Shown here in pieces: positions 1 to 54,055 of a stretch of DNA of 54,055 nt; the stretch's first letter is position 1; each line of letters begins with the position of its first letter. Location of the stretch: positions 1-54,055 of the forward strand of contig JASLKH010000014.1 in NCBI GenBank assembly GCA_030747675.1, in the 5' to 3' direction. The position numbers were made by a program, and so were the translations under genes. Origin of the DNA: Candidatus Thalassarchaeaceae archaeon (GTDB taxonomy: Archaea > Thermoplasmatota > Poseidoniia > Poseidoniales > Thalassarchaeaceae). Below the pieces are notes generated by a model. The model was not told the DNA's origin and ran no database searches. It saw nothing but the letters and a program-made list of their open reading frames with translations.

Positions 1-26
1 GGTAAGTGATGGTGCTTGTGTCATGA

Positions 27-3000
27 TTATTCATCTCCAGAAGTTGGATGGATCCCGATTTCTTTTTCTGCCAATATTTGCATTGATTGGAATCCTCCTT
101 TAGTTTCTGCTTCTTCTCTAATATCTCTCCAAGATAAGATCCCTAAAACACTACTTGCAATAATCATTGAGGCAATGAAACTCAAAGCAATCATCAGTGC
201 ACAAAATAGGCCAAAGGCGGAGAAAAAGCCCATTGGTGACAATGAAATAATTGCAAATCCAGTTACATCCGATACTGCAGAACCTACAAGAGCAAGTCCT
301 GATGCACCCCCCATTGCTACTAAAGATGCGTGAGCTGAACGCCCTTTTTCTCGCTCTTCTCTGTATCTCTCAACAACGTGAATTACGTAATCAATTCCAA
401 CTCCAAGACTCATAGCTGCAATAGCAACCGTTACCATGTTCAAACTGTAACCAGCAGTAGCTATCAACCCATACAACCAAATTACTACTACTAAAATTGG
501 GAATGTTGTAATCATTGCAAATCCAAGAGCCCGTTCCCCCCAAGAAAAATTAAGGGCGAAAACAAGTACTGCACAAAGTCCGCCAATAGTCATACCATAG
601 ATACCTCCCAAAACAAAACCTACAACTGCCCCTGCGAGTACTGCACGAGTTTCATACCCACGATGGCGTTCTTGCGACAATTGGTTTTTATCGGGCCTAA
701 AGCCCCACCAAAGTGTGATTATGCAAAAGAAAACACCCAATATCAAAGTCCCTTGTAATTCATTCTGCATACTTGATGCTGCAACGTAACGAGTTACTGG
801 TGATCCTGTTGCCATGCCCCATGTAACTGGATGTTCAGAATTTGCCAAATCAACTGATACGCGCTCACTCAATGGGTATGCTGAAAGATTTTCAAATGGC
901 ATCAAATCTCTTCCAAGTTCACTCAATGCCTTCTCCGTGCCAGGAAAGTGCTCTGCCTGTCTTATGCCCCATCGCATAGTCATCCTTTCATAGAGAGGAT
1001 TGGAACCATCAACACAAAGATGAGTGGCACTGGAATTTAATTCACAACTTGGAGAGATATACAATGCGGGGATACTAGGGGGTATTTCAGGAATTATTCC
1101 AGCAGCAGGAATTCCATATTCCACCATATATCCATAGAAAAATTGGAGACACCCTCTTGTATCCATTTGAGGGATACCTGAATTTAATTCACAATTCACA
1201 CCATTCCCATCAGATGAAAAATTCCAACCACCTTGATAGAATGGTTCCGGGTTAGATATCCAACTTCCAAGTGCCCAATATAGCAACTCATCAATTGCAT
1301 GCAATTCTGCTTTACCAACCGGTGTCCGAGTGAAACGGTCAGGATCATCAGGGCCAATGATGTTCATATTTTCCCTTAGTTCAACAATTGCATCTTGGAT
1401 TCGGGGGTCAAGCATATCTCCTTCAATCAGGATAAATGCAGGTTCTCCTTCACTGCTAAATCGTTCTTGGATCAGAAACACAGCCTGTGCCATTTCTGAT
1501 TCTTCTTCAATAAAATCTTCAACTTTAAAATCTCCTTCAAGTGAAAGCATGGCAGGTGTGGCAAGGATTGTCAAGAGTAAAGTTGAGGCGAGAACAAGAG
1601 GGGCTATCCAAGCAGATCCACCTGACAACTTAGCAAGCCAATGTTCTGGAACTAGGTACAACCGTTTTTGACTCTCGTCAGGCAATTTATTTCGATGTGC
1701 AAGCCATAAGTCGACATCATACCGAATTAATGGGGCCCAAAGGCCTGTCAAGATGAATGCTGCTGCTACACCAAGAGCGGCTTCTATTCCAAACGAACGG
1801 AGGGCTGGAATACTGGATGTTAAATTCGCTGCAAATGCTGAAATTGTCGTTAACGAGGTTAGCATTATGGCCCTGCCCACTCGCGATAGACTGATGTGTG
1901 CAGCCTCTTCAGGCGTTTTTCCCCCACGGCGTTCTTCCTTGTAACGATGCAGAGCGTGTAGACTGTCATCAATACCTAAAGCCAAAATCAATATTGGTAA
2001 CAAATTGCTAAATTGACTTCTACTGATAATTGTGACATCCAATGATTTGCCCAGAAGAATCCCCCAGCCAATCAAACCTTGCATCCAGAGTAAACTGAAT
2101 CCGAGTGTTGTAGCTACAATTGCCACATCCGAAACACGTCGCAAACTTCCCCAAAGTAATACTAAAATGCAAATAAACATTGCACCCAAGAGAAATACTG
2201 ATTCTTGTAATTCCCGATTAACTTCAACATTAACTCCATATGGAGGTGCTAGTAATGTTACAGAATTTTGATCGGTCACACGAAGAGATTGTTCCAAACT
2301 GAGTAAAGCCCAATCAATCGAACACGGGCCATCCCCTTTCTCTTCACTCTCAATACATTCCTCCGGCGTCAATTCAGGTGGAGTAATATACAAATCAAAG
2401 TCAAAAAATGTCATCCCATTTGTTTCAGTTCTAGCCTCACTCCAAGAAAATGTGTATCCATTTTCTTCTAAACTTTCTCCATCTAATTGAATCAAAATCC
2501 ATGTCGCTGATGCAGACCACCGACCGGGTCTCCATAGAGCATTCCTAAACACTCCATCTTCACCTAATTCGCCACCAACTGGACCAATGACTAGACTATC
2601 AGGATCTGGTTGAAAACCCCTGTCATTCGATGTCCAACGCATGAAAATGCTGGGGCTGGCTATTATCATTCGATGTGCAGCTAAATCGATATGATCTTGA
2701 GTCAAATTTTCATCATCAAATCGTAGACAATCCAGGACACCGCAATCATACCAATTTGTCTTTGGTTCAACTACGAAACCCAATGGATCTAAAGCCTGAC
2801 GTGTGAGTAATGATTCATTGGCCATAAATGATTCAAACTGTTCCACCAAAGATAATGTTCCATTCGAACCTTGGCCAGTTAACTCACTGACTATTGGGCG
2901 ATAAAATTCAGAAAGTGGGTCTGTTCTAGCAATCTGTATTTTCTGCTCTAATTCTCGCAAAAATGTGAGATTCAGGACTCCGCCTTTTAGAATATTATTA

Positions 3001-3362
3001 CCAGTTAATCCTTCACCCTCACCTTGGTAAGCAACCCATTCAGAAGGTGTGGGTAAATCGGTACGGATAACTTCGCCATTTGAATCAACATGTGGAGCTT
3101 GTGAACCTGATTCTACATCACTTGGGTCTCTAATCGTCACCATGAAACCCACAGTGTGTTCTACGGCTGTAAATTCCTCATTGATGACTCGCTCAGCAGT
3201 TAATTCAGGGCTCTCTAAGTCATATGATTCGATATCAATTGGACTAAGAGTTTCGAAAAGCCCTGGAATCATCAACAACGAAATCAGAAGAATTGCTAAA
3301 TGGAATGTTTTACGCCTTTTCATCGCAAAATTTGCGACCGGAGTAAAGTCCCGCATGTGCAC
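27..3362 (-). CDS. MMPL/RND-family membrane transporter
   Basis: 1111 aa with two TM-bundle plus large-loop halves. RND/MMPL proton-relay motifs LALGIDDSLH and LGVGIDYVIH; RYKEER and RYREER after TM4 and TM10. Confidence 0.9.
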   Translation of the reverse strand: MHMRDFTPVANFAMKRRKTFHLAILLISLLMIPGLFETLSPIDIESYDLESPELTAERVINEEFTAVEHTVGFMVTIRDPSDVESGSQAPHVDSNGEVIRTDLPTPSEWVAYQGEGEGLTGNNILKGGVLNLTFLRELEQKIQIARTDPLSEFYRPIVSELTGQGSNGTLSLVEQFESFMANESLLTRQALDPLGFVVEPKTNWYDCGVLDCLRFDDENLTQDHIDLAAHRMIIASPSIFMRWTSNDRGFQPDPDSLVIGPVGGELGEDGVFRNALWRPGRWSASATWILIQLDGESLEENGYTFSWSEARTETNGMTFFDFDLYITPPELTPEECIESEEKGDGPCSIDWALLSLEQSLRVTDQNSVTLLAPPYGVNVEVNRELQESVFLLGAMFICILVLLWGSLRRVSDVAIVATTLGFSLLWMQGLIGWGILLGKSLDVTIISRSQFSNLLPILILALGIDDSLHALHRYKEERRGGKTPEEAAHISLSRVGRAIMLTSLTTISAFAANLTSSIPALRSFGIEAALGVAAAFILTGLWAPLIRYDVDLWLAHRNKLPDESQKRLYLVPEHWLAKLSGGSAWIAPLVLASTLLLTILATPAMLSLEGDFKVEDFIEEESEMAQAVFLIQERFSSEGEPAFILIEGDMLDPRIQDAIVELRENMNIIGPDDPDRFTRTPVGKAELHAIDELLYWALGSWISNPEPFYQGGWNFSSDGNGVNCELNSGIPQMDTRGCLQFFYGYMVEYGIPAAGIIPEIPPSIPALYISPSCELNSSATHLCVDGSNPLYERMTMRWGIRQAEHFPGTEKALSELGRDLMPFENLSAYPLSERVSVDLANSEHPVTWGMATGSPVTRYVAASSMQNELQGTLILGVFFCIITLWWGFRPDKNQLSQERHRGYETRAVLAGAVVGFVLGGIYGMTIGGLCAVLVFALNFSWGERALGFAMITTFPILVVVIWLYGLIATAGYSLNMVTVAIAAMSLGVGIDYVIHVVERYREEREKGRSAHASLVAMGGASGLALVGSAVSDVTGFAIISLSPMGFFSAFGLFCALMIALSFIASMIIASSVLGILSWRDIREEAETKGGFQSMQILAEKEIGIHPTSGDE

Positions 3363-3408
3363 CCACCGATGCTACCCCGGCGCGAATTGAATATCAACAA
3401 TTGTATAT

Positions 3409-4338
3409 TCAGAGCCCTTCTTTTTGAAGTGATTTGAGGACTTCACGTTGCTCATCTGAAATAGATTCTAGCTCCATCAAAATAAACTCAATATCAAGGT
3501 CGCCACCAGCAAAACCCTGTTTTGGTAATCGCTTTCTATCTCCAATTCTAGTTTCAGGTGCTACAGATAATGATACGGTATTACCTGCAGGGGTTGTAAT
3601 TCGTATCTTACCTCCAAGTATGAGGGTCGAATATGGTACTGGAACTTCTTGAATCAAATGATTTCCTTCCCAGCGGCGGCCTTCGTCTGCATCTATTCTC
3701 AATGTAACCGTGAGATTTCCTGGTTCTCCACTTGGATGTTCATTCCCCATCTTTGGCAATTTCAATTGCTGGCCATGGCTAGCTCCTTTTGGAACATCGA
3801 TTGTGAATTTGCTTTTCCTACGGCGGACACCGAGATTGTTGCAATGTATACAACCTCTGGCCTTACATTCATCACATCTTCTTAATCGGTTAACAGTAAA
3901 CTGAACTTTACCTCCTTCCATTGCCTTCTCAAAGTCAATGTCTAATGGCACCGTCATATCTGCTCCCTTAGGAGTTTCAGGTTGTACTTGCGAGCGTCGC
4001 GATTGTTGGCCGAAAGGAGATGAGGAATGACGTGAATCTGCACCCATAAATTGGCGAAGCATGTCACCAAGATCCATGCCACCCATACCACCAGGCATTC
4101 CACCCATTCCCCCAAATGCCTGTTTCATCTCTTGTTCCTCATCATATTGACTTCTTTTTTCAGGAGTTTCAACTTGTTCCCAAGCGCTTTGAATTGCTTT
4201 GAATCTCTCTTCTGCAGCAGCATCATTTGGATTTCTATCCGGATGATATTGGCGTGCTAATCTACGAAATGAACGTTTAATCTCAGCATGGGGGGCATCT
4301 TTCGACACACCTAATGTCTGATAGGGGTCGCCCGCCAT
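3409..4338 (-). CDS. dnaJ: DnaJ-family co-chaperone with a reduced zinc finger
   Basis: J-domain (DPYQTLGV...YHPDRNP), G/M-rich linker, CDECKARGCIHCNNLG and a DnaJ_C domain. The ATG at 4338 is preferred over the ORF-track start at 4419, which overlaps the divergent gene. Confidence 0.9.
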   Translation of the reverse strand: MAGDPYQTLGVSKDAPHAEIKRSFRRLARQYHPDRNPNDAAAEERFKAIQSAWEQVETPEKRSQYDEEQEMKQAFGGMGGMPGGMGGMDLGDMLRQFMGADSRHSSSPFGQQSRRSQVQPETPKGADMTVPLDIDFEKAMEGGKVQFTVNRLRRCDECKARGCIHCNNLGVRRRKSKFTIDVPKGASHGQQLKLPKMGNEHPSGEPGNLTVTLRIDADEGRRWEGNHLIQEVPVPYSTLILGGKIRITTPAGNTVSLSVAPETRIGDRKRLPKQGFAGGDLDIEFILMELESISDEQREVLKSLQKEGL

Positions 4339-4417
4339 GATGACGGGTAGAGACAATGTATCTTGAATCTGCGGCTGAAAGCCAATGCTGATGTGCGGAC
4401 TGCACGACGCATGAGAC

Positions 4418-5680
4418 ATGGGAGAGGATAGTCGCGGGATTGTTCGCTATTCCAACGCATGGTTCATCGATGTAGATGGGCGAACTCATCAAGGTGATTT
4501 CTTACTACTTCCAGATGGTGACTGGCTACGAAGTACCGGTGACGAAGACGTTGAATTCAATGTAGATGGAAATGGGAAATTATTGACTCGATCATTCCAA
4601 AATTGGCACACCCATTTAGCCATGGTTCTAAATCGATCTATGAGTGAAGGTTTACCGTTAATGCAATGGTTGGAAGAAAGTATCTTTCCTACTGAAAAAC
4701 GATTGATACCTGAATTTGTCGAAATTGGGACAAAAGCGGCTGCATCGGAACTAATTGCTACAGGAACATCCTTCGCATGTGATATGTACTACTATCCAGA
4801 AGTTGTTGGAAATGTTTTGGCAGATTCAGGATTGCGTGGAATTGTTTGTGGTCCAATCACTGATGGATTGACTCCAAACTTTAAGTCTGGATCTGGTGAT
4901 GCTTTGCGTCATGTAGAGGGACTAATTCGAAATGGGTCAACAGCCCCAGATAGAGTTGAGTTTGGAATCGCCACGCATTCAGTATATACTTGTCCTGAGG
5001 ATTTGCTAAAGAAAGCATCAGATGTTGCGGCAGCAACAGGTTGTAAACTAAGCATACATACATCCGAAACACGCCAAGAAGTTGCTGATTGTCATTCCAA
5101 ACATGGTATGTATCCTATCGAATATCTCGATAGTATTGGATACTTCCAAGATGGGACGGTGTGTGCCCATTGTGGTTGGGTAACGAAGAAAGAAATGCGA
5201 ATTCTAGCAAAGCACCAGGCACATGCTGTTCATTGCCCAGTATCAAACATGAAACTTGCAACAGGTGGTACTCTTTCATATCCTGCTATGAAAGAAGCAG
5301 GAGTAGATGTTCGATTGGGAACTGATGGTGCTGCAAGTAATAATGCATTAGATATGCGAAATGAAATGAAATTCGCGAGTTTGATTCAAAGACATGATCA
5401 TTGGAACCCTACTTTGCTTAATCCAATCGAAACATATGAATTGGCAGTTCGCGGATCTAAAGACTGGGTCGCATGGGATTTGAATGATATCAGGATGCGC
5501 CCAATTGGAAAAGATGGGAGACGTTTATTGGCCAATTTGATATACAGTACAGGGAATTGCATGGACATGTGGGTTGATGGACATGCACTACGATTAGACG
5601 GGTTGACAAAAGTACTCGATGAAAAGCAAATCATGAATGAATTGGAGGATGCGATAATCGAATATTATCGTGAAATCTAA
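4418..5680 (+). CDS. Amidohydrolase, MTA/SAH deaminase-like
   Basis: Metal-binding motifs NWHTH, IHTSET and AHC, plus HCPVSNMKL and LGTDGAASNN, typical of the MtaD/SsnA group. Substrate is not certain. Confidence 0.85.
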   Translation: MGEDSRGIVRYSNAWFIDVDGRTHQGDFLLLPDGDWLRSTGDEDVEFNVDGNGKLLTRSFQNWHTHLAMVLNRSMSEGLPLMQWLEESIFPTEKRLIPEFVEIGTKAAASELIATGTSFACDMYYYPEVVGNVLADSGLRGIVCGPITDGLTPNFKSGSGDALRHVEGLIRNGSTAPDRVEFGIATHSVYTCPEDLLKKASDVAAATGCKLSIHTSETRQEVADCHSKHGMYPIEYLDSIGYFQDGTVCAHCGWVTKKEMRILAKHQAHAVHCPVSNMKLATGGTLSYPAMKEAGVDVRLGTDGAASNNALDMRNEMKFASLIQRHDHWNPTLLNPIETYELAVRGSKDWVAWDLNDIRMRPIGKDGRRLLANLIYSTGNCMDMWVDGHALRLDGLTKVLDEKQIMNELEDAIIEYYREI

Positions 5681-5693
5681 CACATTGGAAAGG

Positions 5694-6728
5694 ATGGATT
5701 TTATGCAGGGAAGGAGGAAGTTAGCAATTCTCCTTGTATCAATTTTCATAATCCCATCCATTACTGGATGTTTTGGAAAAGATGATTCTGAAGATGATTC
5801 TGACCTTGAAGAAATACGTATCAATCACCTTAGAATGAAAGGTTCCCATAATTCGTATCATGTCAAGAGCCCCGTGCTATCATGGTATCAACCCGTGAAT
5901 TACACACATGCTTCAATGGATATTCAAGCAGATCGATTGGGTGTAAGGCAATTTGAACTTGATGTATGGTATGTTCCAGGGGTCGGGTTGCGTGTGTATC
6001 ACTATGTTGGTGATGATTATACAAATTGTAAAGGGTTTTCTGGTTGTCTTCAGGTGTTGCTTAATTGGTCAACAAGTAATCCCGAACATGCTCCAATTTG
6101 GATTTTTATTGAGCCAAAAGACTTGCCTAGTGCCGTTGAGGAATTGGATATTATCGAAATGATCCAAGAGGAATTAGCAGCGACTTGGCCCCGGAATAGA
6201 ACTGTCACGCCAGAAGACGTTCAGGGTGATGCTGAGACATTACGAGAAGGGATTGTTAACAATGGTTGGCCTACATTGAAAGATAGCAGAGGAAAGGTAC
6301 TCTTCGTAATGTTAGATAAAACCGAAATACGTGATCTTTATGTTGAAAGATATCCCACTCTCGATGGGCAATGGATGTTTGCTATTGTAGATGAGGCTGA
6401 ACCACTCGCTTCAGTCATTTCATTCATCAATCCTGAAACTCAGCAAGAAAGATTGCAAAATGCTTCATCAACTGGATTCATGATAAGGACACGCCCTGAT
6501 TCGGACACAATTGAAGCACGGGAAGGAAATTATTCTCGTTTTGAGCTGGCTCTATCATCTGGTGCACATTTTATTACTACAGATTTCCCTGGTAATGACC
6601 GAGAAATTGATTATTCTATTTGGTTACCTGAAGGGCCCGTTATGTGCAACCCACATACAGCACCTGCACACTGCACAACGCGTATGATAGAACCATGGGG
6701 CAACTATACTCCACTGCCGAGTATGTAG
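5694..6728 (+). CDS. Ca2+-dependent PI-PLC-like phosphodiesterase, probable lipoprotein
   Basis: Signal plus lipobox (ITGC); GSHNSYH, GVRQFELD, VYH, IFIEPK, SRGKVLF and SGAHFITTDFP match the PI-PLC catalytic-like TIM barrel. The start could be 5670, 5694 or 5703. Confidence 0.8.
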   Translation: MDFMQGRRKLAILLVSIFIIPSITGCFGKDDSEDDSDLEEIRINHLRMKGSHNSYHVKSPVLSWYQPVNYTHASMDIQADRLGVRQFELDVWYVPGVGLRVYHYVGDDYTNCKGFSGCLQVLLNWSTSNPEHAPIWIFIEPKDLPSAVEELDIIEMIQEELAATWPRNRTVTPEDVQGDAETLREGIVNNGWPTLKDSRGKVLFVMLDKTEIRDLYVERYPTLDGQWMFAIVDEAEPLASVISFINPETQQERLQNASSTGFMIRTRPDSDTIEAREGNYSRFELALSSGAHFITTDFPGNDREIDYSIWLPEGPVMCNPHTAPAHCTTRMIEPWGNYTPLPSM

Positions 6729-6772
6729 GGATGCTTTGATGGTTAGAGCCAAACTCCAAGGATTTGAGCAGC

Positions 6773-7942
6773 ATGTCAACAACAAGAGATATTGATGAAA
6801 GCGAGTTCAATGGATGGAATGGTTTACTTGGTGCAATTAATCCTCAAAAGGTAAAATTAAATATTCTCTTAATTGCTCTCCCAATTGCAATTTATGCTGC
6901 ATATTTTGCTCACAATGAGACCTTAGCATTTGTCGCTTCAATGATTGCAATAATGCCACTTGCATTCTTGATGGGGCAAGCAACGGAAGAAATTGCTCTG
7001 CGTACAGGTGAAGCATTGGGAGGTCTACTGAATGCAACATTCGGAAATGCTGCAGAGATGATTATTGCAGGAGTTGCAATCTTCGCTGCAGCAGAAGCGA
7101 TTCAAGATGGAGATACTGAAAGTGCAAATGACATGATTCAAGTTGTAAAGGCATCATTAATTGGTTCGATTATTGGTAATTTATTGCTTGTTCTAGGTTT
7201 AGCATTTGTGTGGGGTGGGATCCATCACAAAGTGCAAAGTTTCTCTCCTGCGGCTGTTGGTGCAAATGGTTCATTACTACTACTTGCAGTTATCACACTC
7301 ACAATTCCAACAGCATTTATGCTAACAACTGACAAAGCAGATGATGCAGTAACTGGGGCTCTGAACCTATCCCATGCTGCCGCAATTATTTTGATTGCAT
7401 TGTATGGGTTGTTTTTACTCTTCCAACTCCGGACTCATCAAGATTTATTTGCAACTGATGGAACTCATGATGAAGATGCAAATATGTCAAAAAGGGAAGC
7501 AATAGTTTTGCTAATTGTTGCAACTTTGCTAGTTGGTTGGATGGCTGAGATTCTTGTTCATTCTCTGTCAGTAGGGGCTACAGAACTGGGGTTGAAACCA
7601 TTGTTCATTGGCGTCATTTTGTTACCCTTATTTGGCAACGCTGCTGAGCATTTTTCCGCTGTTACTGTTGCGGGTAAAGATAAGATGGACCTCTCGTTCG
7701 CAATAGCAGTTGGTTCATCCACTCAGATTGCAGTATTCGTAGCACCTCTGATGGTCCTGTTAGCATGGACTCAGGATGTAGATCTATCCTTTAATTTCGG
7801 ATTGTTTGAAACTATTGCAGTATTCCTCTCAGTGTTAATTGCAAACGCCATTGCAGCCGATGGGAAAAGCAACTGGCTTGAAGGAGCAATGCTCCTAGGG
7901 GCATATGCAATTCTAGGAGTTGCATTTTTCCTACACCCTTGA
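6773..7942 (+). CDS. cax: Ca2+/H+ antiporter (CAX family)
   Basis: Alpha-repeat signatures LNATFGNAAE and GNAAEH, AVGSSTQIA, and C-terminal DGKSNWLEG. Confidence 0.92.
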   Translation: MSTTRDIDESEFNGWNGLLGAINPQKVKLNILLIALPIAIYAAYFAHNETLAFVASMIAIMPLAFLMGQATEEIALRTGEALGGLLNATFGNAAEMIIAGVAIFAAAEAIQDGDTESANDMIQVVKASLIGSIIGNLLLVLGLAFVWGGIHHKVQSFSPAAVGANGSLLLLAVITLTIPTAFMLTTDKADDAVTGALNLSHAAAIILIALYGLFLLFQLRTHQDLFATDGTHDEDANMSKREAIVLLIVATLLVGWMAEILVHSLSVGATELGLKPLFIGVILLPLFGNAAEHFSAVTVAGKDKMDLSFAIAVGSSTQIAVFVAPLMVLLAWTQDVDLSFNFGLFETIAVFLSVLIANAIAADGKSNWLEGAMLLGAYAILGVAFFLHP

Positions 7943-7952
7943 TGTGAGTGAA

Positions 7953-8483
7953 ATGCGAATTTCCATCACCGGAACTCCGGGAACAGGAAAAACAACCTTG
8001 TGTGATTTCACAAATTGGGAGGTGGAGAGTGTAATGTCTCTTGCGCGAAATGCTTCCTGTGTTGGGAGCCTAGACCCCACTGACGGAGCAATGCCTGTAG
8101 ATGTTGAGAAATTAGTTTCAGTGTTACACAAATCTTGGAGTGATGTGGGAAATCCAATTCTAATTGATGGTCACCTTTCTCATTACCTCCCAGTCAATGC
8201 AATCGTGGTTTTGAGATGCCATCCAGAAACACTACGTGAACGATTAGTAATACGTGATTATTCGTCAATCAAAATTGATGAAAATGTGGAAAGTGAATTC
8301 ATCGGCGTAATTTCGACGGAATGCTTTGAAAAGAAAGGTATTCCTACTCTTGAAATAGATACCTCGGTTATTCGAATTGAAGATGCTTTTAGCATTATTG
8401 AGGGTTGGGTCGCAGATGGTTTCAAACCCATGAGGCCAGAGCAGCCCATAGATTGGATTACAATTATCCACGATGGTGATTGA
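7953..8483 (+). CDS. AK6/Fap7-type adenylate kinase/ATPase
   Basis: ITGTPGTGKTT P-loop, IDGHLSH, VLRCHPETLRERL..R.YS..KI.EN. Confidence 0.88.
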   Translation: MRISITGTPGTGKTTLCDFTNWEVESVMSLARNASCVGSLDPTDGAMPVDVEKLVSVLHKSWSDVGNPILIDGHLSHYLPVNAIVVLRCHPETLRERLVIRDYSSIKIDENVESEFIGVISTECFEKKGIPTLEIDTSVIRIEDAFSIIEGWVADGFKPMRPEQPIDWITIIHDGD

Positions 8484-9161
8484 ATGGCGTTTGAAAAGGC
8501 TCGAGGACTTTTGACTCGAATTCAGCAACCTTTAGTTAATAGAATGGGGGGGATAGATCCTGCTGTTCTAACATGGATTAGTGTGATTTTTGCGGGCTTA
8601 TGTTGCTGGTTATTAGCCACGTCTAGTCGGGATGAGAACGGTGCATTACAACTTGTTGGTGCATTAGTGATGCTCTGTATTGCAGCCGAATTAGATGCAC
8701 TAGATGGTGCAGTTGCTCGCACTCATGGGAAAGTAAGCAAATATGGAGATTGGTTAGATCACACAATTGACCGTCTCGTGGATTTAGGCCTCCTCATCTC
8801 TATTGGTTTAAATGCTGAATGGATTGGTTTAGGATGGTTGGGCTGGGCGGCCGCTACTATGACCTTGTTGGGGTCATACATGGGCACCCAAGCGCAATCA
8901 GTGGGACTTGGTAGAAATTATGGCGGATTTAGCCGTGCGGACAGGTTATTGACCACATTTATTGGGACACTGGTTGCTGCAATTCAAGCATATTGGGGAA
9001 AGGGAGATCTTGCCATCCCAAATTCAATCTCTAATCTCACTGGAATCGATTCACTGAATGGCTTAAGTGCAATTTTGATTATATCTCTAATTGGAGGTAT
9101 TTGGACATTTTTAACGCGCGCTATTTCTTCACGGAAAGCACTTCTTTTGGAAGGAGAATGA
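8484..9161 (+). CDS. CDP-alcohol phosphatidyltransferase (archaetidylinositol-phosphate synthase-like)
   Basis: Signature DALDGAVAR...SKYGDWLDHTIDRLVD and multiple TM helices. Confidence 0.88.
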   Translation: MAFEKARGLLTRIQQPLVNRMGGIDPAVLTWISVIFAGLCCWLLATSSRDENGALQLVGALVMLCIAAELDALDGAVARTHGKVSKYGDWLDHTIDRLVDLGLLISIGLNAEWIGLGWLGWAAATMTLLGSYMGTQAQSVGLGRNYGGFSRADRLLTTFIGTLVAAIQAYWGKGDLAIPNSISNLTGIDSLNGLSAILIISLIGGIWTFLTRAISSRKALLLEGE

Positions 9162-9185
9162 CCCGTTTTTGAAAAGCACTCTCTC

Positions 9186-9205
9186 AACCCGCCTATAGGC
9201 GGGTT
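9186..9205. promoter_or_regulatory. 20-bp perfect palindrome (hairpin or operator) in an intergenic gap
   Basis: AACCCGCCTATAGGCGGGTT lies between the phosphatidyltransferase stop and the surface-protein start. Function unknown. Confidence 0.4.
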
Positions 9206-9261
9206 AGAAGGCGTCACCCTCAAATGGACCGTGAGTGCACGGAGCACATAGAGGCGAAGCC

Positions 9262-12200
9262 ATGCAAACTCGAACGACACGACTCTCGATGCTATTAGTC
9301 GGACTTCTTTTAGGGGCATTAATCACTTGGACTCCACCAGTTATTGCTGCTGGCGGAGGTAGTAGTGATGAAGCCGATTTACAAGCACAAGCAATCCAAG
9401 TGAACTTTGATTCTATGGCTGAACAAACAGTAGTTACATGGCAAAATATTGATACTGCAAACGGTACACTATGGAGCCAATTACAGAATACTTACTATCA
9501 CTTATACCGTTCTTCATCACCGATTAATCAATCGACTATTCAAGCCGGACAAGCTCAATTGTGGGCAAACGTATCTGCATGTACTGCGATTAATATCATG
9601 GATTGTAGAGGGGCACCAAGTGGAACACATCCGGGTCATTCTGAGACATATCCACTACCTGCTGGAACTAATGGGACATTTTACTATGCTATCGTAACTT
9701 ATTACCAACCCACTGATACCATAATTGGAAATTTTGTACACGGTGAATCAAATGTCTCTGAAGGTGTTGAAGAATTAACCAACACAATCACAGCACCTTT
9801 CTTTGTTCAAGCAGAATATGACTCCACGTTGTCGGTGACTGATATTTCATGGGTTAACCTCAACACCATTGTTCCTGATTCATTGCCAGAAGTTGGACCA
9901 ATGGCCTATACAATCAAAGTATATCGTCATCAAGATATGGCAACTCGTTCACAATGGCCTGTTCTGATGAAGGAGCAAATTGCAACACTTGATGCAGGAG
10001 ATACTTCCTTCAGGCATAATGTACCACCTGGTACAGATTATGGTATGTTCTACACAGTTACCTATGAGTACAATGGGTACGAAGATGTTCGCTTACTGGG
10101 TACCAACACATTGACCAATGCAATTCACGAAGACAATATCCCACCAGAAGCAATTGTTAATGTTCAAGCATCATTTTCCCCTGAAAGTTCAGGAGGGACT
10201 GGAAATACAACAATTGCTTGGGATGATATTCCTAATGAAAATGGAGAAACATATCACATTTGGCGTTCAGGAATGCCAATCAATGATACTACTTCACCTG
10301 AAGTTGAATTAATTGGTGAAATTGGTAGTGGCTATGAATTCTATCGGCACCAAATAGATCGAGGAATGATAGGATTAGCATACTACGCCGTCACTGCTTC
10401 TGATTCCAATGGAAATCACAATAATTCTGTCGCAGGAACTGCACAAGCTATCAACGCTGGCGGGGAAGGGAATGGTATCTTTGAAGATACGTTCAACCCT
10501 TGGTTTGCTGAACCAACATGGGTGACTGCAGAATATCTTGGTAATTCACAAACAACCATTACTTGGACTGATCAACTCGGTGTAGAAGGTGAACAATACC
10601 ACATATGGAGGTCTAGTGAAAGACTCACATATCTTTCCAATCTAGAACTCGTTGCAGAATTAGTTGCAACTGTACCAGATAGTGTAGAAACTGTAACAGT
10701 TACCGTACCTCCTGATGAAGTACGCACATCCTATTACTGTGTTTCATCTGTAGCACAATATAGCCATTCTGCAGAACCATACGAGGACCTTAGGTTCCAA
10801 AGAAATTGTGCTAATGGTGATGGTACGGGAACCGCTTCTCCAATTATCGAAGATACACTACGTCCCTCTTTACCATTCTTGCAAGAAGCTACAATGACTG
10901 ATCAAGCCGGTTCTAAAATCACCCTATTGCGCTGGTTGAATGATATTACTGAATCGGGTGAAACCTATCAATTATGGGTTCATTATGGGGACCCATTCTT
11001 TGGAAATGAATCTTTATCGAGTGGTGATATTGCCCTTGATTCAGAATGGCAGCCTGTTTTAGACCCCGTTTATGCTGAGTTCAACAATGAACCTGATTTC
11101 ACTCGCACTGTAGCCCTTGATGCGAATCTGAATCAAGAAACATGGTATGCCCTTACCATTACTGACGAGTGGGGGAATACAAATACACAATTTGCTAAAT
11201 CTTCAAACGCACGTTCGGTAACAGAAGATACAACTCCTGCTGAAATTACGATAGAAGTTGTTGACGGTGATGACAATGTTGTCACTGCTTTGCATGCAGG
11301 ACAATATACAATGAACATTTATTCTAACGAGCCATTGTTGGAATATCCAATCATTAATCTAACAACCTCGGATTACATAAGTGATAATTTTGATGTTGTA
11401 CTCTCAGGGCAGTCCTTTACTGACCAATCTGCAACAGAGCGAGCCACCCCCATCAGTAATGTACCCAATGGATATAAGTTCAACTTCGAAATTCCAGCTA
11501 CTACGGATACATCTCAATTACGCCTCATCCTAGCTGTTGTTGATAATTCTGGCAACTTAGGAGAAATCGATGTTACGGGATGGGAAATTGATGCGCAAAA
11601 CCCCGAAATTCAAGTTTATGCACCCACGTCAAACAGTTTGTACTTGTATGGTGAGTCAGTACACATCTATGGTGCTGTTACAGATGATGTAGGCATCGAT
11701 TCTGTGCAAATAAGATTCCAATATTATGACAATGGATTAAGGAAGGACACTGTTTGGACTAATGTAACTGATTTAACTCCCTTCGAAGGGGAAGATGGTG
11801 CATTCGTCTTTGAATGGTGGGAACCTGCTTCTACTTTCATTGATACCGATCGTAATCAAAAGGTATTCCTTAGAGCAACAGACACTGCTGATAATCTCGT
11901 AGAATGGGAAACACAATTTACAGTAGACCATTGTGTGCGAATTATAGTTGATTTTAGCACTGCATGTGATGGGCAAACTTCACTAGAACCTGGGGCGATA
12001 GAGGATGAAGAAGAACCTGGGATGCTATCAATGCCTTATTTGATGATTTATATTCTAGGAGCAGTGAATCTAATATTGCTTATTATCGCAATGCTAAGCC
12101 TTGTTTTGCAATCAACCAGTGGGGCAAAGAAGAAATCGGAAGATGGGGAAGAAGATGAAGATTGGATGATGGAATTCATGGGAGGCGGCGGAGATACAGG

Positions 12201-12492
12201 AGCAGGCTCCCCAGATGATGTTCGCAATGATATGGCTTCATTGTCAGAAGATGCAACAGAAAGGGCAGAAGCAGAGGATCCATTTGCAGCATCTGAAGGA
12301 CGAGATCGAAAGCGTCGCACTAAAAAGGACAAGAAGGACAAGAAGGAAGTCGTTGAAGAAGAAGCTGATGATTCTGATGAAGAAGATGAATTTGATGATG
12401 AAGATGATTGGGATGATGAAGATGAAGAACCTAAGAAAAAATCTGTCAAAAGAAAATCCGTCAAGAGAAAATCTGTAAAGCGCAGGAAATGA
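9262..12492 (+). CDS. Large membrane-anchored surface protein with ~5 Fn3-like repeats, Ig-like domains and a charged cytoplasmic tail
   Basis: Signal peptide; repeated xxW..Y(H/Q)(I/L)(W/Y)R...YY(A/C)V...EDT units; TM near aa 930-960; then a D/E-rich block and a K/R-rich block. ATG 9262 follows GAGGCGA. Confidence 0.75.
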   Translation: MQTRTTRLSMLLVGLLLGALITWTPPVIAAGGGSSDEADLQAQAIQVNFDSMAEQTVVTWQNIDTANGTLWSQLQNTYYHLYRSSSPINQSTIQAGQAQLWANVSACTAINIMDCRGAPSGTHPGHSETYPLPAGTNGTFYYAIVTYYQPTDTIIGNFVHGESNVSEGVEELTNTITAPFFVQAEYDSTLSVTDISWVNLNTIVPDSLPEVGPMAYTIKVYRHQDMATRSQWPVLMKEQIATLDAGDTSFRHNVPPGTDYGMFYTVTYEYNGYEDVRLLGTNTLTNAIHEDNIPPEAIVNVQASFSPESSGGTGNTTIAWDDIPNENGETYHIWRSGMPINDTTSPEVELIGEIGSGYEFYRHQIDRGMIGLAYYAVTASDSNGNHNNSVAGTAQAINAGGEGNGIFEDTFNPWFAEPTWVTAEYLGNSQTTITWTDQLGVEGEQYHIWRSSERLTYLSNLELVAELVATVPDSVETVTVTVPPDEVRTSYYCVSSVAQYSHSAEPYEDLRFQRNCANGDGTGTASPIIEDTLRPSLPFLQEATMTDQAGSKITLLRWLNDITESGETYQLWVHYGDPFFGNESLSSGDIALDSEWQPVLDPVYAEFNNEPDFTRTVALDANLNQETWYALTITDEWGNTNTQFAKSSNARSVTEDTTPAEITIEVVDGDDNVVTALHAGQYTMNIYSNEPLLEYPIINLTTSDYISDNFDVVLSGQSFTDQSATERATPISNVPNGYKFNFEIPATTDTSQLRLILAVVDNSGNLGEIDVTGWEIDAQNPEIQVYAPTSNSLYLYGESVHIYGAVTDDVGIDSVQIRFQYYDNGLRKDTVWTNVTDLTPFEGEDGAFVFEWWEPASTFIDTDRNQKVFLRATDTADNLVEWETQFTVDHCVRIIVDFSTACDGQTSLEPGAIEDEEEPGMLSMPYLMIYILGAVNLILLIIAMLSLVLQSTSGAKKKSEDGEEDEDWMMEFMGGGGDTGAGSPDDVRNDMASLSEDATERAEAEDPFAASEGRDRKRRTKKDKKDKKEVVEEEADDSDEEDEFDDEDDWDDEDEEPKKKSVKRKSVKRKSVKRRK
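12439..12483 (+). repeat. Three imperfect 15-bp tandem units encoding (KSVKR)3
   Basis: AAATCTGTCAAAAGA / AAATCCGTCAAGAGA / AAATCTGTAAAGCGC; differences are synonymous. Confidence 0.85.
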
Positions 12493-12592
12493 ATAGAACG
12501 GTGATTTTCTGTTTGGTTCAGACAATCCTGCATTGGCAATAGACCAATATCGAAACTGTATCCAAGATGGGAGACTGGAATTTAGTGAAGTC

Positions 12593-13309
12593 ATGGCCTC
12601 AGGGCTTAGTGAAGATTTACTATCAAGAAAAGAGCGGACATTAACAGATCAAGGGCATCTTGTTACAGTCCTCAGAGATCTTGCTTGCATCTATGAAATT
12701 CGCAATAAATGGAAGGATAGTCGAAATACAGCTCCAGTATTAAGCAAAGCACGAAAGCAATATGTCAAGTTACTAAAGAAAAACGACATGATTGATGCTG
12801 CAAAAGATGCTGCTGGTATGGAAGCAGAAGATGAAGTGCAACGTGGTCGAGTACGTGCACATGAAGGGAAGTTGAGGAATTCGCTTTCGCATTACAAACG
12901 TGCCCTCAAAATCAAGCCATTATATATCGAAGCGGCATATCGTCAACTTGAGGCACATGAACAAATCAAATCAACGCTAAAAGGTGCAGGGAAATCAGCA
13001 ATTCGTTTATCAAAAATATTGGGTAATTCAGGTCCAGTTACCCGATCAGGGGAGTCATTTGAATTGAGGCCTGATGGTGCAGCAGTACAACTACTTGATA
13101 CTCTGATTATCGACATCGAAAGGTGGTTGACTTCAGAATTAGAACTACCTAGAAAATCGGCTGAAATGCTATCTTCTTCTTTAGTAGAAATAAAGCGCCA
13201 AATGGTAGCTATCGAAGCCGGTGAACAAGCTGCAAATGAAAGGTTGCAATCTGCAATTGATTCTCTGGTTCCAGCCGTGGACTACCACACCTATTCAAGA
13301 GGTAGTTAA
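12593..13309 (+). CDS. Hypothetical helical protein with a TPR-like segment
   Basis: RGRVRAHEGK...SLSHYKRALKIKP.YIEA resembles one TPR. ATG 12593 is preferred over TTG 12533. Confidence 0.6.
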   Translation: MASGLSEDLLSRKERTLTDQGHLVTVLRDLACIYEIRNKWKDSRNTAPVLSKARKQYVKLLKKNDMIDAAKDAAGMEAEDEVQRGRVRAHEGKLRNSLSHYKRALKIKPLYIEAAYRQLEAHEQIKSTLKGAGKSAIRLSKILGNSGPVTRSGESFELRPDGAAVQLLDTLIIDIERWLTSELELPRKSAEMLSSSLVEIKRQMVAIEAGEQAANERLQSAIDSLVPAVDYHTYSRGS

Positions 13310-16300
13310 TCAATCAGATTTACCCAAATATGACATCCATTTACGGCAAGCGGGACACCAAGTCCAGCGATCACCACTTTGAACCGTTTCTTGTACAGCC
13401 CCCCCACATTCTGTACAAGGTGCATGAATAGTAGACATCAAAGCCGAAGATTCTGGAGATCCTGATCCCCTTGAACGGCGCATAAACAAAGGGATTAGTA
13501 ATAAAATAATCAAAAGCGCTCCTGATGCAAACCAAATTGTACTAGATACCCCATTACTTTCGGATGATTCATCATCCTGTTCACAAGGTGTACAGTCAGA
13601 AGTATCCCCACATCCAATTGAAGCCGGTGCTTCATATTCTCCACAACAACCATTGCAAGTAATCATCTCATCATTATCCGTGGTATTATCATCTATGAAA
13701 TCATCAATTTCAGGTTCATACGTGAAATTAATCCAATATTCAAGTTGTTGACCGTCTTGGGATTGAGTGATTAATCTCAGAGTCAAGCGATCATCAGAAG
13801 GGGCTTGATTTCGTGTGACTTCAGTTGAAGCCAAACTGTTACCTGATGTGAACTCCAGCCATGTCCACCAAGCAAGTGCCCCTGGTGGTTCTATGTCAGG
13901 CATATGATCATCCATGCCTTCAGAAGCATTCCAAGATACCCCATACAATTTGATGTTCGCAGTGCTATCTGAAACTGACTTCCAACTAACAAGAATTGTC
14001 CAAACCTGTGCATCTGAGAATACCGAGATATCCAATTCTTTGGGAAGTTCGAAATCCATTGGTTCATCACAACGCGACGGGTCATTTGGATGATTGTCAA
14101 TTCTTTCACCTGTATTCGATGCTGTTGGACAGCCATCACCATCTAAATCAGACCAAGCAAGTGAATCTAAGAAAAATGCATCACCCGATTCTACTCGCAG
14201 CCCATCCATTCCGAGGTAGTATGAGTAATTGTTACCCCATCCATCGCCATCAGTATCTTGGGATTGAACATAATCTTCTGGAAATGCGTCACCGTTCTCA
14301 ATGATTCTTAAGCCATTTGAATCAAGTGTATAAGAATAATTATCTCCAACTAAATCGCCATCCCTATCCATCCATTGGGTTGGGTCATTTGGAAAGGCAT
14401 CACCACGTTCATTTTCACGGTAGTTTGTTTGTTCATCTACATTGTAGAGGTAGGTATCACCATGTCCATCACCATCAGTATCGCACCATTGTTCGGGGTT
14501 TGATGGCCAAGCATCACCAAATCCTGCACCAAGTACACAAGCAGGCCACTCACTATCTGGATCTGACCATTGATCACCATCTGAATCTGGACAACCATTC
14601 CGATCATAGGAACTTGTTCCCCAAACTGTCAGACAGCCATCGCCACCTGCTCCCGCAGCATTATTATCACCATATCCATCACCATCAGTATCAATCCATT
14701 GCAAAGGATTGAGAGGGAATTCATCATTCTCATCGATGTAACCGTCACCATCACTATCTGGAATCAAAGTATACCATGTACCAAGGTGATTGGCAACTAT
14801 GAGTTCGCCTCCGTTAGAACGTGCCAAGCCCCTAGGAATACCAGGTAGCAACCACGAGCCTCGCATTGTCATATTCAACCCATCATAGAACTCGATTTTA
14901 CCGGATAAACTAGTCCCTGCATCGCCTGAAGCAATCACCATTGAAGATGCATCAATAATTAATCCTCCAAAGGCTTCTTGAGAAAAAGTAAATCCTAACA
15001 ATGATTGGGCATTATCAGCATCCCAAATGATAGCAGTGCCATCCCACCCTGCAGACATCAAAATATTCTCAATAGGATGCCAAGTTAATGACCCAGTATA
15101 ATTTTGATGGGAATATTGGACTCCGTCATCATTCCAAACTGATGCAAGTGGGTTACTTGTATCCCATAATCGAACAGAACCATTCTGGGCTGCGCTTGCT
15201 AACCAATCGCCACTTGAACTAAATTCTAACGCCCAGTGCTCAACTGAATAATCCCAAGAGCGTACTTCTGTCAATTGATCTAAATCCAAAATTGAAACTT
15301 TTCCAGCAACATTAGTCATACTGTAATTTTGTGTCCACGACATTGCAAGGAAATTATTGATTGGATGGAGAGCTATTCTCCCGAATGATTGAATTGGATG
15401 GTAATTATCAATTCGCCAATCCCACATTTGCTTACCATCTGCGCCACAAGCCACAATTGTTCCATCAGAAAATCCAACAATAGTTTCCATTTCAGTTAGA
15501 ATAACGCTCTTTGCATATGGAAACACTCCGATGTTTTGACCATAATCGGGATGGAAGCATTGACTCGAAATTTGCCCAGTGACAAAACTTCTTACTGTGG
15601 CTACACCGCTTGATTCTGCTAAAGCAATTAATGGATTGAATGGATGAATTGCTATTTCACGCATCAAATCAGAACCAAACCGGTAATCAATTTCAAGTTG
15701 ATTTGTGCTAAAATCAATATTGTAAATTTCAATCGAACCGTCTTTGCCTGCACTAATGATTTTGTTTCCTTGATCACCGGTTGCTATAGCGGTAACATCT
15801 GCTGGATATGATTTGCCACTAGATACTGTAGAATGCCACCCATAGTCCCCAAGAATAGTTCCGGCTCCATCCATGAATAATATCTTACCAGGGTCTGTCA
15901 TTCCAGCCGCAACATAAGCACCAGTGGGGGTCCATTGCAAACTGGTTAGATACTGAGGTACAGGGGTATACCAACTAACTGCACCCGTGTCCACAAAAAA
16001 GTCAACAATAACTCCTTCAGATGGGCGATTATACGCAATCGTATAAGTTTGAACTATCGGGTTGAAATCAATAGCCCAAGCAGATGATTCTCCACCTGCA
16101 ATATTCCTATGCCATGTTTGGGCTAGAGATGAGCCCAATACATCCCAACCAGCAACTGTGTCCCTATTTGCTCCAATGGCTGAATCATAATATCGATTTA
16201 ATGATGCCACAAAGGTTCCATTATCTGAGATTGCACAATCTGTACCCCAATCATTTGTGAAAACATGCGCACTATTAGCAAAAGACCCATCGATGAAAAA

Positions 16301-16903
16301 TGCGGTATCAGCAACAACAATCTCTCCCCCAATATTGGGATCATTGATGTCTCCGCAGAATACCAACCGATTGTGATCTAATGTTGAGTCAAGCCCCCAC
16401 AACCACCCAGAGTAGCCTCCTGTCAAGTTATCAGTCCAATGGCCACTTCGCATTGATGTTGCATTCATAGGCCAGGTTTGACCCGTGTCAATTACTTCGT
16501 AACTAAACCATTGAGTCCCGTTATCTGCTGCCAAGACGTGTTGATTATCCAACCAAATAACTTCAACAAGGGAATTTTGATGATTGGCATGGAATATTGT
16601 TCGCCCATCACTTGTATTCCAAACTGTCAAGACATTAGAATTAATGTCGACCACTGCAACCAATTCACCATCAGGGGACATATCAACTTCCCATAGCAAT
16701 CCAGTAGGTTGGGGTTGGTATAGACGTGCAGTCCAACCTGCCCCTACATAGGGAGTTTCAGTTAATGTCCAATTCTGTTGATTGTTGATCTGAGTTTCAG
16801 AACTTTCTACATCTGAAAGATAAAATTCATTTTCCAATGGAATCATTGAAAGAATTAACAGTATCAACAATAAAATTGAAACTTGAATTCGACCTCTATC
16901 CAT
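13310..16903 (-). CDS. WD40 beta-propeller plus thrombospondin type-3 repeat surface protein with TM anchor and C-terminal Zn ribbon
   Basis: Signal peptide; WD repeats (SVRLWD, TAIIWD, LTVWN); repeated DxDGDGxGD...DAFPxDPxQ; TM helix; CTECGG...WCPAC. Alternative GTG start at 16957. Confidence 0.82.
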   Translation of the reverse strand: MDRGRIQVSILLLILLILSMIPLENEFYLSDVESSETQINNQQNWTLTETPYVGAGWTARLYQPQPTGLLWEVDMSPDGELVAVVDINSNVLTVWNTSDGRTIFHANHQNSLVEVIWLDNQHVLAADNGTQWFSYEVIDTGQTWPMNATSMRSGHWTDNLTGGYSGWLWGLDSTLDHNRLVFCGDINDPNIGGEIVVADTAFFIDGSFANSAHVFTNDWGTDCAISDNGTFVASLNRYYDSAIGANRDTVAGWDVLGSSLAQTWHRNIAGGESSAWAIDFNPIVQTYTIAYNRPSEGVIVDFFVDTGAVSWYTPVPQYLTSLQWTPTGAYVAAGMTDPGKILFMDGAGTILGDYGWHSTVSSGKSYPADVTAIATGDQGNKIISAGKDGSIEIYNIDFSTNQLEIDYRFGSDLMREIAIHPFNPLIALAESSGVATVRSFVTGQISSQCFHPDYGQNIGVFPYAKSVILTEMETIVGFSDGTIVACGADGKQMWDWRIDNYHPIQSFGRIALHPINNFLAMSWTQNYSMTNVAGKVSILDLDQLTEVRSWDYSVEHWALEFSSSGDWLASAAQNGSVRLWDTSNPLASVWNDDGVQYSHQNYTGSLTWHPIENILMSAGWDGTAIIWDADNAQSLLGFTFSQEAFGGLIIDASSMVIASGDAGTSLSGKIEFYDGLNMTMRGSWLLPGIPRGLARSNGGELIVANHLGTWYTLIPDSDGDGYIDENDEFPLNPLQWIDTDGDGYGDNNAAGAGGDGCLTVWGTSSYDRNGCPDSDGDQWSDPDSEWPACVLGAGFGDAWPSNPEQWCDTDGDGHGDTYLYNVDEQTNYRENERGDAFPNDPTQWMDRDGDLVGDNYSYTLDSNGLRIIENGDAFPEDYVQSQDTDGDGWGNNYSYYLGMDGLRVESGDAFFLDSLAWSDLDGDGCPTASNTGERIDNHPNDPSRCDEPMDFELPKELDISVFSDAQVWTILVSWKSVSDSTANIKLYGVSWNASEGMDDHMPDIEPPGALAWWTWLEFTSGNSLASTEVTRNQAPSDDRLTLRLITQSQDGQQLEYWINFTYEPEIDDFIDDNTTDNDEMITCNGCCGEYEAPASIGCGDTSDCTPCEQDDESSESNGVSSTIWFASGALLIILLLIPLFMRRSRGSGSPESSALMSTIHAPCTECGGAVQETVQSGDRWTWCPACRKWMSYLGKSD

Positions 16904-17113
16904 ATTCTTAGGGACGTGATTTAGGCCTTCAAATCTACTGCGAATTGCATCTGTCACAAAATAAGGACTTCCTAGCCACTCTAAAAGTATGGCTATTTCG
17001 ATTAAACGAGTATATGCAAGCCATTTACGGCGGTTTGAAAAGGGGTCTTAAAACCGCTTCCTCAACTCTTTTTTGAGGGTAACGGTTATGATACCGACAG
17101 CGAGCCTGACATC

Positions 17114-18241
17114 ATGCGCCATCTCATAGACAGGGTATTAGAATTACAAGATGAAGACGAAGAAAGTAGTGTCAGTGTTACTCACAAGGAAAGTCCCGAT
17201 AACGCTGAACTACATACATTATTGAAGTCATTACAACCACGAATTCGTGTATTCGGTTGTGGAGGCTGTGGAGGAAATACGGTTGATCGTCTAAATGCAG
17301 CTGGCTTGCTGGACGAAGAGTCTGCCAGAGGTTATGCAGTAAATACAGATGCACAACACCTGCTGCGTGTAGGCGTCGAAAATAAAATGCTCATAGGGCG
17401 TACTGCAAGAGGTCGTGGCGCTGGTGGTGACCCTGAGAAAGGTGAAAAAGCTGCATTTGAGTCTGAACGCACTCTTCAGAAAGCCGTAGAAGATTGTGAC
17501 CTAGCATTTGTTACTGCTGGATTAGGAGGAGGGACGGGGACAGGTAGTGCCCATGTTGTTGCACGATTAGCTAAAGATGCTGGAGCATTGACCATCGCAG
17601 TTGTCACTTATCCGTTTGAATCTGAAGGTACACTTCGAAGGCAGAATGCTGAATGGGGACTAGAACGTCTGCGCGAAGTTTGTGACACTGTTGTCGTTCT
17701 GCCAAATGAACGATTGCTCCAAGTAGAAGGTGTTCGTGATTTACCAATTGAAGCCGCGTTTCGTGTGGCCGATGAATTACTCATGAGATCAATTGCAGGT
17801 GTTACAGAACTTGTTACGAAAGAAGGATTGGTTAATCTTGACTTTGAAGATCTACGTACTGTTATGCTCAATGGTGGTGGGATGGCAATGATAGGCCTAG
17901 GGGAAGCAAGTGGGCCAGAAAGAGCAGTGGATGCAACGTTAGAAGCCTTAGACAGCCCCTTATTGGATATTGATGTAAGTGATGCTCGTGGTGCCTTAGT
18001 GAATGTCGTTGGAGGTTCAAATTTGACATTAGGAGAAGCCGAAGCCTGTGCTCAACAAATTCGTGAAAGAATTAATCCATATGCTCGAATAATTTGGGGA
18101 GCTACTGTTGATGAGGCAATGGGAAGTGAAATTAGAGTCATGCTAGTCTTAACAGGTGTAAAGTCACAGCAAATATTCGGTGCTGCTGCACATCAGCAAC
18201 TACGGACTTTACGTAATCGCACAATTGAGTTCGTAAATTGA
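17114..18241 (+). CDS. ftsZ: Cell division GTPase FtsZ (FtsZ1-type context)
   Basis: AVNTDAQHL, GRGAGGDPEKG, GLGGGTGTG and NLDFED. Lies directly upstream of secE-spt5. Confidence 0.97.
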   Translation: MRHLIDRVLELQDEDEESSVSVTHKESPDNAELHTLLKSLQPRIRVFGCGGCGGNTVDRLNAAGLLDEESARGYAVNTDAQHLLRVGVENKMLIGRTARGRGAGGDPEKGEKAAFESERTLQKAVEDCDLAFVTAGLGGGTGTGSAHVVARLAKDAGALTIAVVTYPFESEGTLRRQNAEWGLERLREVCDTVVVLPNERLLQVEGVRDLPIEAAFRVADELLMRSIAGVTELVTKEGLVNLDFEDLRTVMLNGGGMAMIGLGEASGPERAVDATLEALDSPLLDIDVSDARGALVNVVGGSNLTLGEAEACAQQIRERINPYARIIWGATVDEAMGSEIRVMLVLTGVKSQQIFGAAAHQQLRTLRNRTIEFVN

Positions 18242-18326
18242 ACAATTAAGAAAAAAAACCGGCGTAGTCGGGCACGGTGTGTTTAAGAGAGGAGGTCAGG
18301 TCGCGAGGGACCTCTGAGGTTATCCC

Positions 18327-18608
18327 ATGTCCAGTGAAAGCAAAAGCAATGGTGAGCAAGGCACTTCATTTGAAGGGCGTGTGCAAGCATGGCAAGACAA
18401 CATAGAATCTGGAGTCCGTGGGTTAGGGAAGGGTTCTTGGGCACGTATTTTGAAGATGGCACGCAAGCCAACTTCGCTTGAATTTAAGCAAACATGTATT
18501 GTCTGTGGAATCGGAATGTTTGTGCTCGGCTTTATTGGATTTGTATTACTCGTCTTGATGGACAATGTCCTACCATCTTTCTTTGATTGGTTGACTGGTG
18601 GCTATTAA
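18327..18608 (+). CDS. secE: Protein translocase subunit SecE/Sec61-gamma
   Basis: RILKMARKPTSLEF followed by TM GIGMFVLGFIGF; canonical position. Confidence 0.92.
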   Translation: MSSESKSNGEQGTSFEGRVQAWQDNIESGVRGLGKGSWARILKMARKPTSLEFKQTCIVCGIGMFVLGFIGFVLLVLMDNVLPSFFDWLTGGY

Positions 18609-18621
18609 AGGAGTTGAGAAA

Positions 18622-19593
18622 ATGACTGAGCTCGATGAAGATATAGACGTAAACGAAGAAATTATGGAAGAATCAGAAACTAAGAATGAAGTTGTGGTAG
18701 AAGATTTCAATATGGATGATTCACCAAAATCTGACGGATTCATTGCATTTGTACGTCATGAAGACAAAGTTCTCCTATTACAAAGAGCCGATTCAGTGGC
18801 TGACTTTGCAGGGGCTTGGGATGGTATTTATGGCGTCGGAGATTCAAGAGACATCAATGTCGTTTTGACTAGAATTGAACAAGCGACTGGTATTCCTGCA
18901 TCCTCTCTAACCCATGTTCGTAGTGGTGCGCCACGTGGTGTAGAAATGGGGAATCGCCTCTTTGATATCCGTCCAATGCTCTTCCTTTCTGAATCAACTG
19001 AAGTTGAACCAAAGACATTGTACAAGAGTGCAGATTGGGTCGACCCGGGTTCTATACAAGACAAATCATACAGTGTATCTCAACTTGGACAATTGTATGG
19101 AGATGTTTCCGCTTACCTCTACATTGTAAAGACGACTATTGGCCAGGAAGAAAAGGTAGCAAGAGAAATGCAAGCACGCCTTTCTGGAACTGGTTCTCTC
19201 CAAGATATTCGTGACGAAATCTATGGTGTATTACATCCATCAGTCATGCGAGGGTACATCTTTGTTGAAGCAAGTGCTTTCCACCACGTTGAGAAATTGA
19301 TTGGGCGTGCCGGAGATCGAACGACACCATTGAAGAATTGTAGTCGTGTATTGCCTGGAACTGCGCCACTTGGTGATGTCACACCTTACCTTGAACCCAA
19401 GGCAGCAACAGCTGGTATCGAAGAAGGAGACATCGTCGAAATACGTGTTGGTGCTTTCAAAGGTGAACGAGCCCGTGTCACAAACATCGCTGAGACCAAG
19501 GAAGAAGTCACTGTTGAGCTGTTTGAAGCCGCGGTACCAATCCCGATTACAGTGAGAGCAGATCAAGTGCGCGTCACACAACGCGTGGACTAA
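18622..19593 (+). CDS. spt5: Transcription elongation factor Spt5/NusG with an N-terminal acidic tail and Nudix-like domain
   Basis: NGN domain (YIVKTTIGQE...RGYIFVEA) and KOW (IEEGDIVEIRVGAFKGERARV). About 160 extra N-terminal aa include KVLLLQR...AGAWDGIYG. SD-like GGAGTTGA precedes ATG 18622. Confidence 0.93.
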   Translation: MTELDEDIDVNEEIMEESETKNEVVVEDFNMDDSPKSDGFIAFVRHEDKVLLLQRADSVADFAGAWDGIYGVGDSRDINVVLTRIEQATGIPASSLTHVRSGAPRGVEMGNRLFDIRPMLFLSESTEVEPKTLYKSADWVDPGSIQDKSYSVSQLGQLYGDVSAYLYIVKTTIGQEEKVAREMQARLSGTGSLQDIRDEIYGVLHPSVMRGYIFVEASAFHHVEKLIGRAGDRTTPLKNCSRVLPGTAPLGDVTPYLEPKAATAGIEEGDIVEIRVGAFKGERARVTNIAETKEEVTVELFEAAVPIPITVRADQVRVTQRVD

Positions 19594-19617
19594 CTGAATT
19601 GAGGCCTCACGCGCGAG

Positions 19618-19624
19618 TTATATA
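19618..19624 (+). promoter_or_regulatory. TATA box upstream of rpl11
   Basis: TTATATA ~45 nt before ATG 19667, followed by SD-like AGGAGA at 19654-19659. Confidence 0.6.
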
Positions 19625-19666
19625 CAGGGAGCAAGTCGGCGAGGCGCTTGAATAGGAGATGAGACC

Positions 19667-19945
19667 ATGTCTGCACGCAATGAAACCCCTCACACAGTAC
19701 TGAAAACACTCGGTCAAGAGAAGTGTAATGGGTCATGGGATGCATCGACAGAAAACCTCTCAATTCAGCAAGTCATTGAGGTTTCTGAAACCAAAAAGGA
19801 CAAACTCACAGGTAAAGATCAGAAGGCGCGTGCCTTGGAAGTAATGGGAACATGTGTCTCAATGCGCGTTAATGTAGAAGGCATGCGCCCGAAGGAAGCT
19901 ATTGCAGCAGTAAAGAACGGAGACTTTGATTCACAATTCAATTAA
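19667..19945 (+). CDS. rpl11: Ribosomal protein uL11, C-terminal domain only
   Basis: 92 aa. NLSIQQVIEV...ARALEVMGTCVSMRVNVEG..PKE...GDFD matches the archaeal L11 CTD. Syntenic between spt5 and rpl1; no N-terminal domain is present. Confidence 0.85.
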   Translation: MSARNETPHTVLKTLGQEKCNGSWDASTENLSIQQVIEVSETKKDKLTGKDQKARALEVMGTCVSMRVNVEGMRPKEAIAAVKNGDFDSQFN

Positions 19946-19960
19946 GAAAAAAAACACGGA

Positions 19961-19993
19961 TTGCGGGAGAGGGGTAACCCTCGTAGACCGCGG
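19961..19993 (+). promoter_or_regulatory. Putative uL1 autoregulatory mRNA hairpin
   Basis: UUGCGG-GAG-AGGG-GUAA-CCCU-CGUAGA-CCGCGG: two helices around an asymmetric internal loop with GGGAG, as in L1-binding sites. It abuts the SD GGGGGTGA. Confidence 0.7.
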
Positions 19994-20004
19994 GGGTGAA
20001 AAAA

Positions 20005-20649
20005 ATGGAAAAAAATATCAGAAAAGCAATCGAGCAAGCACTTGAAGAGGCTCCGGCTCGAAAATTTGTTGAATCGGTGGAATTCGCATTCACCATTAGA
20101 GACGTCGACCTAAAGAACCCGTCAAATCGGATTCAAGAAGAAATACGCCTACCGGCTGGTCGTGGGCGAGAACCAAGTATCGCTATGTTCGCAGATGGAG
20201 AAATGGCTGCAAAAGCAAAAGATGCAGGTATTGTAGTCATCGATCCTTCACAAATTGAAGAACTCGGAGGTACCCGTCAAAAGGCCCGTAAACTCGCAAG
20301 AAAGCACGACTTTTTCCTAGCAGAAATCCCTCACATGGGCCCAATTGGTCGGTTCCTCGGTGTAGTTCTTGGTCCTCGAGGTAAAATGCCTCGTCCAGTT
20401 CCACCTGTCGCTGATCCAGCTGCTATTGCAGCAGGTTTGAAGAATGTCGCAATTGTTCGCAGTCGGGACAAAATTACATTTCACACTGTTGTCGGTACAC
20501 GAGATCAAGGAATTGATGCTCTAACAGAGAATGGTATAGAAGTCTGGAAGCGAGTCACAAGTAAGTTAGAACGCGGCAATGGTAACATTCGTTCATTCTA
20601 CGTCAAGACATCTATGGGGCCATCTGTCAAAGCTGAGGTGACACTATGA
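20005..20649 (+). CDS. rpl1: 50S ribosomal protein uL1
   Basis: RKFVESVE, LGVVLGPRGKMP, YVKTSMGP. SD GGGGGTGA favours ATG 20005. Confidence 0.97.
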   Translation: MEKNIRKAIEQALEEAPARKFVESVEFAFTIRDVDLKNPSNRIQEEIRLPAGRGREPSIAMFADGEMAAKAKDAGIVVIDPSQIEELGGTRQKARKLARKHDFFLAEIPHMGPIGRFLGVVLGPRGKMPRPVPPVADPAAIAAGLKNVAIVRSRDKITFHTVVGTRDQGIDALTENGIEVWKRVTSKLERGNGNIRSFYVKTSMGPSVKAEVTL

Positions 20650-21656
20650 TACCAAAGGTTGCACCTTGGAAGAAAGATCGCGTTGGTGTACTAACTGACT
20701 TGCTAAAGCAAGAAGGTGTAGTCGGTATTATCGATGTTGAAGGAGTACCTGCAACTGCAATGATTGGTATGCGAAATACACTTCGTAAACAAATGACTCT
20801 AACAATGGCAAAGAAAACACTTGTGCGTCGCGCATGGAAGAAAGCCGGACTAGGCGAGGAAGGACTTGATGAACTCCTTGATGGTGTTAGACTACCCATG
20901 CTTGTTCATTCAGATTCAATGAATGCTTTCCAACTCTATGCTGAATTAGATAAAACTCGTACTGGTCGAGCTGCTAAGGGTGGAGACATTGCTCCTAATG
21001 ACATTATTATTGAGGAAGGGCCCACTACTTTCCCACCAGGCCCAATTGTTGGTGAATTCAACTCTGTAGGTATCCCTGCGAAAATTGACAAAGGCAAGGT
21101 TGCAATTGTCAAGACTGTTACTGCAGTCGAGAAAGGAGAAGAAATCAGTGCGGATTTAGGATTAATGCTTTCTAAATTAGATATCAATCCAATCGAAATC
21201 GGTTTGATTCTTTCTGGTGCCATTGAAGGTGGCATTTTGATGCCTGCTGATGACCTTAACCTCGATCTGGATGGCTTCACGGCCTCGGTCAAGACGGCCA
21301 CAAGTGGCGCGTTCAACGTCGCTTGCAACATTGGATGGTTCACAAACGAGACTGTCACAGCCCTGCTCTCAAAGGCAGTTGGAGAGGCTCTTTCAGTGGC
21401 TGTCGAAGCTGGCATTCCAAACAGCGAAACAATGCCCATACTAATCAGTCGGGCTCATTCGCACATGTTGTCTGTCGCAGGACAAATGGATTCCTCTGCA
21501 TTGGGTGAAGACTTAGCCAATGCACTAGGCTCTGCAGCAACTGCTGCAGTAGCTGCCCCTACTTCCAATGAGGCACCGGCTGAAGAAGCCGTTGCTGAAG
21601 AGGAAGAACCTGAGGAAGAGGCTACCTTCGGTGGCCTAGGGGACATGTTCGGTTAA
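20646..21656 (+). CDS. rpl10: 50S ribosomal protein uL10 (P0)
   Basis: VAPWKK, AKGGDIAPNDI, GPTTFPPGP and an acidic tail ending GLGDMFG. Confidence 0.96.
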   Translation: MIPKVAPWKKDRVGVLTDLLKQEGVVGIIDVEGVPATAMIGMRNTLRKQMTLTMAKKTLVRRAWKKAGLGEEGLDELLDGVRLPMLVHSDSMNAFQLYAELDKTRTGRAAKGGDIAPNDIIIEEGPTTFPPGPIVGEFNSVGIPAKIDKGKVAIVKTVTAVEKGEEISADLGLMLSKLDINPIEIGLILSGAIEGGILMPADDLNLDLDGFTASVKTATSGAFNVACNIGWFTNETVTALLSKAVGEALSVAVEAGIPNSETMPILISRAHSHMLSVAGQMDSSALGEDLANALGSAATAAVAAPTSNEAPAEEAVAEEEEPEEEATFGGLGDMFG

Positions 21657-21692
21657 ATCGAACTAAAATAAAATAAAAAAAGGTGAAAAAAA

Positions 21693-22004
21693 ATGGAATA
21701 CGTATATGCTGCTATGATGCTGCATTCTGCAGAGAAAGAAATTGATGAGAAGGCTGTTGGCGCCGTACTGAAGGCTGCTGGCGTAAAGGCTGATGATGCA
21801 CGTGTGAAAGCACTAGTCGCTAGTCTAGCCTCCGTAGACATTGGAGAAGCTATGAGCCAGGCTATTGCGGCACCCGCTGCAGCAGCGCCTGCTGCCGCAG
21901 CTTCCGCTGGTGGTTCAGATGCTCCAGCCGCTGAAGAAGCAGCAGCTGAAGAAGCAGAAGATGAACCTGCAGCTTTCGAAGGTCTCGGCTCTCTCTTTGG
22001 CTGA
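21693..22004 (+). CDS. rpl12: 50S ribosomal stalk protein P1/L12
   Basis: [11 protein letters not shown], Ala-rich hinge and C-terminal EGLGSLFG. Confidence 0.97.
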
Positions 22005-22047
22005 AACTCTTGCAGAAGCATAATCTAAACACACAAGATTACACTAC

Positions 22048-22170
22048 CCACGTGATGGGGCGCTCCCGAGCGTTTGTTGGCCGTCTGATCGATAGATTGG
22101 ACAGTTGCCGGGGCGGCCATTCACCCGCGCCTCGTCCGGCATAACCCGGTACTGTGCCCCATCTACGTGG
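22048..22170 (+). ncRNA. Candidate structured RNA of unassigned family
   Basis: Closing helix 22048-22063/22154-22170, hairpin 22083-22102, and helix 22103-22112/22145-22153 enclosing two small hairpins. G-U pairs favour the + strand. A T8 tract follows. Confidence 0.55.
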
Positions 22171-22171
22171 A

Positions 22172-22179
22172 TTTTTTTT
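22172..22179 (+). terminator. Oligo-T archaeal terminator-like tract
   Basis: T8 immediately 3' of the structured element at the end of the ribosomal cluster. Confidence 0.5.
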
Positions 22180-22239
22180 ATAGCGAATGATTTCTTGTTC
22201 CTGCGACATCCTCATGACCAAGTGGCATTAGTCAGTTAC

Positions 22240-22755
22240 ATGGCACGGCCACGAAGAGTGACTTTGGAAGTTTCAATCACTCCAACACAAGCGATCCGTG
22301 CCTTCAGAGAACTTGCTGATGAAGCCAATTGGGATTGGGAGCGAGAAGAAGGTAGCCGAATGGTAGATCGGTGGATGATTATCATGCCCCTCACTCGTTC
22401 AACGCGAAGTTTCCGTCTAGCTATTACAACTGGAGAAGGCACTGGAATTATCCTAACAGCATGGGAAGAAGTAAGTGGTTCTAGAGGGGGAGTTTCAAAA
22501 GTCGAATGGATAATTCCAGGGCATTTAACGAGTGGACCATTGCATCAATTAATCGAAGCATGGTCTGCAAAGCACCCAAGATGCCCATGGAGATGGAGCT
22601 TTGGAGAACGTTCGCTTATTGGTTTCTTGTTACCTGTTTGGCGAAGAAGTCGTCGGGATTTTCGTAAATTTGGAATCGATACTCGCAGACGCAGTTGGCC
22701 GTTACAAGCAAATTGGCCACCTAGTGATTGGCCCGATGCAAGAGAAGAGGAATGA
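22240..22755 (+). CDS. Hypothetical Trp/Arg-rich protein
   Basis: ORF fills the gap; ATG 22240 avoids the upstream structured element. No motif recognised. Confidence 0.55.
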   Translation: MARPRRVTLEVSITPTQAIRAFRELADEANWDWEREEGSRMVDRWMIIMPLTRSTRSFRLAITTGEGTGIILTAWEEVSGSRGGVSKVEWIIPGHLTSGPLHQLIEAWSAKHPRCPWRWSFGERSLIGFLLPVWRRSRRDFRKFGIDTRRRSWPLQANWPPSDWPDAREEE

Positions 22756-22815
22756 AAAACTCACAGAAGGCAGGTTCATCAACCATTCACTTACTGAGTG
22801 TCATGAGGGGAGTTC

Positions 22816-23568
22816 ATGGATGCGGACACAATCATCTCGAAATGGTTCTCCACACGTGAACAAAAGATTACTTGGGCCGTGAGTTTGGCTTTCCTTCTAA
22901 TCTTCCCACTATATTTCTCAAACATGGCGGCTTTCCTACCAGGAAATGCTGTTGTCGATGACACTGGTGGCTCAGGAAGTTGGGATGTCAAATTTACAGA
23001 AACTGTTGAGGACGAAGATTCAGAAACAATTGAGGGCATGGAAGATGCAGAAATCTTTGAATTGGAATTTTCCTATGAGGATTTAACATCCAATTTAGCC
23101 TATGTCAAAATTACGGTATCCCACGATGAAAGTAACGAAAGGGGGCCTGATCCTTCTCCTGGCCCAATACCGGATGTCACTCCTTCTTGGCCTGTACAAT
23201 GCGATACTGTCGATGTTGAAATTGATATGAGTGACATCAATGGATATGTGGAAAATGGTAGTACAACTTCTAGTTCATCATCTGATTGCCCCAGTGAACA
23301 GGTTCTTTTCATTTACATGATACAAAATTACACTGGTATGAATTACAATACAAAGGGTTCGAAAAATTCTATTCTCGCTTCATATGATGATGAAGGGTTG
23401 GGCCGAGGAGATTGGTATGGTGAAATCGAATTAACAGTGAATACCGGTGGCCCGAATGGCCCTACTGGCAATCGAGACAATGGAGAAGATGTTACAGTCA
23501 GTTGGGAAATAGTGTCAACTGTAGTTGAAGTAACAAAATCTGTCGAAGACGTCGGTGCCGAAGTTTAA
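22816..23568 (+). CDS. Hypothetical membrane-anchored acidic beta-rich protein
   Basis: One N-terminal TM and an acidic extracellular domain with two Cys. Confidence 0.7.
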   Translation: MDADTIISKWFSTREQKITWAVSLAFLLIFPLYFSNMAAFLPGNAVVDDTGGSGSWDVKFTETVEDEDSETIEGMEDAEIFELEFSYEDLTSNLAYVKITVSHDESNERGPDPSPGPIPDVTPSWPVQCDTVDVEIDMSDINGYVENGSTTSSSSSDCPSEQVLFIYMIQNYTGMNYNTKGSKNSILASYDDEGLGRGDWYGEIELTVNTGGPNGPTGNRDNGEDVTVSWEIVSTVVEVTKSVEDVGAEV

Positions 23569-23613
23569 TCCAACGGTACAAACGCTGTTAAACCAGTTCT
23601 TAATGGGGTATTC

Positions 23614-24393
23614 ATGAACGACGGCTTAGCATGGTTTATATTTGCAGGAATTCCCATGTTAATGTGGATTATTGGATCCTCGTTGAAAGTGATAAAACAA
23701 TGGGAGGGTGCTGTTGTTTTCCGCCTTGGTGTATGCAAAGGAGTATTGAAACCTGGACTTCGAACAGTACTTCCATTCGTTGACAAACTTGTCCGCTGGG
23801 ATATTCGAATGCTCATCAATGACGTACCAGGCCAATCCGTTGTGACTAAGGACAATATTTCACTAACAATTGATGCTGTTGTTTTCTATCGTGTGCGAAA
23901 TCCTATGGATGCTGTGAACAAAGTGACCAATGCACGTGAGATGATTGCAATGGCTGCACAAGGAGCACTTCGTGATGTCATTGGCTCACTAGAACTTGAT
24001 TCTGTTCTTCAGCAACGAGAAATGATTGCAGATAAAATTCGTGCAAACCTAGATGAGGCAACTGATCCATGGGGTATCGATGTTAGACACATTGAATTAA
24101 CCGATTTACAATTACCACACGACCTGACACGTGCAATGGCAAAAGAGGCTGAGGCTGATCGTGAAGCAAAGGCGAGAATTATCAAAGCAAGTGCTGAAAG
24201 AGAAGCCGCCGCCAAACTTGCAGAAGCGCAAGAATTGTTCACACGATTCCCTGCTCTAATGGAACTTCGCCGCCTTCAAGTGTTAACTGAAGTTGGGGCG
24301 GAGCATAATGCCACTCGAATCATGATGCTGCCTGATACTCTACTAGAGGCTGGCCCAGGTGTTCTTAGCAAGATGTTAGGGGGTGGAAAGTGA
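23614..24393 (+). CDS. SPFH/stomatin (slipin) family protein
   Basis: KQWEGAVVFRLG, VTKDNISLTIDAVVFYRV, DEATDPWGIDV, RAMAKEAEADRE. Confidence 0.93.
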   Translation: MNDGLAWFIFAGIPMLMWIIGSSLKVIKQWEGAVVFRLGVCKGVLKPGLRTVLPFVDKLVRWDIRMLINDVPGQSVVTKDNISLTIDAVVFYRVRNPMDAVNKVTNAREMIAMAAQGALRDVIGSLELDSVLQQREMIADKIRANLDEATDPWGIDVRHIELTDLQLPHDLTRAMAKEAEADREAKARIIKASAEREAAAKLAEAQELFTRFPALMELRRLQVLTEVGAEHNATRIMMLPDTLLEAGPGVLSKMLGGGK

Positions 24394-25460
24394 TGGAAGA
24401 TTTCGAATTCATATGTGGCCTTTGCTGTAGTTTAGGCATTGGTTTGGCTCTTATGGGATTCCTCATCAGTGGCGGGAATTCAATGTTCATCGTTCCAGGT
24501 TCACCGCCAGGAACCCATCCACCAAGAGGTGCATGGCCTCGACGTGCCATGGGTGTACCTTGGACTGTGTTTGACCAATATGAAAGAGGTGTCCGATTCC
24601 GGTTTGGAAAGGCTGTACAAAAAGAAGTAGGAGTAGGAGTTCGATTCAGAATACCAATCATGGAAGAATTGATTTCAGTTGATATTCGAGATCGACCTGA
24701 AAATATTCCAAACCAAGTTTGTATCAGTAGAGACAATGTATCCATCAAAGTGGATGGTGTTGTGTATTGGAAAGTATTCCAACCATTGAATGCTGTTTTG
24801 TCCGTTGCGGATCCTAGCGCTATCATTCGTAATGCAACTATGGCGAACCTACGAGTTGTTATTGGAGAGTTTACACTTGATGAACTTCTTCAAAAGCGTG
24901 AATTGATTGCTAATAGACTCGAAGAATTACTTGATGGGTTCAGTCGTCCGATTGGTATAGACATCTCACGTGTAGATATCACTGATGTCGTTATCCCACA
25001 CGATATGCAACGTGCAATGGCTCGAGAAGCAGAAGCGCAACGAGAACGCCGTGCTCGCTTAATTAGAGCGCAAGGTGAAGTTGAGGCTGTTAAGAATCTT
25101 GGACACGCAGCACACACACTTGCTAAGAATCCAGAATTGCTTGAACTCAGACGTCTACAGACTGTTGGTGAATTAGGCATGGAGCAGAGTACATTGATTA
25201 CACTTGTACTACCTTATGATTATGGACACCTCGGTGGTGGCCGTGCAAATTCCGAAAAGAGATTCTCAGACGAAGATAACCAAGCATTCTTGGATTCCCT
25301 AGGGATTGCTTTAGATGAGGTTGAAGTTGTTGTTCTGGAAGAAAGTGATGTCAACCAAGCGGCAACAGCGGTGGAAGAAATGGCACCTAGTGGATTACCT
25401 GATATGACTGGAATGATGTCTCCAGCACCACCAGAGGATACTTCACAAAGCCAAGATTAG
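24393..25460 (+). CDS. SPFH/stomatin (slipin) family protein, second paralog
   Basis: DQYERGVRFRFG, ISRDNVSIKVDGVVYWKV, RAMAREAEAQRERRA. TGATG coupling to the first paralog; acidic disordered tail. Confidence 0.92.
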   Translation: MEDFEFICGLCCSLGIGLALMGFLISGGNSMFIVPGSPPGTHPPRGAWPRRAMGVPWTVFDQYERGVRFRFGKAVQKEVGVGVRFRIPIMEELISVDIRDRPENIPNQVCISRDNVSIKVDGVVYWKVFQPLNAVLSVADPSAIIRNATMANLRVVIGEFTLDELLQKRELIANRLEELLDGFSRPIGIDISRVDITDVVIPHDMQRAMAREAEAQRERRARLIRAQGEVEAVKNLGHAAHTLAKNPELLELRRLQTVGELGMEQSTLITLVLPYDYGHLGGGRANSEKRFSDEDNQAFLDSLGIALDEVEVVVLEESDVNQAATAVEEMAPSGLPDMTGMMSPAPPEDTSQSQD

Positions 25461-26752
25461 GTTTTAGCGACAATTTTCACAACAGCGTTGTCAGCTAATT
25501 CATGATCGGCTCCAATGACCCTGCCGGTTCTAGCGTCCACTGCTCGGATGAACCCATCGCCTAAGTCAGAGTGAACTGCATAAGCAAGCCCTTTGGCAAC
25601 AGTCCCTCGTTCAACAAGCAATGCATCTGGTAGGATTCGTCCATCACCATCAGTCCAATGTGTTTCATCCTGCACAGGGTATGCCACAATTCGATCAAGT
25701 CGTTCTCGCACAATTTTGGACACTAATGGTACTAAACCCGTTCCTCCTAAACGATGCAATCGCTGCCGGATTGCCTCAAGCCCTTTTTTTTGTGGCTCAG
25801 ATAGATTCAATTCACCTGTATCTGTAATAGAGAAATCAGTCGAGCCAATTGGATAATCAATTAATCCTACTTTTGCGGCCCTTCGTAAGGCCAATTCTGA
25901 ATCGGCACTTGTTGGAAGAAGAATTCCGCCCTCTGATTCAACATGCACTTGCAATGCATCCCAAGCCCCATCTTCGGCTTCATCGGCCTTATTTGCTGCT
26001 ACACAAAGCGGGAAGACTGATCTTCGCAAATGGTGTGACAATATTGTTCTCGTAGTTGTATCCCAATCCCATGGATTTGATTCACTTGCAGAACAATCGC
26101 GTTTGAAGGAATCTAAGGCGTTCATAACTTTGGATTCTGTGGAGCCAATTCCAGATAGTTGCCCGTGGATGTAAGTAACCAATCCACGCTCACCCTCTGC
26201 CTGAACTCGACGGACGCCTCGCACCCAACCTGAATCCAAGATTCCATGAATCCACATGGCCAATTCTTCAACGAGGAATGTATGTTCTTCAATAGGGTTG
26301 CAAGCCCCAGGGCCAATTGGATTTCCTTCCAAATCAGTTGCACCTGAAGCGTCTACAACTTGGATCAAAGCATCACACTGTGCTAAATCATTCAGAAATT
26401 GATTTCCTCTACCCTTTCCATCGTGTGCCCCAGGAACCAAACCTGCAACATCAACCAATGTGACTGGGACTCGGCGGACGTGTCCTACACATGCCCCAGT
26501 TCGAGGTTCGCAAAGACTACCCATTTTGGGATCGTCTTCTGTAACTGGGTCTAAACGGCCATCTGATTCTTTCTTACTGCGTAAGTCCTTGCAAGGGCAA
26601 TCCGACTGTGCAGGAAGAAAAGTTACTCCTACATTTGGATCAATAGTTGTGAAGGGATAATTCGCTATCTCAACTGCGCTTTCGGTCAAAGCCGAGAAAG
26701 TGGTAGACTTCCCCACATTGGGTTTGCCAACCAACCCGATTCGCATGGTCAC
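25457..26752 (-). CDS. ychF: YchF/Ola1 (Obg-family) translation-associated NTPase
   Basis: GLVGKPNVGKST, ANYPFTTIDPN, DVAGLVPGA, GNQFL, ANKAD and a C-terminal TGS domain; Cys-containing insert typical of archaeal members. Confidence 0.95.
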   Translation of the reverse strand: MTMRIGLVGKPNVGKSTTFSALTESAVEIANYPFTTIDPNVGVTFLPAQSDCPCKDLRSKKESDGRLDPVTEDDPKMGSLCEPRTGACVGHVRRVPVTLVDVAGLVPGAHDGKGRGNQFLNDLAQCDALIQVVDASGATDLEGNPIGPGACNPIEEHTFLVEELAMWIHGILDSGWVRGVRRVQAEGERGLVTYIHGQLSGIGSTESKVMNALDSFKRDCSASESNPWDWDTTTRTILSHHLRRSVFPLCVAANKADEAEDGAWDALQVHVESEGGILLPTSADSELALRRAAKVGLIDYPIGSTDFSITDTGELNLSEPQKKGLEAIRQRLHRLGGTGLVPLVSKIVRERLDRIVAYPVQDETHWTDGDGRILPDALLVERGTVAKGLAYAVHSDLGDGFIRAVDARTGRVIGADHELADNAVVKIVAKT

Positions 26753-28350
26753 TCTTCCTCGTCAGCCTCTGCATCGCTGATGACATCAATCTCTGTATCA
26801 ATTCCAGCACCAGCCGCCAGAAGTTGACGGATTGTGGTTGTGCCTGGTGTAAGAGCCATGCGAGGCGCGGTGAGGCCGCTTGGTGAAGAGGTGCCGATAA
26901 TGGATCCACTGAAATGTCCTCTAATCATATTGAGCATCATGAAAATGGCACCAATGGCCACTGCATAGAAGGCAATCGAAGAAAGTGTGTTCAAATCATT
27001 TACTGCACTCATGTCAAGTAATTCCAATTCGTCATTAGCTGTAATAACTTCCGCCATTGCAGCATGTGTCATTGCAGCACTCATCGATAAGAGGAAGGCA
27101 ATTGTTGCACCACCTGCAAACATCCACATCACAGTTCGCGAAGTTTGGTTACTGTGTAGGGCACGACCTGAAGCCGCAGGGAAGCAAGTTATTGCGCCAC
27201 CCAAAGCAATCATTCCCATTGCACCCCATAGGAACAGAGATTCCAATGGTGCTTGCATGTGAGTAATATCACCTGCAGAATGAGCATCTGAGGCTGTGAA
27301 AAGGCTTCCTGCTGCACTAGCAACAAGCAAGAACATACCTAGCATTACTGATGTTGTACCTGGACTGTTACTTGCAGCGCTCCAGTTTGAGCGAGCCGTT
27401 TGGAATACATTCATTGCAGCAGCCATGAGAGGAATCAAACTGGCTGCAAAGAAAATTGTCAATACGCTTGCATCTCCACTTGAAAGGGCTCCTTCGGCTG
27501 CAGAGACTCCTATTGGACTGATTGTGACAAAAGTCAACATAACAGTAGCACCAGCCAATGCTCGACTCCAAAGAGGAACGCCCGATTCTTTAGGAACTAC
27601 ATAGTAAGCTACAGCAAGAGCGCTAGCAAGCATAGGCAATACTTCGAGGCTTTCGTGAATGGCATCATTTACACCAACAACATAGCAAACAGCGCACATT
27701 AGTAGTGGAAGAGACAAACCGAAAACTATCAACCATTGACTTGGTTGAATTTGATCGCTTGTTCGGTTACCCAGTGTGAGTAGATGATTTGCAATCACTC
27801 CCAAGATTGTCGTTACAAGGACCACGTCGCTGATTGTTCCTAAGTTATCACCAATTGAACTGTTCATATGTGCTGCTACAAATCCCATAAGGAGACCAGT
27901 TCCATACCCATATGAAGTAAGGATTGCATTAGTGTCGCTAGCCAATCCTGGTCCTGAAAGGCGACCATTGATATGTAGGCCAGCTCCAATCAGAAGCATC
28001 ATTATTCCACCTTCCGCTGCTAGAGTAGCTGCTACTGAAAGTTGAGACGCTGATGGGGAATAACCAATCCCGTCTAGACTTGCAATTGCATCTGGTTCAT
28101 GCCCTACCCACATTGAAATGAAAGTAAATGTTGCACCAATACAGGTCCAAAGCATTCCATGGAGCATCCAGGCTACTGGGCCTGAGCCGGCACGGCCTTC
28201 AAACAAATCTGCACCTGGTCCAAGGGCCTTTTCCATGAAAAAGTCAGTCATATCACGTATGAGTTCCTGGAACACGGGGACTCCGCGACTAACCAAAACC
28301 CATGATACGATAAAAACAAGCCAAAGTGTAACTAAATCTGAAATAAACAT
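26749..28350 (-). CDS. Degenerate cbb3-type heme-copper oxidase subunit I (CcoN)-like membrane protein
   Basis: About 12-13 TMs. Loop motifs YYVVPKESGVPLWS, NHLLTLGNR...QWL and FPAASGRALHS...W resemble CcoN; HH and HxH ligand motifs are absent. Confidence 0.65.
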   Translation of the reverse strand: MFISDLVTLWLVFIVSWVLVSRGVPVFQELIRDMTDFFMEKALGPGADLFEGRAGSGPVAWMLHGMLWTCIGATFTFISMWVGHEPDAIASLDGIGYSPSASQLSVAATLAAEGGIMMLLIGAGLHINGRLSGPGLASDTNAILTSYGYGTGLLMGFVAAHMNSSIGDNLGTISDVVLVTTILGVIANHLLTLGNRTSDQIQPSQWLIVFGLSLPLLMCAVCYVVGVNDAIHESLEVLPMLASALAVAYYVVPKESGVPLWSRALAGATVMLTFVTISPIGVSAAEGALSSGDASVLTIFFAASLIPLMAAAMNVFQTARSNWSAASNSPGTTSVMLGMFLLVASAAGSLFTASDAHSAGDITHMQAPLESLFLWGAMGMIALGGAITCFPAASGRALHSNQTSRTVMWMFAGGATIAFLLSMSAAMTHAAMAEVITANDELELLDMSAVNDLNTLSSIAFYAVAIGAIFMMLNMIRGHFSGSIIGTSSPSGLTAPRMALTPGTTTIRQLLAAGAGIDTEIDVISDAEADEEE

Positions 28351-28362
28351 ACATCACACCTC

Positions 28363-28635
28363 CTAATCCTCTAGGGCCTCCCCAATCACAGTAGCAACCA
28401 TCATCCCAAAGCCAACAATGATCCCAATAAGGAATATCCAAATGCCACTATTTGCAAGTCCACTGAACAAAGTAACAACGTCTCCAAAAGCAGGTAATTC
28501 TGAATTCGGAAATAGAATACTGTGTAAAATCAGGAGAGCGAAAGAGCCTACGATACTCATGACCAAGAGCACTCGCCCCATGGTTGGTTCATCATCACCA
28601 AGTGTGACATCGGGAAGGTTTGATTCATCTATCAT
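28363..28635 (-). CDS. Small 2-TM membrane protein
   Basis: Two hydrophobic helices; SD GGTGATG upstream. The next gene also has an SD (GGAGGTG). Confidence 0.75.
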   Translation of the reverse strand: MIDESNLPDVTLGDDEPTMGRVLLVMSIVGSFALLILHSILFPNSELPAFGDVVTLFSGLANSGIWIFLIGIIVGFGMMVATVIGEALED

Positions 28636-28713
28636 TTTTCATCATCACCAATATGTTGCCCTTAGGGCAACCCGGCCACCGGTAGAGCGCTCATAAGCGT
28701 TCGGCGAGAGAAT

Positions 28714-28732
28714 GGACCCCCAAAGGGGGTCC
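28714..28732. terminator. GC hairpin just 3' of the RaSEA stop (terminator or stability hairpin)
   Basis: GGACCCCC-AAA-GGGGGTCC, an 8-bp perfect stem. Confidence 0.45.
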
Positions 28733-28737
28733 GATGC

Positions 28738-29889
28738 TCAGGGAGACATTAGCGAATCAATTGGTCCTAACCGACGGTCCACCCCTGTTCCCAATGGAAT
28801 TGGTAATGATGAGTCAAGATTTATTTCTGTGGACCAAATAGATTCACATTCACAATTGAGTCCATCGAATTCTAACAATGACCCTGATACTGAATAGCGC
28901 TCAATTGCTGCTGCTACCTCTTTGTCGCATGTGCCACAGTTATGTGCACCACGAATTGAACCCGCAGCTGTGGGATGGATGATGAGTCGAGTGCTTGCAT
29001 CCTCTCCTTCTGGATGTATATCTTCATGCACATCTCGAATCATTTGAACCAATGACCAAAGCCATGGGGGCCGGTATTCTCGATGTCTGAAAAGTCGATC
29101 TACGATTGTCCGCTTCTGAATGTTCATCGGGTTCACACTGATTTCATCACTCTCTGGTGCTACTTCACGAATCCATTTTGCAGTGTGATAAAGGGCATCT
29201 CCTTCTGACATAAATGGTGGCTTGAATAGCAAATACGTCTTCGCTCTCAACCCATTTTCTCGAATTGTTTTGACTGCCTTCAACCAAGTTTTAGTTCTGA
29301 AACCCTTGTTACAATGGAACTTGAGTACTTCGTCATCAAATGCCTCTAGTCCAATAGCAACAGTACAACCAGGGTGCCTCTCAGCAACCCATGCAATTTT
29401 TTCTGGGTGGCAAAGGTGTGCTTGGGCTTCTACAATTAGGTGCTTACCCATTTCGTGAGTTTCTCTGAGAACTGTTTCCTGCCAATCAGCAGGATTTTCT
29501 TCATCTTCAAAGAAAGTTCCTGATGTGTATACCTTAACCATATCACAACCTTCAAAATCATTCAACTGATCTTTAGCATAAGCCCATTGGGCATGTAAGT
29601 TTAGGCTCGTCACATCATCACGTACATCGTTGAAATATCCACAAAATGTACAACCTGATTTCCACCACCATTGGCATCCACGGGTGCGTAAAATTACAGT
29701 CGCAGCAGTGCAGAAGGTACCATCTGGCATCCGTTCGGGTGTAGTGTAAACAGTGGCAGGTTCATCTGCATTCCATGATTCACGAATTCGGATAGATTCA
29801 ATTGCATTTTCTGGTGCTTTAATCAAGTGGTGGACCTTGACTGCCTTTCCTGGCAAAGCAAGAATACCGCCAGTTGTATCCTCACTCAT
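28738..29889 (-). CDS. Archaeosine biosynthesis radical SAM protein RaSEA
   Basis: VILRTRGC-x7-CxxCGY, VKVYTSGTF, VAIGLE, KTYLLFKPPF.SE, YRPPWLWS, RGAHNC. Confidence 0.88.
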   Translation of the reverse strand: MSEDTTGGILALPGKAVKVHHLIKAPENAIESIRIRESWNADEPATVYTTPERMPDGTFCTAATVILRTRGCQWWWKSGCTFCGYFNDVRDDVTSLNLHAQWAYAKDQLNDFEGCDMVKVYTSGTFFEDEENPADWQETVLRETHEMGKHLIVEAQAHLCHPEKIAWVAERHPGCTVAIGLEAFDDEVLKFHCNKGFRTKTWLKAVKTIRENGLRAKTYLLFKPPFMSEGDALYHTAKWIREVAPESDEISVNPMNIQKRTIVDRLFRHREYRPPWLWSLVQMIRDVHEDIHPEGEDASTRLIIHPTAAGSIRGAHNCGTCDKEVAAAIERYSVSGSLLEFDGLNCECESIWSTEINLDSSLPIPLGTGVDRRLGPIDSLMSP

Positions 29890-29943
29890 GCCCCTTCGGG
29901 GTAACTATTCTGTTTTGAATACGTCGTTTTTCAAAAACTGGTT

Positions 29944-30582
29944 TCATTGGACAGGGACATAACTGTCTCCAGCAACAACATTTCCTCGGTACGAGATGAA
30001 GATTTCAATTTCACACCCATCACTGCAAATGTCCACGTCATTCTCTGATAGCACTAGGAATTCATCCATTTCCCAAAGTGCGTCATCGTCACCATCTTGT
30101 GAGATAATGCAATCCCCCTCACCATCAACAAGTGCGCAATCGTATGTATTGTCACCAACGCTCAACTTCATCACTACGAACGCCCAGTTTAGATCTTGTT
30201 CAGCATAGTTCCAAGTCAACACCATTAATGTGTCATCTGTTGCCGCGCTAACACTAGCTGCTGCATCGTTTGCATCAAATGTGTTGGGTATTCCGCTCTC
30301 TGGCTGATCTGATGCTAGGCTGCTTGCCCAAACATACAGAACACCAGCCGGAATGATAAGTTGTGGGAACATAAATACTGTTACTGCTCCGACAAGAACA
30401 ATGTCGTCTTCACCTATCGCAGTATCATCTTCATGGTCACGGCCTTCTGTGGCTAATGTAACAATTCGTTCGGATTCAAGTTCCTCATCTTGCGGTGGTA
30501 CTATTGTGCTTGTATCTACAAACCCATTTAGCAAAATTGCTGTCAAAAATAAGACTAGAAGTGAATTTACCAATCCTCTCAT
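29944..30582 (-). CDS. Archaeal pilin-like domain protein with a non-canonical N-terminus
   Basis: Internal AGVLYVWASSLA is the end of an archaeal type IV pilin helix. It is followed by a beta-rich acidic domain with Cys pairs. Confidence 0.65.
   Translation of the reverse strand: MRGLVNSLLVLFLTAILLNGFVDTSTIVPPQDEELESERIVTLATEGRDHEDDTAIGEDDIVLVGAVTVFMFPQLIIPAGVLYVWASSLASDQPESGIPNTFDANDAAASVSAATDDTLMVLTWNYAEQDLNWAFVVMKLSVGDNTYDCALVDGEGDCIISQDGDDDALWEMDEFLVLSENDVDICSDGCEIEIFISYRGNVVAGDSYVPVQ
30236..30278. repeat. 43-bp identical direct repeat, copy 1
   Basis: TCTGTTGCCGCGCTAACACTAGCTGCTGCATCGTTTGCATCAA, identical to 30915-30957. Confidence 0.95.
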
Positions 30583-30628
30583 GGCGTGTGCAGTTCAATG
30601 AAGAACTTGAACTCACCGGCTAACGAAA

Positions 30629-31456
30629 TCATGCAACAGCAACGCTGCTGTCTCCAGCAACCGAATAACCACCAAACATGACGTAGATGTTTACTTCGCC
30701 AGCACTGTTCATAATGTCGACACCATTCTCAGAGAGAGTGATGTGCTCGTTCTGTGACCAGACACCGTCAGCGTCTTCTTCGCTGATTGTGCACTCTTCA
30801 CTTGTGTCAGTTGCGCAGTCGTAGGTGTTGTCACCAATTTCCAATTTGATACTCAGGAAAGACCAGCTGAGATCGTTCTCGGCATAGCCGAAGCTCATCT
30901 TCATTAGTGTGTCGTCTGTTGCCGCGCTAACACTAGCTGCTGCATCGTTTGCATCAATTGTGTTGCGTGTTGAATATGATGACCCTGGTGCGCCACATGG
31001 GGCCCCTGAAATCTGAGAATATGTCGCTGTTAGAGTAAATATCTCGCTTGATGTCCAATCTCCAGAACTATCTTCTGCTCCAAATACAATGCTTGTTCGC
31101 ACTACATTTGAATTAGTTAAACTTGATTCAAAATCTGCCATCAACAAAGAAATATTCGTGTGCCCTTGGGCGCTAGTAACTGGAACATCAATTGAACCAT
31201 CGAGATTTGTATCATACCCCGCATTAACTATTTGTCCATCCCAATCAGTCATTGCATGCCAGAATTCCTGTAAATACACTGCATTCGAACAATTTGTATC
31301 TGTGTAAATTAATGCATCTCCTGACATTTCAACAGATACTACTGACGCCAAATTCGAATCATCTTCGGCATCTGCAGTGCTTCCAGTGTTGAGGCAACCA
31401 GCAACTAAAATTATGCTCAATAGCAACACATAGATTGACTTTGAGGGGCTTGTCAT
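30629..31456 (-). CDS. Lipoprotein with a C-terminal pilin-like domain
   Basis: Lipobox LVAGC. The C-terminal ~110 aa are paralogous to the 29944-30582 product (DANDAAASVSAATDDTLM, YAExDLxW, GDNTYDC, LSENxVDI, VAGDS). Confidence 0.75.
   Translation of the reverse strand: MTSPSKSIYVLLLSIILVAGCLNTGSTADAEDDSNLASVVSVEMSGDALIYTDTNCSNAVYLQEFWHAMTDWDGQIVNAGYDTNLDGSIDVPVTSAQGHTNISLLMADFESSLTNSNVVRTSIVFGAEDSSGDWTSSEIFTLTATYSQISGAPCGAPGSSYSTRNTIDANDAAASVSAATDDTLMKMSFGYAENDLSWSFLSIKLEIGDNTYDCATDTSEECTISEEDADGVWSQNEHITLSENGVDIMNSAGEVNIYVMFGGYSVAGDSSVAVA
30915..30957. repeat. 43-bp identical direct repeat, copy 2
   Basis: Identical to 30236-30278; the match extends to 61/64 over 30902-30965 versus 30223-30286. 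Confidence 0.95.
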
Positions 31457-31542
31457 GGTTTAAACTAATCATTGACGGGACTTGAACTATCCGCTGTCTG
31501 GCCGGGGCATCGGTAATAGACTATCATCTGACCTCAAGGGCC

Positions 31543-33606
31543 ATGGGCGACACTGTAACAAGCAATTCAGCAGATGCGGACATTGTGGGAACAATCATTT
31601 CTGAAATGCCTGAAGATGATGAAAAGGCACTCAAGGGTTGGTATTTCTTCGACTGGGCAAACCAAGCTTATGCGCTCACTGTGATGACGGTCATTGCGCC
31701 AGCGTTGATGTCCAATTTGTATAACAAGGCCACTGGTACGCAAACCGGTGATTCATTTTATGCATTTATTCTCACAATTTCAATGGTTTTTGTTGTGCTC
31801 ACAGCACCGGCATTAGGTGTGATTGCAGATCGTATGCCTGTGAAGAAAAAATTGCTCAAATGGTATACTGTTGCGGGTGTTGGATTTACTGCATTGATGG
31901 GGGCAGCACCTTACTTTGGTTCAGATGGATACATCGTCCTTGCCGTGATGTTCACCATCGGTACAATCGGATTTACCGGTGGCAATGTTATCTATTACTC
32001 ATTCATGCCCTATCTTGGTTCAAGAGAAGAGCAGGATAAGGTGTCAACTTGGGGGTACATGTATGGATTCATGGGGGGGTCAATACTACTCATTTTACAC
32101 CTCATCATCTTGCAGGGACCCTTTGATTGGCATATTAACTTCAAACTGGCTGCCATCTTTGTGACCTCTGCACTATGGTGGTGGGGTTTTGGAGCGTTGA
32201 TGTTCAAGTGGACACCAGAGCCGGAAATCACATCAGAAATGGAGTGGGAGAGTCTCGGGAAAAGCAGTTTTACTCGATTTTTGGGGGCCGCTAAGATTGC
32301 TTATGTAGAAGTATACAAAACCGCAATGGAAATTCGAAAATTCAAGGTACTTGCATTCTTCTTGCTTGCCTATCTACTGTTCTATGATGGTGTGAATACA
32401 ATCGCCAGTATGGCCAGTGCGTTTGGAGACTCTGTATTGCGACTCGATCAAAAAATGAACATCATACTCTTGCTAACCGTCAATATTGTTGCAATTCCAA
32501 TGACATTTGTTTTCGGGAAACTGGCCGATATTAAGGGTACAAAATTTGCATTGATGTTGGCCCTCCTCATCTATTGTGGGGTTGCGGTGACCGCAGCAGG
32601 TTTTGCACCGCTCGAACTGGAAGGAGAAAATGATGCAGAACGATATGATTTCCAATTCGAATGGGATGGGGATCCTGATGGGAATAATTCTACAGATGAT
32701 GGCGTTTATGTGATGTCAACATTGTATGATATTTCTTACGAAGATTGGATAAGCAATACTTCTGAAGGGGATGCCGCCTTCCGTGATGCCTATCAAGAGC
32801 ACTTCCCTGCTCCTGATTTCAGTGTAGAAACTGCTGAAGATACTGACATGAAAACGGGTTTGCTGGTATGTTTGTTCATCTTGGCCATGTTATCCATACT
32901 TGGACTTGCTATCATGTGGTTACAAAGTAGAGACATGGGGTGGGTCGGCGTGATTGCAGCATTCCTTATTGTGACTGTTGGAATCTTTGGGGCCTCGCTT
33001 CTTGCAAAAGATAAGGATGAAGATACAAAAGAAACCAAGGCGATTTCAGAAGGGGGGGCCTTTGCACTCGTCGCTGCTTTCGATAACACAACAGATAAGG
33101 ATAGGCACGAACACCGATTTTCCATCATTTTCATCGGTGGAAATGATACAATTGCTGGTGCTTCAGAAGTTGGGGATACTCACCCATCTGTTGTAGATCG
33201 AGGTGGACCTGTTGATTGGTGGCCCACGACAATGCGTAACATGGTATGGGCACCTCTTGGAATTAGTGTGGCGATGCAATGGATTATTCTCGGATTGTTT
33301 GTCGGTTGCGCCATGGGTTCAGCCGGTGCCCAGGCACGTTCCATATTTTCACAATTAACTCCTAAATCACGGACATCAGAATTCTTCGGGTTCTTTGGAT
33401 TCCTAGGTAAATCTGCTGCAATGATTGGAACATTCCTCTATGGAATTACAAGTACTGCATTTGATAGTCGTGTTGCACTCATGACAATCACTGTGGTAAT
33501 CTTGTTGGGAACTTATCTAACCAGTCGAGTGGATCTTGAAGAAGGTATACGCGTGGCTGAGGAAGAAGATGCACGTAACCAAGGATTACTGGACGCAGAG
33601 GAGTGA
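31543..33606 (+). CDS. MFS transporter, UMF1/Atg22-like, with a large insertion
   Basis: WYFFDWANQAY, PALGVIADR, FYDGVNT, ARSIFSQLTP...EFFGFF...GKSAA. Confidence 0.88.
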   Translation: MGDTVTSNSADADIVGTIISEMPEDDEKALKGWYFFDWANQAYALTVMTVIAPALMSNLYNKATGTQTGDSFYAFILTISMVFVVLTAPALGVIADRMPVKKKLLKWYTVAGVGFTALMGAAPYFGSDGYIVLAVMFTIGTIGFTGGNVIYYSFMPYLGSREEQDKVSTWGYMYGFMGGSILLILHLIILQGPFDWHINFKLAAIFVTSALWWWGFGALMFKWTPEPEITSEMEWESLGKSSFTRFLGAAKIAYVEVYKTAMEIRKFKVLAFFLLAYLLFYDGVNTIASMASAFGDSVLRLDQKMNIILLLTVNIVAIPMTFVFGKLADIKGTKFALMLALLIYCGVAVTAAGFAPLELEGENDAERYDFQFEWDGDPDGNNSTDDGVYVMSTLYDISYEDWISNTSEGDAAFRDAYQEHFPAPDFSVETAEDTDMKTGLLVCLFILAMLSILGLAIMWLQSRDMGWVGVIAAFLIVTVGIFGASLLAKDKDEDTKETKAISEGGAFALVAAFDNTTDKDRHEHRFSIIFIGGNDTIAGASEVGDTHPSVVDRGGPVDWWPTTMRNMVWAPLGISVAMQWIILGLFVGCAMGSAGAQARSIFSQLTPKSRTSEFFGFFGFLGKSAAMIGTFLYGITSTAFDSRVALMTITVVILLGTYLTSRVDLEEGIRVAEEEDARNQGLLDAEE

Positions 33607-33610
33607 TATC

Positions 33611-34342
33611 ATGGCAAAGAAACTGCGAGGATTCAATTGGATTCAGGCAGTTCTTTCAATGCTCGTTATGCCATTAGGATTCATCCTTTGGGGGTTGGCA
33701 GCAGCGCCTGGAATCTACCTTTTTTGGGAAGTTGGTTCAGCAACATCGGATTGGGTTGAATGGCAACGAGCGATGATCCTTGGCGCAACGATGGGGATTG
33801 GAGCCCTTATGTGGTGTTTAGCAGACCTTCTGATGTTGGGTACACTTGGCATGATTATGCGACCAAGGCTGGAGGATGCAAAGGCACCTACTGAAAGTTG
33901 GTTGACCATTCGATGGGCTTTCCTGTCACTATTTCATCGACTTGCTTTACCCTCTCTAAAGTGGATGGTTCCATCATTTGTAGGAACTTTCTATTTCCGA
34001 ATGATGGGTTGTAAAGTCAGCAAAGGCGCACAAATTAATTCCCCCTTCATCAATGACTGTTTCATGGTTGAAATCGGTGAACGTACAGTGATTGGTGGTG
34101 ATGCTACAATCAACGGTCATCTTTTTGAAAAAGATGGGATTCATCTTTCAAAAGTCCGAATTGGTTCCAAAGTCGTCATTGGGACAATGGCACAAATCAA
34201 TCCTGGTTGTGTAATCGGTGATGGTGCTGTTGTTGCAAGCAAGGCTGTACTTCCAAAATTCACAGAAATTCCAGCCGGTGAAGTTTGGGGAGGAATTCCT
34301 GCGAAATGCATCCGCCGAGCTGATGGATCAAAGCCTGAATAA
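33611..34342 (+). CDS. Membrane-bound left-handed beta-helix (hexapeptide) acyltransferase-like protein
   Basis: N-terminal TMs; FRMMGCKV, VEIGERTVIG, VRIGSKVVIG, IGDGAVV, VWGGIPAK. Confidence 0.82.
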   Translation: MAKKLRGFNWIQAVLSMLVMPLGFILWGLAAAPGIYLFWEVGSATSDWVEWQRAMILGATMGIGALMWCLADLLMLGTLGMIMRPRLEDAKAPTESWLTIRWAFLSLFHRLALPSLKWMVPSFVGTFYFRMMGCKVSKGAQINSPFINDCFMVEIGERTVIGGDATINGHLFEKDGIHLSKVRIGSKVVIGTMAQINPGCVIGDGAVVASKAVLPKFTEIPAGEVWGGIPAKCIRRADGSKPE

Positions 34343-35191
34343 TCAAAGCGGCTTGAATAAACTGGTAGAACCCGCTTGAACAAATTCTCCTTTTGGATAA
34401 TCTGGATGGTTAGCATTAGCGCCTGTAACAGCAGGTTCGAATTTTATCGCAGGAACGCGTACATCAACGCGGCTACCTAAGCGAATCATTCCATATCGCT
34501 GTCCTCTACGGAGGACATCGCCTTCTCCGGTCCATGGCGCAATTGTACGGGCAAGCCGCCCGCTGATCTGGGTCACTTCTACAATTAACTCATCTTCTCT
34601 CTGAAAAAGACTCCTGACCCGCTCATTCCATGCTGATTCTTTACGATATGCAGGGAGATATGGGCCTTTACGCAGTCCTTTGCCGGTACGATGTTCCATT
34701 CGAGTTATTGTTCCCGCAATAGGAGCACGGTTCACATGAACATCAAGTGGAGACATGAATACTGCAACTCTCCAAGCATCTGAATCTGATTCTTCTCCCT
34801 CAGGTACTGCTTCCCATCGCTGTTCAGTGCTGAATTCCAATGGGTTCGAGCAAGGTTCTGGATGCCAGTCACCTGTAAGTGAATCATTCTCAGCGCCTTC
34901 CATTTCATTGGCAGTTGGTCTACGACCTGTTGCTCTTTCACGCATAACAAACATCACGTGGCCATCAGCGGGGCACACAACAATTCCCTTATCCTTCGGA
35001 ATTGGTCGATCTGGGTCCCGATAAAAATTAGCAATTATTGCAGTCATAATCAGACAAAGGATTCCGGCAACATGAGCCAAACCTCCTAAATCGGATACAA
35101 ATAATGCAATCGCTTCAATTGCAATAGCCATTGAAAGCCAAGTGACAACAGGAGCAACGCCCCCTTGGGCGAATCCGCCCATTGAAATCAC
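34343..35191 (-). CDS. psd: Phosphatidylserine/archaetidylserine decarboxylase proenzyme
   Basis: FYRDPDR, CPADG, FMSPLDVHVNRAP, NER, and the self-cleavage motif GMIRLGSRVD. Confidence 0.92.
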   Translation of the reverse strand: MISMGGFAQGGVAPVVTWLSMAIAIEAIALFVSDLGGLAHVAGILCLIMTAIIANFYRDPDRPIPKDKGIVVCPADGHVMFVMRERATGRRPTANEMEGAENDSLTGDWHPEPCSNPLEFSTEQRWEAVPEGEESDSDAWRVAVFMSPLDVHVNRAPIAGTITRMEHRTGKGLRKGPYLPAYRKESAWNERVRSLFQREDELIVEVTQISGRLARTIAPWTGEGDVLRRGQRYGMIRLGSRVDVRVPAIKFEPAVTGANANHPDYPKGEFVQAGSTSLFKPL

Positions 35192-35817
35192 TCCTCTTCG
35201 CCAGAGGATTCTGCTTCTTCTGCCGCTTCAGCAGCACGAGCTTCCATTGCTTCTTCGAGACGCTCTTGAACTGCTCGCTGCATATGTGCAGATTTGCGCT
35301 CTGCTTCAACCGCAGTTTCAATCATATCATATCGTGTCTTGATTGCACGATTCAAATCTTCGAATACTTGCATGTGCGATACATACCAATCGTCGCGTGC
35401 CTTCATTTCTGCTACAGCAAGACGCAAATCGGAATCCAGTTCTTCTGCAATTTCGAATACCTTGCCGAGTCTGTCCTTTTCACGAGTAAATCGCTCTTCC
35501 ATCTTCTCCAACTCAGGCTCTAAGTGCTCAACGCGCTTCTGTGCCTTTGTTGCAGTCATCTCAAGATCATGGATACGGTCATCCTTCTGTTTGGATAGGT
35601 GTTCCATGCTTTCTCTTTCGATTTCTTTGTCAATTACTTCTTTCTCAAGAACCTGAATTTCAGCTCTAAGACCAACAATTTCCTTCTCTTGCTGCTCGTA
35701 TGCATCATAGAGCTTTACCAATCGCTCAGTCTCATCAGCCAACCGCGCCTCCATTTGGCGCAAACGTACCTCTGGTGTGAGTGTTCCAGCGTCGCCGTCA
35801 TCTTCGGTCATAGCCAT
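35188..35817 (-). CDS. Hypothetical long coiled-coil protein
   Basis: 209 aa of E/K/R/L-rich heptads; the stop overlaps the psd start. Confidence 0.8.
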   Translation of the reverse strand: MAMTEDDGDAGTLTPEVRLRQMEARLADETERLVKLYDAYEQQEKEIVGLRAEIQVLEKEVIDKEIERESMEHLSKQKDDRIHDLEMTATKAQKRVEHLEPELEKMEERFTREKDRLGKVFEIAEELDSDLRLAVAEMKARDDWYVSHMQVFEDLNRAIKTRYDMIETAVEAERKSAHMQRAVQERLEEAMEARAAEAAEEAESSGEEE

Positions 35818-35844
35818 CCCTCACTACGGCCCACCGCCGCCCCC

Positions 35845-35853
35845 ATATTATAA
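35845..35853 (-). promoter_or_regulatory. TATA box for the coiled-coil/psd unit
   Basis: TTATAATAT on the minus strand ~28 nt before ATG 35817, compatible with a leaderless or short-leader transcript. Confidence 0.6.
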
Positions 35854-35908
35854 CCCGCTCCCCAATACACACTTGTCAGAACAGGGAACACGTAGTGTTC
35901 CACAACAT

Positions 35909-37321
35909 TCAATCATTCAATGCTGCAATGGCTGCTGACAAGCATGTTGTGACGGATTTTGTGGCAGGAATATGCAATTTTTCGTCTGGACCGTGCGCAT
36001 TTCCACCGGGTCCGAGACTACCAGTAACCAAGAAATCGGCTTTAGGGTATTTTTCTTGCATCATTGCAAGGAAAGGTATTGTCCCTCCCTCAAAGAATAC
36101 TTGCATAGGGTTACCAAAAGTGGCGAGGCTCGCTTCATTCAAAACGTTGCGAAATGAGGGGACCATTGGAGGTGCTGCAAAGCCGTTTGCTGCAGCATCA
36201 GCCTCAAATGAAACATGTGCCCCATGTGGAGCATCTTTCTCAAGAATAGTTCGCATCATTTCTGAAGCGTGTTCTGATTCAACCCCTGGTGGAATACGCA
36301 TGCTCAGTTTTAACGAAGTGTGGGTTCTCAGCACATTACCTGCATCTTTCAAAGCGGGCATCCCATCTGCACCTGTAACTGACAATGACGGACGCCAGTT
36401 GCCTGAAAGAATAATTTCTGAAAGACCTGGTGTTTGTGGTTCTACACCTTCCAGTGCAGGAAGATCTGTCCAAACTTTGTTGCCGAGAACGTTTGCTATT
36501 CCATCAGCCTCACCACGCAACTCTTCGGAAATATCGACTGATAGTTCAGGCAACAATACCTGACCTGTTTCTTCATCTTCAATTCGACTTACTAATGAAC
36601 GGGCTATACGGAACGATGACGGAATAATCCCACCTGCCATTCCAGAATGGACGCCTTCCTTACTCACTCCCACTCGTAGAGTTCCTCCAACCAATCCACG
36701 TAAACTGGTAGTAACCCATAATCGCTCATAATCTCCTGCACCTGAATCCATGACTACAACCAAATTTGGAGTGCCAAGTAAGTCAGACAATTCATCCAAA
36801 TAAGCAGGTAAGTCAAATGACCCGGATTCTTCACATGTCTCAATTAAGAAAGTTGCCTTTGGATGAGGAATGTTGTGCTGTTGTAAAGCCAGAATCGAAA
36901 GCACACTAAGGTAGCCACCATAGCCGTCATCAACTGAACCTCTTCCAAATAACCAAGGATCTTCGCGTACAGGTATCCAAGGCCCTTTGCCTTCAGACCA
37001 ACCTGTAAATGGGGGTTGTTTGTCTAAATGAGAGTAAAACAAAACTTCACCTTCAGCAGTACCTTCGACCTGCACAATCAATACTGGAGTTCGACCTTGT
37101 AAACGATGAACTGAGCATGCCATCCCCTGCATCGGAAGGGTGCCTAACCAGCTAACAAAGTGGTCTATTGTTGCATCCAGATATCCATTTTCCGCCCAAT
37201 CAGGATCGAACGCTGGAGACAATGCTGGGATCTCAATAAATTCTGACAAAGATGGTAAAGCGTGTTCTTCCCATTGCTTCTCAACCCAAGCGTGAATCTG
37301 TGCATAATCAATCGCTGCCAT
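35909..37321 (-). CDS. M20/M25/M40 metallopeptidase (dipeptidase-like)
   Basis: YSHLDKQPP, GRGSVDDG, ETCEESGS, SLRG, VHSG, GGTIPF, NAHGPDE. Confidence 0.92.
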   Translation of the reverse strand: MAAIDYAQIHAWVEKQWEEHALPSLSEFIEIPALSPAFDPDWAENGYLDATIDHFVSWLGTLPMQGMACSVHRLQGRTPVLIVQVEGTAEGEVLFYSHLDKQPPFTGWSEGKGPWIPVREDPWLFGRGSVDDGYGGYLSVLSILALQQHNIPHPKATFLIETCEESGSFDLPAYLDELSDLLGTPNLVVVMDSGAGDYERLWVTTSLRGLVGGTLRVGVSKEGVHSGMAGGIIPSSFRIARSLVSRIEDEETGQVLLPELSVDISEELRGEADGIANVLGNKVWTDLPALEGVEPQTPGLSEIILSGNWRPSLSVTGADGMPALKDAGNVLRTHTSLKLSMRIPPGVESEHASEMMRTILEKDAPHGAHVSFEADAAANGFAAPPMVPSFRNVLNEASLATFGNPMQVFFEGGTIPFLAMMQEKYPKADFLVTGSLGPGGNAHGPDEKLHIPATKSVTTCLSAAIAALND

Positions 37322-37381
37322 GACTGTGCCACTTCCATTCACAGCAAAAGGACTGCTCTCTTTCAGGCTCTTCGTTTTAGT

Positions 37382-40300
37382 CTAATCTTTATTCAAAATG
37401 AATAAGTTTTCCAATTCAAGAGCGCAGCCCCCACAAGTACATGATGGGGGGCCTTCATCTGCATCACACAGTGATAATATGGCAATCTCATGCAACAATT
37501 TTTGCAAATCGCTGAGAGCCGATTCCATTTCCTGGATTGTCATTGTGATTATACGACCTGTAGCCGAACACAATATAGCTGGAGGGAGTACTTCACGCGA
37601 AGGGAAACCTTGTTCTAAACGCGAATTTTCTTGCAACTGTAAAGTTCGTGAATATAGGGCTAATTGCATTCGGTATTTGTCCAACAATTTTTCTTCTTCG
37701 TGATGCCTTTCCTCGCCTTCGGCATCGAATAAGGGATGGTCCCATCCTGCATAGAGATGGGCTGCTCCTGTTGTTTTCAAATCAACAGCCCTAATTGCCC
37801 CTTTACCAGACTCTAGTCGTGAACATATCACAAGATCTGCGATACCGCTAGATGAAATAATGACTGATTCAATGGTGGCTAAATCACGATTGCCTCGAGG
37901 TGTCCAAGTACTGTCATTCAAATTAATATCAATTGTATGCCGAACATTAAATGGCCATTCAGTACGAAGCCCCTCTACAATTTCTCCTTGCCATGATTCA
38001 CCTCTTGAAAGGGCCCCTATTGGGCCAGAAAGGAGTTTTTCTGTCATATTTACCATCAATGATTTGATTGCTTCAGGTTCAAATTCGTGAGGCAATAATT
38101 CCTCAAGAACCATTTCTATAGTCTTAGATTCATTCAGAAAGTTGGGGGATTTATTTGTCCATTCTTCCGATAATGGAGCGGTGAGTTCCGAAGAAGGCCC
38201 TGGATTTTGAAGTCCCACTTCAACTAGCCTATGGAATATTGAACCGATGATGTTTGCAGGAGGTAAACCTACTCGTTGTGCAGCAGTATTTGCAGGGGTC
38301 TGTTCTGAAATTTCTAACTGAATTTTTTGGAAGCTAATTCCTGCTCTTGTTGATAACCAATGTTGACAAAGACATGTTGCTGCAGCATCTAGAGCGGAGG
38401 GGGAAATTCGAGTTCTTCGTTGACGACTTGGGATAGAAACTGTTGCATTATGTTTTACATCCTTATACGCAAGACGAGAGGCTTCATCTAAACGATTCAA
38501 ACGAACTAATGGGCTGGAAGGTATTTGTGGATTATTTAATTGAGAAACATGATGGTATATTGGAAATGACATAGATGAGGGGGCAATCAAAAATTCACCA
38601 TTGTCATCCAATTCCCAGTTCTGTGATTCAAACCACATATGTCCAAAGGAGGGCATCGAAGTGGGGTTGGGCTTGACCACGATTCCATTGTCTGTCAAAG
38701 TTGAATTATTTGGTGCTCCTGCAAGGATGAGGAGGTCCTTTACCCGAGTACAAGCAACGTAGAACAGACGCCGTGCTTCGGCTTGTGTTTGCGCTTGTTG
38801 AACCATTTTCGAAATGTTCCAAACTCCGCTGCTTACCTCTTCTCCAGTCAACCAAGGGCTAGGGTTTGCTGCAAAAATACCTGGAGTTGCTAGAACTCGT
38901 TTGCGAGTATTTTGAACAATTGTAGTTTGACCTTCGCTAAATAATCCTCCAACAATTACACAACGTGCCTGTAGTCCCTTTGAACCATGAATGGTCATGA
39001 TTTGAATCGCATCTGATATTGCGACTCCTTTTGAGGTCAAATCCTTCCCTGCAACTTCTGAAAGATGGGCAACTCTATCTGCAAGCAAAATTGGATCTCC
39101 TCCAACTTCGGTGACCTGTGATTCAACTAGTTGGATGAATTGTTCAGCATCCTGACGGTTTGATAGTTCTGGATATGCGAGAAATAAATCACTATAATCC
39201 AATGTTACTTGAAGTGCCTTGATTACATCTCCTTTTGAAGAAAAGTATTGCCACCGATTGATTAAATTTTGATGTGGGCCCTCCTCTAATAATGTGGATA
39301 AACGGTTGATTAAATTCTCACCCGTCGATGATGACCCAATGAATTCTTGAAGTTGAGTATCAGTTAGCCCCACAAGGCAAGAGCGGGCAACTGCTGATGC
39401 GGCATGACGACTCGATGGCCGAGCAATCCATTGCACAAGTGAAAGTAAAGAAGACACCACTGCTCGACTGAGTAATCCACCTTCCTTATCTGCTTGAGCT
39501 GGAATTCCTGCTGCGGAAAGACGTGCCATCAAATCAGGTAAATTTGTTCGACTTGGCAATAATATCATTATGTCCGAGGGAGAGTATGAAGATTCATCTA
39601 ACAATGTCCGAATTCTTGCTGTGATTAATGCATTTTCCATTTCAGCAGAAGAACCATGGGTAAACGGGTCTAATGGATTCATTAAGTTCGAATCAGGGTG
39701 TTCAGTTGTAGGTATTCTAGCAGGTAATAACCACTCAAATTCTCCTGCTACTTCACTTCGTGAAGATATCAGTGCCTGAGGACGAGCATACCAATCCCCA
39801 GGAAACTTATCATGATGATGAGAGAAAATATTCTCCCACCAACCATTGAGGCGGGTTAATAGATCATTTGCTGTTCGATAATTCACAACTAGTTCGACAT
39901 GCCCCTCGGAACGGGCAATTTGAACTTCAACAGGGACTGGATTACCATCTTGAGATTCCTCAAATTTAACCCATGCACCTTTTGAATTGACTCTAGATTC
40001 GGGAATGTCAGAAGCTGTTTGAAAGCCTCCATCAGCAACATACCTCGGGTCGCGTGCGGCATCAAGGCGCCTTAATGGTGGGGACTGGGTTAATGCTGGG
40101 ATACTACTGAATTCATGGTTATTCGTCAAACGGAGCATTTTGCTGAAATCTGCAAAACTAGAAACCTGTGCTTGACGAAATGCATAGATTGACTGCTTCC
40201 GATCGCCAACACAACAAACAGTGGGTTCCCATGGAGTTTCTGGCCTAGGATGGTTGCTCGGAAGGGTACGTTCGCCCCACAAACGACCCAATAAACGCCA

Positions 40301-42061
40301 TTGTAGTGCAGAATTATCCTGTGCTTCATCGATGATGAATGCACGGTATTGCGCTCGTATTTCTTGTAATCTGGAATACCTAGACTGAAGATCAAGTCGT
40401 AGTAATTCCAATTCGTTTAGACTCTTTGCTGCCTCAGTAGGCTTCTCACAAAATTTATCCATAATTGAAAGAGCAATTTGAATATGGTCGTCTCGCCATA
40501 CATCAAGTGGTAATGCATCGAGAGCGTTGACAACTTCAACCGGGTATCTACTTCGCATAATTCTTGGGCATTGTGCCAATAACAAATCTCCTGCAAGTGA
40601 GGCTACATCATCAAATTCATGAACTCCTTCTCTAACCTTTAGTTCATGGAAAATATCCAGTAAAGAGCGCTGGCACAATAGCATATCAGAAATATGACTC
40701 GTTTCTTCTTCAATTCCAAACGATCTGTCGCCAGAAGGAGGGTGGTAAGGAAGAGGAGATGTCATTCGTATTGGATTTAATTTAGAGTCAGTCGGTAAAT
40801 GGGGAATTGGGAAAGAAGAATCATCCAACAAATGGATTGAATTCGCAACACTACGAATTGTATAACCAATTTCTGATGACCAAATATTAGCAATCAATTC
40901 TCCAAGAGTAGTGGCCTGTTTCTTGGTTTCCTTATCCTTCACTCTACCCCATGTTTGGATAAACCGTGGCCATTCCTGGCTACTAGTCAAATTTCCATTC
41001 GAGAAACTACTTGCTTTTCGACTCAGTCTAGAAGAGGCTGATACGGTCACTGAACAAAGAGCATGTGTCCATAACCATCGATCCCATCGAGTTGCTGGAG
41101 GGCCTCTGTCAATTAATTCAACCAATGCTTGAAACCGTGAACCATCTATCAATCCTGATACTAAATCAAGGGGTGCACCATTTGTTCTGGCCAAATTCAA
41201 CCAATTTTCACAAGCAGAATGGATTTGTCCAATGAATGTATTCAATTGGTCGTCCAGGGGTATCAACAAATCATCTATCAAATCCCGAATATTGTCACTC
41301 GTGATTGATTGATTGTGCTCAATTCGACGAGCCACGGAATCTACAAAGACGCGGTTTGAAATCAAAGAAGAAAGTACTGTACGCATTGAGCTCCGCTTTG
41401 AGAAACGACGGGCCAAACGATTTCGTGCAGCGATTAAATTACTCGCTCTTTCCCCATCAACTCCCACATTGAGGGCATCATCCACTGTACGTAAACGCCA
41501 CAACATATCCAACGCTCTTCCAATTAATACAAGTCGTGTGGAGGGGTCAATTACATCGTTAGTGGGGCGTTCACTAAGATCTGCTCGCCACGGTGCAACT
41601 AGGCGTGCAAGGAAGGAATCAATGGTTCCAATCGGGGCGTCTTCTAACATCTCTGCTAATTGATCGATGAGGCCTTCTTGTGTAATTCGCGAATCACGAC
41701 GGGCTCCTCCATCATCCGATGTTGGTCCCGGTCGAAGACGGTTTAATTCAAACCAAAGCCGATGTTTCATTTCTTCTGCTGCTCGCGTTGTGAATGTCAG
41801 CACTACTACTTCACTTGGTAACAATCCCCCCCAAGCAGTCAGATCTTCTCTTTCTGCAAGACCAATTCGCAATGCACCTCCTGGTAAGGGGGCAGGACGA
41901 GGCCCTGCAGGTAAAAGACGAGTTGCTCTTTGATCAATTGAAAGGTAATGCTCTATTATTCGACCAATGATACTCTGTGTTTTACCAGTTCCCGCACCTG
42001 CATCTAAAATCACATGCATATCGATATTCAAGGCGAGACGTTGGCCTATATTCAATTCCAC
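37382..42061 (-). CDS. addA: UvrD/AddA-like SF1 helicase with a C-terminal PD-(D/E)xK nuclease
   Basis: DAGAGTGKT, LTFTTRAAEEM, GTIDSF, IDEAQD, VGDRKQSIYAFR, NYRT, TIHGSKGLQ, RLFYVACTR; nuclease GIADL...DLKT...QLALY. Confidence 0.85.
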   Translation of the reverse strand: MELNIGQRLALNIDMHVILDAGAGTGKTQSIIGRIIEHYLSIDQRATRLLPAGPRPAPLPGGALRIGLAEREDLTAWGGLLPSEVVVLTFTTRAAEEMKHRLWFELNRLRPGPTSDDGGARRDSRITQEGLIDQLAEMLEDAPIGTIDSFLARLVAPWRADLSERPTNDVIDPSTRLVLIGRALDMLWRLRTVDDALNVGVDGERASNLIAARNRLARRFSKRSSMRTVLSSLISNRVFVDSVARRIEHNQSITSDNIRDLIDDLLIPLDDQLNTFIGQIHSACENWLNLARTNGAPLDLVSGLIDGSRFQALVELIDRGPPATRWDRWLWTHALCSVTVSASSRLSRKASSFSNGNLTSSQEWPRFIQTWGRVKDKETKKQATTLGELIANIWSSEIGYTIRSVANSIHLLDDSSFPIPHLPTDSKLNPIRMTSPLPYHPPSGDRSFGIEEETSHISDMLLCQRSLLDIFHELKVREGVHEFDDVASLAGDLLLAQCPRIMRSRYPVEVVNALDALPLDVWRDDHIQIALSIMDKFCEKPTEAAKSLNELELLRLDLQSRYSRLQEIRAQYRAFIIDEAQDNSALQWRLLGRLWGERTLPSNHPRPETPWEPTVCCVGDRKQSIYAFRQAQVSSFADFSKMLRLTNNHEFSSIPALTQSPPLRRLDAARDPRYVADGGFQTASDIPESRVNSKGAWVKFEESQDGNPVPVEVQIARSEGHVELVVNYRTANDLLTRLNGWWENIFSHHHDKFPGDWYARPQALISSRSEVAGEFEWLLPARIPTTEHPDSNLMNPLDPFTHGSSAEMENALITARIRTLLDESSYSPSDIMILLPSRTNLPDLMARLSAAGIPAQADKEGGLLSRAVVSSLLSLVQWIARPSSRHAASAVARSCLVGLTDTQLQEFIGSSSTGENLINRLSTLLEEGPHQNLINRWQYFSSKGDVIKALQVTLDYSDLFLAYPELSNRQDAEQFIQLVESQVTEVGGDPILLADRVAHLSEVAGKDLTSKGVAISDAIQIMTIHGSKGLQARCVIVGGLFSEGQTTIVQNTRKRVLATPGIFAANPSPWLTGEEVSSGVWNISKMVQQAQTQAEARRLFYVACTRVKDLLILAGAPNNSTLTDNGIVVKPNPTSMPSFGHMWFESQNWELDDNGEFLIAPSSMSFPIYHHVSQLNNPQIPSSPLVRLNRLDEASRLAYKDVKHNATVSIPSRQRRTRISPSALDAAATCLCQHWLSTRAGISFQKIQLEISEQTPANTAAQRVGLPPANIIGSIFHRLVEVGLQNPGPSSELTAPLSEEWTNKSPNFLNESKTIEMVLEELLPHEFEPEAIKSLMVNMTEKLLSGPIGALSRGESWQGEIVEGLRTEWPFNVRHTIDINLNDSTWTPRGNRDLATIESVIISSSGIADLVICSRLESGKGAIRAVDLKTTGAAHLYAGWDHPLFDAEGEERHHEEEKLLDKYRMQLALYSRTLQLQENSRLEQGFPSREVLPPAILCSATGRIITMTIQEMESALSDLQKLLHEIAILSLCDADEGPPSCTCGGCALELENLFILNKD

Positions 42062-45000
42062 GAACGGTCACCTCCAACTGTTGGTGCAAGTCCACAAGCG
42101 GCTTTTACATCGCAATAAGTACACACCATTTTTTCTGGTGTGGGATTTACCTTACCCAAATTAGCAGATTCTGCGATGTCTATTGCTGTTGTTAATCTCT
42201 CAAGCATCCATGCTCGGAAAGAGCTCCCTGTTGGTTCGTTATCCTCATCAGGGAATCGATGGGTTTTCCCAGTTAATTTCGTTATACCCCCAACTTCATA
42301 TTCACTAATATTGTCTAAATAATTACTACATAATTCCAATGTATGTTGAGTATGTCTCCCTACTTCAGAAATACCTGCTCCTATAACCAAATCTCCTGGA
42401 TGGGCAACTTCCCAAGCTCGTGAATATAGTCCAAGTTGAAGTTCATCAAAAAGTGCTATTCGATGTTTTTTCTGAGCGAAATTTTTCTTCGGACCATCTA
42501 CTGATTTAATATCGCGAATAACAACTAACCTATGGGGTTGCCAATCAGGGTTTTCCGAAAAATAAAGTGGAGCAATTGTCGCTTCGGAGGAGGAGTCACA
42601 AACCTCGGGTATTTCAATAATATCTACTCGATCTATTTTTCCAGTCATCTGGATGCTTCTTCCATCTGGGTGTGGTATTTTGAGACCTTTTAAGGGCCAT
42701 TCAATTGAAATCGGAATTGAATCAGAAATTTCAAACTCAGCAAGTAGCATTCGACCCAATTGGCCAGTTGGCTTCATTGGTTTTGGAGAGGTCAACCAAT
42801 CAATCCATTCTTGGTGAGACAAACCTATGAGACTGTGTCGGCGCTGAGATGCAGTAGCATCTTCCCTCTCTAACCAAGGTGCTTCCTGTGCCAAATAATC
42901 TAAAATGTGAGCAAATAGTACCTCTGGAGACTCTCCTAGGTTTGCCAATGATTTTGCTGTCGAAGAATCAATTTCAGCGTGCTCAGCAATTCCAAGAGCT
43001 TTGTCAAACAAAGTCCCCATTGCCCCGTGAATTAAATTACCACGAATTCTAGCGTCGATATCTTCTGTTTGTTCCTCTAAAGCATCAGCTCGAAGTCGTT
43101 TTTGTAACCATCCTTGACGAGGGCATGCTTGCCATTTCTGTAAGCGGCTAGCTGACCAAACATTTCTCGATGGAAAGGTGCTTTCAGAAAATCCATTTCG
43201 TTCATCATAAGTGGGTAAAGTAGTGGCCTTTGGTTGAAGTGGGCGTGGGTCAGTTGCAAGGAGGTTTTTCCCCGTCTTCTTCCCACCGAGAACTGGCCAA
43301 GAGTCAGCAAATCTTGGCTTGATTTCACCAGGTGCACCCGATTTAGTTGGAACAATATTCAATTTACCCACACTCACAAAGTGAGAATGTAAATTCGAAT
43401 CGAGGTACTGAGACTCAGAAGGTACTTCAGTCGGTTGCCGGCGAATGCGGTCTTCCATTAACAATGCATCAAGTGGAATACTGATGGCTGTTGGTTGAAG
43501 AGGGGGGGTTGATGGTGGTCTTGTGTCACGAAGTGCAAGACCCGCACGTTGGCGGTCATTACGTTCGCCACGGCCAAGAATGATTGTCTCAGCTGTTGTT
43601 CTACCTGATGCTTGTGTTATCTTAATCCTAGCAGGTCGCCAAAATAAATGGAAGCCTTTGGTTCGAGAGCTAGATGCTGTATCCCAACGTATTGAATTCT
43701 CAAGAAATTCTGGTCTTGAGACATTTCCAGGGGTATCTGCTCCAACACAATTTGCTAGCCATTCTGCAATAGGTGTAGCTGGTTGGACATCTTCATCTAG
43801 TCCTGTTGCGTCAATCAATACTGTCTCGCGTCCTGCAAAAAGAAGGTGGTGTAAAACATGACGAGCGGTGCGTAATGGCGAATCTGGTCGGTTTATGTTT
43901 AGACGCATTCGTTCTTCTTCATCCATCCAAGGAAGGCGTTCAGATTTCAATGCCCAATTTGTGCTCGTCAAATGGGTTATCAAAATCAAATCTGCCGATG
44001 TTCCCAACGATTCCTCAGGAGTCAATATTCGTACTCTATCAGAGGCTACTAATACATCGGGTGTAGAAATATTTTCCAATAAATCAAGGAACTCTTCAAC
44101 CCAATTTACACCTGTAGTGGGGGGACAGTGCTTCAGAGCCAATTGTGCTTTTCGAAGGGAGGTGATTCCTTCCAGTAGACTTTGAAGTGCCCCAATGTCA
44201 TTGATGTTCGTATCCCAATTTATGTGCTCAAATAGTGAACTTAACCATTCATCACCCGAAAGGGAAGATTCGGGTAACGGTAATTCGATGCCGCTTGAAC
44301 ATCCTTTTCTCAATGAAGGATCTTCGAGCAATGACCGTTCACCGGGAGACAATAATGGTGCAAGCCTTGCAATTAATGATAGCACGCCCCATTGAGTACA
44401 TTCTGCCAATTGATTTGCTTCATCGTCATCTTGCCAGGGTGTCGGATAGGGTTTAGAGGCGAGGGCACGTAACCAACGGTGTAAGGCACCATGGCCGCCG
44501 ACTATGTGCCATGTTCGAGCAAGTGTTTCAAGCCTATTTTCATCTACAAGAGGTGTCCATTCTGGGTTTGAAGGATGTGTTTCGGATTGATACCATTCTT
44601 CTGAAAAATTGAGACTTTTCTGGGCCCAAAGACTGCGAAGCCTGTCCATAGACCAAGCCTCTGGGCCTACTGAAATAGAGGCGAATTCACCAATCCAATG
44701 AATCACTGAATTTGTATTGATTTTCTTGGATTCTCTATGTGGCCGTAGCCCTACATCAATCAATCCTCTCCGCCAAGCATTCTCGCGGCTTTTCCAACTT
44801 GGATCAATGATAAGGACACTTGAATCAGCATTTGAAACAGCCAACCAATCTCGTAACAATTCCATCGATGCATCAATGGCAAGACCGTCACGAGGAATGA
44901 GGAGGCGGTTGGTATTTGATTCAACCAATTCAGGTTCCCAAACTTCATGCTTAGGGACCCATTCTGGTAAAGTTTCGTTGTGTACTGGAATGACATCTTC

Positions 45001-45723
45001 TAGAATTGCACCATGTAAACCAAGACGGTGGTTTCCAATTTCTGCATCTCCCCGTTGACATAGTTGGTGTATGGGGCAAAATTTCAGCAAAGAGAGTAAA
45101 ATTTGACGATCGCTGCCTGGTAAAATAGGAGACTGATTCATCAAAATAATTCCATTAACACCAGTAAGCATGAAGGGATATGGAATTTCCTTTAATGAGT
45201 CAAGTAACCGCCTTTTTTGCAGAAGTGGATGAGTTCCTTTGAGAATTCTTTGAACCCGTTTCAATCTTGATCGGAAACCATCCATCCCTGGCCCATTCCA
45301 ATCACTGATATTTTCTGAATCAAACACCTGAGTTAACCGAGACAACGCACGTGTACGACCCTCGCCCCAATGCCTGTCGGGAATTGGATGTAAGAGGGGG
45401 AATTCACCTTCTTTGGCTCCAAGTACACATTCAGTGTGTAGCAATCTATCACCCGCCACTGAGTCAGGAAGTAGGCGGGGAAGACGACAATCTGCATGGA
45501 GTGATTTGCTAAGAGAGGTCAGTGTATGATGTTGAGATCTATCAATTGGCCCAATTGATTCGCTCTCCAAACGATCAAGAATTTCCTCTCGGGCAGCGTC
45601 ACTTGAATGGATGATAATAACTCGTTTTGGAGTAGGTTGGAGGATTTGATTTCGAGTATACTGAAACAACCATTCAGGGAAACTGCCGGGTGCAATATGT
45701 TCCAAAGTTAATTGATGTGTCAT
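42052..45723 (-). CDS. addB: AddB-like inactive-helicase/PD-(D/E)xK nuclease subunit with Fe-S motif
   Basis: WSASRL...CPRQ, RGNLIH, GKIDRVD, DIKS, QLGLY, CTYC-x5-C. No Walker A recognised. It overlaps the AddA-like start; SD GGAGG precedes ATG 45723. Confidence 0.78.
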   Translation of the reverse strand: MTHQLTLEHIAPGSFPEWLFQYTRNQILQPTPKRVIIIHSSDAAREEILDRLESESIGPIDRSQHHTLTSLSKSLHADCRLPRLLPDSVAGDRLLHTECVLGAKEGEFPLLHPIPDRHWGEGRTRALSRLTQVFDSENISDWNGPGMDGFRSRLKRVQRILKGTHPLLQKRRLLDSLKEIPYPFMLTGVNGIILMNQSPILPGSDRQILLSLLKFCPIHQLCQRGDAEIGNHRLGLHGAILEDVIPVHNETLPEWVPKHEVWEPELVESNTNRLLIPRDGLAIDASMELLRDWLAVSNADSSVLIIDPSWKSRENAWRRGLIDVGLRPHRESKKINTNSVIHWIGEFASISVGPEAWSMDRLRSLWAQKSLNFSEEWYQSETHPSNPEWTPLVDENRLETLARTWHIVGGHGALHRWLRALASKPYPTPWQDDDEANQLAECTQWGVLSLIARLAPLLSPGERSLLEDPSLRKGCSSGIELPLPESSLSGDEWLSSLFEHINWDTNINDIGALQSLLEGITSLRKAQLALKHCPPTTGVNWVEEFLDLLENISTPDVLVASDRVRILTPEESLGTSADLILITHLTSTNWALKSERLPWMDEEERMRLNINRPDSPLRTARHVLHHLLFAGRETVLIDATGLDEDVQPATPIAEWLANCVGADTPGNVSRPEFLENSIRWDTASSSRTKGFHLFWRPARIKITQASGRTTAETIILGRGERNDRQRAGLALRDTRPPSTPPLQPTAISIPLDALLMEDRIRRQPTEVPSESQYLDSNLHSHFVSVGKLNIVPTKSGAPGEIKPRFADSWPVLGGKKTGKNLLATDPRPLQPKATTLPTYDERNGFSESTFPSRNVWSASRLQKWQACPRQGWLQKRLRADALEEQTEDIDARIRGNLIHGAMGTLFDKALGIAEHAEIDSSTAKSLANLGESPEVLFAHILDYLAQEAPWLEREDATASQRRHSLIGLSHQEWIDWLTSPKPMKPTGQLGRMLLAEFEISDSIPISIEWPLKGLKIPHPDGRSIQMTGKIDRVDIIEIPEVCDSSSEATIAPLYFSENPDWQPHRLVVIRDIKSVDGPKKNFAQKKHRIALFDELQLGLYSRAWEVAHPGDLVIGAGISEVGRHTQHTLELCSNYLDNISEYEVGGITKLTGKTHRFPDEDNEPTGSSFRAWMLERLTTAIDIAESANLGKVNPTPEKMVCTYCDVKAACGLAPTVGGDRSWN

Positions 45724-45782
45724 CTCACTACCTCCCCGAGCATACAAGGTCAGGCGTGGGGGTTATTGAAGCATTGGAATTT

Positions 45783-46757
45783 TCAATCTCGACGAATAAT
45801 GGCTGCGGCTCCAAGGCCAATTAAGGCAAGGGGTGCAAGAAAACCTAGGAGTAAGCCTTCATCTTCATCTCCTTCAGCATCTTCAACAGGTGTACTTGTC
45901 CAATCATGAATCAAAACCAATGAAAGGTCATCACCATCCCACGCCGGAGGTAAGTCAAGATTAATTTGACCGAATGGATCTGTTCCTAGTGTATATACTG
46001 CTCGAACTGAATCATCGTAATACTCCAACCCATTACTCCCCTCCGGGAAATATGCAGAATGTTCTACAACCATAATGCGGTGAGTGATGTTGGTTTTGTA
46101 ATCATCCGATGTTGGTCCCCCGCTTGTACCCGACGTAGACAAAGACCATGTCAAAGTACCACTGGAATTATTGCCTGACCAAGTGAAAATTGATTGTTGT
46201 TGCTCATTTACTTCCAAACGAGATTCCAGTAATTCACTATAGTCTGCTTCCAAAGATTCGCCCTCTGCAACGCTTCCTACTCTCACCATGTTCCCATGAA
46301 AAGCCACTGTAGGGGGGGCTCTTTGTAATCCACCAGTTGCCTCCTTTGATGCATCTCCATATCGCTCATTCCAACGGTCATCTCCCTCTTGGCTACCAAA
46401 AGGATCTTCCGATTCGCTGATGAAACGATGGTGGGTAAGAACGGTGGTTGAATGATTAAATTCTGATGAACTTGATTCAAAGGAAGCAATAGAATCCATC
46501 AATGAATGTTCGGAATCAACACAATTAGTACACCACGTTGCTGTGTATACCTCCACAATTGTTGGAGCATTTTCAATCAAACCACCAGCACTAGAAGTAG
46601 CGTTATTTGCAGAGATATCAAGGCTATATCCTCCAAAGGAGCCTTGCTTTTCACTCAAATCAACAGGAGCAATTGCATTGGCTGATGGCATCAACAAGAA
46701 AATTGTAAACAAAGCAAGTGTGAATCGGCGCATAGCCCGGCGTGGGCATTCTACCAT
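45783..46757 (-). CDS. Secreted thioredoxin-fold protein with an Ig-like domain and C-terminal anchor
   Basis: Signal peptide, VEVYTATWCTNC, cis-Pro-like APPT, and C-terminal GF-TM-RR. Alternative start at 46733. Confidence 0.75.
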   Translation of the reverse strand: MVECPRRAMRRFTLALFTIFLLMPSANAIAPVDLSEKQGSFGGYSLDISANNATSSAGGLIENAPTIVEVYTATWCTNCVDSEHSLMDSIASFESSSSEFNHSTTVLTHHRFISESEDPFGSQEGDDRWNERYGDASKEATGGLQRAPPTVAFHGNMVRVGSVAEGESLEADYSELLESRLEVNEQQQSIFTWSGNNSSGTLTWSLSTSGTSGGPTSDDYKTNITHRIMVVEHSAYFPEGSNGLEYYDDSVRAVYTLGTDPFGQINLDLPPAWDGDDLSLVLIHDWTSTPVEDAEGDEDEGLLLGFLAPLALIGLGAAAIIRRD

Positions 46758-46771
46758 GTCAATATTGAGGG

Positions 46772-47812
46772 TCAGAGTGCAGCAAATGCTGCAATGGCTC
46801 TTTCAATGTCTTCATCAGTAATGTGTAGATGGATTACCGCTCGAACTGCGGTTGGGCCGACTTCCAATACATCAATACCATGTCCTGCTAAGCCTTCCAA
46901 AATTTGAGGAGCAGTCAAATCACCATTGATGTAAACCATATTAGTTTCAACACTATTCAAGTCAACAGTGAATCCATCCATAGCATTCACTGCTTCTGCT
47001 AATGTTCTTGCACGCTTATGGTCTTCAGCCAACCGATCAATGTGGTTATCCAATGCATACAAACCCCCTGCTGCAATAACTCCAGCCTGGCGCATTCCAC
47101 CTCCAAACATTTTGCGCCATCGGTGTGCTTTTGCAATAAATTCAGATGAACCCACAAGCACACTACCAACAGGAGCACCCAGCCCTTTGGATAAACAAAT
47201 CGAAATTGAGTCATAATCACGAACCATTCTTGAAGGATCGATACCTGTTGCGACTACAGCATTGAACAGACGTGCTCCATCAATGTGAGCAGCACAGCCG
47301 TGCTCATGCGCGACCTTTGCTATGGAATCAAGCACATCTTGGGGATAACATGTCCCTCCACCTCTGTTTGCAGTGTTTTCAACACAAACCAAACTTCCAT
47401 TGGGGTAATGCCCAAGGCTTCCTTCTGCTTTACGAATTGCATTTTCAACATCATTTGCTCTCATGATACCGTGTACAGCAGGGACTAGTGCAATTGAACA
47501 CCCTGAAAGAGCAGCATAACCCCCACCTTCATACTGATAGACGTGGGATGTAGTCTCAGTAATCACTTCGTCACCAGGTACTGTGTGAGCGCGAATTGCT
47601 ACTGCATTCGACATTGTGCCACTTGGGACAAACAAAGCTGCTTCTTTTCCAAGCATACTTGCAAGGCGATTTTGTAAATCTTGAACTGTTGGATCATCAC
47701 CCAACACATCATCGCCGACTTTAGCTGATACCATTGCAGAACGCATGGCTTCAGTTGGCTGAGTAACGGTGTCACTTCGCATATCGACGCGGTCCGAATC
47801 ATACTCGCGCAT
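46772..47812 (-). CDS. ltaE: Low-specificity L-threonine aldolase
   Basis: DMRSDTVT, PSGTMSN, HIDGARLFNA, CLSKGLGAPVGS, GGGMRQAG. Confidence 0.95.
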   Translation of the reverse strand: MREYDSDRVDMRSDTVTQPTEAMRSAMVSAKVGDDVLGDDPTVQDLQNRLASMLGKEAALFVPSGTMSNAVAIRAHTVPGDEVITETTSHVYQYEGGGYAALSGCSIALVPAVHGIMRANDVENAIRKAEGSLGHYPNGSLVCVENTANRGGGTCYPQDVLDSIAKVAHEHGCAAHIDGARLFNAVVATGIDPSRMVRDYDSISICLSKGLGAPVGSVLVGSSEFIAKAHRWRKMFGGGMRQAGVIAAGGLYALDNHIDRLAEDHKRARTLAEAVNAMDGFTVDLNSVETNMVYINGDLTAPQILEGLAGHGIDVLEVGPTAVRAVIHLHITDEDIERAIAAFAAL

Positions 47813-47834
47813 GACCTTGCGTGTACGATGGCCT

Positions 47835-48260
47835 TCAAAGCAGTTTCAGGTCGCCTGTGATGGCGTCAATTTCAATTTCGCTTGCAGGACCAATGGCAAT
47901 TACTGTACGAGAACCTGATGGGATTTGGGTTCGTCCCGCGTCATGAATCGAACATGTCGGTAGGTGTGCTGATTTAGCTGCAGTTAATGCAATTTCCATA
48001 TCACTTGCTGACATGGCTTTCAGGACTACTTTTTGTTGACCAGAGGACATCCAAACAGCCATTTCATCAGGATATTTTTCGGCGGCTTGAAGTGCTGCTT
48101 TAACAGATGCGTGGCCAACCTGTGCTGCAATTTTTCCTTTACCCATCTTTAGAGAATTATCCACTATACAGACTAATTTAACAGTCCCCAAACTCGATTG
48201 ATATGTGCGGTCACCATGGTTGGGTGCAGTCAATCTATGCAGGAATGAACGTAGTCCCAT
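47835..48260 (-). CDS. pth2: Peptidyl-tRNA hydrolase Pth2
   Basis: LKMGKGKIAAQVGHA, GQQKVVL, DAGRTQI, TVIAIGP. Confidence 0.96.
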   Translation of the reverse strand: MGLRSFLHRLTAPNHGDRTYQSSLGTVKLVCIVDNSLKMGKGKIAAQVGHASVKAALQAAEKYPDEMAVWMSSGQQKVVLKAMSASDMEIALTAAKSAHLPTCSIHDAGRTQIPSGSRTVIAIGPASEIEIDAITGDLKLL

Positions 48261-48333
48261 AAAACGCGGATGAACCGCTGTGGCAAGAATGTCGCGGCGA
48301 GAACCTCAAGAATGGTATTATTGTGAGAGCATC

Positions 48334-49632
48334 ATGGGAGAACAAAACAGCGCATCTGGTAATGTCAGAAATGCTGGGTCAAATCAAGTGGAATCATTCC
48401 TATCTGACAATTGCCCTCCGATGGGCATCTACGAAACTCTGTACGCTTTCAGGGACTCATTTGGTAGCTTCATGGGCAACGAAGGAACCCATCCATGGTC
48501 ACAGGGGTTTCCCCTAACAACACCGCTAGAAAAATTTGGAGGGCCCTCTCTTCCATCGAGTATTGATGTTACTTGGGAGGATCGTTTCTATCCAAAAGCC
48601 TGGGGGCATCCAAAATTACGCGAAGCCATCGTAGAGTACTATAACTCTGAATACAACTCTAATATCACTCCTGAGAACGTCATGGTCTTTGGAGGAGGGC
48701 GTCCTGGTATCTACACAGTACTTGCATTTCTCAAAAAGCATGTGCAAGTGAGTATTGGAAACATCGAGTGGCCTGCCTACTTAGATATTCTAGAACAAAC
48801 TAACACCAAATATCAAATTGTTCCTTTCACTAAAGAAAACAACTTCCATCCTAGTAATACTGCTTACTTCGATCGAACAAACATTGATGCAAACACACAC
48901 CTTATGCCAATTATTTCCAATCCTCAGAACCCATCTGGACAAACTCGTTCAGGAGATGAACTCAAGGAATTGATTCAAATGGCTGAGGAAATCGGTAATG
49001 GTATACTTCTGGATGAGGCATACGAGATGTTTCATTCCCCATCAGTCAGTGGAATTCAGTACGTGCAAGATTTGGACAACAGCAACGTGTTCATCGCAGG
49101 GGCCTGCACAAAGGGACTACAGTCTCCGGGTATCCGTGTTGGTTGGATTATTGCCAGTAAGAAAAATATCGAAACGATGGCTAACTACTCCAGTTTCGGC
49201 ATGGGTGGAGTGAGTCACCCGTCGCAACTCTATGCAGTAAAACTTCTCGAGCCAAGTCGTGTCAAACAAGCCCGAAAGGCTGTGGAGGAACATTACAGTT
49301 GGCAACGAGATCGATATGGTAAAGCATTCGAAGAAATGGGGCTTAATGTCTATACTGGAAACGGTGGATTCTACCATTGGCTTGAACTTCCTGAAGGTAT
49401 GACGAGTGCCGAACTAAACAAACGCCTCTTCAAACGCGGTGCTGCTATTCTATGCGCTTCTGATTGCGATATGGCCCGTCCACATTCTAAGGACCCAAGT
49501 TACGTAACACCGTATACCCGATTCTTCCGCTTTTCTTTCGGGCCATTGTTGCCTGAGACGTTTGAATCAGATATCGAACTTTTTAGTGAAGTATTCGAAG
49601 AATACAAGATCGATGCCATGAATAGCAAATAA
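48334..49632 (+). CDS. PLP-dependent class I/II aminotransferase
   Basis: SNPQNPSG, LDEAYE, CTKGLQSPGIRVGW, FFRFSF. Confidence 0.9.
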   Translation: MGEQNSASGNVRNAGSNQVESFLSDNCPPMGIYETLYAFRDSFGSFMGNEGTHPWSQGFPLTTPLEKFGGPSLPSSIDVTWEDRFYPKAWGHPKLREAIVEYYNSEYNSNITPENVMVFGGGRPGIYTVLAFLKKHVQVSIGNIEWPAYLDILEQTNTKYQIVPFTKENNFHPSNTAYFDRTNIDANTHLMPIISNPQNPSGQTRSGDELKELIQMAEEIGNGILLDEAYEMFHSPSVSGIQYVQDLDNSNVFIAGACTKGLQSPGIRVGWIIASKKNIETMANYSSFGMGGVSHPSQLYAVKLLEPSRVKQARKAVEEHYSWQRDRYGKAFEEMGLNVYTGNGGFYHWLELPEGMTSAELNKRLFKRGAAILCASDCDMARPHSKDPSYVTPYTRFFRFSFGPLLPETFESDIELFSEVFEEYKIDAMNSK

Positions 49633-49637
49633 CTGGA

Positions 49638-50048
49638 TTACTCAGACTGTGTATCTACTGACTTTTCATCAGAATTCCAACTATAAATCCAAAGTGCGAT
49701 GGATATCATTACAACTTGTGCAAAGGCACGAATAATGTGTGCTGTTGTCCCAAAACTATTCCCATCAAGTTCAATACCATTAATCCACATATTGGCGTTT
49801 GCCCAATAGAGAGCCACCAACATGAAGGCGATGCAAAGGGCTGCCCATTTTCGAGACTGAGGGATAATGACTGCAATGCCTAGACCAACTTCTGGTATAC
49901 CACTCAATATCACCCAAAAAGTTGGATTTCCAAGTATTCTTGGCACAATCGGTTCGAACCAAGTCGGATCGACAAAATGCTGTATTCCTATCCAAATAAA
50001 TGGTAACCCAAATAATACTGCAATGGCATGCTCAATACGAGAATCCAT
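49638..50048 (-). CDS. DoxX-like membrane protein
   Basis: GIQHF..P.WF..IVP, SGIPEVGLG, ANANM; 4 TMs. Confidence 0.8.
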   Translation of the reverse strand: MDSRIEHAIAVLFGLPFIWIGIQHFVDPTWFEPIVPRILGNPTFWVILSGIPEVGLGIAVIIPQSRKWAALCIAFMLVALYWANANMWINGIELDGNSFGTTAHIIRAFAQVVMISIALWIYSWNSDEKSVDTQSE

Positions 50049-50062
50049 ATTCAATCCTCAGA

Positions 50063-50590
50063 TTATTCTGCAGGTGAAAAAATCCCAAATTCAGATAGTG
50101 GAGGGGTATAAACATGGAGATTTATCAAATTACAATTTTCATCATTTGAAATTCGATGAATGTCTGGTTCTTCAGCAGCACATACTTCACCTGGTACGTA
50201 ATTTCTTGCTGAACTATACTCAGCAAAACCATCATCATTGAGATTGTAAATCGTCTCTGTAGCAATTCCATCTACAATTAAGAATGCACAATCGGATCCC
50301 TTGTGATCATGAATAGGTGTTTTTTGGCCAGGTTTCCAAGTAATCGCAACCATCTCATAATTTTCCGTCTTCTTGATGATATTACGCTGATAGCCATCAT
50401 CATCTGTATAACCAATATGACGGTTCAATGCATCTAAATTGACTGGTAATGTAGAAAGTCTCGTATCTAATTCAGAGAGACCTGGGCGGCCATCAATAGA
50501 ATCAAGCCATTCAACGATTTCTGCAATTCCTTTGCAACATTGGATGAGGTCATCACGGTCAACTTCGCTAAGCGTTGCTACCGCGACCAT
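50063..50590 (-). CDS. Cysteine dioxygenase type I (thiol dioxygenase cupin)
   Basis: YQRN, WKPGQKTPIHDH..SDC, IHRISN, LHVYTPP. ATG 50590 is preferred. Confidence 0.88.
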   Translation of the reverse strand: MVAVATLSEVDRDDLIQCCKGIAEIVEWLDSIDGRPGLSELDTRLSTLPVNLDALNRHIGYTDDDGYQRNIIKKTENYEMVAITWKPGQKTPIHDHKGSDCAFLIVDGIATETIYNLNDDGFAEYSSARNYVPGEVCAAEEPDIHRISNDENCNLINLHVYTPPLSEFGIFSPAE

Positions 50591-50634
50591 GCAATGCGGA
50601 GCGAGGCTGAGGACATAGAGTTGACCACAGTGTA

Positions 50635-53388
50635 TCATTCATCTTCGGATGATGTTGCTTCAGGTAGTAAGCCAGCAATCTTCAACATACAAGGCAATAG
50701 CATTAAGCTTGAAAGAAGTGCTAAAGTGATGGCAATTACGAATACTTGACCAAACAATCGTAGTGGTAGAATTGATGACATGTTCAGGACTGCAAAACCT
50801 CCTGCAGTAGTCAAAGCAGCGCCCATCATTGCTCTACCTGTTGTTGCTGATGTGCGACTGACCCATACACTAGGGCCAGCGTGCGGTCGGTGCTCAATTT
50901 CCTCAGTAAGACGAGTTTCGAAGTGTACTGCATAATCAACTCCCAACCCCAATGCTAAGGCTCCAATAGTTACTGATTGAGAATTCAATTGGTATCCCAT
51001 CCACCCCATCAAGCCATAGATCCAAACGACAACCATGGCCAATGGCGCCCACATAATTAAACCACGGGTGATTGATTTAGTGGGTGTTTGAGGTTCCCGA
51101 ATTAAATTGATTATTATGAGTGTAATCAAAATAACACTCGCTACAATTGCAGTAGAAGCGACGGCTGAATAAGCGACATCAGCAGAAACTTGCGCACGGA
51201 GTAGATAACGGCCTGTGACACTGTACATTTCACCCTCTTGCTCAAGTGAATTGGTTAATTCAACTTCAAAGTCAACTGTAGCTTGCCAATCAATAGTTGG
51301 AGCCTGGAATAAAATTACTGCCTGTTCCCCATCGTCTCTCAAATATCGATAGGAGAGTTCACGGCCATCTTCTGTGTCTGTAAGCCAAGATTCTAGAGCT
51401 TGATATGTAGACATATCAGATTCATTGAGATTGTCAAGCATGGTTTGAACTGAGGGGTTTCGTGCGCCTTCAAGGGTCAAAGTAGTCCAAAGTCCATCAG
51501 TTTCAATGACTTGGGTATTCTCTTCCAAAACGGCCAATGCTTTGTCATATGCTATTTTGCCATCAGGAGTAATTGCAGAACCATCAACTACGACATACAT
51601 TGGTGCAGGGCTACTACCAAATTCATCATTCAGAATGAGGAAATCAAGAACTGCTTCAGAATCCATATCTAATTGATCTCTGAAATCAAAACCGATCTCA
51701 AGTTGATTGATTCCAGCCGCAACTGGTAATGTAAGAAGAATGGCTGCAATCAAAACCAAGTGTGGTTTTTCGGTCTGCTTTCCAATCCATTTGGAATACG
51801 CACCTTCTTTGACTTGTACCGACTTTTGTAAGGATATTTTCTGGGCAGGCATTATTCTCATCATAGCAGGTAATGTTGTGACTGATAGCAAGTAAATGAA
51901 GAACAAGCCAATTGCAATTACTGTTCCGAACGTCACCAAGAATGCTTGGGATGAAAGTCGGAATGAAAGAAAGCCAATCATATCAGTCATGATAGCAACA
52001 AACAATGCTGCAGAAGTAAAGAGAGTACCTCGCTTTATTGCCACATTTCGTATTTCTGAAGAAAAATCAGCCATCGTCTGTCGATCTTTCGTATCTTTCA
52101 TATCTAATTCAATTAATTCTTCTCGATATCGAATAACCACGTGTAATCCATAATCGACACCTATTGCAAGAAGAAGAATGGGGATGGCATTCATAGCTGC
52201 ATTAAATTCGAATCGCAATAATCCAGATAGGCCATAAGTAGCCGCAACAGCAAGTAATGTGAGAACAATGACAACTGACGTGTCTCGTAAACTTCGGAAG
52301 CGCCAGTAAAGAATAATCCCAAGAAGGAGAACTGCAGCACTTGTAAGAAGGCCTATCTCTTTTCCAAAACTAGCGTTACTCTCGACTTCAAACAACGAGA
52401 AACTGAAAGCGGTTAGGGTCACATTTTCATTTTTCTCCGAAAGAGCAATTCCTAAATCTTGTGTGAGTGGACTAATTATTTCCTTTACCGATGATGCGTC
52501 ATTTGCAATATTTCCTTCTGAATCAGCCCATTGTGCTTCCATGCTAGTATCAATGGCCAAAGTTACCATCGTCTTATCGGCCAATTCCCACGGATTCGAT
52601 TCAGCAACGGTTGGAATCATTGCCATCATAATTTGTTGAATATCTATCTTTTGAATCTCATTCAACGGGATTAGGTGCTCAAAGGCTGCAAGATGTAATG
52701 GCAGTATTTGATTCACTTCTTCTGTAGTACGATTTGACATAATTGCACCAGAAAGTCCAATGAGGACTGATATTTTCTCAGAATTATTTTCTCCACTATC
52801 CAATCTGGACAACCACTCACTTGGCACACCTGGTTCCCATGAATTCAACTCACTAGCATCTGGTGAGTACACTGAAGGGACTCCTGAAAGAGCATTTTGA
52901 GCAGAAGTAATTGCTGTACTTAATTCACTGGAATTAGCCGCCAGTACTGCAAGCAAAGAAGATTCTAGAGAAGCGGACCAATTGTCATTAGAAGGATCCT
53001 GTGTGCGTTGCCAAAATATTGCTGAAGAGGCTAGCCCAGTATGTGCAGAGCCCCCAAATAATGGCATGTGATGTGAAGCAAATCGTTCGTCTTCAATCAT
53101 GTCTGCCTCAATCGATGCTAATGTTTGCCATGTCGATGCATTCTCTAAACTCCCAGCTTCAAAGCGAACGATTGCTCGAATGAAGTCGACATCTGGTTGG
53201 TAAGCATCTTCAATTTCATACATTAATCGAGTTGTTTCAGTATCGGGATAGAATGCATCTTCACCGTTATCAAATACAATGAAACGAGCAAAGGACGATA
53301 ATAGGATAATACCGACGATCGAAACCGCGATTGCGGTTTTTGGACGGTCGATTGACAATTCAGAAAGACGGTCGAAGGGATTCTGCAT
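50635..53388 (-). CDS. MMPL/RND-family membrane transporter
   Basis: LAIGVDYGLH...RYREE and LGLGVDYAVH in a duplicated architecture. Confidence 0.9.
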   Translation of the reverse strand: MQNPFDRLSELSIDRPKTAIAVSIVGIILLSSFARFIVFDNGEDAFYPDTETTRLMYEIEDAYQPDVDFIRAIVRFEAGSLENASTWQTLASIEADMIEDERFASHHMPLFGGSAHTGLASSAIFWQRTQDPSNDNWSASLESSLLAVLAANSSELSTAITSAQNALSGVPSVYSPDASELNSWEPGVPSEWLSRLDSGENNSEKISVLIGLSGAIMSNRTTEEVNQILPLHLAAFEHLIPLNEIQKIDIQQIMMAMIPTVAESNPWELADKTMVTLAIDTSMEAQWADSEGNIANDASSVKEIISPLTQDLGIALSEKNENVTLTAFSFSLFEVESNASFGKEIGLLTSAAVLLLGIILYWRFRSLRDTSVVIVLTLLAVAATYGLSGLLRFEFNAAMNAIPILLLAIGVDYGLHVVIRYREELIELDMKDTKDRQTMADFSSEIRNVAIKRGTLFTSAALFVAIMTDMIGFLSFRLSSQAFLVTFGTVIAIGLFFIYLLSVTTLPAMMRIMPAQKISLQKSVQVKEGAYSKWIGKQTEKPHLVLIAAILLTLPVAAGINQLEIGFDFRDQLDMDSEAVLDFLILNDEFGSSPAPMYVVVDGSAITPDGKIAYDKALAVLEENTQVIETDGLWTTLTLEGARNPSVQTMLDNLNESDMSTYQALESWLTDTEDGRELSYRYLRDDGEQAVILFQAPTIDWQATVDFEVELTNSLEQEGEMYSVTGRYLLRAQVSADVAYSAVASTAIVASVILITLIIINLIREPQTPTKSITRGLIMWAPLAMVVVWIYGLMGWMGYQLNSQSVTIGALALGLGVDYAVHFETRLTEEIEHRPHAGPSVWVSRTSATTGRAMMGAALTTAGGFAVLNMSSILPLRLFGQVFVIAITLALLSSLMLLPCMLKIAGLLPEATSSEDE

Positions 53389-53459
53389 GATGAACGAACT
53401 GAGCGCGCAACTTTTCCTTCAAGTAATTGTGCATACTCTCTACACTAATGTAAAAAAAA

Positions 53460-54055
53460 TTATTCCTCACATTCGAACTTTTCAGAAGGCTGATACAGTA
53501 GAGAAAGACAAGTTGCTAGCGCAACCGATAATAAAATTGCAAGACTCAGTAATTGCCCCGAATTTCTTGCAGGAGGGAAATTTGACATTCCAACTAGCAA
53601 AAAGACACAACCAGATGAAAATGCTGCCCACCACCGAGCTGCGGTATCTTGGCGTGTGGAAACATGATCTGCACTAGCATGAGATAGGTAGTCGGCTGTG
53701 AAGCCCATTCCTAGCAAAACAGACGGTGCTGTATTGACTCCTCGGCCACCAATTATAGTCGCAAGTCCATCAACTGCTATTCCAATTGCAATTGTACCAA
53801 TTGCTATTCGCATTGCTTTTATTGGTGAGCGTAAAACCAACATCGCTACAAGGAAAATGGCAATACCTGCTGCAAGGATTTGTGGAATTCGTTCCTCTTC
53901 AAATGTTTGGGCCACTGCTGAACCAACTGGCAATTCCCCACCAACTGCTCCATCAATCCCGTTCTCTACCAATAAATCGCTAACATCTGCTGTAAATTGG
54001 AGAGCAGATTCGGTATTTTGCCCATCAATCAAGACTGCAATTGCAACTCCAGTTG
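53460..54055 (-). CDS. MMPL/RND-like transporter, C-terminal part (runs off the window edge)
   Basis: GGELPV, LVLRSP and LLGMGFTADY resemble the second RND TM bundle. The 5' end lies outside the window. Confidence 0.65.
   Translation of the reverse strand, partial: TGVAIAVLIDGQNTESALQFTADVSDLLVENGIDGAVGGELPVGSAVAQTFEEERIPQILAAGIAIFLVAMLVLRSPIKAMRIAIGTIAIGIAVDGLATIIGGRGVNTAPSVLLGMGFTADYLSHASADHVSTRQDTAARWWAAFSSGCVFLLVGMSNFPPARNSGQLLSLAILLSVALATCLSLLYQPSEKFECEE

What the first reader, a model, noticed from the sequence alone, without database searches (positions are those of the whole stretch)
18622..19113. Spt5/NusG fused to an acidic tail and a catalytically degenerate Nudix domain
Seen: about 160 aa precede the NGN domain in the same frame. 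They comprise an E/D-rich ~35-aa tail, then FIAFVRHEDKVLLLQRADSVADFAGAWDGIYG...WVDP, a recognisable Nudix scaffold. The Nudix box (GX5EX7REUXEEXGU) reads GVGDSRDINVVLTRIEQATGI, so RE becomes TR and EE becomes QA. Known: archaeal Spt5 is normally only NGN+KOW (~150 aa), Nudix folds bind RNA caps and nucleotide metabolites, and eukaryotic Spt5 has an acidic N-terminus. Inference: an RNA-polymerase-tethered pseudo-Nudix could sense the nascent 5' end (NAD/NpnN cap, triphosphate) or a nucleotide signal, or serve as a protein-docking module. That would be an archaeal elongation-control device I do not know to be described.
Basis: partly seen in the sequence, partly recalled or inferred. Interest (0 to 1): 0.82.

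Follow-up and report, generated by a model that had tools for sequence, protein, structure and literature searches.

The report
Dead Nudix domain fused to Spt5
In the marine archaeal order Poseidoniales, the universal transcription elongation factor Spt5 carries an extra, very acidic N-terminal domain that is a Nudix hydrolase without its catalytic residues, an arrangement I could not find described and whose function is still open.

Summary
Window 18622-19593 (+) is one 323-aa gene. It has a 36-aa acidic tail, a 128-aa Nudix-fold domain (AlphaFold2 pLDDT 93.6; best structural matches are Nudix proteins, Z about 15), then a normal Spt5 NGN+KOW with no linker between.

The Nudix box is degenerate in every ortholog looked at. 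Across 34 species, box Glu16 is Arg in 33 and box Glu20 is never Glu. Further residues that are 88-100% conserved in 42 catalytic relatives are also replaced.

The fusion is a feature of the whole order, not of this genome. It was found in 279 of 301 genomes, in 66 of 66 high-quality ones and in 26 of 26 genera. Five sister-order genomes have a plain Spt5 plus a separate 136-aa Nudix gene with an intact box, and that gene is the reciprocal best hit of the fused domain. The domain is under purifying selection (dN/dS about 0.04-0.18) and is about twice as acidic as the window's background.

The acidic tail is a local add-on, present in 6 of 15 genomes of one genus.

Function is untested. My best reading is a non-catalytic acidic accessory module on the RNA-polymerase-bound NGN. 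A metabolite or RNA 5'-end sensor remains a live rival.

Side finding: the adjacent L11 gene lacks its N-terminal domain across the order.

The parts
18327..18608 (+). secE (Sec61-gamma), upstream neighbour in the conserved secE-spt5-rpl11-rpl1 cluster
   Evidence: ORF. Pfam SecE 19.3 bits, E 0.0011, below the 22.7 cut-off. A 87-108 aa ORF lies upstream of spt5 in most related loci.
18610..18613 (+). GGAG, a Shine-Dalgarno-like motif 8 nt before the ATG at 18622
   Evidence: Read from the sequence. That it acts as a ribosome-binding site is inference.
18622..18729 (+). Acidic tail, residues 1-36, net charge -13, predicted disordered; a lineage-specific add-on
   Evidence: pLDDT 55-59. Charge. 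Tails of 36-62 aa in 6 of 34 species aligned, which is 6 of 15 genomes of genus g1. dN/dS 0.22-0.72.
18730..19113 (+). Nudix-fold domain without catalytic residues (residues 37-164), net charge -6
   Evidence: AF2 pLDDT 93.6, pTM 0.88. Foldseek gave 258 PDB matches at E<=1e-3; those listed are almost all Nudix hydrolases or Nudix-fold proteins. VIA Z 13.3-14.9 to Nudix chains over residues 35-165. Reciprocal best hit to an intact standalone Nudix.
18832..18894 (+). Degenerate Nudix box, residues 71-91 (21 aa instead of 23): GX5E reads GX5D, RE reads TR, EE reads QA
   Evidence: Across 34 species: box Arg15 kept in 3, Glu16 in 0 (Arg in 33), Glu19 in 28, Glu20 in 0.
19114..19392 (+). Spt5 NGN domain (residues 165-257), starting directly after the last helix of the Nudix-like domain
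   Evidence: Pfam PF03439 at 166-227. VIA: 3lpe NGN rmsd 1.4 A over 84 residues, model range 163-260; 3qqc Z 13.9.
19417..19593 (+). Spt5 KOW domain (residues 266-323) and stop codon
   Evidence: Pfam KOW at 268-299, 21.0 bits, just under the 22.3 cut-off. TIGR00405 covers 167-321. 9bct_G and 3p8b_B align over 163-323 at 39-40% identity.
19667..19945 (+). rpl11 encoding only the C-terminal rRNA-binding domain (92 aa); neighbour and side finding
   Evidence: Pfam PF00298 at residues 10-70, with no N-terminal domain. PF03946 was found in 0 of 51 high-quality genomes of the order but in 9 of 9 sister-order genomes.

Best explanation
Shown: this is the Spt5 elongation factor of a member of Ca. Poseidoniales (Marine Group II). 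Once, at the base of the order, a small MutT-like Nudix hydrolase gene was fused without a linker to the first strand of the NGN domain. The captured domain kept the Nudix fold. It lost the metal-binding glutamates and other pocket residues, evolved fast on the stem branch, became strongly acidic, and has since been held under purifying selection. Inferred mechanism: it no longer hydrolyses anything. It works as a non-enzymatic acidic head on the Spt4/5-RNA polymerase elongation complex. Because it joins NGN strand 1, it should sit at the rim of the DNA cleft next to the clamp-bound NGN. There its negative surface, or a newly conserved polar patch (R45, D67, R84, R105, Y134, D141), would do one of two things: shield or steer nucleic acid like a DNA mimic, or dock a partner. 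Either would tune elongation, pausing or termination. It enlarges an acidic N-terminal peptide that sister-order Spt5 proteins already have. In part of one genus it is extended further by a disordered acidic tail, and the window belongs to that group.
For: Fold: AF2 pLDDT 93.6; Foldseek matches are almost all Nudix-fold proteins; VIA Z 14-15 at rmsd 2.2-2.9 A over about 120-129 residues.

Homology: 9 of 20 orthologs hit PF00293. The ortholog profile hits 3grn at E 3.9e-4 and NudC at 0.003. In the sister order the homolog is a separate 136-aa gene with a canonical box, and its best hit in the window's genome is the Spt5 N-domain (E 7.4e-11, against 3.5e-6 for the next Nudix).

Loss of chemistry: box Glu16 is kept in 0 of 34 species and Glu20 in 0 of 34. 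Positions that are 88-100% conserved in 42 catalytic relatives are replaced in the 33 fused sequences: three box Glu, a downstream Trp-Glu and a His.

Single origin and rapid change: the fused sequences form one clade (SH-aLRT 100) on a stem branch of 2.05.

Distribution: 279 of 301 genomes, 66 of 66 high-quality, 26 of 26 genera. Five of the 22 misses were re-searched. Three had no Spt5 match at all and two had only contig-end KOW fragments; none had a plain Spt5.

Constraint: dN/dS is 0.04-0.18, against 0.01-0.05 for NGN-KOW. Mean pairwise identity is 0.55, against 0.69.

Acidity: net charge is -5 to -17 in the fused domains (median -12), against a median of -3 in catalytic relatives. That is -9.2 per 100 aa, against -4.7 for window ORFs of 200 aa or more. 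Sister-order Spt5 frames begin with 11-24 acidic residues before the NGN in 5 of 5 loci (read by eye).

No linker: Nudix helix 155-162 is followed by NGN strand 165-171, and the residues at the junction, Y159, G160 and V162, are invariant.

Spt4 is still present and of normal size, so the domain does not replace Spt4.
Against: No function was measured. The domain's position on RNA polymerase is inferred from recalled structures, not modelled here. New invariant arginines (R45, R84, R105), the kept R55 and the mostly kept Glu19 (28 of 34) could equally form a phosphate or ligand site, which favours the sensor rival. Acidity may partly reflect the generally acidic proteome (window median -4.7 per 100 aa). 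No histone passed the cut-off in this 78%-complete genome, so a eukaryote-like histone-handling role for the acidic N-terminus has no obvious client. dS is saturated (above 0.9 in all six pairs), so the dN/dS figures are rough.
Confidence: 0.55

Rival explanations
1. Ligand or RNA-end sensor. The dead Nudix domain still binds a nucleoside-diphosphate-X metabolite (ADP-ribose, NAD(H), Ap4A and the like) or the 5' end of nascent RNA. It would pass this signal to the NGN, making elongation or termination respond to metabolic state, as NrtR, AraR and TRPM2-NUDT9H use inactive Nudix domains as sensors.
For: The fold matches ligand-binding, non-catalytic Nudix domains about as well as it matches enzymes: NrtR Nudix domain with ADP-ribose (3gz8) Z 14.6, rmsd 2.3 A over 121 residues; AraR (5bs6) Z 13.6; MUTYH C-terminal domain Z 13.3. 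Arg replaces the metal-binding Glu16 in 33 of 34 species. R45, R55 and R105 are invariant or nearly so inside an otherwise acidic domain, and Glu19 is kept in 28 of 34. Together these could bind phosphates without metal. RppH bound to RNA is among the Foldseek matches.
Against: The likely substrate-contact residues of the closest catalytic relatives (His at the position-117 equivalent in 88%, Trp-Glu at 132-133 in 90-100%) are not kept in the fused clade, so the ancestral pocket was remodelled rather than preserved. The domain attaches to the NGN, not to the KOW, and nothing places it near the RNA exit. R84 could simply neutralise the remaining acidic cluster from within.
Confidence: 0.25
2. 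Residual or altered hydrolase. The domain is still an enzyme with an unusual active site, for example one using Asp74, Asp77, Glu87 and Arg84, and acts on transcripts or nucleotides at the polymerase.
For: Acidic residues remain at D74 (29 of 34), D77 (25 of 34) and box position 19 (Glu in 28 of 34). Strong purifying selection.
Against: Two of the three helix glutamates are absent in 34 of 34 species. The downstream Glu that is 100% conserved in 42 catalytic relatives is lost. In the window's own protein position 19 is Gln, so none of the three helix Glu remains. By recalled enzymology of MutT, loss of these residues costs several orders of magnitude in kcat.
Confidence: 0.05
3. Not a real fusion. 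The upstream 164 codons are an annotation or assembly artefact, or cells make only an internally started ~160-aa Spt5.
For: None found. RNA-library contigs cover only short pieces (18371-18584, 19155-19327, 19661-19700), so a single transcript across the junction was not shown.
Against: The same continuous frame (288-390 aa) occurs in 279 of 301 genomes. dN/dS of the domain is 0.04-0.18. Contigs from two DNA runs of different studies cross the junction without indels. There is no Met between residue 31 and the NGN in the window protein. In most orthologs the only start lies immediately before the Nudix-like domain.
Confidence: 0.02

Closest known systems
Archaeal Spt5 (NusG family), e.g. the Spt4/5 structures of Methanocaldococcus jannaschii (3lpe), Pyrococcus furiosus (3p8b, 3qqc) and Thermococcus kodakarensis (9bct)
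   Same: Residues 163-323 align to these chains over the whole NGN+KOW at 27-40% identity, Z 13.9-14.7. TIGR00405 is passed. The gene sits in the secE-spt5-rpl11-rpl1 cluster. Spt4 is encoded elsewhere in the genome.
   Different: Those proteins begin at NGN strand 1. Here 164 extra residues precede it: a tail and a Nudix-fold domain.
Small MutT-like Nudix hydrolases, in particular the 136-aa standalone gene of the sister order (L044:1450-1857:-, L045:1468-1875:-)
   Same: They align end to end with the fused domain (26% and 23% identity to the window's domain in alignment A2; 28% and 26% in the genome search). They are reciprocal best hits and share the fold.
   Different: The standalone gene has an intact GX5EX7REUXEEXGU box. 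The fused domain has lost Glu16, Glu20 and downstream pocket residues, has a spacer 2 aa shorter, and is far more acidic. No curated NCBIfam equivalog cut-off is reached by the standalone relatives, so their substrate is unknown.
Non-catalytic Nudix domains used as binding modules: NrtR (3gz8), AraR (5bs6), MutY/MUTYH C-terminal domain (7ef9); also, recalled only, CFIm25/NUDT21, TRPM2 NUDT9-H and DBC1
   Same: A Nudix fold with a degenerate box, fused to or working with nucleic-acid machinery. Structural match Z 13.3-14.6.
   Different: Those are fused to wHTH, glycosylase or channel domains, and none to an NGN-KOW elongation factor. Ligand or nucleic-acid binding is demonstrated for them and untested here.
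Eukaryotic Spt5 N-terminal acidic region (recalled, not examined in any call)
   Same: An acidic, partly disordered extension N-terminal to the NGN of Spt5.
   Different: The eukaryotic region is disordered and has no Nudix fold. Here the conserved part is a folded domain and the disordered tail is confined to part of one genus. This is presumably convergence. No histone gene passed the cut-off in this genome.

Membership tests
Spt5/NusG elongation factor | NGN domain followed by a KOW domain | tested here: met
   TIGR00405 119.1 bits (cut-off 69.95) over residues 167-321. Pfam NGN E 2.5e-10; KOW 21.0 bits, just under the 22.3 cut-off. Structural alignment to archaeal Spt5 chains Z 13.9-14.7.
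Spt5/NusG elongation factor | Partner Spt4 encoded in the genome; conserved position beside secE and rpl11/rpl1 | tested here: met
   PF06093 at G000:C99, 40.5 bits, over the cut-off. The likely Spt4 ORF is about 69 aa. Gene order.
Spt5/NusG elongation factor | Binds the RNA polymerase clamp coiled-coil and stimulates elongation | not testable with these tools
   Needs biochemistry or a modelled polymerase complex.
Nudix superfamily (fold level) | Alpha/beta/alpha Nudix fold with a loop-helix-loop at the box position | tested here: met
   AF2 pLDDT 93.6. 258 Foldseek matches at E<=1e-3; those listed are almost all Nudix-fold proteins, TM up to 0.75. VIA Z up to 14.9.
Nudix superfamily (fold level) | Detectable sequence homology to Nudix proteins | tested here: met
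   The window sequence alone gives no PF00293 hit at E<=1. Against that, 9 of 20 orthologs hit it (best E 6e-7), the profile hits PDB 3grn at E 3.9e-4, and there is a reciprocal best hit to an intact Nudix.
Nudix hydrolases (enzymes) | Nudix box GX5EX7REUXEEXGU with the metal-binding Glu residues | tested here: not met
   Window: G-X5-D, a 5-aa spacer, then T-R-I-E-Q-A-T-G-I. Across 34 species: Arg15 in 3, Glu16 in 0, Glu19 in 28, Glu20 in 0.
Nudix hydrolases (enzymes) | Pyrophosphohydrolase activity | not testable with these tools
   Requires an enzyme assay.
Nudix-like sensor regulators (NrtR/AraR type) | Degenerate Nudix domain fused to a winged-helix DNA-binding domain | tested here: not met
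   The fusion partner is NGN+KOW; no HTH was found by Pfam.
Nudix-like sensor regulators (NrtR/AraR type) | Binds an effector (ADP-ribose, arabinose) in the former active site | not testable with these tools
   There is only fold similarity to 3gz8 and 5bs6. The pocket residues of catalytic relatives are not kept.

The most novel reading that the evidence does not exclude
The pseudo-Nudix head makes Spt5 a signal-reading elongation factor. It would read a nucleotide-derived metabolite, an RNA 5' end or a base of the non-template strand in its remodelled cleft and convert that into pausing or termination. Its birth also coincided with loss of the L11 N-terminal domain in the neighbouring gene, so the two changes would together mark a lineage-wide rewiring of how transcription and the ribosome's factor-binding centre are controlled in one of the ocean's most abundant archaeal groups.
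Probability: 0.12. Interest if true: 0.85.

Novelty: new variant of a known kind. Interest (0 to 1): 0.62.

Why it matters
Spt5/NusG is the only transcription factor conserved in all domains of life, and archaeal Spt5 is normally a minimal NGN+KOW protein. An added domain that is conserved across a whole order and under selection implies an extra layer of elongation control in Poseidoniales. These archaea are uncultured but among the most abundant in surface oceans. It is also a clean natural case of an enzyme captured and turned into a pseudoenzyme module: the intact standalone relative still exists in the sister order, so the evolutionary path can be tested. The question is experimentally tractable. 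The domain and the sister-order enzyme can be expressed, assayed and compared, and a deletion or chimeric Spt5 can be tested on a model archaeal RNA polymerase. The co-distributed truncation of ribosomal protein L11 is an independent oddity and deserves its own study.

Tried and rejected
Single-sequence searches with the window's N-terminal part found no Nudix: Pfam and NCBIfam at E<=1, phmmer against the PDB, and PF00293 against the window's genome (which found seven ordinary Nudix genes but not this domain). Homology became visible only through orthologs and profiles.

Replacement of Spt4 was rejected, because Spt4 is present and of normal size.

A histone-handling role like that of the eukaryotic acidic N-terminus found no client. 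PF00808 gave only a sub-threshold match inside a 750-aa frame, in a genome that is 78% complete.

Naming the ancestral enzyme failed. The sister-order Nudix and five close relatives reach no NCBIfam equivalog cut-off. Some close relatives are fused to IF-2B / ribose-1,5-bisphosphate-isomerase-like domains; this is noted but was not pursued.

Complex prediction, with the NGN (residues 165-257) against the Nudix-like domain (37-164) as partner, gave no verdict: score 0.00 against a mark of 0.32. It is not used either way, so rigid packing of the two domains remains an inference from the missing linker and the invariant junction residues.

The careful tree did not finish within the time limit. 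The quick IQ-TREE tree was used, and it cannot resolve which catalytic lineage is sister to the fused clade.

RNA-library contigs cover only short pieces of the locus, so transcription of the fused frame as one unit, and its 5' end, were not shown.

Literature: seven searches, plus passages of PMC9258230, PMC8501993 and PMC6461757 read with 'find'. Five searches aimed at the Nudix-Spt5 fusion and two at the L11 truncation; neither was found described. This library lacks most subscription journals, and supplements were closed and not seen, so supplementary domain-architecture tables could mention it.

Full report
What is there. Window 18622-19593 (+) is one open frame of 323 codons. A GGAG lies 8 nt upstream of its ATG, directly after the secE stop. 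Residues 165-323 are an ordinary archaeal Spt5. TIGR00405 scores 119.1 bits against a cut-off of 69.95 over residues 167-321. Pfam finds NGN at 166-227 and KOW at 268-299. A full-length AlphaFold2 model (pLDDT 84.5, pTM 0.67) aligns over residues 163-323 to solved Spt5 chains from Thermococcus, Pyrococcus and Methanocaldococcus (Z 13.9-14.7, 27-40% identity). The gene order is ftsZ, secE, spt5, rpl11, rpl1. The 164 residues in front of the NGN are the finding.

The N-terminal domain is a Nudix fold. The window's own sequence hits no Pfam or NCBIfam model at E<=1 and no Nudix chain by phmmer. Its orthologs do: 9 of 20 full-length relatives hit PF00293, best E 6e-7. A profile of 35 domain sequences has Nudix proteins as its six best PDB matches (3grn E 3.9e-4, three NADH pyrophosphatase sequences E about 0.003, then two more Nudix enzymes). 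AlphaFold2 on that alignment gives pLDDT 93.6 and pTM 0.88, with the expected strand-helix pattern. Foldseek returns 258 PDB matches at E<=1e-3, and those listed are almost all Nudix hydrolases or Nudix-fold proteins. VIA-align gives Z 13.3-14.9 over residues 35-165, including the non-catalytic Nudix domains of NrtR, AraR and MUTYH. Residues 1-36 are predicted disordered (pLDDT 55-59) with net charge -13.

It is catalytically degenerate, and more so than the box alone shows. In the window the box reads G-X5-D, then five residues instead of seven, then T-R-I-E-Q-A-T-G-I. Across 34 species, box Arg15 is kept in 3 and Glu16 in 0 (Arg in 33, Cys in 1). Glu19 is kept in 28; the window has Gln. Glu20 is kept in 0, and the final Gly in 34. 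I compared 33 fused domains with 42 catalytic relatives taken from a search of 1.84 billion representatives (1195 hits at E<=1e-3). The relatives keep the three helix Glu in 98-100%, a downstream Trp-Glu in 90-100% and a His in 88%. The fused clade has replaced all of these except Glu19. It has also gained its own invariant residues: R45, D67, G68, R84, R105, G106, Y134, D141, G143, Y159, G160 and V162. Hydrolase chemistry is therefore very unlikely, and the ancestral substrate pocket was remodelled rather than preserved.

Where it came from and how wide it is. A six-frame search of one genome per species found the domain in 279 of 301 genomes of the window's order. That covers 66 of 66 genomes at least 90% complete, 26 of 26 genera and all three families, always inside open frames of about 288-390 aa unless cut by contig ends. 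I re-searched five of the 22 misses with the whole protein. Three had no Spt5 at all and two had only contig-end KOW fragments; none had a plain Spt5. Titles of the public records that hold the closest relatives name Ca. Poseidoniales, Thalassarchaeaceae and Marine Group II. Outside the order but in the same class, five of five genomes have an Spt5 that matches only residues 163-321. In three of them I identified the best match to the N-domain as a separate ~136-aa gene elsewhere in the genome. In the two where I read the ORF it has a canonical Nudix box. A fourth genome gave only a weak partial match and the fifth gave none. That standalone gene's best hit in the window's genome is the Spt5 N-domain (E 7.4e-11; the next Nudix gives 3.5e-6). 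In a quick maximum-likelihood tree the 33 fused domains form one clade (SH-aLRT 100) on a stem branch of 2.05 substitutions per site. Together this points to a single capture of a small MutT-like Nudix gene at the base of Poseidoniales, followed by rapid change and then conservation.

Selection and charge. Nei-Gojobori dN/dS in six pairs is 0.04-0.18 for the Nudix-like domain, 0.01-0.05 for NGN-KOW and 0.22-0.72 for the tail. dS is saturated, so the ratios are rough. Mean pairwise identity is 0.55 for the domain and 0.69 for NGN and for KOW. The domain is acidic in every species examined: net -6 to -17 in the 34, and a median of -12 (range -5 to -17) in the 33. The median for catalytic relatives is -3. 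Per 100 residues it is -9.2, against -4.7 for the window's ORFs of 200 aa or more. Sister-order Spt5 frames already carry 11-24 acidic residues before the NGN in 5 of 5 loci. I read this by eye, taking the first Met as the start.

The acidic tail is a local feature. Tails of 36-62 aa (net -13 to -25) occur in 6 of 34 species aligned. All six belong to the window's genus, where they make up 6 of 15 genomes examined. The other orthologs start right at the Nudix-like domain. The tails share a conserved acidic start and are weakly constrained, so they are probably translated, but they are not part of the order-wide device.

Not an artefact. Contigs from two DNA runs of different studies cross secE, tail, Nudix-like domain and NGN with 1-2 substitutions and no indels. 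One of them may be the source of this DNA. RNA-library contigs cover only short pieces, so a single transcript was not shown. There is no Met between residue 31 and the NGN.

How it most likely works. Shown: a folded, conserved, acidic, catalytically dead Nudix domain is joined without a linker to NGN strand 1 (helix 155-162, then strand 165-171). The junction residues Y159, G160 and V162 are invariant. Spt4 is retained. Inferred: by recalled structural work on archaeal Spt4/5, NGN strand 1 contributes to the surface that binds the clamp coiled-coil. If so, the domain should lie at the rim of the DNA cleft rather than at the RNA exit. I take it to be a non-enzymatic accessory head that acts through its acidic surface, through its newly conserved polar patch, or through both. 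It would either shield or steer nucleic acid or dock a partner, and so tune elongation, pausing or termination (confidence 0.55). The main rival is a sensor of a nucleotide metabolite or of an RNA 5' end, as in NrtR, AraR or TRPM2 (0.25). It is supported by the conserved arginines and by fold similarity, and weakened by loss of the ancestral pocket residues. Residual catalysis (0.05) and a non-fusion artefact (0.02) are unlikely. A complex-prediction job on NGN against the Nudix-like domain gave no verdict and is not used.

Comparison and novelty. The protein is a member of the Spt5/NusG family and of the Nudix fold superfamily. It is not a Nudix hydrolase by the box criterion. Non-catalytic Nudix modules are known, and so are N-terminal acidic extensions of eukaryotic Spt5. 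A Nudix-fold domain on an NGN-KOW factor did not appear in five full-text searches aimed at it or in the passages I read. Supplements were closed, and most subscription journals are not in the library. I rate it a new variant of a known kind.

Side finding. The next gene, rpl11 (19667-19945), encodes only the C-terminal rRNA-binding domain (92 aa). ORFs of 92-95 aa, a few longer only because an earlier alternative start codon was picked, follow spt5 in most of the 80 related loci, and ORFs of 90-104 aa follow it in loci of the other two families. The L11 N-terminal domain model PF03946 was found in 0 of 51 genomes of the order at least 90% complete (f1 0 of 19, f3 0 of 32) and in 0 of 2 genomes of family f2. 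It was found in 9 of 9 and 2 of 2 genomes of the two families outside the order, and in 14 of 14 control genomes. So the gain of the Nudix-like domain on Spt5 and the loss of the L11 N-terminal domain have the same distribution and lie in adjacent genes. Whether they are functionally linked is unknown. Relatives are not independent samples, and this may be coincidence on one long branch.

Noticed in passing
window 19667-19945 (+); related loci L072-L151, L047-L054: Ribosomal protein L11 is only 90-95 aa, the C-terminal rRNA-binding domain alone. The L11 N-terminal domain (PF03946) was not found in 0 of 51 high-quality genomes of the order or in 0 of 2 genomes of family f2. It is present in 9 of 9 and 2 of 2 genomes of the neighbouring families in the same class and in 14 of 14 control genomes. 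Its distribution matches that of the Nudix-Spt5 fusion exactly. Two literature searches found no description.
   Followed up: partly
L039-L043 (sister-order spt5 loci): Plain Spt5 proteins of the sister order begin with 11-24 mostly acidic residues before NGN strand 1. I read this by eye from the frames printed. An acidic N-terminus may therefore predate the Nudix capture.
   Followed up: no
P0152, P0164, P0172, P0189, P0193, P0197, P0198 (one search hits): Among the closest catalytic relatives of the captured domain are 377-488-aa proteins with this Nudix type at the N-terminus. The two that were scanned (P0152, P0164) carry an IF-2B / ribose-1,5-bisphosphate-isomerase-like domain after it. 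This hints that the ancestral enzyme acted in ribose-phosphate or nucleotide salvage.
   Followed up: partly
alignment A2 columns 125-141 (between window residues 147 and 150); e.g. L023, L025, L031, L038, L047-L052, L055, L056: Several genera carry insertions of roughly 10-17 aa, mostly acidic or polar, in the loop before the last helix of the Nudix-like domain. One whole family (f3) has its own conserved version.
   Followed up: no
L047-L052 (family f3 spt5): Family f3 Spt5 proteins have an extra segment of about 9 aa, rich in Arg, Gly and Pro, in the NGN-KOW linker that family f1 lacks (frames printed).
   Followed up: no
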